Below the pieces are notes generated by a model that saw only the letters and a list, made by a program, of their open reading frames with translations, had not been told where the DNA came from and made no database searches. From Phallusia mammillata (lineage: Eukaryota), in NCBI GenBank assembly GCA_965637545.1, contig OZ281494.1, positions 9,176,001-9,240,000 of the forward strand: a stretch of DNA of 64,000 bases. Direction: 5' to 3'. Positions within the stretch are counted from its first letter, which is position 1. The number at the start of each line of letters is the position of its first letter. This document shows positions 1-64,000 of this stretch, piece by piece. A program made the position numbers and the translations under genes.

Positions 1-198
1 AGCTTGTGTAACACAACCTGTTTTTGAAACAAAGGAAAAAAAACGCGAATAATGGAACTTAAGCATGGCGGATTCGTGTCTTACGTGTCATACGGATCTA
101 CCACAGTCGAGTTAAATAAATATAAACGCATTGTCAACTTTGGTTGTTACTTATGTGTCCAATATTCTACAGATTATAATCGTCGTAAGTTTTAAACA

Positions 199-1157
199 AT
201 GGCAAATACCTGGATTTGTGCCGTGGCGATGGTTGCTCTATGCTCACGAATGTGTAGTGCTCAAGGATCATGGGATTCCTATGTATTGCAAGCTTATAAT
301 ATGGCCGATCAAAATGTCACTGCAGTAGAAATTTTTGGTTGTAATACAGGGTCTATTTGGGGTTCGTTATACTACCTGAATGATTTTGTTTCCCCTTTCA
401 GAGTTGAGGTGAGTATTTTCGTCTTATTAAAGATGTTTTTACATGAGCTTAGCTGCAGCATTAACAATATTGCATTCATTTGAACCGATGTTTGTTTTTA
501 CAATACTTGCCAAACTTAACAGAAACTGGAAGCAAAAGAGATGTGCAAACACCCAGATTCACTTACACTCAAGGTCGGTGGCACTTTTACCATCCAGAAG
601 CAAAGTACAGACAGTGTTGGAACTTTCATCTACAAAAATGAAAAAAACATATTCGCAGTGTCGATAGGACCAACTTCAGGTAAGAAGAAAAAGATATTAT
701 AAATCAGACTGTGTTTGACTTTACATAATTTTAATTGAACATAATTAACTTTTACAAAAACATAATTTCCAAGCGTTTATACTGGAACCCATGTTAAGGG
801 GCCCCGGTATAGACCCTTCAGTATTCTAGTATCTGGAAGACGACAGAATCACAGTACATAACTGTTTATGACCGAAACAGTTTTACATTTGCATGTTTTA
901 TTTTTTACCTCAAAGCACAAATGAAAAAAAAACTTTTAGACGCAAACGTTTACCTATTTTTATATATTAAAGTGGTCTTATTCTATTTTCTACTTTGCCC
1001 GCTGAAATTGAATTGCATTTAGTTTACAGAAATATAACAACTCTTTGATTTACTTTCAGCTGTTCTTGCTGGTGGCAAAGTGGGCGAAACTGTTATAGGG
1101 TTAGCTGAAAAAGGAGCTAACGTGGTTGAGGAATATCTGCAGTCTTTCGGACTGTAG
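199..1157 (+). CDS. Profilin-like protein A with N-terminal signal peptide (154 aa; exons 199-408, 523-679, 1060-1157)
   Basis: Canonical GT-AG introns (phase 0, phase 1) give an open frame: MANTWICAVAMVALCSRMCSAQG-SWDSYVLQAYNMADQNVTAVEIFGCNTGSIWGS...LTLKVGGTFTIQK...FAVSIGPTSAVLAGG...GANVVEEYLQSFGL*. It matches profilin hallmarks (SWxxYV, G..G.IW, L.xGG.F, C-terminal xxYL.S.GL/Y). The first ~22 aa are hydrophobic and end in C-S-A. TATA-like TATAAA at 121. Confidence 0.85.
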
Positions 1158-2347
1158 ACAATTTTGTGTTGGAAACAAAGAAAAGGAAATTTTAACTGTC
1201 AATTACATAATAATCAAGAGCTTTATTTGTTTATGTTCGGGATTGTTTTCTTTTTGCAAATGTCTATTTGGTTTTCATGGTGCGGAAATTTTGGTTAACG
1301 TCAATTAAACCTACTAAGTTGATCTCGGAACAAAGGCATGGCTGTTGAACGGAATTACTTTTGTAAAGTAAAAATTTACGCGGTTTGTGTTGGCAAACTG
1401 ATCAATATTAGGACAACTGATGCAAAAAGTTACGCTACCAAGGTTCATAAGGCAAAGTTTGCAGATTAAACGATAAAAGTTTTTTCTATCAAGCAAGATT
1501 ACATGATCGTAAAAATTTTCATACCCTATTTTACCTTATGCCAAACTCAAAATAAACTTTATAGTTCAAACCTAAACGCCAAAGTGTATTAAACCTTAAA
1601 TGACCAGATATTCTGTGGACACAACTGTTAAAACAGCCCAAATATTCCATTGCCACAATCTAACTAACTACCTAAAAGTGGCTGTAGGTGGCGTTTTGTT
1701 TTTGCAGCGAAGGGTTAATATTTTAAAGCAAGATCAAATTGGGCATTGGCAGTACGTAATTGCGGCAGAACAAGAAGTGGGTTACTAATGCTCCACTAGG
1801 CTATAATTTCTGCACAACCGAACAGAAGGTACAATAACGAGACGCCAAGCTTCGCGCAGCTGAGTTCGCAACTCCTTCTATATTTTAACTTCTCCTGTAA
1901 GTAATTTGTTACACCCATTTTTAAAAGTTGTACAAAACAGTTGATTGAACCCGCCAATGAAACAACAATGCCAGGCAGCAAGCTTCGAAAATAATAACAT
2001 TTACCTCCTGTCAGTTACGGTTGCTGAAGAAAATATTGATTGCTTTACCGCTTCCACGCTCATGTAGCGACAAATACAAAACCAGCAAGGTTGCCATTTT
2101 TACTGGTACCAGGCACAAATTCCAAACAAAACACTGAGTGACAAGTTAGAAATGCAGAAAATAGAAACAAAAGAAATGCAGAAAATAGAAAAGGTCTGTG
2201 ATTTTTCGCATAAATAAATCACACTCCAACTTATCTGATGTGTGTTTACAGAAAAGTTAAATAACTGCCAATGACTTGTCAACGGATGATAATTAATCAT
2301 TGAGTGTGCATTGTGGTACAGAAAAAACATCGCATAGGTTTTTTTCA

Positions 2348-2950
2348 ATGGCAAAAATGGCTCGACGATATTAATGCACGACAAACTTTCCCACCCACAT
2401 CCATCATCGATCATATTTATAAACTATACGCCGGCAACGTCCATCATCGATCAAATTTAAACTCGGTGGCACTTTTGCATTTAAATGACAAATGCAACTG
2501 ATAAGACTTTGGCAAAGAATGTTTTTAGAGTAGGCCCCAAGCTCTTTGGAAGCTTTGTTTGCGCACCAAAATCAATATAATGACCTAAAATACTTTTCGA
2601 TCAGACTTTCAGGAGAGTCATATACTCGAACATTATTTTAACCAGAGCCAAATTGTTAATCCTTTTAAATGTTTAATTAACGATGTGATGGGATTTATGC
2701 AACGCGCAAATTTTTTACACAGACTTACACGCCTGGGATGAAAAGGGTGTTTGGAACTGACAATCTCAAACTGATCGCGAACGCGAAACATCACTAGAGT
2801 AATATCTGCAACGGAAATAAACCGCTTGTGTGTAGCATGTATGGTAGGGTTGCCATTCGTCAGGATTTTCCCTGACATGTCAGGGAATTTGGTGTTTAAA
2901 TCTGCGTCAGAAGGAAATGTTAAAATGTACTTAAAAGTCAGGAATTTAAG
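2348..2950 (+). pseudogene. Decayed third copy of the signal-peptide profilin-like gene
   Basis: 2190-2350 aligns with the upstream region of gene B (6020-6215), and ATGGCAAA matches the start of gene A. 2428-2490 translates IRRQRPSSIKFKLGGTFAF (gene B exon 2: LLRQHPSSITFELGGSFTF), followed by a frameshift/stop. Most of exon 1 and the exon-2 donor are missing. An exon-3-like piece follows an AG at 2835 (ACMVG...ASEGNVKMYLKVRNL vs ...AADKGVEYLKLIGL). Confidence 0.7.
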
Positions 2951-3487
2951 AAAAAATACATATGTATACTATGAAATTAATGTACCAACGGAGAAAGTTT
3001 CTAGTAGTTAGCTACAACCGCGTCTATACCATAAAACGTAAAGAAGTAAACTGGCGGCGCGCAGGTTAACGTACCTGTTACTGTTTGGTGTGTGTGCGCG
3101 CGTAACAATACCTGTTTGTTACTAGATGTTTAACAATATGCGTTAAATACACAAATAAAAATCCGCGTCTCAAGAAAACACAGCATTCGATGCTACATGA
3201 GAACGTGGGAAATTTCATTTCCGTAACTGTGTACCTAACATGCAGGGAACTAACTAACAATTAAAGTCCAATGCGTGAGACATAAAAACATTTTTAAAGT
3301 GGCATTTTTCTTCAAATTTTAAATGGTCCTTGTGACTCCCATTTACTAACCAGAAGCCTACGCAGAAAGTAATTGACAAGGATCAGAGTATCGTATGTAA
3401 TGTTTTCTCGTGTCGCCGTCCGTGTGACTTCCGAATATTCGAATTTATTCCGGAATAGAAGTGTTTGGATCGCAAAAATGGTTAACG

Positions 3488-3853
3488 CAGCGGTTCTCAA
3501 ACTGGGGTCCGCGGTCCTTAAGGACATTTTGCGGGGATCTCGAAAAGGTGGAAGTAATTCTATATTCTTATTTGGCGTCAGTTTGTGCAACTGGATAAGT
3601 TGAAATCAAAGTGAAAGTGAAAATCAACCGTCTCCATTGTTAAACAAAAGGCTTTATTGCATCACAACTAACAAAATGCAATTGTTCGCGCACAATTGTA
3701 ATGTTTTTTGTCTTGTCTGTGATGTCAAATTTGGATCATTGTTATGCGCAATTTTGCATAACTAGCTAAAATCCTGCAATCAACTTTCGTTTTTCTGAAA
3801 TACACATTCAGACTTACGTTAACACATTTAGACTTAAAGTTTGAGAAAAACTG
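3488..3853. mobile_element. hAT-type MITE
   Basis: TIR cagcggttctcaaact / agtttgagaaaaactg (13/16); 8-bp TSD ggttaacg / ggttcacg. Confidence 0.65.
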
Positions 3854-5060
3854 GGTTCACGCAACTGAGATAAATTTTGTCAGGGATTGTGTTTCATAAA
3901 ATATGGTAACCCTAATGTATGGTGCATCACAACCTACGTGCAATAGTGGTAATTTTGATAAATACATTATTTGATACATTAGGTTTTACATAATTTGTAA
4001 AACATTATCCGCTAACTATCGCCAGAGATCTAATCTCCACATAAATAAACCATACCGTGGTGTAGGTACACCTGCCAGCGTGGCTAAATAGCACCTTTTG
4101 AAAAGAACATATTTGGACCAGATTATGGAATTGTTTGGGGATCGTATTACCCCAATGTTGGAACAAGGCCATTTTGGAGTTGATGTAAGGTAAGGTTAAT
4201 TATATGCTTCTTAATTTGGTTTAAGTTGATTCAAAGTGTTGTTCTAAATACTATCCACAAATTTTTTTTTAAAAAAACACAAACCATGTTTTAAAATAAA
4301 TCCCATGCATTGCACGACTACAGGCTCAGGAAAAACAACTAAGTTTCTTAATCGCAATGTCATTTCGAAAAAGAAGAGTGCACAATAAAATCTTGAAAAA
4401 CGCAGCGCGTTTCGGGTTGCAAAAGTTAAATTTGTTTTAAGAGTAAAGCACAGAAAAAAGTACGGCCTGTAAGTTTTAGATGCCTGCGTTTTCTGGTGAA
4501 TCAGTTTGCATATTTTCGAAGTCGTTTCTGGTGAGTTAAGTTTTACAGTGCATTGAATTAAATTACAGGTTTTCTTGTTGGGGCAGCAGGAAAATTCGTG
4601 AAACACTTAAAGACCTAAAATGATAAATTTTCCTTTGAAAGAATTTGTACACCGATATAGGCCTACCCTACATGATCCAGATTTTTTTAATTGAGAACCT
4701 TGTTTAAATGTAGTCGCAAACGTTTTGAGCAAATTAAGGCAGTTTTCTGTTTCGTTTATCATAAGTAAACGTGAAAAAGAACTAGCATATTTTGTGTGTA
4801 AGCTGTATAGAAATAACTTAATTTAAGCTATTTATTTGACACCGCTTTAAAGGTTCTCCCGCCGCATGGCTGCAGGCAGTCGGATAAAAGCGCCAATTTC
4901 AAAAACGGTCATAACATTCGAAAAACAAGATGTAAAGACCTGAAATTTGCAGGAGTACTAAATATGAAAGCAAATTATGAAACCATATCAGAAAAAATTG
5001 CAAAAGAGTAAAAAACATGTAAATTAAACGTAAATAGCTGGAAATTCTATATAAATGGAT

Positions 5061-5405
5061 GTCGCGTAACAGTGTTTTATTCTAGAAAGGTGTTGGTAGG
5101 TCGTTATGACGGTCAGCGGATCGTAGCTTTGAAGATTGCCGTCGATAAGGTCTGAAGTTTGAAGTCCAATAACTTTTGTTTGACAAATAAGTAGTTAATG
5201 AAATTTGGGATTAACACAGTTGCATACCCTATTATAATAGGTATTATTGATAATTATCAATAAATGCTGTAAATTTCATAAAAATCGAGGTCGCGTAACA
5301 GTGTTTTATTTTAGGAAGGTGTTGGTTTGTCGTCATGACAGGCAGCGGCTTGTGGCCTTAGGGAAAGCCGTCGATAAGTTCGTAAGGATCATAACTTTTG
5401 TTAGA
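5061..5405. repeat. Diverged direct repeat, two ~115-bp units ~230 bp apart
   Basis: gtcgcgtaacagtgttttatt...gccgtcgataag...ataacttttgtt occurs at 5061 and 5290; probably internal repeats of a non-autonomous DNA transposon. Confidence 0.7.
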
Positions 5406-6217
5406 TTAAGTACTTCATCAGATAGTACCTCAGATTTTTATCTCTCTCGTTTTTCAATATTGCTGCCTCGTCTTCCGTATATATGAATCGTAACAGTTTG
5501 GAGTAGAACACCACACCGTGTGGTTCGCGTTTACGTTGTAGATCGCTGTATTTCATGTCTCTATGCGTATACACAAAGCTTTATCTAGTCTCTTGCTAAA
5601 AATTTCTTATCATATAAAATCCAGTGGCGTAGTACTTTAGTTAAGGATAGACAACTAAACAAAACACAACTCACCGGCGTCTGTATCAGACTTTGGACTT
5701 CATGGATCAGACTTTAGACTTTTAATTCAAACATTTTACCATATGCAATTGTGATGACGTATTTTATTTTGTTGCAACGTTTTAAACGACTTTTCGCACA
5801 TAACTGTTTACAACTACGGTTCAGCACATAGTTGGCGTTTTCGCGTGTAGGCTACGTGTAAACATTTTTTTTCTCATCTTAATGTCGTGATCAACCCCTA
5901 TATAAGCCAAGCGTTTCTTTAACTCAAATCAGTTTTTAAAGTTAAGTTTAAAGTTTACCGTTTTACAATTTAAAGTTAAGTCTATTTGTAAAACAAGAAA
6001 AAGGCGGGTAGAGAAAAAAGTACATGATTTTCGCATCAATAAATCACTCTCAAACTCTAACGAAAGATACAGCAATTCTTCAGTGCGCAACGAAAAGCAT
6101 CATATGTGCTTACAGAAAGGTTAAATATTTAGATACGTATTGTCGGCAATTCATAACTACCGTGTGTGCATTAAGGTGCATCTGAATCATCGTATAGGTT
6201 TTTAAACAACGAAAAAT

Positions 6218-6979
6218 ATGTGGGTTAATGTCGTAACGATGATGGTCTTTTGCTCACAACTCGTAGCAGGTAGTTGGGATGCTCACGCGGAAGCTATTAT
6301 GAGATCCAACAAGAAATCTCTAATTCTAGTCCAGATATTGGGTCCTGATGGTGGAAACGTTTGGGGTTCATGGTCTCCAAGCTCGGAACCATGTGTTTTG
6401 AGACCTGATGTAAGTTTTTAGTGTGTTTGTTAATGCAGATTCAGAGTGAAATAGAGACTATGGCATACCATACCTAAAAGCATTATTGCATGAAATTTTT
6501 AAACAAAACTACGTTAATAGTGAACAAATTCACGATTTGGTTCACGATTGCAGGCACAGGAAATTTCCCTGCTACGCCAACATCCTTCAAGTATTACATT
6601 TGAACTGGGTGGCTCGTTTACATTCATAACGGACGTGGAAACAGAACAAACAGGAAGAGTAATATCTGTTTACAGCAATCCCAAATACTGGATCGCAGTA
6701 TCATTTGGAACAAACTCAGGTAAAAAGGAATATGCAGTACAGAGTTAAGAGTTTTTATAGTTTAGTATCGTCACTAAATTACGTCCTGTCATATTTGCAT
6801 GTCTCTCTGTCGAAGTGCGTTGGTTTGCACAAGGTGGACCTCATTTCTGGTTGGTTAATTCTAACACAGTATTGAATGAATTATCAGGTGTTCTAGTGGG
6901 GGTTGAACAAGCCTTTAGGAACCAAGCAGAAAGAGCAGCAGACAAGGGTGTGGAATATCTAAAATTAATTGGCTTGTAA
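6218..6979 (+). CDS. Profilin-like protein B with N-terminal signal peptide (149 aa; exons 6218-6409, 6554-6719, 6888-6979)
   Basis: Same intron phases (0, 1) as gene A. MWVNVVTMMVFCSQLVAG-SWDAHAEAIMRSNKKSLILVQILGPDGGNVWGS...ITFELGGSFTFI...WIAVSFGTNSGVLVGV...AERAADKGVEYLKLIGL*. ILGPDGGNVW closely matches the profilin (I/V)G.DG.VW motif. An alternative in-frame acceptor at 6869 would add 6 aa. AATAAA near 7151. Confidence 0.85.
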
Positions 6980-8178
6980 TTTTGCATTGATATAATTTGT
7001 ACATGGATTTTGCGTTGGTACCAGATATTGGGAGTAGTGAACTAATCCGATACGTCGTAAAAAATAAAAACTCTTGAACACTTAACTAATAAGCAAATTA
7101 TTTCCATACACACACTTAACCGGCTGCTTTGTTGTTATATGTACAAATGCAAATAAACTGTACACAGCTTACTCTAGACTCTGGATTGCTTGTATTGTTA
7201 CCTGCAGATTATACAGAGTGGTTTTCAAGCAAAAAAATGCGTGATCTTTTTGGTGACCATTTTCAAAAATCGTAAAAAGCACGGAACCTTTCAAAAATTA
7301 TAAAAGAAAACAATGTAGCCTACGACAAACGTGTCAGTAAGATAGTTTATGCTAACCACTGCACAATAATAACGATAGTCAACCCAGCACAACAACAAGT
7401 GCAGGCTATAGGCTAAGCGTTTGTGTTTTTGCACCCTTCTTTATCGTCATAGCATTAAAAAAATACATGTACCTCACTTTTGTGTTCATGCAAGAACAAA
7501 GTTTTTTTTGCTCGTTTAGTGTTTTAATGCAAGAACAATTTGGGTACTGACATCCCGTATGTCAACAACAAAACAACTGATGACATGCCAGGCCAAATTG
7601 TAAAATTCGGTGCAATAACGAAATGCCAAGTTTCCTAGAGCTAAGTTCGCAATAAATCACGCAGAATGTCATCAGCACAAGAAGCTGATTATAAACACAA
7701 TCTATTTTAAAAACAAAGCGACAAAGCTAATGCGCAGAGAGGAATTAAAGGCAGAACGATTATGCGTCTGCATCACACATGTTGGAGTGAGCCTGCTTAT
7801 TTAATGCCTTCAAACGCATTGACAGCAAAATGTTTTTACATATGTGTGCATAATTCTACAGATTGTTTATGAACATAAAGGTTATAAAAGTTGAGGGCCT
7901 TACTGCTGTTTCATATTATCAAAGTTATTATTTGGATGCTGTAAAGTGTAAACCTGTGTTGAATGCAATCGATGATTTTCAAGTTCATTGGCATCCGAAG
8001 CGCAGAGCAATTTTTGAATATTTCCTGTAAGTGATTTGTTACACCCATTAGGTGAAATTGCACAAACCAGTTGATTAAATTACCCGCCTTCCAATCGTTT
8101 ATTGTTGATAGTTGTGGGAGATGCTAAATTTATACGCACGTGATGCGTCGTCAAACTCAAGCAGTAAAACCACTAAAT

Positions 8179-8485
8179 CAGGGGTTCCCAAACTTTTTTG
8201 GTCTGTGGCCCAAATGTCTTTTTAATAGCGATTCATGGCCCACCTGTAAATTTGGGCACAAAAAATAACTCAAAAACAGGCGAAATGGTTTCTAGCAATT
8301 TGTTTTTAATGAGATACATGCTCCTGAAATTTGGCTACAAGATTCGGAATTCTTTGCAAAAAAACAAAGCGCATAATATCTACAGTATAACAAAAGAGTA
8401 GAATCTGTTCAAATGGCTCTGTGGCCCATTGAAAATGTCTTGGTGGCCTAGTACTGGGCCATGTCCCACAGTTTGGGAACCACTG
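8179..8485. mobile_element. hAT-type MITE
   Basis: TIR caggggttcccaaact / agtttgggaaccactg (15/16); 8-bp TSD cactaaat / cactaaac. Confidence 0.8.
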
Positions 8486-9761
8486 CACTAAACTAAAAAA
8501 ATGTTAGCACACTTTATATAAGCTTATAGGCAGTGTGCTGCAATACTAAACCCAGCAAAGGAGTAGCATGAAGGACAAAAACGTGTCTTGCCAATTACGT
8601 GATTCTTGCATACAGTCTCGAATAAAAACTACAGAATAAATGCGACAAACATATGCATGTTCGGCGTCATAAGCAATGTAACATCAAAGATTTTCACCTA
8701 TTTTTACCTTTCAATATTGTTTAAATGTGAATTCAGGTTGACTACCTTCGAACTACGGTCACATTTGACGATTTGACAAGCCATTATAGAACAAAATGGA
8801 AAGCACTTGGCATTGAATAACGGATCGTTGTTATCACACAGCGGTAATCAGGGTCAGGGTGTTAAAATTTTTTTCAAAGGGGAGCACAACGCGTTAAGCA
8901 GTCGGAAGGCAACGCTTTTTATTGCGATGGGCTTGCCAGATAAACAACAATTATTCCCCGTCGATCACGTTTTCGCGGTGTGACAAACACAATACCCAGT
9001 AGCCTAGACAATTTTCTGTTTTCGTGAAATTGCATTCATTCTAATCCTGGGCACTTTTTAAGCTTATTAATTTGCTCCACTCAAGACGGCATTTTTTGTA
9101 ATCCCAGAAATGTAATCTTTCCTACCTATTACATTGGCTAGCTTTATCGAACGGGGAGGCAGAACCTTGTGCATGTTAAAAAAAATATCGCATTTTTCAG
9201 AAAGTTTTGCTCATCGTGTCACACACTTTCTACCGCATAACAACTTGCCATCATGGACAATCGGTTCTTAATGAGAGCTACCAATTTTCTGCACTAAATT
9301 TGTCTTCTGTCCGTTAGTTTAAACACCAACCATGACTTAATGTTTTGTATCATTTTTTTTACAAAAATAAGAAATTTTATGACATTAAATATTACAGTAA
9401 TGTGCTAGTAAAAAGCAAACTACAAAAGTATAGTTGAAATCCATGAAAACAATTTTTCCATCCATACCTCAAACAAATATTTACTACCCACTTCAAAAAA
9501 ATGAACTTAATTTTTAACCTAATTTCTGAATATTTATCAAGGTGAAACAAAAAATGTCCAACAAGAGAGCCTTGAAACAAAGTACTTGAAGACAATCGAC
9601 CTAAAGCAATCAATTTGTTGGATAACAGTGTATAACGTCAATTGCAGTAGAAAAACGAAATAACTTGCATATAACTTGCTGGTCATTGACATAAGTTTTC
9701 CAAAGACACAACGATCTCAGTCCCAAATCCACACAACCTGTACCTAAATCACTGGTTTTGT

Positions 9762-12700
9762 TCACACAGGAAATGCAGACAGTACAGCCTCACCAACCTT
9801 GCCCCAGTTTAAACTCAAAAGTGCAGCACCTTTAAAACAAAATAAGGTTGTGTTCGGGAATCAAAATAAAAAGTGATAAATATAGCCCATGTAATCACCA
9901 TCACTCTTGGCCGATCTTGTGAAGTTACGTATTCAGCTATGCAGTACAGCCACAGACGCTACATGGGCCGACTACACCAGTTAAAATTGCTCCTCTTTGA
10001 ACTTGATGGGTTAATTTCGCAAAAAAGATAGTTACAAAATGAAAAAAGATGCAACTTAGCATAGAAGTGACGAAGCAATATAATTAATTTCTTTTTACCA
10101 AAGAAAAAAAAACGTTGCAAAGATAATGATAAAAGTGGTTGTCCATTTTAAATAACAAAAACATTTATAATGACCAAAATATTGTGAAAGATAAAAAAAA
10201 TTGTCACTTACCCAATGCAAAATATATCACAACCAAACTCCATCCAAGGTTGTATTCAAAATCTCGTTCAGCTAAAAGTGTTGGTTGACTGCTGTAAAAC
10301 CGAGCCCTTAGTGGAAGCAGCAATTCTGGCCAGCAGGTTGCGTCACCATCACATCTTGATAAATAATAAAATCAAGGTAACATACCAAACAATTGATAAT
10401 TAAGGGCGTGGAAAACAGGAAAATATTTTGCTGTAAAGTTTGCAGGAGATGTCAAACTCTTCTCACTCATTGGTAGTTGTTGTTCCAGTTACAGGAACCG
10501 AACTGAATGTGACAATACTGTACACAGCAAAGTTTTCCGTAGCACTTCCATCTGTACAAGCTCCACCTCCTCCACACTGTAGTTTCCATGTCTCTCTCAC
10601 CCAACTACAAATCAGGGGGTTAATGATCAATAGATTGTCACCTCACATTAAACACATATTGATCAGCAACTTGATGAATAATTAGCGTCTTATGTAGGGT
10701 TACTTATGCCCAATGCATTTCACTCGATGACTGTATGCAGAAAGTGTTCCTGTGGGGGACTGATTCACCCTGTACTAGATGACAGATTTAGCTTGGAGCT
10801 TTACATTTCAAAGTCACTTGTGCAATATCACAAAGTCAACGTGTGTGACGTCGTATTAGGACCATGCTGGGTTCATTTACAAAAGCAAAGTATTTGGGTA
10901 TTGTTTCGGCCCATCTCTTCCAGATAGTACTATAGAAATATTTAATTTAGCCTACTAGACGGACTGTATGTTTGTTTGAAATTAATGCGAAGCGAATGTG
11001 TGAGGTCAGACTTGTCCGCCGTCACTTCAAAACGAAAGTCATTTGGTACTCTTGTTAAAGAAAGAAAAACGTAATGTAAGTACCTGACTCGGACAGCAAC
11101 AATTTCTGTGATGGGAAATCCTTCTATGCGACCGGACAATGATGTTACAAATTCGATGTGGACTTGAGACGGAATGTTGTCACATTGACTCGGAATTGTG
11201 TTGTTGGTTATATTGGCTTGTGACAAAGTACTGTGAAAGAAAGTAGGATTTTACGCTAACAGTCTTATAGACATTTTTTATCAGCATATCATTACAACTT
11301 AAAAGCGCAGTTGACAGACAAATTGAAAAAAACGCTACGTACAAACGCGTTTATAACCAGGCACCTTCTCTCTGTTAGTCTGTAGTTACTCTGCGACCGT
11401 TTTTTCATTGGTCTGTGACTTTCCCGCGACATACAATATTTTTCATTGGTCTGTGACTTTTTCATTGGTCTGTGACTTTCCCGCGACATACAATATTTCA
11501 GTGCAATGTACAGTGTGTTTTTTAACAATAGTAAACACATGCGTTTGCAATGCCGGCAGAGGGTTGCACGCTTTATTACTTCAACATTCAATGAGTTCGT
11601 CAAAGCATGCATTTCAACAAAGTTGACAGGGCTACCGCTATATATAAAGTTAAGTATTTTAAAACATAGTCAAACACGAATCCATATAAATTTGTTACAA
11701 CGAGGGTACCAAATCAAATCTCCAAACCAAAAAATGACAATTTTCTATGCATTTTTAAAAGTTAGAAAGCAAGAGTATTGTCTAAATCTTCGTCCGCTCG
11801 TAGCGCTAGAGGACTAATATGTAATTTTGTAAACAAAGTCCGACAACCATACAGCCAATAATAACTGAAAATGATGCACACAGAAAAGTTGTTGGGTAAT
11901 CCCGTATTGACTCGTTTGCAAGCCGCACAAACAGCAGGGTAAAAAAGGCCGAGGCTTACAATTGAATAAATACGGTACCTCAGAAAAAGTCGAGAACAAA
12001 ATTTAAATCCCAAATTCTACTACAAATGTCTGCGAAACCACTATTTATTTGTACCATACTGTGCAGTTTGTGTTCAATTAAATTTTGATCAATTATTCGG
12101 CACTACAACAGTTCGCAAATAAAAACCTACTGGTAAAAAAGATGTGTTTTATCCATCCTAAGTTAAGATCAGTGGGCACATTTTTAAAGCATAAAGTTTA
12201 GCCCCTTGAAAAAAAGACACAGATAAGTTTGGATATTTCCATGTGGGTTGTATCGTCACCAGGAAATGTTTTCCCGCTAGCGTCGATGATACAACTAAAT
12301 TTGAAAAGCAAAAAATATCTTTCGAAATACAAGTCGTATATACGCAAGTTGTGAAAATTGACTTTGGAATTCCCGGTCCATTTGGAGGTGCAGCTAATGA
12401 AATGACAAACCACAGCGAAGAAAATTTCCACACAAAAAACTCGCTGACTCAGATTTGACCTTTCACCGAAAAGGTCAATTCGCAGACTTACCAGCAGAAA
12501 ATTTTAATTAGGAAATACATCACTGCTTTTTAATTTACAGAATTGGTCTCAAAATCCATTTTACATATTCACGCATATGCAAACTAATGTCTTAGCCCAT
12601 TCTTGGTTGCTTCCTTTTCTACGAAGCATACCTGTTGGTTATATAAAGCAAGCCTTTACACCGTATGGCCAACAAAATGTTGGAACGCGTTAGTAAATGT

Positions 12701-15700
12701 TTTTTTTTTCAGCTGGTAAACAAAGGTTTTGTTCATAACTTTTTTTAAGTACCCTCCATTTCTAAAAAAAACAGTATTGGATTTTTTAGGGATTCGAAAC
12801 TCTATGCTGTTAATTTCCACGTAAAGCCCCAAACAAGCAATCAGGCTACCAACAAAATAAAACTTACATGTTAACATTTGATGTCCAGTCTGCGGAGTCA
12901 AAAGAAGTCGTGTTGGGATTTCCAAATCGTGCAACCTGCACAAGTGCACCTGAAGGTATCAAGACCCGTTGGTTATTTTCCACCAATGAACGTAGAGCAG
13001 CGCAATCGCCAAACTCAGCTTTCGACAAACGAAGCAAGCATCCCGTCGACATATCTTGGCCGAATAAGGGCGCTGTTGTACCACTTTGCGCACAAAGACC
13101 ACTGGAATCTGCCAAAATGATAAGGACTTTTTACGATATTCCGTATGGAGCATTATGTTGTTGAGTACGCCTTCCATATATCCTGTCAGCATATTTTTTT
13201 CTGTTTTCTGTGTATAAGTGTTACATACGATGCTGGACTAAAATCAATATTTAGTAAACCTTCTCACATTCTCTCATAATCAATAAAGCAAAAATGTTTC
13301 GCAAGTCACAATAAAGAACATGGCGGATCTATTTTTTTAAAGCCGTAGCCTGGTAATAATTAAACAACATTGAAGAGTGCACCACATGTCGTAGAATTAC
13401 TGTTGTTTCACAGCGCCACAGCAAGTACATTTTGCAAAAAAATCCTTGTTCACAATTTCGCTTCTACTAAATGTTGCACTGCATTTACATTACGCATTCT
13501 TGACATATATTTCACAAAGCTCAAATTTGATTTACAATTTAAGGATGGTATCCTTTTTATTTGGGACCTTTATACAGTTTTTGACAATGTACAAACGTTT
13601 AGACAAGCAACACTACATACATTATTATGTCCATTACTATTTCAAATTGCTATAATTTTTTATGTTATATTTGTTTTTCTTCTTATGGCGAGGAATGAAT
13701 AGTTCGAAAATGGGCAAAGGGGGGAATGTAACAAAAAAGGTTGGGAACCACTGACTTAAACTAAAAAGAATCAATCAGCTCGATGCTTGGTGGATACAGA
13801 CTATAATGTACGGCATGTCTATTAATTTAAGTTCATAAAAGCATTAGGTCTTTTTCGTCAAGATTTTAAAACATGCACATTTCACCTAAACAGCTTCATC
13901 GGTATTTTATTCAAATTTAACGTTTGGACAAGAGTAGAAATATTTTCGAAAGAGCCGCGAAATAAATCATATGACTTCAGACAATGTTAGCAACAAATTT
14001 CATTAAGGACAACTTTCTCCTATTGCATGGTGTTTTCCACAATCCGTGGCTAAAAATCGTGTCAAAACGTTGTGGTGCAACTCGGATAGCTGTAAATTTC
14101 TCCTCACATTTCACTACAACATTGAATTTCCGTGAAAAAACTTAGTTACAGTGTAGCAAATTTTTGTTTCGTAAATATTTTGGTCAAAATAATCTTCACA
14201 GCTCCCGGAACGTGAAGCGAGATTTTGAAGCTGTTACGGCGGTCTCCATCGAAAATGGCCAACGGTGCGATTTTCGAAGGTTAGTTTTGTCCGCTGGAAC
14301 GTGGGAATATTTTATAGAATTTGGTCAATGAGTTTAATTAACAACGCCAACCTAATGTGGAATTTCATATTTTTTGACATTGGATTAAAATTCCTTTTGA
14401 ATTCTGGAAAAGGCGCTTTTTCAGGTTGTGTTGCAATAAGTTACGTAAAATGAACTTGTTTGAAGCGATAACGCGAAACATTTTACAACTAAACAGAAAT
14501 TCAAAATATTTTCACAGATAAGTCTTCATATAAAAGTTGCAATTTAGGTAAAGCTTTTACGATTACAACAGTGCAGAGACCTAAAATCTCGCAGCTCAAA
14601 AAATTACGTTAGCAGTATCAGGTTTTTTTTTTAAGGTTTGGTTTGGGTGACCGCTAAGTAGTTTTAAGAGACCGCAAGTGTTTCATTTAAATACCAAAAA
14701 ATAGCCATATTTGCTTTTGGGAAACCGCTGGAGAAATTTACACCTAAAAAAACACTGAGCGGCATATGTGCAAGATAAATCATACTACACCTTGCACATC
14801 TACTCATATAATCGGTTATAATACAAAATCCCAACCCAAGGTTAGGCATGTGCAACCGACAATTTTCTGCGAACACGCTGACCGGGGGCAGCAGTTTTTG
14901 ACGTCATCGCCATTAAACCCAATGATTTAATAGGTTATGTTAAAGTGTGTAGTTTGCGGCTTGCACCTCGCACACTCCTATTCGCCGAATTTCAACCACA
15001 AATTTATACTTCCAGCGCAATTTGAGCAAAACAGGGGTTAGTGTCAACCTTTTCGCGTAGATTTCCACCTTGCGGCTAGAATGTTTCGTCACCAACACCA
15101 CTCACGTGACACATGACGGAACAAAAGTCGCCAATAATCTAAAAAAGGCCGATGCAAATAACCAGGAAACTACAGCTATTTTTTCTTAGAAATTCTGCCT
15201 AAATTGTCGAAATAATGCTATGATTAGTCACAAACTGCGGCCTAAAAATGGATTTTTTTATGAACAACAAATCATAGCACAACAAATGCTAAATACAACA
15301 AATCAGTTAAGCTAATACTGTTCGGCGATTTTTAATTTTGACATTGTAATTGCTAACATCACAACAATGTTTGTTAAGTAATTTTGACAGTGCCGAGCTG
15401 TATTTAGCACAACCTAGATATTAGATGCGATAATTACGTTGGTGTATGGCCCAGAGCATTGGGGGGCATGTAAATTATCCATAAATAGTAATCCTAAATA
15501 TAGTTACATTTTAACGTAATATTTTTGACGTTCTACTGACACGTGTAAAACTTTTTCAAAAAACTTTCGTTGTTTGTTCTGTCTATCTTTGAAACATACA
15601 TTCGTTTTTTTAATATGTTTTGTGAGAAGGTAGGTGCAGTTAGCCATGTAAATTTTCGAACCCATTTACAGACTATTTTAAAATATATAAGTAAACGCTT

Positions 15701-18700
15701 TTACTGCGTTCAACTTAGTCCAGTACAGAAAGTCGTACAGCAGATTCGCAGCAACTCACTGCTTTACTTTGCCCCAATAAAAAAATGCGAAAATTTAACT
15801 TGGACAAGATTCGAAAACAGAACATAGCGTCCACAGGATTCCCAAAATTTATCCGCCATTTTGGTGAACAGGACACAGAAGCGGCGGCAACAACAAGTCG
15901 CGTTGGCGTTACAAAATACAGCGTTTCCATTTTCAACCACAAATTAGCGCAAGCGTCAAGGTTGAAACTACGCCCACGTTGACACAAAAGAGCATTGTGC
16001 GGAGGGGAAAGCCGCATGTCCACCAGCATGTATAAGTGTTGCCGAAAATAGCCACGACCTTTTGTCTTGATCTGGTTTTGCATCTTTGATTATTTTGTAA
16101 ATATGTTCAACCAAAAGTTCACTCGCATGGCATTTTGTGATGTTTAAACTAGTCATCGTCGTTTGAAACCAACAGAAGCGAAGACTTTCCACTTCTTTCG
16201 CATTAAGTGATGAAGTGGTTTTGAATGAACGGTTTCAAATGTTAACGTTTTCATTTCTAAAGATTAATAACCGTATGGGCAAATCAACGCGGTGTTTTTG
16301 TGCGGATAATTCGCCATTTAGCATAAGTTCATACAAGTTTGTGACAACGTACGCACGCCTACAGCGAAAAACAACAACAGAATACATTAATTCATGTTCA
16401 AGACGAGTACATTTGCTGCAAATCAACCGTAAAAATGTACCAAATTGATGGTTACTAAATGGCAACTGTAAGGTCAAATTGTGCTAAATTCACACAGACG
16501 CGCGTTTTCAGGAGTGAAAAGGCCGGAATGTTGGTGGCGGTTTAGTGGAGTAGCAGCGCTCGCCAAATGTCGTTTGTTAGCACTTGACCGACTTCTCAAA
16601 ATTGCCAGATCCGCAGCAAGCGATTTGTTCGGGAGAATGTCGAACTAAACACAGAGCAGCGGTCATCGTCGGGAACGCGGTCACGTACGTGGCGATTTTC
16701 AAGGTGACTCCAAGGTCAAACAACAGCTTGGTTGATGGACGGCTCGTGAGTGCCGCGCAAATAGGATTAGGTTTATCAACCAAAGAGCGTTGTAAGAGCT
16801 ACTCGTTCGGTGCAAACCAGAAGCCACAGTAGCCACTCGCATACAAGGCAAGACTGCAAAACTGGGAAGTCCCAGGCCTTGACAAATGCGGGATTCGCAT
16901 TAAAATTAAAAGTGTAAACAGACTTAAAACATACGTGCGCGAATCAAAACAACAAATTGCTCCTGTTTAGCATGGACAGTCTCTTAACTGAAACTATATT
17001 ACATCATGTGTTCACTCGCTCAACACAAACGCACAAAAACGCGAAATGCAAGATGGTTATGAGACCGTAGGGTTAACCGTTAAACCGTCATGGCCAGTCC
17101 ATTGTTTCATCAAGGTAAAGTTTTCACTGTCATTAAGTAACGATAAAATTCCAAAACAGTGATAAGGGGACAAGACATTTTCAACCGAGAAAAGATATGA
17201 AGCCCATTTCGTTTGAAAAAAACAAAAATTGTATGACCCAAGTTGGTGGAATGGACAATTGCAATTTAGAGCGTCAGGTTTTAACACCAATTTGACATGG
17301 TAAATATATAGGCGAAAATACTTAATTCGACCATGTGCTTAAGCGCCACAACAAAGCTTCCAGACGTTTTAAGTGGATTTGTTTGCATGTCTAAATATTC
17401 TTCACGATGCGGAATGCATTGGTTTTCGGTTGTGCCTTTATATTAAGCAAGAAATTATCACTGCCTTGAGCGGTGACCAAGCAAAGCCTGTTACAAAACA
17501 CTAAATATTACTAAATTACTACAGAAATCTACAAACGTATGTGTTATTAAGTCTAATGAGAACTGCACCGCTCCAAATAGACGAAAAATCGACATGATAT
17601 GTTGATGTATGAGGGAATAGAAATAAGTAGTGTTACATCTGCCAAAATTAGGTTGTACATTATACAAGAAACGAAACCAAGTGTTCGTCAAAAAAAAACG
17701 TGCCAGTAAGATATGCGCGGTTTGTGTAAATAAATCAATTACTACAACAATCCGTTGGAGAAAAACTCCAATTTCCTGTCAGTTTTACAATTGGACAGTT
17801 TGTAATTTCTATTTTGCATTTCACCAATCAATTTCCTCGACTCCTTATACAGCAATCATTGCCTGCCTGTCATTTTGACCCGATCAAATTGTAAGTCTGT
17901 GCCAAAGGACGGTCATCATCAGTCTACTAACGACTGTCCAAATGGCGTCAAAAGTTCACAACACTCAACAACAGTGTTATGGAATCGATCAAGAGATTGC
18001 CTATAACGAAGTTTTCAAACTCCAACAGTAATTGGTGGTCTGAAGATCATACCAATTTTTATTGGATAAGGGGATTATTATCCAATTGACGCGCGAATCT
18101 TTTGTTCATCTGGAAGTAAGAAGCCAACGCCCAAATCGACATAAACGCTAGATACGTATAAGGATGTGTGTGGTTTTGTCGTAAAAACTATTTTCCTTGG
18201 GAGATTAAAATTTGAGGCCGAGAACCGGTCGTGAAGGGCGTTGGTTTGAAATCTGTGTCTGCCTCTTGTGTATTCCGAGACAAACTACTTGAACGCCTGT
18301 TAGAACAAACGATCTGTTTACGTTGCGTTGTATATGTGAAACCTACAATTTGGTTCAATAAAATTGTTAAATTTACCTGCAAGACCTAAAATTAACTCGG
18401 TCATACAAATTGATTGCAAATTGTTCGCTTTCAGGTGATTTTGGGTCACTAATCGGACACTCAAACACAAAGAGTTTTTCATCATACACAATGTTACAGT
18501 GTTTAAATTAATTAGCCGCGCCTTCAGTTTGTCACGATCTTTGTCTGTGTAGAGAGAAAGTACATAGTATGGAAAGCAGTTTCGAAAACAAAAGCTTTCA
18601 AAGAAATTTTGATGGAACCTCTTAAAAAAATTCACAACAGACACATTTCAACCCTATCTTATAATACACATTACGTAATGTTTAAATCACTTTGTGTTTA

Positions 18701-21700
18701 TTATCAAACGTTTTGGTATGCATGTCGGTCGCACACGCTACAAAACATGCAAATAACACAGGCGCTCGAAGTACGGTCGTTTAAACGCATGAATAACCGG
18801 AAAATAAGAACATTTTATTCCCCCAAGTTATACATAGAAATGAAATTGTGGCGAAAAATACCGTTGTCATGACTGGGCACAAAAATACAATGACACAGCG
18901 TTACGTCATGTAACGACGCGTTTGCACGCGTTTCTAAACTTCCAGCAATATTTTTATTTATGATAACTTTTTGTTATTTTTATGATCAGTACCAACTCCT
19001 TGACGAAACAAATTTCCGGAAGTTTTTTATAAAAGCCTCCATATGTCACAAATTTAAACCTAAGCGAAAACACAATTTTCTCTCTAATAGAACGTTATGT
19101 GGCAGGGCTGCAGAAAACGGTTTGAGTTAGAAAAACAGCAAACAGGAATTGCCCGTAGCATTTAAAACTACAGGCAATAAGTAAACAAAAACCCCAATAC
19201 AGAAAAGCGTAACAAAAGTATTCAAAGGTAGTAAGTGCTTTAATAGATATTGTTGTGTTTTTTCCGAGTGTAAGGCTATACCGTGAGTAAATTGTATTAG
19301 TCGGATAAGTGCAACAAATTATTGAATGTGACCAGTTTTTTATGACCATATTTGGAATATCGAGCTACGATGTATAAACAGTTTCCTTCGTTTTAAAAGC
19401 ATTTTTTGCTGGCGGCACACATAGCCGATATTTGAACCACCAACAACACAAACGCAAAATCGACTTACTAATCACATAAATTCAATCGTAATCGGACCAA
19501 ATGGTAAAAAGGTCAAAACGCAGGGGACTGTATCAGAACCGTGTACATATGCACAACCTAATTTATCACAATAACCTGCTTCACCAATCCATCGATGCCG
19601 TCGTTATCAGTGTATTACACAGATAAGCCACAAATTCGCAATTAAGTTGCGCCACGCCCTAAGCTAAGTAGCGTCGCTCAATCAAGCCATTAAAATCCGC
19701 AAGAACGAAACCATTGATGAATAATTGCACTGAAGGTGATTAGCAGCAGCCATGTATATGTATATTTCGACAATCACAGCTTTGCCACTGTTACTATATC
19801 CACGCTAGATTGACAAATCCAAACAAAAATGCCCGTTGGAAAATAAACAAACGCAAAAAGCCTGATTGTTCGGTGACATTTCCTCCGGAAAAACAACAAC
19901 AAATGTGTTGAAATGTGTTACCCAGAAACGCTAACAAATATACGAAATTAATCGCTGTAATTGCAAGAATTGGCCGGATCAGGGACTGGTTAAGCATCCG
20001 TGTTTGAACCTTTTTTGAATGTCGGTTAGAGTGTTGTTTGTTTTTGATAGATTCCACTTGTTCGTCAACGAAAGTGGAAACCAAAGCTTAAATCAGTTTT
20101 ATCTTTTGCGCAAGATCCAAAAGCAAAATATACAATCGGGTTAAGCCCAAAACTGCTTGTCGATGCTGTTTAACTGATTATATCTATCATCAAGCCAACG
20201 CAATGGACAACAAACCTTGTAGTCACCTAATGGCCCGGTGCCTTTATCAGATCACCTAATTGGTTTAGGTTGTGGGGTTGAACAATTCGGTCCGGTCAAA
20301 CTCAACTAAAAATGGGATTAAGATAAAAAAAAAACCTTCTTATCATAGGCATATCGGCTGCTGAGTACACAACAAAGTTAGAAGCACATGAAATGTTGAA
20401 GGATTGATGCATTTTTGGCGTCGGGGCAGGTCAAGATGGGCAAGCGATTAGACAGAAACGATGCTAAGGGTCCTGTTCAAGAGTGAGACAAAGGTTAAGA
20501 GCAAGAAAAGTAATAAGGGTTTGGGGTGTGTAAAGTGAAAGACAAGACATGAGTTTGAGATGATGCATATTTAACCTTTGATGGCGTGATTGGTAAACAT
20601 TATCTCAAAAGAATTTGTGGAAGTTTGTTTTGCAAGCAGAATGTGTTGTTTTGAAAGTTGACGAGATAACTATCCCCTTTAAGCTGCGCGCTTGCACAAT
20701 ATGGTTCTGCTCACTCATTTTCCACCAGTGCACAAGAAAACGTATTCTGCATATAAAATGGTGCGTGGTCACAGCGTGTGCATGAATGTTGCACATCATG
20801 ACGTTCAGTGTAGAGCTGCTGGACACATGGCAAATGTATAAAGCTGCGCGCTAGCACAATATGGTTCTGCTCACTCATTTTCCACCAGTGCACAAGAAAA
20901 CGTATTTTGCACATAAAATGGTGCGTCGTCACAGCGTGTGCATGTATGTTGCACATCATGGCGTTCAGTGTAGAGCTGCTGGACACATGGCAAATGTATT
21001 TTCAAACACACGACAAAATCCAGGGAACAATAAACAAGGTGTTATAGGTGGAAAGCACACGGCGTGGGTAGGGGTGCATCAGCTGCACACATTAAAGTTA
21101 ACACATATGTTTTTAGATTTCGTATACAACTTTATCCTGATACAAATATGTGTATTTTGTGACCCAAAATCATCGCGTAAGATCAGAAATGATAAGATCG
21201 GTTTTAACCACAAGAGGGTTCATCTCGAGTTTACTGGCAATTGAGCTTGACGTTAAGCGCTCGAAACGATTTAAGTGCGTTTTATTATGCAAGTAAGGAT
21301 GTTGGAAGCTACTCGTTTGAAACGCGATAATTTGAGTTAACAGCGGCCAAACGTTGGGTAAATTGGATTGCGTTAAGTGGATCTTCAGCCAAACGCGTTG
21401 CTCCAAACCGCAGAGCAGTCTTCCAGGAGTTTTACTTTGTGGCCAACTTTCTCAAAACCTAAACTTGTTTTTTGAGTAAAGTGTTCATATAGTTTGTCAC
21501 AAGCAATGTCGCCTAAATATTATGTTCCGCAGAATGCAAAATGCACAAACTGCTAACAGACATGCATTTCTTTTTTGTAAAACCCGATAATATTGGCGAA
21601 AGCGGTTTGCACACATGCAGTTATATAACCTGACAAAAATTTAACCCAAACCGAAAGACTTGTGCAAAACAATGTTAATCGTCCTGTTGCGTAGAGATTA

Positions 21701-24700
21701 ATTGTTGCATGTAGGTTTGTGTTTCGACGGAAACAGGATATTTTTACACCAAGAAAACGCTTTCTGCGAGTTTCACCTGGTTTACGCAGCTTGGCGGTCG
21801 AAAGCAAACCAGGCGATCTTGTTTCGTTGCCCTGGCGTGCCCGCAAGATGTTTAACGTCGCTCGTATTTTAGCCAACGATAAATCACCTTAAGCAATGCA
21901 CACGAAACAACGGACCTGGGCAGTCCGCAAAGATACGAGAGCGTGAGAAGGTCAAAACGCCAAGCAAAATGTTTGCCGGTTCGAACGCGAAAACTTGGTT
22001 TAAGCCAGCAGTCGAGCACTCAAATTGAGTAAAGTAAGTAGACGCAGAGGTAGGCCATTTGCGAGGAAATATATGTGAAGGCAGCAGTTTTGTACAAGGC
22101 GGCAATTAGGTAAAGTTTTAACGAGTGTAAACCCAAAGTGGAAGAGATTTATACACTGGAATTTGGGTGAAAGGCAGGAGATGTATCGGATTTTGGTTGG
22201 TTTTCTAATGGTAACATATGATAAAAAAATAAAAAGGACCCAAGAAAATTAGATTTAATGGTTTATACGTCGTGTCGTATCTTATGGTTTTGTAGTTTTT
22301 GGACAGAACTTTAATACTGAAGTCAGGGCGTGTAACGCTGTTGTGTAACAGCCAGGTAATCAAGATTAACAAAGGCTGTTCCCAACCTTGGTCTGGAACA
22401 AATCGTGACATGGCAAAAAGTTTGGCGTACGCTGCGCGAGGTTTTCACAGAGAAAAAGTTTGCTTTTAGGATAATGATTGCATGTTCCAAATGCGGTGAA
22501 AGACATGGTATATGCACAAACATGGTTGTTCGCATTTACCATGGCCTTAAGGTTCGAGTGACTGCTTGTTTATGAAGCTGTTTGATAACTCGTGAAACGT
22601 TAGCCCATCTTAAGAAGTTTATTTTGATTTACCAAAACAATACATTTTCTTGTCTCTTCTAAGCTCAAATCTTTTTCTTAGCGAATAGCAGATTCGACAC
22701 CATACTAAAATTCATAACTCATCATTAGCACGTCTATAGTGCTGATTGTGATTGGCATTAATTGCAATTAAATGCAGATCAAGTAATAATAATCAAATGG
22801 TCTAAATTGCCAATGCGTGAGTTAAGGAAATTCGTGTAACATTTATTTAAATGTGTCAACTTTTGTTGGGAATGTAAAAACATAGTTACGCCATGTTAAT
22901 CGCCGTGTTACAAACGAGATTGAGACAAAAGTGAATAAATGACAATAAATTACAGACAAAGCAGGATCTGCGTTTTGCCTACAGCTAATTTGCAGAAACT
23001 CTTAATTTCTGATAAAAAAGTTTCTGAAAAATCGGGAGCAATGAAGCTGAAATTTGCAGCCCATAATGAACACGAATTTGTACGCAAAAACACGATGAAA
23101 ATCAACGCACGCCCATAACTAACCGATTTTTACGCCATTTTTGTGACATAACTTTTCCGAGATCATATCCCAATACCACTTAATGCAACAATGTTACCTT
23201 AACGGGAGAAACGTTGTCATACATTTTTGGTATACATTAAGCAACACAACAGCGCAATGTTTGACCCCGGGTTTACAAGCTGAAACCTTAACCAGCAAAC
23301 GTGAAGTTTTTGCGTCAGTGTTATTCTTGGTTGAAAGTTGGGATATATAACTGAATGTTAGTTTGTAGGCCAATGGTCTAATAAACCGAAAAAAGTGGTT
23401 ACAACTGAACAGAACAATCGATGAATGTGTCACACAAACCTTTGCCCGATACTTGTCTCAATCAGCGCTGTTAGCAAACTTATGTCCAAAAAACAAAAAC
23501 AAATCATAAACCACACAACACCAATTTCTTACAAACGCTACAAAAAATTGGATCATCGTTACTTAGCAATAACATCAAACAGTTAAACATTATCGTGGTT
23601 AAAATTAAATGTTTTATTTGTTATTAGCATGTTAAAATATAAACGAGTTTCGTAAACTGGTCATTCAACCCGTCCTAAAATCCAAGCATTTGTTCAAGGA
23701 AAAGTGTTTAAAAATGGGAACCCATAATTACTCAGGTTATCGACAGAAACGCAAAGGTTGTTTTTTTGCGCTTAGACTACATAAGTGCATGGATTTAGGT
23801 TGCAACCCTTCATTTCGACACAAATGCCGAGTCACTGTGAAATCAGTTCTTGATTTTGACCGGCGTATTATTAGATTGGAAACGTGACTTGTCCCGCGGA
23901 GAGCGAATATAACATATTGACCAAATAAGATTACTAAATATAGCAAAGTTAAACTTATTTTTCGTGAAAATACTAATAATATTACAGGCTGTGAAAGAAC
24001 AGCAGTACAGCACATTGCGGTTAGTGACACGTGCATTGCAAATTTTTGTTTGTTTGTTTTTGGAAATGGACATGAATTCAAGTTGTATGCGCTTACGAGC
24101 CACATTTTGGTAATGATGTAATAACCTTAAAACTTAACATTGAGGGGATTTCAGGTCCACCTTAAAATTTTGGATTACCACGAATTCTTAAGCGTTTTTA
24201 GGTCTTAAACGCGCCTTACGAAAAAAAATCTTAAACGTACAAAGCGACGAAGCATTGATGCTGTGCGCATAAAGAACACCAAGCAAACCTGAGACCTTAG
24301 CAGCCCGACTCATTCGGGATTAATGTCAAATCAAGATTTCAAGATGAAAAAGCAAAATGTTAAGGATTTCAATTCTATGTATTTAAAAGTACTGTGGTAT
24401 GTGGTTGAATTTTTTTCAAACAAATGTTAAAAAACGCTTTTTCCTTGCGCTATGAAACTCAATTGACATTGGCTTGCTTTATCAGCTGTGTCAATCAGGG
24501 AGGATGATGTAAAGAAGGTTTTTTCAGATATGTAATTTTTAGTCAGTGGCCAAATTAAGTTTGTTGGTCATACATACATTATTTCAAACAATTTTGCTTA
24601 AGATTGTAATAGGGTCAAACTGTGATTTAATCAAATTTTGTGATCAACAAATCAACAATCTTGCCTTATCTAATAACCACTCGCTACTTAGCAAAAACGT

Positions 24701-27700
24701 CATTGATTGTGAGTCACATCAGAAAGCAGCAGGTACCTCTGTTAACGGCCAACATCAGGCATAGAAATTTGCAGCAGCTCAAAGTATCGTTTAAAACAAC
24801 TAGGACGAACGGCGCAAAAATATTTACACACTTATCGACAAACAAAATTATTCTTCGCAGAATTTCGAAACAGGTGTTGGGTTGTCGGACCGGTTTCCTT
24901 GCCAACAGGTTTCAATGTTCAACGAAGCCACCATTTCAGTTCAGATGATGGATATGCGATTTAAGCGAGTTTGAGAGCGAGCTAAGCGCGATCACGCGTA
25001 CTCAAAAAATGTGAAAGGTGTAGTAGACAAAAATAAAAGGATAAAAGTTTTGTTTGACCTTTTCTACAGAAAAAAAGCGTAAAAATATGTCGGCCACACG
25101 AAACAGGAGCACTAACACGCACAAGCGTGCAAGCAGCAACATCCAACTAGTTTTTTCGAAATCAAATACCAATGCCCGTTTATTGTATTCCGAAGGTATT
25201 CCAAAAGTTTGGTTGGTAAAACATTTTACACAGCGTTTATTCAGATAACGAACAATCCAGTTTCAACAACATGTTAATAACCTGCGTTGTGTGTAGGTCC
25301 ATCATTAGCGGAGAAACGTTACATTGGCGTTTTGCCCAAAGCAACTAACAATCAAAAATATGCCAAGCGCAACTGAGAATTAACTCGAAAGGCCAAAAAG
25401 GTCATCGCCGTAGTATTAAGCCACTAAAAACCGAAGGTAACTCCGGCCTGAGCACAGTTTCTCGCCAATACAGCGTGTGGATACAATTGCCCGTCGGCAA
25501 CAATTGAAATCACAGTTCTCCGCGTTTGAAGCAGGTATTTTGGCTCAAAGAACGCGATTCTTGTCGCATTGGCATCACACCACTTGTCGCTACGCATCCT
25601 TTACGTAATATAAAGACAATTGTTGCCCTCAAAGAAGTCTGCTGGGCGCGTCTCCTTATCCACACACACACACGCACAAGAAATATGGTAATATTGTGGC
25701 TCGAATGTGGTGGATTCTGTAAGCGCAGTGCTTGAAGCGGGCGTTCTGGCATCTCGGCAAGCTGTAATTATCATTTCTGTGAGCTTAGTTTAAAGCCTAT
25801 GTGTCATCGCATGGTCGGTATTTCGCAAAAGCACCATGCCGGGAGTTGCCACATGTGCACTGAATGCGCGGTATTTCTGTGTTTGACACATTTTGCTTTC
25901 AATCAACGTCGACAAAAGAGTATAAATAACACACGGAAAACCACAAACAATTTGATCACTTATATGCGACGAGACTGAAATTGCAACTTGCATTATTAGT
26001 CTGGATTCATTTATTTGTGTTTTCCGATGCTTCAAACAAATCGGTGGACAGGTATCAATTATACCATCACTTTAAATTGATTTTCGAACTCAGGCATGGC
26101 GTTTAACCAAGGCGAAGTAATAGGCTAAAACAGAAGAAAAAAAAGATTGGACAAAACTGCAAACAATGCTTAAAAACCTAAGGCAAAAAAAGAACCTAGT
26201 CTGATGATAATACGCTAGTACGGTCGTCTAGGTTCATTTCGGTTGGCTGTTTATTAGACTTGCCAATAAACAAACCAACGTTTTCGCGAAAATAGGTCAC
26301 ATTGAAATTACCACTCCACAAATACCGATCGATCCAAAAAAACTCAACGGCATTTACCGCAAAGATTCCAGACATCCTGTCCGTGTCACGAAATAATGGG
26401 TTCAATCCGTTTCAACCGACTTTCAGACAACTATATAGCGCTCGACCTATCTTCACCGATTAAACCTACATCAACCCAAGCCTGATACTTATGCGGTTAA
26501 ACATCCCTTGCAAACGGACAAAACTTTGGCTGAACCTTTGTAGTTTTTAGGAAGAACAGACAACGAGATAAATGCTATACATATGCAAAAATCAAGGTTA
26601 CGTTAGTGAATCCGCTACTTCATGTAGCCACGAAGATACACTCGTTTCTTGTTAAATCTATAGCGAAAGCATACATTTAGATTTATTCATTGTTTGAATT
26701 TTTCCTATACATATCACCGTTTAAAGCAGGGGTGGGCAACATACGGCCCGCGGGCCGGATCCGGCCCGCGACGGAATTTTGAGCGGCCCGCAGACGGTTT
26801 CTGGTCTTGCATGATAACGTGGCCCACGGCCACAGTCTTCCGCAATCCCCTACTACTTGCTTACTGCGTCAAATTATAGTTGTAACGGACAGTAACGCTC
26901 CCCAATAGCAAAAAAACTTTCCCGCCGTTGTAACCATCGCACCATACGTCCATTGTTACGACATAACTGCCAACCTTGTGGGTGGCCTGATTTCTCGGTT
27001 TTCTTTCTTTCCACACGTGTTGCCTAGTTAGTGTTTCAGCAGTACCTAAGTCTGTGGTGTATGCATTAAATTTGCTGTGGTGAATAATTTTATGTTATAT
27101 CAGTTAGATTGTTTGGACTGTATTGTAATTGCGACGTTCTTGATTGTATTTAGTTTAGGTGGTCAAAAATCCGTTTTAAATCACTGGATAAATACGCGAT
27201 TAATATATCGATTCAGGAATCCGGCCCGCCAAGTACTTCATTTTCCCATATCAGGCCCGCCGACTGGAGAAGTTGCCCGCCCCTGGTTTAAAGGTACATA
27301 TGAAGTGTTAAAGTTTCGGAATTGCTTGAACTATTTTTAAAAAGTAATTCATTGCAGTCAGTGAGCTAACTGTAACTACATGCCAAACGGTTTACGCCAG
27401 CAATACGAACAAAAGCGAAAAACAACCGACACCTTGCGTCAAATACACCTTGACAACACAACAAATTCTTTTCGAAAAGCGTGGCCTGCAATTGCGATAA
27501 AACCACAGCACAAAATTGCTACAAAGTTTGGGCAGTGTGAATCTTCCCAAGAAACTGTTACGTTGAAATCAACCACAAACACGTCGTTTGGTAAAATAAA
27601 GAATGTTTTCTTCACACATCATTAAAAAATCGAGTTAAAGCGCGGTCACACAATACAAAGCCAAGCATTCTTGCTAGTTTGAAAGCATTACATTAAAAAC

Positions 27701-30700
27701 GATAACGATTTTATCACAGCACTTTGTATTCTCAATTTTTAAAAATACGGATCAGTTGAAACCACTATCAGGTAATGTTCAAAGTTTTGTGAACATTTGT
27801 TTTGTACTTTTTTATTTTATTTCAGTTTTGCACATCCTTTTAGTGCGGACTTTATTGGCCAGTTTTTTATTTTGCAGTCTAATGGTCAAGCACGAAGGTT
27901 CGTGTAATGGTGAAGCACGAAGGTTCGTGTAGAAAGCAAACGGTTCTTAAAAGGCGGCTTATGGAATCTTAATGTCATCCATTTAAGCACCCGTCCATAT
28001 TCGGCGGGTGTAAGTCGCCTTCGATGCAACAAAATGTCACGTGATTCACTAGCGGTCACGTGATTCACCGAGACGTGCAGGGATCGGCAGCAAGTTAAGC
28101 ACGGCCGAACCGCAAACCATTTTCTGACAGAGGGCGGAGCGCGATTAAAAGCCTCATGCGTCAATAAGACTATTGTGGGCCTGCAATTTTCCGGGATAAT
28201 AACAAAAACCCGAACCGTTTGAAAACAGCATCGCACAGCTCGAAGTGGATTTTTATAGCGCGATGCCACCTGAACATTCTACTGAGGATTACTGCTGGCA
28301 TGAGTTGAAGTGCTGCACTCGACAGGGTGGCCATTAGTGAAACACAGATGCGCAATGGCTGGCGGGTCGATTTGGCAATTCATGGAGCTTTCCAGCAGTG
28401 CGGCCTACCGCATTCACCACTGCAATTTCGGTATTTCCTGTTGATAGCTTTAGATTAAGGCGAAAGAATGCAAATTCCACGCAATCAACACGACTAAATG
28501 CAGGTTCTTTAAGAAACCCGCCAGCAGGCAATAGATACCAAGAAAAACTCCTCCCAGAAACATTGCACAAACAAAAAGACAAAACGCGAGTCGCGGCGTA
28601 GAAGGACTACGTGGTGATTTAGACAAGCAAATGATCGAATGCAAAAATTACACGGTTTCGGAAAGGTTTCTCTAAGATACGCAACTCCACGCCTTCCACG
28701 CAAACAGATTATAAAACGTTTCGGATACCTCTTTTTTTAAATATGCTTTCGGGATATTACTCAATACGGCATGGTACTGTATATGTTAACGCATATACGA
28801 ATATTAGCCCAAAAGAGAAATCTGAGATTGTAATTATACAAACTCTCACCCCGACCCCAATAGCCCAAACCGTCAGCATTTTTTACCTTTTATTAGTAAA
28901 TTGCGTACTCAAGAGTAGCCAGTTTCGGAATGCATTCGCTCAAACAAATTCCCCTCGCGTGGTTTCATAAATCGGGTTATCCAACAATTTGTTAAAATGC
29001 ATTCAACATTTTTACAAGTGGCTAAACTGTATAAAAGGCAACATGAAAGTTGCGTGCAGAAAAAAAGATGCACTAATTTTTTCTATGCAGCAACGTAGGG
29101 TGACAAAACTTCAATGCATCTGCACAAATTTTCATGACCGAAGTAAATAAAGTCTAATAGGCGTTACTGGGGATTTGCTATCAGGTTTGAAAATGATAAA
29201 ACAGCAAGTGCTCCCTCAGTTTCACAATAACAAACCTACTTGTGAACGATTTTGGCACGGGAGAATCCTGCATGCGCGTTTAATTGGATTCGATAACGAG
29301 AACTAATCCCGTAATTTTGTCACGCCCGTGCTTTCGAGACCAAAATAGCCCGTGTTGTAATTTACCTCAATGCGACGTTGCTTGTTTTCGTACCAACTGC
29401 TTGGTACACTTGAAGCCAGTTCACAACCGAGTTGTACGCAATAGATCGTATGTTAAAAAAGTACGGTGAAGGCGATTTAATCATTGTCTTTGCGTATGTG
29501 ATTCAATATGTGAAAACCCGCTTCTAATAAGCTACAGAAATGACTTTCAATGCTGATATATCAGTAGAAAATAGGGCGTTTTTTCAGAAAGTTTGGATAT
29601 CAAACGTAGCAACACGTTTTCCACTTGCAAAGTAAGCGTTTGCCGATTTTTTTATTTGTTTTTATAACTTCAGTATTTTACAATAACTTGGATTAATCAA
29701 GCGATCCCTATAAACTTATTGTTTCAAATTTAGCTCAGGCACTTGGTATTTGTAAGCCACGGTTTTACAGCAAACAAACAACATACAGCACGCCAGCGTG
29801 AAACCTCCGACTGAACCTTCCACGTAAATAAGCGAGGCATTGTGGTTAGGCGCTACCCAGTGATTTGCTACTTTTCGGGCGTGAACGAAAATGTAATGGC
29901 TCGCCCCTTGCCGTTTATGACCAAACATAAGGTTGGACCTGAACGGGCAGCGGACCAATTTCGTACAGCGATTATATACAAACATGATGCCACAGGCGAT
30001 TTTCGCGCTTGCCATGGAGCGGAACTTCCGTGCGTTGGTGGAAGTTGTAGTCCGCCCGTAAGGCACATGACAAATCTACACGCGCCTTCCAAAAACCTGC
30101 GAGAATTTTCTTGAAAAATTATGTTCCTTGTGCAACACGGGATTTTTTGGCGCGTACCAATATGGAACACAAACAAACACTTTGCGGAAGTTTACCTTGA
30201 TTTCAAAGCGCATTTGGGGGAGCAATTTTGTCCAGGTTAAATATGGAACACAAAATGCCTCTTACGGAAAATTTAACCTAAATTCAGGCGCCTTGTCAAT
30301 GCAGAATAAGGGAGCAATTTTGTCCAAGTTCTCAAATGAAAATTAATATTGCGGCACCGCCCATTCCAATTTCAATCGAGTCGCAAAATTGGCTTAAAGC
30401 TCAGTTTGCTGGGACGTTTACAACGACAGGAGGGAGTTAACGTTGCAACAAAAGTTACGGAGCGTGTAGTACGTGATAGTTTCGAATCTATTGCAGCCGC
30501 AGATCCTAATGAGGGCTCGCGGGATGTGCAATAAAGCCTTACTCGGTTATTGGCAGTTATTAGTGAGATTCTCACGCTAACGAGCTCCCCGGCACGCAAG
30601 TTACAGTTGTTATGGTGCGAGAAACAAACTAACTTATGACTCGACACAAATTTTTATCAACAGCGCTGGATCGCTAAATGCGGAAGACAAGAATAGACAG

Positions 30701-33700
30701 GATAATTTTGCGCAAGTCACAAGATATATCAACGCATGCTTTTGTGACTACACATTTGGAAGGTCCCGTTCCGGCCAATAAGGGTGTGGAAATGAACAAC
30801 AGGGTGTGCTTATATTGATATGCATCACGATATGTCATGCATTGGCTTGCACCGCATAATGCGACTCTTGTCTAAATAAAGCCGAACCACGGGTACGCAC
30901 GGGCCAGGGGCGCCGGTCGATTATGTCACTCGCACGTGAACGTGACCTGACGTCAGGGCGCGCGGGCGCGTTCGGAGGGATTGTCACTAATTGCGCGAAT
31001 ATTTTTATTTTCCAGATTGTTCCGTGTTTAAATACAAACGCCCGCAAACTTTTTTTCGGGCCTGGCTACTCGTATATAAGCGACACCGCTGTCCGAAAAC
31101 TTACCAACCAATACCGACCAACCTTCAGAAGTGACCGTGAAGCAAAAGTATCAAGTGCAAAAAATCGGGAAATATTGTTTAATTAAAAAAGGAAAGAAGA
31201 AATGAAGAGTGTCGATTTAATATCAGTCGCTGTTCTGGCCATGGCGACTGGTGCTGTGGCCCAAACTCCCAACCTTTTCGGTAAGTGTTTTACCTTGCTT
31301 TTTCGTGAATCATAGCATGCTCACGGGCCGTTTCGCTTCTCGAAACGTTATTGTTGTTCGCGGTGCGGTAGTGCCACATGCACATTACGTTGTTATGGCA
31401 ATGGCCAGGATGTTGAAACTCAATTTTTCACGGCTAAATGGTTACAAGGGTTCGAACCTATGATGTCCGCATACGAACTGCAATGTTAATGGCAAAACCG
31501 GCAATGAAAAATCGGAAATCCGCTGCGTGACATTTAGTTTTGCGTTCACTCTCGAATGACCCTTTATGCGATATTTGGCCATTACATCATGGTTTTCCCC
31601 ACTTCGCGCTCATGTTGCAGCGACGTATTGCACACAAATGAATGTGCGATAACAGCCGATATTTGATTTGGCTGCCAACAAAAATCACATTTCCGCAAGT
31701 GATTTCTTAAAGGGTAACTTAAACAAACATCCTCTCGAATCTTAATGAATGCACATAGCACATTTTTCAGCGAAAAGCGTTCTATAGCGATTACGTGACA
31801 AGCGCTATTGGTATTCTAAAGTGGAAGGTTCGTGATGCAGTATGCAAAAGACCGAAAACGCAAAACGCTCTCTGAGTGCATAGTACCTTGCGGGCGCCTG
31901 AGGCAGCAGAGAGCCTGAGCTTTTTAAACAAGACATCAGACGGCTGCAGTGGCATTCGAGAGAACTCGACGCGAAAGAAGAGTCCACTAGTAGTGGCGCA
32001 AATTTTACAATAAAGCAAGTATTAATTAGCTGCCGTTTAAGGCGGGGCCTTCTTCGCTGCGCAGAGATGTAAAGCAAAGCTCAGAATCTTAATTTGAACC
32101 AGTTGGATGGTTCATCCTCTCAGCACAGTGTTAAGGTTACGAAGAGCAAGAAGAGCCAATCAGATGCAATTTAAAGGTTATTCGCAGATTAAGACCATTG
32201 CGATTATGGTAGGGTGGAGTAATTCGAGTAGGCTTGCGGAGAAAATTACCACAACTATTAGGATCGAGAGACGTTTTTCAGTTGTGGAACATTATACAAC
32301 AGATTTGTACACAATCTGAATCGTTGCATTCATAATAGGCCTTGTTTTACTTTGACTTTTGGTAAAAAAAACAACTTTGCTAAAAACAACGGTGCGAGGC
32401 GATATAAAGAATGAAGAGTTTAGATTTTACCAATTGTGATGAGACAAATCAAGACAGTAAACACCTAAATGGACAAAAAAAACTAAAACTAAAAAATATT
32501 TCAAAAAACAGTAGAATTGTTGATACAAATATCGGCAAAACACTAAACTTTAGTTAAGAATTAGGGATAGCTTTTATCCTCTCCCTGATAATAAAAAAAA
32601 CACTTAGGCCCTATTTCATTTAGTTATTTCTTTATTTTAGTGTCAATAAACCATAATTTTTAACTGAAAATATTTATCTTCTGGAGACGAGAAAAGCGGA
32701 TATGGCACTTGTGAGATTTACAATTTTCGGTAAGTGTTGATTAATGCACGGACACCATTTTGGAATTAACTAGCTCCAGAGGCCAATAACCAACCACAAA
32801 TGGGCGGAGGCTTTCCAGATCCAGCGCCCAACCATGTTCTTGGCGTGGGCACAAAAGGGCGTAACACTGTGATCCCGCAATTACAGTAATTTCGGCATTA
32901 AGGCGAAGTGTCACTTGGTTGGCCGGGATCATTGGCTCTGTCTATAATCAGGCGCTTAGCAAGACACTCAAAGAGCAGTGAAGGTGTTCATTAAGCGTTT
33001 CCCGTGTAGAGTTTGCGTGAGCTGACGCAACGTCTGCTGTCGAGCGCAAGTAATTGTTGGATTTCGGAAATTCGCCTAATCACGGTTTTATACGCTTTAT
33101 GGGGATAATGGGGGTATTACAGATACCATAGAAAGGCTGTAATGCCAAAAAGCCGGTTGATCTCATATACGCACAAAAGTCAGGAAATGGGCAAAAACAC
33201 CTAAAACTCCCTGATACTAATACGAAGCGACATAGGTGTATACACAACGGTATACCATCATCTTCATGCAACTAACATATGCTTTCAAAGTTACCGTACC
33301 ATTTACAAACGTAAATAAGGCTGTAGACCGTTGCAGTTACACAATGCATTCAAAACCATCCACAATTTTACTCAAATGCAATATTTGCTTGTTAAATTTC
33401 CGGAGGAGAGTTTACTTCGATCGATGAACCTAACAAAAATTCTCATTTTTCGCAGTTTACCTACTTCTACAACAGCAGCAAGCGCTTGCTAATCACAGGC
33501 GACAACAGGAGCTCACGAGGCAGAGCGCACCCTCATGGAATGAATGGGGGAAGTGGAGCACATGCACAAGCACCGCGCAAAACGGTATGAGAGTAAGAAG
33601 TCGATCGTGCGAAGGATCTGAAACTTGCGATGAATTGGAAGGGGACAATTACCAAGTGGAAACGTGCAGTCATAAAGGTGAGGCTACAAGAAAAATAATT

Positions 33701-36700
33701 CAAATCCAATTATGGGTAGAATGGTTTAGGAAACGCCATCGGCGCATTTGGTCTGCAGCTAAACAGTGGAAGATAGAATTAGAAAAGACATCTTTGAAAT
33801 CGATATTTTACATGATGGCTTAGTGATTAGTTTACAAAATCTTCAGGACATAACATTGCGCACATAACAACTTTTCACCGACTATTATTTTTGTGCACTG
33901 TTTTTAAAACTATATAAAAACAACGCCACAATAACCCTTTTTTGTCATTGTCCAAATCGGATCTTGTTTCCTTTATAATCTTTTTGAGTTTCCAATCTTG
34001 TTTTTGATGTTGCAGGAACGCACAATATGGACCCGGATATCGTCAATCAGTGTGAGAACGACGATGCAATGAAAAACAGCATGTCGTGTAAACTTTACAT
34101 GGAGAACTCCACTCTCGCATACGACATATACGTCACAACGGGGTAAGCAAAATGCACACCAAATTCTTCGCAAATACACCCAGAAGTGAAACCAAAAATC
34201 GCAAAATGTTATCCCAACGATTTGTTACCTTTTTAATATAAATCGTTTGTATGCAGCGAAATTGACATTAGAATGAGATTTCTGTATAGTGTTTTTTGCT
34301 TTGATGGCGATTTCAGTGCAAAATGCGTAGGTTTAACGTAACAGACATCTTTAATGAACATCTTCAACACTTCCCAAATCCACCATCTTTAAGTTATTTA
34401 ACTTTGCGCAACTTGCAGATGTATAATGAACGTGCTGGACGACAGCAACTACAAAGGCGACGAATCGAAATTTGTTTTCGGGCGACCAGCTGAAACTAGA
34501 ACCGGTGAAGTATCGGCGATGTTTGACACTTTCCTTGAAACTCAACCGATGACCACCGGACGAATTTCATCAACCAATCAGCAACCAGCACCCCAGGGAG
34601 ACGTCGGGCAACCAGAAAACCGTGGATTGAGCGCTTATATAAACAACCTATTCTGCTTAGGTTAGTATTGCATCTTTTGTACACGAAGGATGATATTTTT
34701 ATGTCCACGTATGCAACACTGAGTTTTGTATGCAAAAATTGGCTGTCGATTGACAAATAAATTCGCGTGACTCGATTAGTCTGGCCCAGTTCTAAATCCC
34801 GAATCGGTTGCACGAATCAAAACTGATTCCAAAATCTCTGTCTGTTGGATAAAGAAATCTCATTCATAAAAATCCTATTTCCGGACATGCAAAACTTAAT
34901 GACCCAAATTGATGTTTAGATTCCTGCCAAAGAGTGGTCGTAATGGCGACCGGCGTATCTTCCGTGCTGACAAGAGCCCCGCTTACAATCGATGGCGTCC
35001 TCTCTCTTCTGGCCACCAGAGCCCTACTTGGCAGCTCCTCAGCTATTAGTTCGGAATATTCGACGTGCATCGCAGAATGCCAGTAAGTAAAACTTTGTAC
35101 TACAACAAATCACGTGAAAGTCGCCCATTTACTCCAAATTTCATAACAGATGTTTAATTTCGTCACTTAAATCTTAACATGGTTTTTACCATGTACCCAT
35201 AACGCAAAAGTTGGTAATTTACTGACCATTTGTCTATTACAATTTAAATTAAGGAACATTTTTGCCTTCTTTCTCATTCAGTGTTATTTCTTGCAGGCTT
35301 TTTGGTGTCCAATACGCCTTTGCACGTTTGGATCTCGCTAGCCGCGGCCAAGATCGAACACAATTGTCTGGCGATCTTCAAGTATCGCCCTTAGCGCCTC
35401 CAGTGGTCCTGCCACCGGCACCACCGACACCTCCGATCACAGGCAAACGACGCCGACGATCTGTCCCACTCATTACCGCCCGTGGACTTACACTCAGCTA
35501 CGAGCGATTTATGAGTTTAAGACGGCGGTTGGCCAACGCAAGGCGCGGCGGATTTAAACCTACGGGCGTTCCCAAAACCACGAAGTCTCAGCGAACGAAA
35601 CCAACCACTGCGAGCCTTGTTGCTGCCGACAACGAAGACAAAAACGCGACAAAACTGAGAGGTAGAATCACCGGAAAACGCCCGAAGCCAGCCAGGATTC
35701 CCGATCCAGGTGTGCTGGCTGAAAGCGCCGACCACCATAATATCAGCGCCATTTTGGTACGGGGAAAACGTCAGGCACCCATCTCGCCCGCCTCCTACAC
35801 CAATCCGTGTTTCGCAACCGAAGAGATATCACGTGACCCAAGAGTACGCAATATGGACGACACGAGAGGGGAATTGTTCTTCTTCGAACGGCGGAGACAG
35901 GTTCGTGTCTCTTTACTCCTCACTTAACAATTGTAAACGCTTTTATTCCTCCTCAGTAGACTACATAGTAGATGCTAAATCAGGCAAAGATCATTTAAAA
36001 TTAGGTCTATTATCAAACTTCACACTTTATATTCCCAGAGCTGAAGTGTCTATTTACAAACTATATGCACAAATTAAAGTAAATTCCTTCCCGGTTGGGA
36101 ACCACTGTACTATATCATTGAAATTTTAGGCAGATGAAAGACCCTAAATTTAACACTATTAAACCGTTTTATGATGTTAATAATGACCAAATCACCTTTT
36201 GGTTAAAACAAAATACATATACCCAACATAACGGTGGTACATTTTTATGCAGAGATTTCTGCGGAGGAATTGCGCGGGTCCAGCAATTGTAAGCGGTGCG
36301 CTGTTTCAACCCAACGAGAGGGTAATGGTAGAAAGAACGCAAGATCTTGCCATATGCAAACAAGGCTTCCTGCCAAGATTCGGCCTGATGATCTTTTACG
36401 ATGATGAGGTGGGTAAAACATTCCTAATATAAATGCGTATACATACCTAATAGATACATTTGTCAGAAGATGTCAAGTGTATACAACGGCTGGCAGTAAC
36501 TGTTTGTACTAGTTCAAACGCTTTTGTTCGTTTTTGTAAAAGCGATGCCATTTTTTTCCGTTGTAATCTGACATGATCTACGCGTTTAGAAAAAAACAAA
36601 TTGGTGAACGTATTAAGCATAAAATGCGTCTGTATATAGTAGGAGGTCATGGGGCATGGGTTGTATGGCCAATGATATTTCGATGCAATTGCGCACAATT

Positions 36701-39700
36701 TTGTCAACTGTGACGCAAACCAGATTGATCAGATTTCACGAACAAAAACCTTAGAATGGAGAAAATCAAGAATTCAAAATACCCACACATTTTGCCACTA
36801 ATTTTTTAAATGATTATAGCTTAAGTCGACAAACTGCGAATAATGCAGTGTTTTCCTGATTCATTGCCACCGCGGTACAATATCATGTTTTTCCCACTTG
36901 ACAATTGTTCCCACTGTCACAGTTGTGGGTTGGAAGCACTTGAAAGTCCAGACGCCTTGACGCATATGCAGAACAGCACCACGCAATTACAAATCAATCG
37001 ACTGAAATTATTTTCGTTACAAGCCAAAGACAAACATTTTAACGAAACATTCCATTTCCAACCGTGAACGTTTGACTTTTGCCCTTTCCGGTAACGCCGT
37101 GATAAACAACGCTGTCCAAACCGTCTTTGACGCACGCCAGGTCGCAGAGCAGATGCCGACACACGTGCAGTTGTGCAATAAACATGTCCGCGCGTAATTA
37201 ATCTGCCCCGGATGCAACACGCCTGATTGGGATCGACTGCTTTCACATGCAATCCTAGATCAAATCCTACGCACAATGCCTTGACGTGACCTTGTTTTTC
37301 TTGCTCTGTTTTAGGGAGAGTACGCCTTTCAGGACGGCCGGCGGTTCTCGGTCAAGTTAAAGCAATTCAAACTGGAATCAAACTGCGAGCTGTCAGTGTC
37401 GGTCTAACGACGACCACACCCCCGACACGCCCGCACGGCGTCAACAACATCGAGATCGGAGCGAAACCTGCTTCCGAGAATGAGACGCAAAACCCCCGTC
37501 CCTTTTACGTCAAAGATCGATCATTTTTACGTCATCACCACGTCACTGAGGTCTTCATCATTTCATTTGTCATTTGTGTTTTATTTTTGCGCACTTGCAG
37601 AACCCCTGGTAGCTACACTATATACACGCAGTTTACAACAGGGTTTAATATATACAGCGTTCTGCTGTGGGTATATTTAACGATATTTCAGTAGTTTTTT
37701 TTAGTTTTTGTATTCCATGGATTAAGTGCTACCATGTTTTTGTTTCCTTATCATTTGTATTGATTGTTCTGTTCTGTCTGTTGCATTTTTGTTATTCTTT
37801 TTTGTTTGTTGTACAAAAATGTGCCTCTTGTTCAAAGTTTTATGCACAGAATGAATGTTGCAATACACCTCGAAAACATATAAAACCAAAAGGCTTTTTT
37901 TTTTTTTTTGGACCAAAACTCACTATGCAACTTTGAGCAAAAGACAAACAAGATGTACCGGACAGAACGTGCTTTATATAGCAAACAGTGAACTTACGAC
38001 CTATCAAATGCTCCGTTTTTGCGTAAAACGCAGGTGTATTGAGGCAAGTATGGGTATAGTGGGTAGTTTACGGTTTCAGAGCGTGCACCTGTTCAACATG
38101 ATAGTGGATGATTGACAGAATAAGAAATTAAGTTGGCCGCAACCTCGCCCTGCCTTTCACCTTCAGTTGGTTGCAGCTAACGGGAAAACGACATTATAAC
38201 AACTTTACATTAGTAGATCTTTGAAATAAGCAACAAAACACAGAGCCTTGGGACTGGGGTAAAGGTTGTTCGACAAGGCAGTTAACAATACAAACAGTAT
38301 TTTTATGTTGGACAAAATTACTGTGGACAATTTCAAAAAGTTTTTTTACAAGTTTTTTTCCACGATTTTGTCACGCGTGTCCCTAATTTACTGCCCAAAG
38401 TACCAAACGACTGCACCTACAGATACCCAAAGAGAAATGGTTGGTCAATAGTCATCAGATATTACAACATCCATCCAGCGGCGAAACAAAAAAATATCCA
38501 GACACCCCATTAGGAAATAACAGCACCAAACATGCTGGCGTTTTCATAAAGTCCAACTCCATGCACAATTGCATGTTTGAAAAAATACGTGTCAAAGTGA
38601 ATTCAAGCCAGCCACATTAAACACCGGCCGTTATTCCGATTCTGAACCAGACCTGCTCATTATCGGCTGCCAGCGACGGGTGGCGACCACAGGCAAAATA
38701 ACTCAGGTTTCAAAAGGTGCCTTTTAACATGCACTTGCGCATGGATTCAACAACGTAGGATGACATTACACGCGATGATACCTGACAAAGTTTTGTCGAA
38801 TCAAAATTTTCCCAGCCGTTTTTGAGAAGAGCTCGTTTTAAGATCGACAAGAGGAAGATTAGCTTGGGATTTACATTTTTTAGCAGAGTGGCCTGACGCG
38901 TTCAATTTGACGACTGCCTGCCAGTTAAAAATTCATGTTGAAATTACGTAAGCGAAGATCTATCTCCGTTGAGAAACATTTTCAACAAAAAAATTCACTC
39001 CGCAATTGAACAAAACGTTACTAAACCAACTTACGCAATGTGCAACTACTTACTAATCGGTTTCCATACAAACTGCAAAAGCTTCTAATCGATTTTCCAC
39101 AAACTCAACATACAAAATTTGCAGCATCCAAGCGATTAAAAGTTTAAAATAAAAATAAGAGGCTATTGTTTTTTTTATTTAAACGACCCCGACAGTCGAG
39201 GATGGGTTTGATTTTTACCCTCTATGTCATAGAGTCTATGACGTCACAAAAGAGGAGGTATACAAAACCGAAAGTTGATACCTAGCAGTATGACGTAACG
39301 TTTGAAACATCAAAAATAGTGTCCGTTTTGTGAGATGTAAATCCAGACATAACTTTTTGCGATTAAAAAATAGCAGAAGTAAAACTAAGAAGTTTGCACG
39401 AACGCAAAGAGTGAAAAGTTGCGTCATCCGTGGAAATATGCGTGCAACATTCAGGTTCACCGAAAGCCAACCTTTTAAACCACAGCAGAAAACGGCCATT
39501 TAAATGTGGGTGGAAATCGACGCATGCAGGACACCAGCAATTAATGTGAAAACAATTTTCTCCACGGCCCATGTACTGTGGTTTGAGTGGAGTGTACGCC
39601 CTATAGTAAGAGTTAATTACCACATCCTAATAAGCTAATAAGAGTGATGCTTTAGGCGGGACAGGCATGTATATTTGACAGGTTGAAATATACACAGTAG

Positions 39701-42700
39701 TTCCTGCAATTTTAATCTGAGTCGTGTCGTAGGTTGGGGTGAACCCAAAATTATACAGGCGTGCCCCGATGCAGGGTGCAATTGGGTTGCGTGGTAACAG
39801 AATGACGTCTGCATTGCGTTTTTGTCGAATTTACTTCTTTAGTTTATCGCAATTTTGTGGCGTTGAATAGGGTCAAAAAGGTACAACGTGGGTAAAAACT
39901 GTACATGTAAGATGTTTGACACACATAGGGAGGACAATTACCCCAATTTCGTACAATCGATTACCAATTATTACAGCCTTACGGGTCTACATAGTTGGAT
40001 TAGAGGGGTTTGCGTAAAATATAAGTCAATCACATCGGTGCAATGTGCTGCGTTGTAGTATTAACAAACGAGACAGAACAAACTTTCCACAGGATCTCGA
40101 GTCAGTTTTTCAAATTTAATGACCAACATATTTGACCAATGTTATATCGTACAGCACCAAAAGGACAACTTTACATGAATTTATGCGATTGTGTGACCTT
40201 CCGTTACACAATGTTTAAGTTAAAAGCAGAGTTCCACAAGAAAGAGCCATTTTCTTATAACTAGGTTAAACGTTTTTGATCCCGTTTCAAGACCGCCTGT
40301 CATCTCCAGTCAAATTATTGACCGAAAGATCTGGTGTCGCGAAACGTCGTCGCGGCTTGGCGTAGTGTTTACGGCTTATAGCTGCGGTGACATACAGGAG
40401 CATGACAAATTGCGGTCAATGCGGCGAAAACGTGCAGCGACCGCCGGATTACCAACAGACGGAAATAGACAAGTCCATAATATTTATTGATGGCGTCGCT
40501 ACAGCCGGGCCTAACTGAAGCCTATGCAATGAACGGAGCTTGTAATGCTTGAATGGCAAGTTAAAGTTTAATGCAGCTTCAATGTGAAACCTGAAAAGGG
40601 CAATAGCGTAATAGCTGTTGTGAGTTTGGCCATGGGCGCATGCGTTTGTTTTGTACATGAGCACACGTGGGCATAGGCTCGGCTTAGGCGAGTTTGCGCA
40701 CAAACAAAACGCAGCACAATGCCGATTTTGCGCAATAAACGCGTATGAGGCTGCTGCGCCTGCCGGGCTGTTGGGCGTTTCTGAAATGACGAATGTATCC
40801 AACACATAAGGAGCCAATTACACGAAGCCTGTCTTGTGGGCGTAAAGCGTTTATACGTCTTCGCTTTATAAGGAACGTAGAAAGCTACACAGTGAAATGT
40901 CTAACTTCTTTAAAGGAAGAGAATCTTATATATGGCCCGAAATTGCTGTATAAGCGCTACTATACAGATTCTACATATACAGCTTGCTTCAAACAACCAA
41001 GCAATGTTTTGGGGGTATACCTACAATTCAGTGGATTTCAACGAAATAAGCAAAGTCACAGTACCACCTGTAAATCAGTCAAACAAACATAATGCCGTCA
41101 ATCACAATTTGCCAACGCCAGCAAACAACTAAAGAGTCTATTCAGTTGGTATGAAGTAATAGCGCTGCTGAAACCAAACGTTTTCTATAAATGCCGTCTC
41201 ATAGTAAATGAATTTAACTTTGAAATCAAACGAACCCAAGAATGCTTTCCTGCATTTATCACCAACCCTTCTATGTTTGCACAACCTCCACGACGCCATC
41301 TAACGGCCGTCAAATAACGATTTAATACGAGACATTTCCTCGATAATAGCAAACACCAAACAAAAACATTGACTGGAAAGAACAAATACCTGGTTGCCAT
41401 ATCTTAAATCCTTGCGTGGTGTCAACGATTGCATTAGGTACAGTTTGGTTTCCGCTTATTACTGGTAAACCAACGTCATAGCCAGGATTGCCCGAACGTT
41501 GAACTGTGGGTGGGTTGATGAAGCTTGATCGTACAGTGAACGATTGAGACAAAATGTTGTCGGGTGGTGTTCCTAATACAATGGAAATGGTGATGTAGGT
41601 TTTCTAGTGTTTAACCACTGACTTGCAGATTTTATAACTGATTTAAAACGCATTTTGTCAGAAATAATAGCAGTAAAGTATCTAAACATGACATTTTTAA
41701 GAAGTAGCATAGTACAAAGGTTATGTTTGCAGATCGCTATGTTGCAACATCAAAAGTTTTAAATGCATTTAAAGCCAAATGACACCGGTTAAAAATCTCT
41801 GCTCCACCCAAATCAGCTCAGTGTTCTCAGAAGAGCGTTTGCAATCATTTAGGACTAAATCAAACCATTTAAAACAGAATATATTCTGCTGTATACAGCA
41901 ACAAGGAAAATGTGGTCACATATCTTGTTATTCGTCCAACCATTTTGGTAAAATGTTTTCGCAATATTAACAACTTTTAACACCAAATAAACCGTCTCTG
42001 GGTTTTGTTTCTATTACCTTCCCTTATGATCGTTTTGAAATCGCTAAGCTGTACACAAAAAGATTTTCAAAAACGTCTAAATTTATTTTATGCTTTGAGC
42101 TTTACAGCACCAAGAATGAATTTCTTTGCAGAAATAACTTACCCTCCGCCGGGAGCGTTCCAGTCAACGGGACATCGGCAAGGATGACGTCAACATCAAC
42201 GTTTGTCACACGATTTCCTTCCCACGTGATAAAATACGTCACACTGACCACCGCATTGTTGCAAGTCGCACCAGCCACTGTTGGCGAAACTACGTTTGTT
42301 GCTGGACCGATCGTGCCTAAACAATGCACGCAAATTACTAAAGTGTTTTAATACTATGCCTGCTTTCCATGTTGACTTGCACCTGTGAAGAACAAGAGTA
42401 ACAAAATTTTTACGTTGTATACAATGTATAGTTTTTTAAACGAATATAAAACGAGGCACAAATGTGTATCTTTTACCACTAATATCAAGTGATCATTGTT
42501 TGTTTGTTTGTTTTTTGTCTTAAAATTTCAAGCACCAACAACCGACGGTTTTGAAAATATTCTAGTGTTCTCCATAATTATACTTCCAGGTCTTGAAGAA
42601 AAACATAAATATAAAACAACACCTTCATGCACAGCATTTACACAACAATAGGCAGGCCCTTAACGCAAGGCTTAAAGACGCGCGTGGATTTGCTTTAGAC

Positions 42701-45700
42701 TTCTGAAGAAATTCAAAGTTGGCGGCGTTGATTGCAATCGGCGGGACAAACGTTGAAACTCGAGAGGCGCGATTTTGATCAATCACCGCGCATTCCTGAT
42801 ACGTACACGTGGAACGCTTGGGCCGTTTGTAAACGTTGCAAACCGAATCCGTTGTCATATTTTATTTGGACGCTCTTGAGTTTAGCGAGGATTTTATGCT
42901 GGAGCGCAGCTTGTCCACTACTTGTACGTATTTACTGCACAGTTACATTTACGAACAGACATTTTTCAAGGCTCTTTTGCACGAGTTTTACTGCATCCGA
43001 GAAGTTTTACTGATTGTTGGAGAGGCTTATTGCGAGAGTTTTATCAAAAAGCCGCAATTTCAGATACCAACCGGCAAATTTTACTGACCTGTTTAAGGTA
43101 CTGCATACCTTGTTAACTTAACGGTAAGTCAGAGTGACCGAAGTTGCATTATTTTCTTAAAAACGTTACAGACATATGTGCTTGAATCATGATTTAGAAA
43201 TATTTATTAAATTTACTTTTTGTGAAAAATCAAAATTGCTGTACGACAAACCAACCGCATAACTCTGCTAACATTCTTTCATTGTCCAGAAAAACCTAAA
43301 TCATGAAAAAATGATTTACCAAACCAAGATGTTTTTTATATCAATGTTATTCTTAAACGTGACTTATTAGACAACCAATTTTATTTGTTTAGAAAATGGC
43401 GATAGAGTCGCGTTTCCGTACCCGGGGAGGCTACAGTCACGTGACCCCCTACAATCGACAGAATCGCGGGGTGTTGGCCCGAAAACCCCCTGCACCCCCC
43501 ACTACTCGGGCCCGCAGCAGTGGTGCCGCAGCTTCATACGCTTTCGTCGCTTCGCAGCGAACGTCTTTGGGAACTGGTGGAGCTGTGACGTCAATGGGTC
43601 GCGGTCACATGGTGGCGCCATGTAGCCAGCAACAACCAGCGATGAAGGTCAACAAAACGTTGTACTGAAATTTTTGACAAAAATTCTGATGCAAATCATT
43701 TTTGTAGGTTTGTTTTTTCGTACAAATCCCCATCACAAACTGCAGAGATTCGTTTTTCCATTATGCAACAGTCAACATTTCATTATTTAAAATATTTTTG
43801 CCTATTTCAGACTTTACAGCAATGCGGAACAGGTGGGGTTCCATACAATTCTGACACAAACATGGCTTTCGTCGCAATGCCGATGACACTTCCGCCGCCG
43901 ATTTGCGCCCAAACCAGACTTCCCCAGTTCGACCGCTTGTATGAAGAGTTTGAAAAAATGAAGGTAAGGCCAAACCTGGATTTCCAGTAAAATTGCAATT
44001 GTTGAATACACAGATTTAGAAGACGTTGCGCTCTGGATTCCAAGCTTGTGTAGAATTTACTTAAGCTTTCCAATAACTTTTTGCAACTGCCCCTAGTTTA
44101 CAATCTTTCACTGGTATTTAGTAGGGCGGAGCTTTAAACCATTAACACAAGCACAGCATGAAAGAGTTAATTTCAATCCTCAATAATATTTTTTTTTCTT
44201 CCAGCGAGGTGGGTTTGTGATCCAGCCCCAACCACAACCCCAGCTTCCACCCCCACCAAGCACCCTTTCAATGGAACTTCAGGTACCTCCACCCCCAACT
44301 CAGCAATCGGTCCAGCGCATTCCAAGTCCCACACCCTCCGCTGGCTCTTGTGCATCATCTAGCGGTGGAGATCAGCCCGAGCAAGGAGTGTTCGCGACAG
44401 CCATGAAGCTCTTTATGCACTCCTATATGCCAACGGCCTGCTTTGATTGCGCCACTCCAGTAGACGATTGGGGAAGAGAAGCACAAGCGCTGCTCGCTGA
44501 AGTGATGGCGCCCGGCCAGGTCGACGAAAGGTATGAACCAACGTAGTTTAAAGGTCTTCGGAGTGTATGGTTTCAGCTAACTGGTGCTTATGAACTATTT
44601 CCAAAGGACTGTTTCTGCTAAAATCAAATTTTACTTGTGGCCCGTTTTCATGTACGACCATACAGTTCGAAACAAACTGACAGTTTGTCATTTAGATCCA
44701 CAAAGAGCACCTGGCCACACAGCTCCAGTAGCCGCAACACGTCATCAGACTATGACGTCAGTATCAGCGGGTCCAGTAGCCCCGATAAAACGTGTGGTAT
44801 TGGGGTCGGTCTAGGGCCCGTCTGCAACCCCATGTGGGTGAGCGGCACGCAGCAGCAACATAAGATGGACATCCATCGACACATACTAGAGATAAAGCCG
44901 TCACCTTATCCCGGGGGAAGTCCTCTCTCACTTCCGTCGGTTATAAGCAACCACAGCAGTGATAACGACGCTGATGACGAGTCCGTTGCGTCATCCACAA
45001 GGTATGGTTTGAAATTGAATGTTAACAAAATTTCGATGGTGGTAGTGTCGGTATAGTTGGGGCTACCACATTTTGACCCACAGGCGGAATGCAAGCCGAC
45101 GATTTAGACTAACGATGAAGATAGGTTATGTCATTGCAGTAAATGCTTTGACTGCGACGATTTAGGGTCATTAATCCATGACTGCTGGAAATTGCTACAC
45201 AGGACATATGTATTTTTATTTAATGTTTTTCACTCTGAAATTTCTATTTTGTCATTCTGTCATTTTACCTATTTCTCTAGGTTCGGTATGTCACATAGAA
45301 AATTCACCATCATAAGTTGGCTTTACAGATAGAAGAGAAAGAGTGACATGAAGTTTTGGCTTGTTCGCGTTAAGATTAAGAATAACTCATTAATCTATAT
45401 TTATGTTGTTCTATAGCAGCCCCGCTTCGATCGTTCCGAGGGCACCAGGCAACACAACAGTGCGCCGTCCGTCTTACAAGAAGAAACACGACTCTGCTCG
45501 AATTCGCTTGTCGATGGATTCTGGTTACCAGTCATCGTCCACAGACGGTGGCAGCTCTTGTCACGGTGGGTGCATGTGATACGTAAACGCACATTAGCCA
45601 ATCAGCATCTTTCACGTGACCATGTTTTAAAGGCAGCCAGGCGCCAGCGGGTGGTTTAGACTCGGACGGTTTCTCCTCAGACATTGGATCCACTTGTTCG

Positions 45701-48700
45701 TCTCGTCCTTCGTCGCCAACGCGAGATACAGGGTTTTTATCGCCCACCGACCTCCCACCTTATTTGAACGCCCTGCTTGAAGCACCCTGGATCCGAAACG
45801 CCTCGTCTAATGCACAAAGCCGTACGGCTGTACAACGCGACGCTCCTATACCTACTGTAGCTTCTGTGGGCGAGAATACTTCCATACCCATACAGTCACA
45901 GCCGTCGTCAGGCGCCGAGGGTAGCACCTACACGTACCACAAGCACAAAGATTGGATAACTGACGAGATTCTAGAGATGATTGTGGTACGAGATCGCCTC
46001 TACAAGCGCATGAAGAAGCACCCGGCGCCTGACATTGTCGACATGTACAAAAAGGTAACTGCTATTCTTGTTGTGTTTATCATGTGTGCCTGTTCTGGCA
46101 ATATAGGTACAGAAGTACAAAATGTATACGGTAGGTAAGGTTGAAATAAATGTAGTTTAAATATTAGATCCCAGTTCTAGAATGTAGATAGGTTGGCACA
46201 TATTGTAACAGAAAGTGGCATGCTTTTGTTTTTTATTAAACGATGGCAAAAATTAGCTAAATGGTTTAACAAAAAGATTTAGAATCATTGTTTTGAACAG
46301 TTGCCTATTTCAATGGACAAATTCGTCAAAATGTTGTTACGTCATGAAATCTACGTCATCTTTTCCAACACGAAGTCAAAAAGTAACCATGTTATTGCAG
46401 GTGCGGAACATGGTGGTTGGGATGACGCGCAACGCAAAAAGGGCTCACGAAAAAAAGTTGGAGGATGAAGCAGCACGATCAAGAATGTCAGGGTACCACA
46501 ATATGGGACGGTCGAGACCAAGACGTTCGTCATCAAGTTACCACAGACCAAGGTAGTAGTGGTACGTCATCGCCAGTTACGTCATTTTACCGCCAGGACA
46601 AACAATGTGAGATATTATTTCTATCTTGTGTATTTTAGTCGCGTTCCGTTTTGTTTTAATTTTTTCGTTTTTTCTCCGCATTTGTGTTTGTTATTTTTTG
46701 TTGCGTTGCGTTTTCAAGAGTTTTATGTGAAGCTGAAATAAATGTGCATGCATGATTTGATCACACATGAATTAGTTACCTGTTGAACCAGTAAAATTGA
46801 AGAGACTGACACCACTGCTGCTTGCAGCGCCAGTGTTGGTTTTCACATAGTTGGTGGTAGAGGTGTCTTTTCTGTAGGTGACCTGAAATTCAAACCTTAG
46901 TAAACAAACATGCTTAGATTTGAAATGCTATGATCTTTGGTCAATCTATGGTATGAAACCAAACATAGTGGGGAGTGCACAACGGTGCATATGTTTGGTA
47001 CAGAATAATTACTGAAGCTAAAGAAGTGTTAAGAGTTGCTACTGTTAAAACTGTTGTTTTAAGTTAATACACACAAACCGGGCTCCAAATAAAGACTTAA
47101 TTACATTGACATTGGCATTTTCTCCTCCAGGTGTAGACTTGATGCTTGTGGTGTTTGTAACATAATTATTAAAATCCAAGATAGAACCCTCAGCACAGTT
47201 CAAAGTTGTGACCGTTACATCACAATATGCAAAGGAATCATTTTGAAAAGGAACCAAGGCATTTTGCAAGCACTGGCCTGACAAGGATGTCTGAAAAACA
47301 AACAAATGGTCACTAAATTGTTAGTATTGTAATGAAAAAACGGTAGTTGTATACATTTTTTTGCAGTCATTGTTTGGCCTCACTAAATGCTTAACTCTGA
47401 ATAACAGATCTTAGGGGTCTTTCATTTACCAGTTTAACAAAGAGGTAAATTTTGCAGTAAAAACAAGACAAAGGCATTGGCAACAATGTTAAGAAATGAC
47501 GATACATTACCTGAGGAAGAGTAAGATAGCCAAAGATTATAGTGCCATTGAGCAATATTTCAATAATAATAGGATCTCCGTTGCGGTATGGTGTAGTTTG
47601 CATTGGCTCTTGAACTGTATTACTGACACTTGGGAATACAAAGTCGGTAGCACTGGCAAGTAATGCACTGGAAATGAACACAAACATAAATTTATCTTTA
47701 CAACAGAATGTAAGCTCATAGAACCTTTTTTCAAATTACTACCATGCAAGTATTTTAAAGTTTAAGATATCAAAACACATTTTTATGAAATCAAAAGAGA
47801 AAGTTTCTCTTTACTTCCCCTTTTCTGCTTTACAACATTTGCCTTTACCCTGAGCAGTGTTTTTTTAAGGTGTTTTGGGGACCGAAACGGCCCCCAAATT
47901 TCTCCAGCGGTTTCCCAAAATTTGGACTTTGGATTTTTTGGTATTTAAATGAAACACTTGCGGTCTCTTAAAACTACTTAGCGGTCACCCAAACCAAACC
48001 TTAAAAAAAAACCTGACCCTGAGCGTGTGTGTCAAAGACAATTTGCTTACTCTGTTTCTTGTGTTGTTAGTACACTTTGCCTTCCTGTAACATTAGCAAA
48101 GAATAGTCCCAGATCTGGAGAGTTAAGGCGCTGTATGCATGTAAATTGATGGTAGTCGGGTACATCAAACTGCTGGGTTGTGCACAATTGTGGATCATCG
48201 GTAGTGAAATTTCCACCAAACATGCCAGGAATGCATTGAAAAGTGCTCTGTTCTTCTGGTGTACACATCTGTTTAAAATAATTATTTCATTGATTTGTAT
48301 TAGTTGACCAAATTAATACTAAAACCTAAAAGATATTTTAATCAGATGAAATATAAAAAACACACAGTCAAATTTAGCTATATGTAACAATGATAGTGGC
48401 ACAAATTCCTTTCCAATGCATGTGCTAAGTTACATGCCAAAAATGGAAAACTGGTTAAAATTTTACAAAAAATGTTTGCATGTTCAAGTCATTTATCATC
48501 CATAATGCTTACCACATCACAACAACAGTCCGTGTCACAAAGATCCACATCCAAGTCACATTGACATGGGGCAATGTTCTGATATGCAGGATTGGGAAAC
48601 AAGGAAACTGCAACAATAACAATAGAAAAGTGTAAGTTTCACGAACATGCAAATTAACAGTGTAACTAAGCCATTTTTTGTCAACTTTTTGTCATGCATA

Positions 48701-49608
48701 AATATTTTTATACTTGCAAGTATATAATAAAGAAAAAACAAACGTTTTACCTCTGGCTGGCACAGAAAAGTTGTTGTTTCTTGCAATATTAGGTTGTACA
48801 TCAACATCTACCCTGGCTGATGCATTCAAATTAACTCCATTGCAGCACCAGACAACCAATGTTTGTATCAATCGAGATGCTGGACTGGTGTTTAAAGCAA
48901 TGGTCAGTGTTGCAAATGATACTGAACTCTAAATAAATCCTAAGTTGGTTAGCCTGTGTGTTTATTATTTTGTATGTAAAACCATAAAAGGGTTTGGCTT
49001 TATTTCAAAAGCATTGACGGCATTCTTTATTTTACTGATTAATTTGAATTATATATTTAATAACTAAACCTTTGCTTACCGGAAGTACAACAAAAGGTGT
49101 TTGGATGGACCAATCAGTTGAATTGGGTAGGGCACCTTAAATTTCATAAATCACTTGTTGATTTTAGAACTTTTCTATCATTACCATTTAGTATTACATA
49201 ACTTACCATTAAGGCAAAGAGCATCATTTGAAAATGAATCTATAAACAAAAGCACAATGTTGAATAAAATAATATTTCAGTGAAATTGGTTTATATGGTT
49301 ATGGTCAGAGCATAAATCTTTACAAAAAACAATTGTCCAGTTTTTGCAAACCTTGACTCAGTGCTTCCAGGATAGAACAGTTAAGTGATATTTCTGTGGG
49401 CTGATTAAGGTTAATGACCAACAATTGAAACTGCTCTAAATTCACGGTGTTTGTTGTAGGAAAGACTTGTACATCTGAAACAAATTACACTTCATCAATT
49501 GCATCATAAATACATCAAATTTTAAGACAATAAATTTAACCCACCTTGTGCAAAAATAAAATGTGCTAAAAATAAGAAAACTATGATTTTGCAAGAAAGG
49601 AAGTACAT
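9762..49608 (-). CDS. TCTN2: Tectonic family ciliary transition-zone protein, TCTN2-like (~768 aa, 17 exons: 49608-49545, 49474-49352, 49239-49207, 49135-49080, 48928-48751, 48607-48513, 48268-48051, 47667-47511, 47290-47105, 46882-46780, 42316-42143, 41572-41390, 13108-12868, 11230-11084, 10604-10467, 10354-10212, 9829-9762)
   Basis: All junctions are GT-AG and in frame (2307 nt). Signal peptide MYFLSCKIIVFLFLAHFIFAQ; tectonic Cys motif PCQCDLDVDLCDTDCCCD; RSGNPGYDVGLP; APLFGQDMSTGC; C-terminal CDGDATCWPELLLP plus a TM helix (WSLVVIYFALGAALLSL) resembling TCTN2 rather than TCTN1/3. The family call is strong; the subfamily call is moderate. Confidence 0.9.
11401..11498. repeat. Compound tandem repeat in TCTN2 intron 13
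   Basis: ttttcattggtctgtgacttt x3 interleaved with cccgcgacatacaatattt x2. Confidence 0.9.
12243..12450 (+). mobile_element. Possible decayed hAT transposase fragment
   Basis: Translation FPASVDDTTKF...IQVVY and PFGGAANEM weakly resembles the hAT DE.TD...RYV and YDGAA.M motifs. Confidence 0.3.
13600..13753. mobile_element. Truncated right end of the hAT MITE family found at 53538-53849
   Basis: ttcaaattgc...gaggaatgaatagttcgaaaa.gggcaaaggg.ggaatgtaacaaaaaaggttgggaaccactg is nearly identical to 53735-53849. Confidence 0.8.
14619..14757. mobile_element. Small hAT-type MITE (inverted copy of 47855-48015)
   Basis: Reverse-complement match to 47855-48015; termini caggtttttttt / aaaaaaacactg; degenerate TSD agcagtat / agcggcat. 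Confidence 0.75.
15750..16400 (-). mobile_element. Decayed hAT (ZMYM1-like) transposase fragment
   Basis: Broken frames give ...ASELLVEHIYKII..., KGRGY, GRSFNLDAC and ETLYFVTPTRL, in the order of the hAT motifs RGQGYD, H.LNL..DAC and LY.FF.S.KR. Confidence 0.45.
20681..20999. repeat. Tandem duplication, 2 x 160 bp
   Basis: aagctgcgcgct...ggacacatggcaaatgtat starts at 20681 and again at 20841 with only a few substitutions. Confidence 0.95.
21200..21400 (-). mobile_element. Decayed hAT C-terminal dimerisation domain fragment
   Basis: LPNVWPLLTQIIAFQTSS...NKTHLNRFERLTSSSI resembles FPNL..LL.I.LT.P.TS...IKT.LR..ERL..L..SI. Confidence 0.45.
23730..26450 (-). mobile_element. Heavily decayed hAT transposase fossil
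   Basis: Motif remnants occur in colinear order across broken frames: TTF-ZnF-like FQCDLFSRKRWFVY (~26280), QKYRAFSAH (~25870), CDA..QES (~25570), VSCGRHIFTL (~25090), FVLVVLNDTLS (~24800), TVT...AFLSI (~23800). Confidence 0.5.
26727..27285. mobile_element. hAT-type (Charlie-like) MITE
   Basis: TIR caggggtgggcaac / gttgcccgcccctg (13/14); perfect 8-bp TSD gtttaaag; subterminal cggcccgc repeats. Confidence 0.9.
28030..28600 (+). mobile_element. Possible decayed LINE ORF2 3' fragment
   Basis: Remnants AFDATKCHVIH, IKSLMRQ*DYCG and LRNPPAGNRYQEKLLPETL resemble FN..KC.V.H, YKSLIRP.LDYC and RY..SF.P.T. The spacing is shorter than expected. Confidence 0.35.
30946..31080 (+). promoter_or_regulatory. 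Putative promoter of the nested TSP1 gene
   Basis: GC-rich patch with the 12-bp palindrome cctgacgtcagg (CRE core) at 30946-30957 and TATATAAG at 31073-31080, ~125 bp upstream of ATG 31202. Confidence 0.5.
31202..37407 (+). CDS. Nested secreted TSP1-domain protein (antisense in TCTN2 intron 12). First exon 31202-31280 or 32702-32729, then 33456-33677, 34016-34142, 34419-34660, 34920-35082, 35297-35900; tentative 36253-36408, 37024-37140, 37315-37407
   Basis: Either first exon gives a signal peptide. Exon 33456-33677 encodes a clear TSP1 repeat (WNEWGKWSTCT...GMRVRSRSC...TC...QVETC). Splice phases stay consistent through 35900. Basic furin-type sites GKRRRRS and RGKRQ. The three 3' exons keep frame (~583 aa model) but one donor (GTCGCA) is weak, so the 3' end is uncertain. 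Confidence 0.7.
43396..46556 (+). CDS. Nested uncharacterised Ser/Pro/Gln-rich protein (587 aa; exons 43396-43647, 43811-43963, 44205-44530, 44696-45001, 45417-45565, 45633-46054, 46401-46556), antisense in TCTN2 intron 10
   Basis: Six GT-AG introns keep a single open frame (1764 nt). ATG is in aaaATGg context. AATAAA at 46737-46742. Mostly low-complexity, with a C-terminal helical motif DWITDEILEMIVVRDRLYKRMKK...MYKK|VRNMVVGMTRNAKR. Confidence 0.8.
47855..48015. mobile_element. Small hAT-type MITE in TCTN2 intron 7
   Basis: Termini cagtgttttttt / aaaaaaaaacctg; perfect 8-bp TSD accctgag; second copy at 14619-14757. Confidence 0.85.
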
Positions 49609-50239
49609 TATTTCCAAAAACACTGGTCAGAGAAGTAGTACAATTTTGCAGTTCATTCAGTTTCTTGATCTTGATCAACACTAGAAGTCACAAGTTAAAG
49701 TGTAGTGCGCGCTTTTGTTGCACAAAAAACTCATTGATTGTCAAAAGCAAAACAATTCATACAGTTATTTTCACAGTTCAGACATAAACACAATGGTTGC
49801 TAAAAGACACAAAGCTGTAAAAAGTATTACAGCGGAAAATCACTGCTTGGCTTCGTTCGTTACTACGCACAAAACTATTTTGCCGTTTGGCTGCACAAAC
49901 AATCGAAATCGCCGCCACAAATTATTTATGACGTCATAATTATTTGTGAACGACTTCTGTGTTCGTTTTGGTGATGTCCTCATTGGGATTTCACACAAAT
50001 TTAAAAGCACAAAAATGATTATAACATTAAAATTATAATACATTATAATTCATCAATTTTAAAAAAGAAAACAATTAACGCGGTTGCATAACGATGCAAC
50101 AAATCTACTAAACCAGGCTAGCAATGTCTTTTCCTGTTTGTAACCCTCATTGTGTTTTCAGTTGTGCGTGTGCATTGTTTCAGGATTACAGGCTTTGAAA
50201 GCTTTGGTGCTAGCGTGCAGACCCATTATTATTGAAGAA
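49609..50239. promoter_or_regulatory. Head-to-head (bidirectional) promoter region of TCTN2-like and WSCD-like
   Basis: Divergent ATGs are 631 bp apart. X-box-like GTTGCTAAAAGACAC (49796-49810); CRE TGACGTCA (49929-49936) at the centre of a 33-bp near-palindrome; GTTGCAT-AACG-ATGCAAC inverted repeat (50083-50100). Confidence 0.6.
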
Positions 50240-53200
50240 ATGCTACGTGAAAAGAATCAGGCGCTTTGGCGCAAGTGCATCTTGTACCTTCAAACAATAT
50301 GTTTATTAGCTTGTCTGCTTAGTCTGGGGTTGATTTTGAAGTCTCTGCTTTTTAACAATGGTTACATATCAGTACTAGATCCAGAAAATCAGCATTTTCA
50401 CTGCAACGGTTAGTAGGCTATAGTTTGAATGGTAAATGATGGTAAAAATGGTAAAAACGAAATTAGGTCATTGAACTGCTGAATAAAGAAAAAAATTAAC
50501 AGTTAAAATGATTTAATTGCGTTTACACGTTTCAGTATCTATACATATATACATATATATGGAGGGATTCAGCCGGTTCGCACCGGTTCTGTAGAACCGC
50601 CTCACGAAATTTTATGAGTTTAGGGATCCGGTTAGCATCACTGGTTACTGTCAGTGGACTTTTTGTAACAGAACTGGCTGTAAAACATGACTTTTGGGAT
50701 AAAACCGACTGACAAAAAAATTAACCCACCACTGTATGTATAAAAATATATATCAGCACGAACGAAACTGTAAAGCTAAATTGCGTCATACACGGTACGC
50801 AAGGTACATAGGATATACACCGTTTAAAAATATTTTAACACCCCCATCTAAACTACGCAATTTGTTTTATATTGCAGTGCGACATATTGGATGCTTTGAA
50901 GCAAAGGACATCGTGAATTTGATTGAAGAGCCTGTTTATCGTATCAAAGGTTTTGTCGAAAAACGAAACTGTCAATTTAAATGTTTCATCAGGTACATTT
51001 GCCAGAAACCTAACTGCCGATAACATTTTGTTCAGCATAGTTTTTCGTGCCATAATTTTGTTCCATGCGTGTGCAACTTTGTAGCCGATTGACATCACCA
51101 ATCACTTTATCGTTGCAGAAAATTTCACATAGCAGTTCACCATGGCAACAACTGCTCCTGTGGTAGCAATCTGAACAAATCTGCGTTTTCGTTCCCCGAT
51201 AAGGTCAACGTTTCCAATGAAGAAGCTTGTGGTAAAAGCAACTACGATGTTTATTGGTCAAAAGAACATTGCGAGATCGGTAAGCCTTGCAGTACTCTCA
51301 AAAACTGACAACAAAAATTGTTATTTAAGCTTTTGACGCTTAGGTCACACCAAAGTAATATTTTTTAACAGCGGCACAGTTTGCAAGGAAACAATATTTG
51401 CAAGTTTACTGTTATACCCTAAACAGCCTTTTTTCAAACAAAAGGTGGCAGTAAGGTCCAAAAGACAAAAAATAGTTTCTCGCGTAGTCATGCACACTAA
51501 TATATTTCTTCATTGGTCCAATAAATATGACTTTTTATTTTTGTTACATTCGTCTGACAATATTACAACATTTCAGGCCCTGTTACACTACCAGAAGTCT
51601 ATGAAAAACACTACGGTGGGTGCTTTTATCGCCGGGAAAATTTCCGCAAAATATTCCAAAAGAGCTTGAGCCATAGTCGTGTGAACCCACCATATTGCGT
51701 TCTCCATTGTCAGGCTTTTGGCTTCAGTCTAGCTGTTACTCAAGACACCAACTGTTACTGTGGTAACACAGCGGAGGGGTAAGTCATGTCTAAAAGCACA
51801 GAGTCAAAACCCGCCCGGTAATTTTTTAACCGAAGCCCTTGAAAAAAACTTTCTTTCATTCAAATCATCCCACTACGTAAACATATCGTTTTGTACAGAT
51901 CTGTACTGAAATCAATCTTAAAACATTTTGAAAGTACAAATAATGTGAATATTTTTAGATTTTGGAAGCCTGAATAACGCCCTAAACTACCTTTAGGTTT
52001 TTGCTTTCGGATCCATTGGACGACGCAAAGTGTCTTAGTCAATATGACGAACTAATGTCGACTTATGATATCGGAGGCACTTCGGATCCCGAAGATTTAT
52101 CTGATGAGGTCGCACCTGTGGCTGTGTGGAGAACGTATTCAGAAGACAAGCGCTGCTCACAGAAGAGGTTCTTTGAGTCAACTCATGCACAGCAAATAAG
52201 TCTAGTAGGACTCTCCGGATCGGGAGTGACATGGCTGAGGTCCATGATGGAAGCGGCAACTGGTTATTACTCTGCAAGTACAAAGGCAGCCTGGTCAATT
52301 TACAATAGCGGTAAGTTGTTGGTCTTCAGGTTTACCTCTTGCTGGTGGTATATGCATTGAAAACACTGACCTTCTATTTGGTGATTGTTTTTTCGAGATG
52401 AAATTTTTAGAGCTCTTCTGGCAATTGTATTTTTTATACCAGCGTTTCGACGTCCCATACATATCGCCATTGTCATGGTAAATAACACTAAATGCGCGTG
52501 GCACAGTTAACGATAAAGGAAAAAAGAATTTTTCAACATGTTTGTTTATTTAGGTTTCCTGGGTGAATTTTCAACGGAAAATATTTTGTTTAACCGCACT
52601 ACCTACAGTACTCAAGAGCGATTTGCACACGGAACCAAAGTAGTAATGCTTGTTCGCAATCCGTACGACGTTCTGCAGGCACTCTACACTACCTTGATTG
52701 TAAATAAGAAAGAACTGAATTTGAACAATCCCTATTCGTTTCCAAGAGGTAAAACGCATTTATTACCACGATCACCTGTCGATCTTTTAAAAGTCGCGCT
52801 TTAACCTGGCAACCTATAATTTAATGCAATATCTAATATACACATCAGCAATAACCTATTCCTGAAGACAAAGTGTTCGCATGCTTTGAAATTCAAGGTT
52901 AAGCAGATGGTGTTTGCTATATGGTTTTATTAGGCTACATTTAAAGAATATTTTTCTTAAAACGAGAAACGTTTTTCGCGATTTGGATGTGCAACTGTCC
53001 CTTATGTTGGCTTGAGCATTAACTCAAACGCTTAAAGATAAACGTATCGCTGTTTACGCCATTTTGGCATTATAAATTAGCACTGATCATTTTATTTAAC
53101 ACGTAGATTGGGATAGTTTTGCCACAACCGCCATTGGAGAGTGGGTTGAAATGTATTACGTAATCATGAACGAAAACCCCGCTGCTCTAATCGTCTACTA

Positions 53201-53456
53201 CGATGATCTACTCAATGACCGAATCGGAGAGCTTCGTAAAATCATCAAGTTCATGGGTGTGAAAGTAACCGATCTTGAAGACAGAATGATGTGTGTAAGG
53301 AGTTTGCCAGTCGGTTTTGTTCACGACCAAACCTTTCCACAACTTGACGAACCATACAACGCCTACTCAGTGTTGGTGATTAACGAAGCAATTCGCCTTC
53401 TTCGGGCTGCAATAGCAAGTCACGGTTACCCACCCTTGCCACAATACGAACGCTAG
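50240..53456 (+). CDS. WSCD: WSC-domain-containing sulfotransferase-like type II membrane protein (501 aa; exons 50240-50408, 50878-50992, 51119-51279, 51577-51778, 51997-52310, 52554-52748, 53107-53456)
   Basis: N-terminal TM anchor; two WSC domains (HIGCF...C...C...CSCG; YGGCF...CVLHCQAFG...CYCG); sulfotransferase domain (SGSGVTWLRSMMEAATGYY; LVRNPY; LIVYYDDL; DRMMCV) with WSCD1/2 architecture. All junctions are GT-AG and in frame. Confidence 0.88.
50549..50734. mobile_element. hAT-type MITE with eroded left end, in WSCD intron 1
   Basis: gggattcagccggttcgcaccggttc... and a right end cccaccactg; the left TIR has decayed into a TA-rich tract. Confidence 0.5.
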
Positions 53457-53537
53457 CCCCTGAAGCGTATGTTTCAAAATACGAAATGCTAAAACGCCAC
53501 CTAGAAATTATTTTGTTTATTCTGTAACACTATACCA

Positions 53538-53849
53538 CAGTGGTTCCCAACAGGGGAGGAATTCCTCCCTACGGAGGAATTTTATGAGTTCAGGGGAGGA
53601 ATTTCATAAAAACTTTAAAAAAAATTACATTGGAAATGTTACAGTATATTTTTGTGTATACATTAGGGATGTCCATTATAATTTGGATCCGGTTGTAAAG
53701 GATTCTAAAATGGACTTCCCTAATTATAAGGTATATTTCAAATTGCTTTAATTTTTCATGTTATATTTGTTTTTCGTCTTATGGGGAGGAATGAATAGTT
53801 CGAAAACGGGCAAAGGGAGGAATGTAACAAAAAAGGTTGGGAACCACTG
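53538..53849. mobile_element. hAT-type MITE just 3' of the WSCD-like stop
   Basis: Perfect 14-bp TIR cagtggttcccaac / gttgggaaccactg; perfect 8-bp TSD ctatacca. Confidence 0.92.
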
Positions 53850-54492
53850 CTATACCACCTATCGTATTGTCCTGTTTGGGGTTGATTTTAATTTCTATTT
53901 TTGTGTATTATAGATTCTCATTAAACCTTAATAAATTCAGATCTGTTAGGTCAGAGTTTCTCAGCCACCGAGTCGCAAAGTCGTTACTAGTGACATTGAA
54001 AAAAAAGCGAAACATTTTTTTTATTTTATCATACAGATAATGCAGTTACAGAAGCCCTAGTGCGTGTGAACGGTGAACACACTGAAAAAGTTATCGCTAT
54101 ATTTCTGCAGAGGCATGGGCCTTTACTGTCTACTACTCTACTACACATAAGCGTGCGAGTCACGATACAGAGCTTTGTGATTTGGTTCGACAAAGTTAAA
54201 TAAGCGAAGTGAATAAACACCAGAGCAGCGACTTCGATATAAATTTTAAATCAAAATGTGAGAATAATCACAGCATAGCAGCACATGAACTTATTTAAAT
54301 GACCGTTTTATTTGAAAAAAAGTTGATTTTGATTGGTTTTATATTCTCGGTGTTCGTTCATCCACCGGATCACATAACTTTTGCAAAGCTTATAAGTTGA
54401 CGCACCTTAAAAATGCATTTACTTAAAAATTTAAATTTTACAAAAGTTTTCAGCTAACATTCGCAGAGAGTAGGCCTAATACTTGCATCTGG

Positions 54493-54630
54493 GTAGAACT
54501 ACAAACGTAAGAACTCACAATAGCCAGGTTCTTAGCAATTATTTTCACCGTAAACGTCTATGCTCCGTTGCGCCACCTATAGGAAATTCCTAAACCCGGC
54601 TACTTTGAGTTCTTACGTTGGTAGCTCTAC
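54493..54630. repeat. Inverted repeat (~36-bp arms), foldback or MITE-like
   Basis: gtagaactacaaacgtaagaactcacaatagccagg vs the reverse complement of cccggctactttgagttcttacgttggtagctctac (~30/36). Confidence 0.75.
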
Positions 54631-55857
54631 CGGTATCCTTCAAAGCTTGGTGCATCTGTATCCATTGCTTACTACAGCATAAAATTGCGTTACGCACATT
54701 TATATTGTTTGGTTTTAATTTGAGTTACACGCACGTTCATACTGCTTGGTACACTTTTATTGCTTTATGCTCGCTTTGAAATTTCTTAGTGTACATTTGT
54801 TTTCTACCTCTCTATGCGCCCAAAACTGTCTTGTGCACTTGTTCATCACTTGGACGTTATTCCTGTCGCTTGGTGCAAATTTACATCGGCTGATGCTCCC
54901 TTATATCGCTTTATGTAGATTAAACTTTTTAGTTGGTACACATGAAAATTGCTTGATGCACACCTATACATTTCGCTTGGAGTTTCTATATTTTGCTTGT
55001 TGGGCCCGTATTGGTGCCAGCAGAGGCAGAGTAGGATTACAAAAGTAGGGGAATTTTGGCGAAAAATCTGTGTCCGGAAATAATTTTCAAAAACACATTT
55101 ATTGCTTGGGACTTTAGCGTCAGTAGCCTAACCAACAGTAGTTTTCACAATTCTTTTTATGGGGGACTTGAAGGTTTATATTATAACTGTTGTCTGTGCT
55201 GATTTTGATGCACGCTATTCATGCGAAACAATGCGTATTGATAGCTAACAATACTCTGTTAAAAGGACCGGATCTTGTAAAACTTTTTGTTTCGTAACTT
55301 ATTTAGAAGCAAAACTGCGTTTTTTTTCTCTATTATAGTAAAAATATTGTATCAAAAACGACACAGTTTGAGTTGACAACGTGTAACAACATGCCAACTT
55401 TGGTGTCACCAAAGATGTTTATTAAAAACCGTCCGGAATTTTGCTTTTGCAGACATGGCAAGTGGCAACCCTAACCAAAAGTCTGCATAAACATATATGC
55501 ACACACATTCATACTGTGGCAAAAAATTGATGTAAACACAACCTCATAAAGGTGCATCAAGTATTTAAGAAGTCTCTTTAATTTGTTTGTTGTAAATTTA
55601 AATCGTTTGGTCCCTTTAATACCGTTACGCATCAGTGATTTATTATTTCTCTGACGTAGGCGTTCCTGTTTTGTATGTTTTGCCATTGTTGTGACGAAAA
55701 TGATGCTGGTTGATTGCAAATTGCTATGTAACAGTTTTATGTTGACGGTAAGAAATCGTCGTTTTTAACGTATTTGTTGAGCAGATTGATGGTTGTGCTA
55801 TGGGCTAACGACCTATAACGTTATCGCTTTTGATTAGATTTCAGATTTGTTTTTGTG

Positions 55858-58800
55858 ATGTCGTGGTTAAATAACTTGACAGACTTAGCTGGCAAGGCAG
55901 AGTCGTTGCTAAACAACATTGACCAGTCTGCAGCAGTTGCTATTTCTAAAGCAGCTGACCAAAATGAAGACAAATTGCAATTGCAACCACCACCTCCTGC
56001 GACAGAAAGCATTAGACAACAAGTACCTGCTGCGAAACCAGAAAAAGTTACCAAAAATGTACCTCTACCTGAAGACAAACCTATCATTGGTGTTAAGACA
56101 CCAGGCAAAAAGAGGGAAACCAGCTATGCCAAGGACGCACCTTCTGATGATGCTTTGTTTAAGTTCCTAAACAGTGACAAAAAGATTTCTAGGTCACGTA
56201 CACAAAACACAACAATACCACCAGGAAATAAAAAGCTTGGGACTCCACAATCAGCTGCAAATTCAGCCAGCAGTCAAGTGAAACTAACTGGAGACAAAAA
56301 GGAACAATCAAACCAACCGCCTGGTATACCAACTTCCTTGGAAATATCACGAAGCTCTAGTTTTGACTCAGACCGATCAAAATTAAGTGGAAGAATTTCT
56401 GGAGATAATGGCTCAAGCTCATCCGAACACCATGAGACAATTTCAGAAGCAGGTAAAATTTTAACCACATTTGACAAAAATTACAAGCTCTTTATAAAAA
56501 GCATGGAGCCATAAGCTTCAGACAGTGCACACTGTTTCAACCTCTAAGTTATTTTTAGTTACTCTTAACAAACGGAATTGCAGTAATGTGGCCACACTAG
56601 CCTTTGCAGTCAATGCATTTCGCCAATTGCAGTGATGAGCCTTAAAGGCCAAGACAGTGAGCACTGTCTGTAGCTAACCTTGACAAGCTCTTGTTTGAAA
56701 AAATATTTTTTTGCTACATTCTATACCACAACATGGTCTTGATATGCTTGTGTACATTTTTTCAATGCAATATTAATACAGATGTTATAACACTTCCAAC
56801 GGACTCGACTGCATCTGAAAGTGAGTTTGAAATGGTTGGAAGTACACCGACAGCATCATCAGATCGTGATACCCCAGAAAGCGGGGAAGCAGTATTACCA
56901 AGTGTATCTTCATCACATGATCTTGCAGTGGAGAACCGCCTTCTAAAAAATGAGATGTCATCACTACATCAGGAGTTGACTCATATGAATGCCAGGAACA
57001 AAAAAATCAAAACAGGTTGATAAATATACTACATTCACCCAAGGTTCTTAACCAGGGGGTGCATAAATTCGTATGGGGTGCCATACCTGTGCCTTGTGGT
57101 AAAAGGATAAATCACTGGAATAGCCTACACAACCAGTGTCTTATTACCAGCGGCACTAATGAGACCTTATGGGTAAAATTTGTGTGATTTGTCTGTAGGT
57201 TGATAAGTGTTGTGGGAGTTGATAATATCCTGGTCTGTAAAAGTACAGCAATGCATTTTGAGTACAACTGTGTTGAGCAGTGATCTACCAATTTCAAAGT
57301 TTTAAACTGCATTGAAAGGTTTAATGTTAAACAAATAAAGTGCTGTTGTGTTATTAAAAACAAATAAACCAATGTTTAGTTCAAAACAAACTGAAATTAC
57401 TGACAGAGTTTAAAAATGTTTTTAGACTTGCAAAGCTCAAATGTTGAGCTTCGCAACCGGTGTGATGATCTCTGTGAGGAGTTAAAGGTCAAAAGTACGC
57501 AACTATCAGCATTGCAAATGAAGCTAAGGGAATCTGAAAACCTGCTAATCATGGAACAGGAAAATTCAGAAAGAGTACAAAACAACCTGGAACGGTTTGT
57601 TTGTCCAATATCAGTAAATTTCTATAAGACTAAATTGAAAAAACTTCTTTTTGGTATGATCAAGTTTTGTGGTATGTACAAAGTTTAAAAATCTCATTGT
57701 TTTCAGGTTACAGCTTGATCAAAGTGAAGGCTCTGACATGCATGGACGGGCCATTGATGAGCTGAGGTCAAGACTTGAAGAAGCTGAACATAACTTGGCA
57801 CTGGAAAAAAGAGCACACAGGTTTATAAAGATCAATATCAGTCGCCTTAAAGCCTGCATTCGGTTTTATGTTGACGAAATGTCTTCACACATTCTTTGAA
57901 CAATATATATATACCTAGTTAACAGCAGAGTACTGTTTAGGTTATAGGACAGTCACTGAACTGCATTCAGTGTTGTGAGTCATCGATTTTAGCATGTCGA
58001 TATGTCATCACATGAACCATATTTTAGCCCAATCCTGGTTCATATTTTCACCATACATGGTGTATACTACTTTCAAATAGGTGTTTGTGGAATTGTTTTT
58101 TTTATTGCTATTACTTGTATTGCAAAAATCGGGTTTGGAAAACGTTTTAACTCTTGAACTTGTTGTACAATATCCAGATAACAGCTGTTCTATAAAAGTT
58201 AAACCCTGTTCCCAGCTGTAAACAAAATGTATGACATTCTTTGCGTACATTACTGTGTACTGCTAGTGCTATTTACCTGCATCAATTATTCATACATACT
58301 TTGGTTTTGCTTTTCCACAATTCAACACTTATGGTGGCACAAAAACGACAACCCAACAAGTGCAATTGGACTATCACAGACATAAGTACTGGTCTTACTA
58401 GTGTCTTGTTGTTTGTACAGGGTGAATAGGGTTGACAAGATCAGGTAACAAATAACGCCGTTTCTAGTGGACTCAATGTGGTGTGCTTTTTTCTGTTTAA
58501 AATTTAAACTGGTTTGCTGACTGCCAGTGAATGGTTGTAGGCCGTAGAGGGTTTATTGAAAAGTTAAACCAGTAGTGGTAAATGACATTGTGTTTTTGTG
58601 TATCTAGTGAGGCAAGACAGGAGGTACTGCAAAATAGAACCCGTCAGGATTCAGAGACAAAAAAGATTGTTGAGTCTTACCAAAAGTCGGAAAGAGATCG
58701 CCAATTGGACAAAAGTAAGTTTGATGTTTACAATGTGATTGGGGCTAAAACAATTGCCCTGTGTTTTTTTGTTCAAAGGAAGCATGTCCTAGAAAAGCTT

Positions 58801-61800
58801 TAAAGTTGTTAACCTTTCTATAATACTTTATTTTAAGTGTATAAGCTTGGACCAATCTTTGCTTGCATGCTGCTTGTTACCTAGCATAGCACAAAAAATG
58901 CAGTTTTAGTCCCAACATAATTATGTCAAACAAAACTTTTTCTGTTTTTCAGGAAAAGTAGATGAACTTTCTTCAGAGATCAGATCTCTGAAGAGCAGTT
59001 TGTCTTCCAGCAAACAAGAACTTGCTGATTACAAACAGAAAGCCGCAAGAATTCTGCAGGTAGCTGGTTTACAGTGACTAACTAACCCAGTGGTTCTCAA
59101 CCTTTCATGGACCATGGTCCCCTAAAAGTATATTTTGGGCCTCGTGGCCCAATTTAAATAACAATGTAAGATCTGTGGCCCCCTGCAAAAAATTAAATGG
59201 CAAACTCGTGTTGAGATTCAATATTTATTTTGGATTTAAACAAGTCGAATAGAGTAAACAACAAACTGTAATTGTGGCAAACCTCAATATGGACAAAGAG
59301 CGTTAGGGATTAAAGATATTTGCAGCACACACTCAGTTCTGCCCATTAGAAAAGAAAATGGCTCACTGGTTTTTAGTGGACGTTTTCGGTGAGGCTACAC
59401 CCGTGGCTCCCCGGAATACAGCTCGAAGCCCCCGGTTGAGAACCATTGGACTAACCTATTTAAACAAGTCTTGTTTGCACAAAACTTGACTTTTTTGCTA
59501 AGAATCTAAATTTTAAAAATATGCACATTGATTTTTAGTCCAAAGAGCGACTGATTGCGAGTCTCAAAGGAACAGGTGAAACAGAAATGACATCATCAAC
59601 TATTGCATCACTTGAGCTGGAAGAACTGAAACAGGAAAGAGATTCAGCCAGGGATGAAGCTGTCTCACTCCGAATTGAGATTCAGAATCTTAGAGCTGAA
59701 TTTCAGGCAAGCATTTTTCAGACTAAATTTAATTTGAAATTTAATCTTTAATGGCAATTTACCCTATACAGTAATGTTACACTACAAACTTGCCTGACAT
59801 AAACTGCACAACCAGAAATATTGTTTGTTTTCATCCAGTTAAAAAACTTAGGTGGCCAAAATGACTTAGTGTGTAGTAGCTTTATAAATATATACAGTGG
59901 GAAATGATAAAACAGAATCGGCCTCAAAACTTGTTTTGTTTTAAGTTTTGTGAATATTTTACCACATTGGAGCATTTAATGACTTTACTTTTTCATGAAA
60001 GGAGTTCTGTAAAATATCAAGGCACTTTAAAATACAAAGCTTTTACCTATTCCATCGTTTTAAACAAATTTGTCATTCAACTGGTGTGGGCCAGAGAAAA
60101 TACCTGTCAGTCACCTTTTTTTCGAAGTCTATCGTTTTGCTATTTTGTTTTGATTGACTCATTGAACAAATAAAGTAAACATTCTGCTTTGAAAACACAG
60201 GATACTGAGCAGCAATACCAGCAAGAAAACACATCCCTTGCACAAGACGTAAATGATCTACGAAGTCGCTTGGATGAAGATGCCAGATCCCACCGGGAGG
60301 TTCAATTGGAACTAAGCAGATTACAAGAAGAAATGAGACAGGATCGGGAAGAAGCCACCAGATCCCGATCAAGCATGCAAGCCAGGGTGAAAGACAAAGA
60401 AATTGAGATTGAGCGTCTTCGAAATCAGGTAAATATACAGTAGCAATGGGTTCATAATCACTTGAACATTAAAAATCACCGTGTTTTTCTCACATAAGAA
60501 TTTTTGTCAACCCATCTTTTGGTTCTGACCCATTTGTTGCAAAACACTGTTGAGTCATTAGATCAGTCAAACATTTCAATGTCACAAACTACGATGACAT
60601 ATGCAATTGAAGCCAAAAACAGTAAATCTTGGTTCATCCAGACCCATTTGAATCAAAATGTGTGTCTGGATAGGGCCAATATCTGGATTAACTGGTGTCG
60701 ATTAGTTTAAACCTTACCACATTACAAATCATTTGTACCTTGAGTTTCGTCTGAATTAGGTGAAGATTCTGATTAACTGAATTTGGTTTAAACAAGTTTT
60801 CTGTTTTTGATTTTGGGGGGATAGCAGGGCAGTTTGGGCTTTAGGGTAAACTAGAGCATGACGCTTGTCCATTACATTCATAACTAACAATGAGTCACTT
60901 TTCATACAATCATCTAATTGTTTTATATTCTGTAGTTTTTTATCCATATGATCTTTCATTGTTGTCATAAAGTTGATGATCAAAAGTCAGAGTTCTCCAC
61001 AAGAAAGCGAACTGGAATCACGCTTACGACAGCTCACCGAAACTGTGATACAAAAACAAGCCATAGTTGAGACACTGTCAGCAGAGAAAAACTCACTCCT
61101 GGTGCAAATGGAAAGAATGGAGGTGTGTGATATAATTAATGACAGTGTGTTGCAATTTGTCAAGAGACTGTTAGGGTTATTGCCTTGATGCTGTCAACCT
61201 ATGTGGAAGCTGAAGTTTAATTTTTTTAGCAAAAACATTTGAAAAAAAACAAGGTATATGCTGATTGAAATCAAAATAAATGTACTTGGTAATATGATCA
61301 GATGTCCAATTTATGCCCAAATGTGTAAAAGAAACATTACAGCAAAACAAACTTGTTTGGTTCCTACTTCCTACTATACTCCCCTATTTTCTACATAGTA
61401 TTGTAAACTTATTTTTAAGTAGCACACTTACTTCCTTTTTTATCAACTATTTTATAGTCATAACTTGTGCTGCCATCATTGATACCATCTGGGTTGTTAA
61501 GAGATAAACAGCAAAAATAGCTTTAGCAAAGACAGCCTACTGGTAGAATTAACTGTATATTAATTGGCTTGGTGCTTTTTAACTAATGGACGCACAACTT
61601 TAAGGGTCAAGTCAAGCGTTTAAGCCAAGAAGGTGGAAGTCATGTTCGTCTTAACATGGATGGTGATGAAGGAAACCACCATAGCAAGACCTCTTCTTAC
61701 ATTCCTGAATTAAGTTACAGCGGTCCTGAGCATGGAGTTGTTGGTAAAGTTCGAAAAGCTGCCTCTGCGCTGGACAGGTTTAGGTAAACGAATGTTCTTA

Positions 61801-62579
61801 TCCTGGACATACAATAAATTGTCATCAAATTTATGCAACTTATCAAAACCCATTGATGCCTTTAAGTTTATCAATTGTAAAGACAAATATTGTTTTGTCA
61901 ATTGCAGCATAAGACTTGGAGTATTCCTGAAGCGATATCCTCCTGCAAGATTGTTTCTTATTTTCTATATGGTATGTATACCTTTTTCGCTTACTTGCTA
62001 TATGAAGTGCTGCTCTCCAAACAATCATTAGTCAAAATGTTTTGTTAGGCTCAACATGATCATTTTAAATTGTTTGAAAGTTATATGTGCCCTACTTTGA
62101 CTTTCAAAAATGATGCAGCAAATGTAATGTAACCTATTCGTGGCAGTGTTTTTTTGCTAGTATTAGCACTCGGTTTGGGTGGGCAATTCAGAACAGTGTC
62201 TTGTGGTAGAATCAAATCCAGATTAGTTAAATCAAATCCAGGATACCAAATCCTATCCTTTTTTGTGATCATGCAGTAATGTGGAACCATTAACATAAAA
62301 ACCTACTTTTCTAATTGCATATGGGTGTTGTAACTGCACAGTTAAAATACAAACCAAATTCTGTCATCCAGTTTTGTTTTTGACTCAAATCCTCAGGATA
62401 TTTTAACTCTAAACTGTCCATTTCTTCTTTATAGTCACAACCAACTTTGTAATACTTCTTTTGTTTGACAGGGTCTCTTGCATATTTGGGTTATGATAGT
62501 TCTGCTTACATATACTCCAGAAGTGCACGGTCAAGATTTTGTTGGTCCACGGAGGACCGATTTGATGGTTGGATGCTAA
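55858..62579 (+). CDS. GOLGA5: Golgin-84 / golgin subfamily A member 5 (740 aa; exons 55858-56452, 56782-57015, 57426-57594, 57707-57820, 58608-58714, 58953-59059, 59539-59706, 60201-60428, 60973-61122, 61605-61783, 61908-61971, 62472-62579)
   Basis: N-terminus MSWLNNLTDLAGKAESLLNNIDQ; coiled coil ELADYKQKAARILQSKERLIASLK; ELESRLRQLTETVIQKQ; C-terminus SIRLGVFLKRYPPARLFLIFYMGLLHIWVMIVLLTYTPEVH. All match golgin-84. Intron 7 is GC-AG. Confidence 0.96.
59088..59448. mobile_element. hAT-type MITE in GOLGA5 intron 6
   Basis: TIR cagtggttctcaacc / ggttgagaaccattg (14/15); TSD aactaacc / gactaacc. Confidence 0.85.
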
Positions 62580-63507
62580 AATCTCTCCATTCACCGTACT
62601 AACAGTATTAAGCAGCATACATACAGAAATCTTGCTTGTGTGCTTGACACTCCAAGGAGATCGTTACTTGGAAACATTCTGCTGTACATGGTGCACTTAG
62701 CTGTGAAAAGCTTGTTTTTCAATTTAGCAAACATAGATAGCAGAATATTCTGCCAGAAATTTGAATTTTTTCCCATGATATTTAAGTCTGTTTGGTTTTT
62801 AGTTTCACACAAAACTTACAACGATTGTTTTTGTGCACAAATGAAATAAACTGGCATTTTAAAAAACAAACAAACACAGAAGCCTATGTGTTCAGTTGCA
62901 AACTTATCCAAACAAAACATTTTTTTTGAGAAAAGGCAATTTCACAAATGTATATGTATTGTTCCACTTTGCGTATTATGTATTTTGGTGCTTAACGATT
63001 GTGTATGCAGACAATGTGTATGTAACTCCTACAGCTTAGCTTGGTACATCATTCACTTCTAAGACACAAGCATCAACATAGGTCCCATAACCTTAAGAAA
63101 CTCTTACAGTGTTGAAGCTATAATTTTATTGAAGCCCAGTACACAAATCTTGCAGTTATCTTTTCCATAATCTGGTTATATAGCCATGTGCAATAAAACT
63201 TTTCCGTTGTGCTGTTAGTTGTAAAAAACAACTTCACGGGTAGTAAGTTTTTATCCAATAAAAGAATATTACGTATACATATTACAACCAGGACAGTTTC
63301 TTTTGTGGCAGTGTGTTGCCCAAATTTTTTGTTGGAACAAATCAAAAAGCAGAATTACCTTCACTTGTCTCAGCAGGTTTGCATTTCATATTGTAGTAAA
63401 AGCATTTTAAAATGTCTTTAGAAAGTAAAAATGCTTTTTGTAATAGCATTTTACACTACTGAAATGGGCTAGCATAACTTCCTCCATAATCACAATCAAT
63501 CTTGTCC

Positions 63508-63638
63508 TAAAGTGTATATAAAGGGGTGCAATTGATGTGGCCTTCATATCACTGATGATGGCATGAGCATTTGCCGAAACGTTTGAACAATAAAGCATGT
63601 CGCTTTTTACGTCTATTTGGGCCGTTATTTTCACCATT
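63508..63638 (+). mobile_element. Penelope-like element terminal (pLTR-like) fragment
   Basis: TATATAAAGGGG, then the hammerhead motif, then AATAAA. Flanked by a 10-bp direct repeat AATCTTGTCC (63498-63507 and 63639-63648). Confidence 0.55.
63549..63586 (+). ncRNA. Minimal type-I hammerhead ribozyme motif (Penelope-associated type)
   Basis: UCA-CUGAUGA-U-GGCA(ugagcauu)UGCC-GAAAC-GUU-UGA. It has a complete core, 4-bp stem II, 3-bp stem I (UCA/UGA) and a palindromic AACGUU stem III that could only pair as a dimer. Predicted cleavage is after GUU. Confidence 0.65.
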
Positions 63639-64000
63639 AATCTTGTCCAGGGCTGTGTAAATCTCAGTGAAATGTTGCTAGATAAAAGAAAGACAATGCT
63701 ACTTTGTTTTTACTGATAGCAACACGCAATGACAAATCACACAGAATGTATGTTCTGAGTAATAAATGCATTTAGCTTTTGCCAACAGTACTCCGGTACA
63801 AAAATTTGTTCTGCCATACACAGCAGGCAAAAAGTTTAAATTGTCAACCAAAAGTATCAAATCAAGATTTTTAGATCACCAAAATGCAAAAAATTACAGC
63901 ATGAAGAAAAAAGGCAACACCACAAATGCTACATTACAATTTAAAAGGCCAATGTGTCAGGCTGATGATGTTAATGGCAGATTTGGAACTAAACTACAGG

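Follow-up and report, generated by a model that had tools for sequence, protein, structure and literature searches.

Two tandem paralogous genes, A and B, lie on the forward strand of the window (the 64,000-nucleotide stretch of DNA analysed here). Sequence comparison supports that they are profilin derivatives, and each begins with a leader that looks like a signal peptide. The explanation we favor, and consider probable, is that a profilin gene was duplicated, that both copies inherited a signal-peptide leader, and that they encode an exported protein binding proline-rich partners. The signal-peptide function, the retained fold, and the ligand of A and B are what we infer from sequence. The exons are as follows.

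199..408, + strand: gene A exon 1, with the leader at 199-267, the first 47 mature residues, and an N-V-T sequon; the donor GT is at 409.
523..679, + strand: second exon of gene A, 157 nt, which ends in phase 1, with the AG acceptor at 521-522 and the GT donor at 680-681.
1060..1157, + strand: gene A exon 3, with the stop codon, encoding a C-terminal amphipathic helix with an E-Y-L motif.
6218..6409, + strand: gene B exon 1, with the leader at 6218-6271 (18 aa) and the first 46 mature residues from SW.
6554..6719, + strand: second exon of gene B, 166 nt, which ends in phase 1; RNA contigs from four runs contain the joint 6409>6554.
6888..6979, + strand: gene B exon 3, with the stop codon; the joint 6719>6888 (reported as 6715>6884, with the cut shifted by +4) is found in four runs.

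Gene A spans 199-1157 and encodes 154 aa, and gene B spans 6218-6979 and encodes 149 aa, both on the + strand with three exons. All four introns are of the GT..AG type, with phases 0 and then 1 in both genes. If cleavage occurs just before the SW motif, the mature part is 131 aa in each protein. The GT-AG gene models and these lengths bear out the earlier note, which had described two intact three-exon genes with mature parts of about 131 aa. The two proteins share 33% identity (blastp E 7e-22). The sequon and two mature-region cysteines ascribed to gene A are present, at residue 39 and at residues 48 and 78, respectively; gene B has one mature cysteine, at residue 59. A conserved disulfide pair is absent from A and B, and the single mature cysteine of B is unusual for small secreted proteins.

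Profilin membership was not found at the HMM level. Pfam gave no profilin match for the six exon translations of A and B at E up to 10. Local HMMs built from 34 and 143 validated profilins scored the whole spliced proteins at 9.0-10.3 bits for A and 3.0-3.4 bits for B, far below the 25-bit cut-off of the Pfam profilin family (PF00235). A Pfam-type HMM check, as had been proposed for these genes, came out negative, at about 3-10 bits. Nor did any profilin come up when the PDB was searched by hmmsearch with profiles of exons 1 and 2. For six large ORFs from other parts of the window, Pfam returned no match.

Profile-profile comparison gave a different picture. The alignment of the mature parts of A and B was compared by hhalign with the 34 Pfam-validated profilins, and the two profiles align end to end over 116 columns (1-130 versus 2-125) with a probability of 95% and a P value of 3e-8 (range 3-5e-8); a profile of 143 profilins gave the same result. 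Across the 116 aligned positions, A and B are 22-30% identical to profilins. The observed score of 49.3 compares with a mean of 12.3 and a maximum of 22.2 for 300 column shuffles and with 12.8 for the reversed sequence, and each of the 152 real non-profilin ORFs stays below 22. Removal of the SW end or of the C-terminal end leaves a score of 36-38. Exon 1 alone aligns to positions 2-32 of the profilin profile (P 2.4e-5) and exon 3 alone to positions 107-125 (P 0.005), both by remote hhalign, and these two matches are collinear and correctly spaced on the profile. Exon 2 alone gave no profilin signal in the same comparison. The signal hence resides in the N- and C-terminal thirds, and the middle third alone is not significant. 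The claim that the profilin signature runs from end to end stands insofar as the full-length alignment is well above chance, and fails for the middle third taken by itself.

Intron positions provide a second line. In the sea-cucumber profilin gene, the one two-intron animal profilin gene used for this comparison, intron 1 comes after codon 37 (phase 0) and codon 95 is interrupted by intron 2 (phase 1). In A and B, intron 2 occupies the alignment column of its sea-cucumber counterpart and shares its phase 1; intron 1 is in phase 0 as in sea cucumber, two columns (codons) later. Plant and fungal profilin genes share intron 1 and not intron 2. Profilin descent is therefore supported by two independent lines, profile-profile homology and shared intron position and phase. 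It was revealed only by these two, as word-based and HMM searches missed it.

These results bear on whether A and B instead form an orphan family, small secreted proteins with no relation to profilin, in which the SW start, the G-G, the Y-L end, and the length of 131 aa arose by chance or convergence. The failure of HMM-level searches and the silent middle third speak for such an origin, as does a weak resemblance of exon 2 to the start of antibody kappa V domains. The last was considered as a candidate identity (immunoglobulin V-set; E 0.006-0.4 against kappa light-chain starts by PDB hmmsearch) and rejected: the Ig-defining Cys and Trp are missing, their positions being occupied by K or D and by I or V, respectively, and 47 mature residues precede exon 2. 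Against the orphan origin stand a profile-profile score far above shuffles, reversed sequence, and real decoys, two independent end matches in the correct order and spacing, and an intron 2 at the exact position and phase of a deuterostome profilin gene. We regard it as improbable.

Relatives of A and B were not found elsewhere. Homologous-protein searches with the gene A exon 1 ORF and with the A and B exon 1 alignment, the latter so that proteins of 149 aa would be covered, yielded no matches, and no relatives were found among 1.84 billion protein representatives. This is in line with the earlier proposal of a lineage-specific family. The exon 2 profile search of the protein representatives returned only eight hits, all of them long proteins, bacterial or repeat proteins, in which many short stretches matched; these were judged spurious. 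In the three of the eight that were checked, Pfam identified Big_7, Kelch-type propeller, and similar repeat domains. Comparison of the exon pieces with the ESM Atlas gave low-score neighbors only. Those of the exon 1 pieces (scores 0.72-0.86) are weak leads, namely neighbors named Lipoprotein and clusters in which trypsin-type peptidase families occur in some members.

We then inspected which profilin features are kept. A and B retain the SW start, the I and W in strands 1 and 2, the G-G before the central strands, and the C-terminal E/D-Y-L helix; Q4 and D8 are lost, and the P-G ahead of the last helix is weakened. A hydrophobic-moment scan detected only the C-terminal amphipathic helix and β periodicity before the G-G. 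We take W3, Y6, W31, and the C-terminal Y-L to be the poly-L-proline groove residues of profilin's N- and C-terminal helices. At these positions, A has W, Y, W, and Y-L, and B has W, H, W, and Y-L. The last residue of both proteins is L, compared with Y or F in most profilins displayed. The Y-G-K-K-G motif, presumably the part of profilin that contacts actin, is 74-91% conserved in the reference set; in its place, A has Y-K-N-E-K and B has Y-S-N-P-K. Scavenging of extracellular actin had been among the roles suggested for these proteins; we read the loss of this mid-domain motif as arguing against it. As the groove aromatics are kept and the YGKKG region has diverged, binding of proline-rich partners appears likelier than control of actin.

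The leader of A has 23 aa (21 if cleaved after C-S-A) and that of B has 18 aa. Both are hydrophobic, with Kyte-Doolittle maxima over nine residues of 2.9 for A and 2.2 for B. A hydrophobic leader of 18-22 aa directly before SW had been described; its hydrophobicity and its position next to SW hold for both genes, and the length needs amending for A. The leaders were read against the rule for signal peptides, namely a hydrophobic core of about 7-15 residues, a polar c-region, small residues at -3/-1, and a total of 15-30 aa. Leader A has an 11-residue core and a predicted C-S-A or A-Q-G site, and leader B has a 10-residue core and a predicted V-A-G site directly preceding SW. By this rule-based reading, both conform in their n/h/c regions and in the small residues at -3/-1; a basic n-region is absent from both, and the h-region of B is only moderately hydrophobic. 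The earlier note took two leaders that differ in sequence but both look like signal peptides as a sign of selection to keep secretion. The leaders are in fact alignable (homologous), and so represent one inherited leader rather than two independent acquisitions.

It is unlikely, in our judgment, that the profilin-derived domain is not released, either because the hydrophobic N-terminus stays uncleaved as a signal anchor or membrane tether or because the protein resides in the lumen of ER or Golgi. The missing basic n-region and cleavage sites that are predicted by rule only would fit such retention. The cores of 10-11 residues are, however, too short to span a membrane, and small residues occupy -3/-1 before SW. 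Direct reading of both proteins, which end in G-L, further shows no KDEL/HDEL-type ending and no second hydrophobic segment.

The leader is obligatory in both genes because no Met is adjacent to SW (23 and 18 residues precede it) and an in-frame stop lies upstream of each ATG. Specifically, gene A has an in-frame TAA at 193-195, just 5' of the ATG, which makes its leader ATG the first AUG by genomic reading alone. In gene B, the in-frame stop is at 6203-6205 in the reference; a variant haplotype has it 15 codons upstream, with no ATG in between. Since SW has no preceding Met, every molecule should be made with the leader. A literature search found no description of a profilin with a signal peptide, and no leader-bearing profilin was found among the best 120 of 1464 profilin matches in the database. 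Six of these 120 are N-extended, and as all six keep M-S-W, their extensions look like read-through of the 5' UTR.

Gene B is transcribed, and its observed mRNA is as follows.

6061..7185, + strand: gene B mRNA, observed extent from RNA contigs, including an 811-nt contig of run X25.

The RNA contigs from four runs show that gene B is spliced exactly as predicted, with the leader ATG included. Its 5' UTR is at least 157 nt long and contains a six-codon upstream ORF at 6104, the only one before 6218, and the leader ATG is the first in-frame AUG of the transcript. The 3' UTR has an AATAAA at 7152-7157. About half of the words of a 901-base stretch of gene B occur in many RNA runs. Gene A was found in no RNA run searched, so the suggested check of ATG and splicing by RNA is positive for B, with both joints seen and the ATG inside the mRNA, and not for A. 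Transcripts starting downstream of the leader ATG, which would speak against secretion, were not seen for B: its mRNA contigs start at 6061, upstream of 6218. Bypass of the leader, from a start further downstream or from another first exon, yielding an ordinary cytosolic profilin-like protein, is accordingly very unlikely. Neither gene has an ATG directly before SW, the next Met of B past the leader is residue 28, within the first helix, and the RNA contigs represent a single isoform that is continuous from 6061 through the ATG.

The stretch between the two genes contains two decayed fragments.

2203..2491, + strand: decayed third copy, in which 2203-2343 matches the 5' region of gene B (6028-6203) collinearly and exon 1 is missing.
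4106..4174, + strand: isolated exon-1-like remnant, a G-P-D..W-G-S stretch followed by a GTAAG-like donor.

The third copy also contains an exon-2-like piece at 2423-2491 that ends in a stop. These fragments, together with the lack of RNA for A and of a homologue elsewhere, would fit A and B being functionless duplicates in decay, left over from a birth-and-death array, with B transcribed as noise. Such decay is unlikely given that the reading frames and all eight splice sites of A and B are intact despite 67% protein divergence and that RNA of B could be assembled from many runs belonging to several studies. Variation in B points the same way. The mature coding sequence has no changes in 393 nt, compared with UTR differences of about 3% (five SNPs and one indel in 206 nt of the 3' UTR), and the leader carries three polymorphisms, T7M, L15F, and A17T, all conservative. 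The variation in leader and mature region supports constraint on B.

The favored explanation can be put as a sequence of steps. A canonical three-exon profilin gene of metazoan type would have been duplicated to give the tandem paralogues A and B, in whose common ancestor exon 1 would have been lengthened at its 5' end by the code for the short hydrophobic leader, most likely a cleavable signal peptide. The profilin-like domain, 131 aa long and acidic, would then enter the ER lumen and leave the cell, in the case of A with one N-glycosylation sequon. The terminal helices retain the aromatics that we take for the poly-proline groove, and the central region with YGKKG has diverged beyond recognition; the most likely activity would be binding of proline-rich extracellular or luminal partners. 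More tentatively, and with somewhat less confidence than doubt, A and B could represent the first family of profilins made for classical secretion, a glycosylatable one with the groove kept and YGKKG lost, which reads proline-rich proteins (ligands of matrix, coat, or immune type) outside the cell or in the lumen in a narrow animal lineage.

If the favored explanation is true, the profilin fold was recruited to the secretory pathway via an obligatory signal-type leader, a clean example of how tandem duplication, followed by lengthening of exon 1 at its 5' end, can give rise to a new secreted protein. It would also be a natural experiment, the poly-proline groove being kept and YGKKG lost, which would imply that the two activities are separable. 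That word-based and HMM searches of billions of proteins missed A and B suggests that further families of this kind go unnoticed.

Profilin is the textbook cytosolic actin-binding protein, present in all eukaryotes and in Asgard archaea. Canonical profilins (PF00235), such as the 126-aa sea-cucumber profilin P0109, resemble A and B in a domain of about 126-131 aa and in three exons; they start with M-S-W and are leaderless, whereas A and B have the obligatory hydrophobic leader of 18-23 aa. Apicomplexan profilin is sensed by Toll-like receptors. Human profilin-1 acts on vascular smooth muscle cells (PMC2963617). Both examples indicate that the profilin domain can have extracellular effects. 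The extracellularly acting profilins known to us have no signal peptide and exit by cell damage or unconventional release; in A and B, by contrast, export would be built into the genes. Asgard archaeal profilins are distant and still regulate actin and bind polyproline; they differ from A and B in being cytosolic and actin-regulating and in having no leader (bioRxiv 10.1101/2020.04.23.051748). The poxvirus profilin homologue of the ectromelia ECTV-PH and vaccinia A42R type reportedly has tropomyosin and a viral inclusion protein as partners. Unlike A and B, it is viral and intracellular, with no leader mentioned in its abstract; like them, it is a diverged profilin paralogue, with partners that are reportedly no longer the classical ones (PMC1964790).

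The two tandem profilin-derived genes, A and B, were modelled on assembled exons of the window sequence, and two fragments resembling them were found between A and B by tblastn.

Features of the array, in window positions
199-408, 523-679 and 1060-1157, plus strand: gene A, exons 1, 2 and 3, 154 aa
2423-2491: exon-2-like piece with a stop at its end
4106-4174: exon-1-like piece, alone, then donor-like GTAAG
6218-6409, 6554-6719 and 6888-6979, plus strand: gene B, exons 1, 2 and 3, 149 aa

All four introns (114-380 bp) are bounded by GT..AG, the first being in phase 0 and the second in phase 1 in both genes, and the two proteins share 33% identity (blastp E 7e-22). Hence, the two intact three-exon genes of the earlier note are borne out. 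A tblastn search of the full 64 kb with the two proteins detected no further intact copy. By blastn, the segment 2203-2343 runs collinear with B's 5′ region, and the exon-2-like piece with its stop comes directly after it. These decayed pieces (2203-2343, 2423-2491, and 4106-4174) indicate that A and B form a small array that also lost copies, and the remnants at 2203-2491 and 4106-4174 suggest birth-and-death turnover. As the ATG of A is only 198 bases from the window start, the array may extend upstream. A short element 3′ of gene A (1885-1950) is found again 3′ of gene B (8017-8080), and the TATA/5′ region of A (124-175) is 77% identical to 7812-7864 over 53 nt. The sequence suggests that the duplicated unit is larger than the genes, or that another decayed copy lies past B. 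Elsewhere in the window, an open exon of 219 aa (55855-56514) has no match in Pfam; its N-terminus is reminiscent of golgin-84.

The leader of A has 23 residues before SW, the pair normally opening a profilin, with a hydrophobic core of 11 residues and, by a rule-based reading, possible -3/-1 sites at C-S-A or A-Q-G. That of B has 18 residues with a core of 10, and V-A-G directly precedes SW. The leader thus stands directly before SW in both genes, as had been claimed. No Met adjoins SW in either gene, and in-frame stops lie upstream of both start codons, two codons before the ATG in A and at 6203 in B (ATG at 6218); therefore synthesis of the profilin-like part always includes the leader, which is obligatory in both genes. 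Neither protein has a second hydrophobic segment or a KDEL-type ending, and by the same rules the leader would be a signal peptide. The leaders were said to differ while both resembling signal peptides; both do fit the rules, but separate origins are not supported, since the leaders can be aligned with each other and hence were inherited from a common ancestor.

Of the words sampled from a 901-base stretch of gene B, about half are present in many RNA runs from several studies, which is the expectation for its spliced mRNA. RNA contigs from four runs, aligned to 5900-7200, join 6409 to 6554 and 6715 to 6884, the latter equalling 6719 to 6888 given a cut ambiguity of +4; both joints are GT..AG and identical to the predicted introns. 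A single contig spans 6061-7185, and AATAAA at 7152-7157 agrees with contig ends at 7168 and 7185. The contigs begin ~155 nt downstream of a TATATAA at 5899-5905. Before the ATG, the 5′ UTR holds only one upstream ORF (6104-6124, six codons), in the frame of the main ORF and ended by stop codons ahead of the main ATG. The proposed RNA check of ATG and splicing thus succeeded for B, with both introns confirmed and the ATG within the mRNA. Gene A was absent from every RNA run listed and was found only in runs that contain the whole stretch, introns included.

The contigs carry two gene B haplotypes, differing at 6201-6204, 6237, 6260, 6266, and 7048-7085, that is, in the 5′ UTR, leader, and 3′ UTR. 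In the variant haplotype, the stop at 6203 gives way to one located 15 codons further upstream, and no ATG intervenes. The three coding differences (T7M, L15F, and A17T) are all conservative and all in the leader; the 393-nt mature coding part has none, and the 206-nt 3′ UTR has five substitutions and one indel. A signal peptide before a constrained domain would give this pattern. Gene B is thus expressed, correctly spliced, and constrained. Two runs labelled organism B, a label for another organism and unrelated to gene B, also carry part of the stretch, with the same leader variants and gene B covered at 95-99% or higher likeness.

Direct searches did not reveal the family. Pfam was blank on the exon translations of A and B, PDB profile searches with exons 1 and 2 returned no profilin, word-based protein searches gave no relative, and HMMER with an exon 2 profile against 1.84 billion protein representatives gave no relative, only spurious repeat proteins. 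In PDB, exon 2 (6554-6718; 523-678) bore a weak likeness (E 0.006-0.4) to antibody kappa V domains in their N-terminal strands, but the Ig Cys and Trp are absent, and we judged the likeness to be a chance resemblance of β-strand pattern. Reference profilins were then fetched from metagenome contigs by the short pattern M-S-W-Q-[AT]-Y-V-D, and 40 complete ORFs were extracted, five of which were verified as PF00235 (E 1e-32 to 1e-48). Against a 34-profilin HMM, the spliced proteins built from the window sequence scored 9.0 bits for A (single-test E 9e-5) and 3.4 bits for B (E 0.005), scores that hint at kinship yet lie far below family level; the anticipated PF00235 match was not obtained. Profile-profile comparison speaks much more clearly for homology.

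hhalign scores against the profilin alignment
A+B mature alignment: 49.3 (Prob 95%, P 3e-8, 116 columns, 1-130 on 2-125)
300 column shuffles: mean 12.3, SD 2.4, maximum 22.2
Reversed sequences: 12.8
Minus first 8 columns: 36.1
Minus last 12 columns: 38.4
Middle only: 16.7, not significant
A alone: 30.1
B alone: 22.0
152 real non-profilin ORFs from metagenome loci: all <22

Five decoy ORFs that scored higher turned out to be profilin fragments, and a 143-sequence profilin profile left the result unchanged. In a separate hhalign comparison of the exon alignments, exon 3 aligned to profile positions 107-125 (P 0.005), exon 1 to 2-32 (P 2.4e-5), and exon 2 gave nothing against the profile. The end-to-end profilin signature therefore holds for the full-length comparison, but not for the middle third.

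Gene structure provides separate evidence. Among fetched loci, the profilin genes of plants and fungi consist of three exons, their introns falling after residues 37-42 and 82-88; in an arthropod-like gene, a single intron follows residue 42. For a deuterostome, we mapped the exons of a sea-cucumber profilin using its genomic locus and mRNA. Its intron 1 is in phase 0, after codon 37, and its intron 2 is in phase 1, after the first base of codon 95, the Ala before V-L-V-G. Placed in the alignment of 143 profilins, A and B have second introns that match sea-cucumber intron 2 in column and phase, with an identical split codon, G|CT, in A and sea cucumber; their first introns are in phase 0 and sit two columns further downstream than the shared intron 1. 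This match, with one animal profilin gene having two introns, is difficult to account for if A and B do not descend from an animal-type profilin gene. The sea-cucumber canonical gene itself (locus L121, 6001-48311) occupies 42 kb for 126 aa, with two introns of ~21 kb each. By score A and B are not PF00235 members, yet profile and gene-structure evidence together marks them as descendants of the family.

A and B are 22-30% identical to canonical profilins over 116 positions. They retain S-W and Y6 (with H instead in B), Ile and Trp in the first strands, Glu following intron 1, G ahead of the central strands, L in V-L-x-G, and E-Y-L in the last helix. In established profilin structures, the poly-proline groove is lined by W3, Y6, W31, and the C-terminal Y-L. 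Neither keeps Q4, D8, or the Y-G-K-K-G motif, the P-G turn that precedes the last helix is mostly gone, and the middle third is unrecognisable as profilin. Both mature proteins have an acidic pI (4.9 and 5.3); A has the two mature Cys reported earlier and B has one, none conserved between them. We propose that the leader would be cleaved as a signal peptide, that the mature part may keep the profilin fold, and that the exported domain could bind proline-rich partners, with actin regulation presumably gone. A role as extracellular actin scavenger seems less likely, since the conserved Y-G-K-K-G motif, which we take to contact actin, is lost.

Leader-bearing profilins, suggested for search elsewhere, did not appear among the best 120 of 1464 database profilin hits: six have an N-terminal extension, and all six retain M-S-W and resemble read-through from upstream. 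The literature searched includes divergent intracellular homologues in poxvirus (PMC1964790), Leishmania, and Asgard archaea (bioRxiv 10.1101/2020.04.23.051748), and describes no profilin with a signal peptide. Human profilin-1 (PMC2963617) and apicomplexan profilin act outside cells, and neither is known to carry a leader; in contrast, A and B carry an obligatory signal-type leader.

Follow-up and report, generated by a model that had tools for sequence, protein, structure and literature searches.

The DNA at positions 43396–46556 of the 64-kb window analysed here (the whole stretch of Phallusia mammillata sequence, 64,000 nucleotides) is a genuine, spliced, conserved, single-copy ascidian host gene, and its protein ends in a short helical hairpin whose similarity supports homology to the hairpin that non-LTR retrotransposons carry in ORF2 after the apurinic-type endonuclease. 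As a whole explanation we consider it quite likely that this is a nested host gene encoding a disordered protein, that its hairpin is a LINE-derived domain of the K10_C type maintained by purifying selection, and that the protein has a K10-like adaptor role.

We count the gene as real because its spliced frame is open, its translation is letter-for-letter that of the deposited P. mammillata protein P0003/CAB3262780.1 ('uncharacterized protein LOC100183225'), its junctions occur in transcript contigs and a TAA stands in frame 11 codons upstream of the ATG. The 587-aa spliced gene predicted by an earlier sequence-only reading was thus recovered in full, with seven coding exons and six GT–AG introns on the + strand:

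43093–43123, + strand: 3′ end of a non-coding 5′ exon, joined to 43393; start upstream of 43200
43393–43647, + strand: start-codon exon (ATG 43396; coding part 43396–43647), aa 1–84; open frame, contigs
43811–43963, + strand: coding exon, aa 85–135, with the conserved block LPxF.xLYxxFExMK at its end; open frame, contigs, orthologue alignment
44205–44530, + strand: coding exon, aa 136–243, with the conserved block FxxAMKxFMxSYxPT...DWxxEAxxL; open frame, contigs, orthologues
44696–45001, + strand: coding exon, aa 244–345, with the conserved blocks IxxHxxxIxPSPYPxGxP and SDNDADDE; open frame, contigs, orthologues
45417–45565, + strand: coding exon, aa 346–395, with a basic patch RRPSYKKK followed by an invariant DSGYxSS; open frame, contigs, orthologues
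45633–46054, + strand: coding exon, aa 396–536; open frame, contigs
45935–46054, + strand: domain part 1 (YHKHKDWIT, helix 1, loop, start of helix 2), aa 497–536; K10_C/LINE-linker-like
46401–46463, + strand: domain part 2 (remainder of helix 2), VRNMVVGMTRNAKRAHEKKLE, aa 537–557; K10_C/LINE-linker-like
46401–46556, + strand: last coding exon, stop TAG 46554–46556; open frame, contigs
46737–46742, + strand: AATAAA polyadenylation signal; sequence, contig ends

All six coding junctions, for which transcript support had been sought, are present in contigs ~2250 nt long (four runs, four studies), and the introns are absent from these contigs; the evidence is that of assembled contigs, the 'RNA' label of the runs being a guess. 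Two further runs contain 96–100% of the stretch, unlike the intron-free contigs. The loose ends of the four contigs before 43392 match letters 43093–43122, the 5′ UTR intron has its donor GT at 43124–43125 and its acceptor AG at 43391–43392, and the leader in the contigs is 253–294 nt long, while the 3′ ends fall at 46758 and 46773 in two contigs and at 46782 and 46806 in the other two. Intron 5 has two acceptors, 45633 (runs X1 and X8) and 45637 (runs X2 and X4), and use of the second, 4 nt downstream, causes a frameshift that meets a stop at codon 403, with loss of the C-terminal tail; this frameshifting acceptor is found in half of the assembled transcripts. A profile search of the 240-Mb genome gave a single strong match, the gene itself (111 bits), the next being a true LINE at 33.5 bits.

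The gene sits inside an intron of a Tectonic-family gene that is encoded on the opposite strand; three host exons are placed as follows:

46780–46882, − strand: host-gene exon with canonical AG and GT, adjoining the AATAAA at 37 nt
42105–42329, − strand: open frame with the next host exon, weak Tectonic-domain similarity (PF07773, E 0.05, 14.5 bits, below cut-off)
41418–41567, − strand: host exon with the Tectonic motif QRSGNPGY (tblastn with the own-genome Tectonic paralogue, E 1.4e-5, 44% identity)

The 37 nt between the polyadenylation signal and the neighbouring exon agree with the ~40 bp estimated earlier. Run exon by exon against the genome, PF07773 picked up nothing but a paralogue on a different contig and missed the host gene, which was then identified by tblastn with that Tectonic paralogue. 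The Styela clava orthologue is likewise nested on the opposite strand within a Tectonic gene; the Ciona orthologue does not have this position.

The protein had been described as mostly disordered, a description that both its composition (S 14%, P 10%, A and G ~8% each) and the mean pLDDT of 0.43 of its full-length model in the ESM Atlas fit. By these predictions it is largely unstructured; it contains a handful of short conserved motifs and, at its C-terminus, a single folded module. This module is a basic helical hairpin, a simple fold, of ~60 residues (aa 499–557) and a net charge of ~+7, and it is split by a phase-0 intron between K536 and V537, as had been read from the sequence. In AlphaFold2 models the helices span positions 12–30 and 34–63 in the gene and 12–29 and 34–65 in the LINE linker, so that they lie at nearly equal aligned positions.

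Homology of the hairpin to the LINE linker is supported by matches in the species' own genome, by profile–profile alignment measured against shuffles, by a library-wide profile search and by ESM Atlas look-alikes. When a profile of the C-terminal tail of three species was searched against the P. mammillata genome, the non-self matches were without exception LINE ORF2 frames (29 of 29, best E 1e-5), and they sit 70–80 aa past Exo_endo_phos and ~200 aa ahead of RVT_1. A LINE-only HMM scored the tail at 24.8–35.4 bits. Aligned by hhalign, the gene tail and the LINE linker reached 96.9% probability (E 1.6e-10, score 52.8, 59 gapless columns), ~20 standard deviations above 400 column shuffles (mean 9.4, maximum 19.1), and a reversed profile scored 7.6. 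Among 1.84 billion proteins the profile reached the LINE fragments P0028 (E 1.2e-4) and P0030 (E 8e-4), the latter followed by an RVT_1 ORF, and LINE endonuclease/RT clusters are listed among the ESM Atlas structural look-alikes of the protein, where TM-scores have little meaning at such length. The motif is present in several Phallusia LINE subfamilies and also in LINE clusters from molluscs, cnidarians and chordates. These results bear out the earlier proposal that a helical motif related to the ORF2 region between endonuclease and RT now resides in a host gene.

Two amphipathic, K/R-rich helices might resemble one another without common descent, and the brevity and helical nature of the domain lend themselves to such convergence, as does a Foldseek search of the PDB with the modelled hairpin, which returned generic or designed helical hairpins only (best E 0.59), with no L1 ORF2p or R2 region. 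Exon 7 alone, moreover, matched only itself in its own genome, and the exon-7 part alone, which is collinear with the LINE linker, was not significant against Phallusia LINEs by either the LINE HMM or hhalign. We nevertheless regard chance as very improbable, given that the non-helical lead-in YHKHK(P)WIT is common to both and is identical at 8/9 positions to one LINE subfamily, that all the own-genome matches fall at the same ORF2 position, and that the hhalign score stands so far above its shuffled and reversed controls. Composition bias is not the cause of the match, since the LINE linker is N/K/T-rich whereas the gene hairpin is shifted to R/D/E/V/M-rich. When Phallusia LINE ORF2 was compared with PDB sequences by phmmer, the RT alone aligned, to R2 proteins, with no match to L1 ORF2p and no solved structure covering the linker.

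With the LINE ORF2 linker the gene shares the lead-in (K/H)K(P)WIT, two predicted helices that are nearly the same and the gapless 59-column profile alignment, but it differs from LINE ORF2 in lacking endonuclease and RT, in being single copy and in having introns and orthologues. The LINE linker also goes on with a conserved stretch, NxNNPxKTWK, that is missing from the gene. At E ≤ 10 Pfam found nothing in the individual exons, endonuclease and RT included, and five LINE ORF2 frames compared by tblastn with the whole window matched the motif and no other LINE remnant, in keeping with the earlier statement that no such motifs lie nearby.

Orthologues occur in Styela clava, Clavelina lepadiformis, Ciona intestinalis and others, and cover all three ascidian orders sampled. 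In two other species the exons are collinear and the same intron lies within the motif; many further genomic ORFs stop right after 'YKK'. Five ascidians share 44 invariant columns in the domain alignment. Across the 62 codons of the domain in three species, pS is 0.92–1.05 and thus saturated, against a pN of 0.07–0.10 (~0.08), so that the dN/dS comparison that had been suggested yields no finite ratio; from these values we infer strong purifying selection on the domain. Introns commonly hold transposon debris, and half of the contigs use the acceptor that breaks the frame ahead of the motif, as might be expected of a recent LINE remnant in the Tectonic intron, exonised or merely modelled and serving no host function. 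This reading, to which we assign a negligible probability, is refuted by the conservation data: the orthologues in three orders with their invariant columns and the saturated synonymous sites set against so low a pN all speak against it, as do the single copy and the window's lack of any endonuclease or RT remnant. The intron within the motif, conserved in two other species, argues against a recent transposon remnant just as had been reasoned from its presence in P. mammillata. The gene instead shows the marks of a domesticated gene, namely transposon-protein homology in the absence of mobility domains, conserved position (in Styela), purifying selection and splicing, and the capture appears from these comparisons to be ancient and family-wide rather than something that happened locally in this intron.

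The fly gene fs(1)K10 is a classical axis-patterning gene whose biochemistry is not understood. Its Drosophila product acts in the oocyte, is nuclear and chromatin-associated, binds the hnRNP Squid and is needed for anchoring of gurken mRNA (PMC2980492), and in a butterfly study the fs(1)K10 family was given as not found in chordate relatives (PMC3654919). By its similarity to PF28493-bearing proteins, on which our K10 comparison rests rather than on the Drosophila K10 sequence itself, the ascidian hairpin can probably be assigned to the PF28493 (fs1K10_C) domain family. Precomputed PF28493 matches are present in P0004, P0015 and P0020–23, that is, also in ascidian orthologues (in Styela P0004, marked weak, and in P0015); P0003 itself carries no precomputed entry. 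An ascidian-only profile searched against 1.84 billion proteins reached the PF28493-bearing P0020–P0023 at E 6e-8 to 1.5e-7, P0003 and P0023 align by BLASTP at 50% identity (E 7e-18) in the domain only, and the top structural look-alike in the ESM Atlas is an arthropod PF28493 cluster. The link between LINEs and K10 is already implicit in databases, where fs1K10_C of Pfam 38.1 matches some LINE ORF2 clusters, and in the ESM Atlas some LINE clusters carry PF28493 in 13–19% of members; a published statement of it was not found in the literature on K10 combined with non-LTR elements or domestication, on fs1K10, on PF28493 or on LOC100183225.

The ascidian and PF28493-bearing proteins are otherwise of low complexity, and both carry, at the C-terminal end or close to it, a ~60-residue domain that is 50% identical between them. 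The PF28493-bearing proteins, however, are N/Q-rich with WPxLK-like tails, whereas the ascidian proteins are S/P-rich with conserved blocks of their own, and the intron in the ascidian domain has no counterpart in the N/Q-rich proteins. BLASTP of P0003 against these found no alignment outside the 60-residue domain. Such domain-only alignment leaves full-length orthology to fs(1)K10 unsupported and makes room for independent captures in ascidian and arthropod-type proteins, or for the reverse direction in which LINEs took a K10-like hairpin from a host. Besides the domain-only alignment and the differing introns, these alternatives can draw on some LINE fragments (P0030: RDKLYKRLK...APTDII) that are nearer the host domain than Phallusia LINEs are. 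Yet the two host groups are 48–50% identical in the domain as against ~25% for host and LINE profiles, they share the derived motifs ILEMI, RDxLYxxMKKxP and YKKxRNxVVxxTRxAKR, and the spread of the linker motif across Phallusia subfamilies and mollusc, cnidarian and chordate LINEs fits an old LINE feature; we thus consider reverse transfer or multiple capture improbable. That transfer went from LINE to host is our inference from general knowledge of how widely the motif is spread among LINEs, and not from a tree.

Under LINE-to-host capture, an ancestral animal would have acquired a piece of a LINE ORF2, endonuclease and RT would then have been lost and an intron would have entered the domain, which strong purifying selection would have held ever since. 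By analogy with fs(1)K10, regulatory motifs may reside in the disordered body, perhaps among them a DSGxxS-type phosphodegron and a patch for nuclear import, and the hairpin may tether the protein to nucleic acid or to a protein of an RNP; whether a hairpin is made may depend on the 4-nt alternative acceptor. By the same analogy the protein might function as a nuclear RNP or chromatin adaptor.

To our knowledge very few host genes have been built from LINE ORF2 parts, and we know of none that uses the hairpin between endonuclease and RT. Mammalian L1TD1 is a host gene derived from L1 ORF1, and the two cases are alike in that a retrotransposon protein module is kept under selection by the host after the mobility functions were lost; L1TD1, however, stems from ORF1, whereas the ascidian gene would stem from a small inter-domain hairpin of ORF2, by a capture that is apparently far older. 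If the LINE–K10 link holds, it gives fs(1)K10 an evolutionary source and its conserved domain a hypothesis open to test, carries the K10 family to the chordate relatives, and opens a way to study what the ORF2 region between endonuclease and RT does in LINEs. More speculatively, and in our view rather doubtfully, the fs(1)K10-type domains of animals as far apart as insects and sea squirts might all go back to one ancient domestication of the LINE hairpin and still grip an RNP partner (hnRNP or RNA). If true, the host would use K10-family proteins, built on a retrotransposon part, to regulate the localisation or anchoring of RNA, or even germ-line LINE RNPs.

The gene nested on the + strand at 43396-46556 has seven coding exons, and all of its introns start with GT and end with AG; its joined frame holds 587 open codons and ends in the motif that the sequence-only reading had likened to the linker of LINE ORF2 (the region between the endonuclease, Exo_endo_phos, and the reverse transcriptase, RVT_1), with a phase-0 intron between K536 and V537 inside that motif. 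A library-wide search returned a deposited 587-aa protein identical to the spliced translation (P0003, ‘uncharacterized protein LOC100183225 [Phallusia mammillata]’), and the predicted model is confirmed. The exons were searched singly, and P0003 was used wherever the joined tail was needed.

Coding exons of the nested gene, and the nearest exon of its host (positions in the window)
43396-43647, + strand, coding exon 1
43811-43963, + strand, coding exon 2
44205-44530, + strand, coding exon 3
44696-45001, + strand, coding exon 4
45417-45565, + strand, coding exon 5
45633-46054, + strand, coding exon 6
46401-46556, + strand, coding exon 7
46780-46882, - strand, host exon nearest the AATAAA of the nested gene, with canonical splice sites

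Among runs sampled for words of this stretch, 14 from four studies, classed as RNA by guess, contain 49-53% of them, and two further runs contain 96-100%. Four of the 14, one per study, were examined, and each yielded one contig of ~2250 nt in which all six predicted junctions are exact; as assembled contigs, these sequences speak to presence and junctions only, and to neither levels nor strand. The leader in the contigs is 253-294 nt long and its last letters match 43093-43123, which points to a non-coding 5′ exon whose end at 43123 is joined to 43393; in the mRNA, the ATG is preceded at a distance of 11 codons by a TAA. This 5′ exon begins upstream of 43200, and there is one upstream ATG in an assumed leader of 285 nt. 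At the other end, an AATAAA lies at 46737-46742 (+), with two of the four contigs ending 16-31 nt beyond it and the other two extending to 46782 and 46806. Intron 5 has two tandem acceptors 4 nt apart (aaagGCAG|CC): 45565|45633, assembled in runs X1 and X8, preserves the frame, and 45565|45637, assembled in X2 and X4, drops 4 nt, so that the shifted frame meets a stop at codon 403 and the product lacks the conserved domain. Separately, the assembly and the transcript contigs differ by T>C at 43506 (one run) and 46671 (three runs), probably polymorphisms, and a low-depth 179-nt contig of run X1 (44536-44714), which runs through intron 3 into the first part of the following exon, reflects unspliced pre-mRNA or a retained intron.

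The resemblance of the tail to LINE linkers holds up under several comparisons. Searched against the 240-Mb genome of Phallusia itself, the final 40 residues encoded by exon 6 match ten other places, weakly (E 0.005 to 3.6), of which at least nine have the form (H/K)K(P)WIT..IL.SI.TKNK(M/L)YK; where these matches lie in long frames, Exo_endo_phos stands ahead of the match and RVT_1 behind it, and one LINE subfamily starts AYHKHKPWIT vs YHKHKDWIT in the nested gene. A three-species motif profile (A1) finds 29 non-self places in the same genome, every one of them the LINE motif (best E 1.1e-5); in full-length LINE frames this motif follows the endonuclease by 70-80 aa and precedes the RT by about 200 aa. 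Conversely, an HMM built from LINE linkers alone scores 24.8-35.4 bits on the tails of three species. Aligned profile to profile with hhalign, 11 host domains (A2) and seven LINE linkers (A3) match at 96.9% (E 1.6e-10) over 59 gapless columns with a score of 52.8, against a maximum of 19.1 (mean 9.3-9.4, sd 2.1) in 200 column shuffles of either alignment and 7.6 for a reversed profile. The exon-6 part by itself scores 47.0; the exon-7 part by itself is not significant and contributes about 6 within the full alignment. We regard homology as established for the first ~41 columns, and as weak, if collinear, for those that follow.

Two LINE fragments fall under E 0.001 among 1.84 billion representatives: P0028, with a weak endonuclease–RT match ahead of the motif, and P0030, with an RVT_1 ORF next on its contig. 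AlphaFold2 predicts a helical hairpin in both cases: its helices are 12-30 and 34-63 in the host domain (pLDDT 92), and 12-29 and 34-65 in the LINE linker (pLDDT 86), which has a short third helix as well. For residues 498-560 the structural look-alikes given by the ESM Atlas include one arthropod cluster with PF28493 (fs1K10_C) and several LINE clusters (molluscs, chordates, cnidarians), in two of which 13-19% of members carry PF28493. As to which LINEs are involved, the RT of the Phallusia element is closest to solved R2 proteins, and L1 ORF2p gave no match to it among solved proteins, so the ‘CR1/L2-type’ label and the ‘tower’ comparison are best treated as leads. In one Phallusia LINE, the ORF preceding ORF2 (L002:2639-3115, -; G000:C3) carries Baculo_FP_2nd (Baculovirus FP protein domain 2; PF25298, E 9e-17), which makes it an unusual type of ORF1 and a possible clue to the clade of the LINE.

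PF28493 also leads to the fs(1)K10 family. Precomputed annotations place it on the Styela orthologue, on another ascidian orthologue (P0015) and on N/Q-rich proteins of 493-700 aa, which the ascidian profile reaches at E of about 1e-7; P0003 aligns with one of these, P0023, over the domain alone (50% identity, E 7e-18). Because that alignment is confined to the domain, the proposed fs(1)K10 assignment is one of domain rather than of whole gene. Three of the N/Q-rich proteins (P0020, P0023, P0026) share a C-terminal tail (WPALK, WPSLR or FPELK) and an N-terminal SYTDD..F..K.K.FWG block; neither feature occurs in the ascidian proteins.

The ascidian protein consists of a disordered S/P-rich body and a terminal basic hairpin, with conserved short blocks in the body (LPxFxxLYxxFExMK; FxxAMKxFMxSYxPT..DWxxEA; IxxHxxxIxPSPYPxGxP; SDNDADDE; LLEAPW). 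Invariant positions of the hairpin domain include W503 and R515/D516, and one face of it carries RN..V...TR.AKR. Exon 45417-45565 encodes a basic patch, RRPSYKKK, followed by DSGYQSS (aa 366-386); DSGYxSS is invariant in five ascidians and is also present in L013 and L014. The function of the protein can be proposed by analogy only. Fly K10 binds the hnRNP Squid in vitro and is required to anchor gurken transcripts (PMC2980492), and the hairpin might likewise be the module by which the protein docks, its partner being nucleic acid or a protein of an RNP. The basic patch could be a nuclear import signal, and DSGYxSS resembles the DSGxxS phosphodegron in form, which we offer as an idea. Depending on which acceptor of intron 5 is used, the outcome might be the full protein or a truncated message that lacks the hairpin; with its stop well upstream of the last junction, that message would be expected to be degraded.

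A word search with exon 6 recovered two ORFs from other samples, whose contigs match exons 2-7 and 3-7 collinearly with the motif intron at the same place; full-length orthologues from Styela clava, Clavelina lepadiformis, Ciona intestinalis and others emerged when the library was searched and from a further word search. Assembly GCA_014466255.1, runs ERR6349548, SRR25569774 and SRR25569784, and ENA ERZ records are sources of additional family members. Many genomic ORFs end immediately behind YKK(V), consistent with their having this motif intron too. Overall identity among five ascidian proteins is 40-49%, but 44 columns are invariant within the domain's final 59 residues. Over 62 codons of the domain in three species, the proportion of non-synonymous differences is 0.07-0.10 vs a saturated synonymous proportion of 0.92-1.05, a pattern of purifying selection.

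The Tectonic paralogue of this genome (L047; PF07773, E 3e-28) matches the - strand at 47636-47514 and at 41567-41418 (E 1.4e-5, motif QRSGNPGY), and the frame 42105-42329 (-) has a PF07773 match below threshold; these - strand matches imply that the nested gene takes up one intron, roughly 42330-46779, of a Tectonic-family gene. A weaker match (13094-12885, -, E 0.016, paralogue residues 367-434), 28 kb past the other host exons, may represent a remote exon of that gene or else a separate, second gene of Tectonic type. The window's Tectonic gene is split into many small exons, unlike its paralogue, an uninterrupted 572-aa frame (L047:391-2106, G000:C8:14695890-14697605; DUF1619_N and TCTN_DUF1619) and possibly an intronless copy. 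In Styela clava the orthologue likewise lies within a Tectonic gene on the opposite strand (L049, OZ123513.1: 1-15510 minus; 10001-12817 plus). In Ciona (L048) the gene is not nested in Tectonic, and is flanked instead by one homeodomain gene and one GTP_EFTU gene.

The domain itself was already catalogued as fs1K10_C, and its Pfam model already touches LINE ORF2 clusters; our literature search found no paper stating the K10–LINE link, and a butterfly study listed fs(1)K10 as absent. The earlier statement that no endonuclease or RT motifs lie nearby is confirmed by five LINE ORF2 frames, which match the 64-kb window at 45935-46051 only. Unlike a LINE, the nested gene lacks both endonuclease and RT, exists as a single copy, and possesses introns and orthologues: it is not a LINE, and shows the usual attributes of a domesticated transposon-derived gene. 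Exaptation of the linker into a host gene is supported, with corrections, the case being strong for LINE homology and host-gene status; the direction and single origin of the capture we infer as likely. Given the orthologues, the shared motif intron and the nesting in Styela, this capture is older than the split of the sampled ascidian orders.
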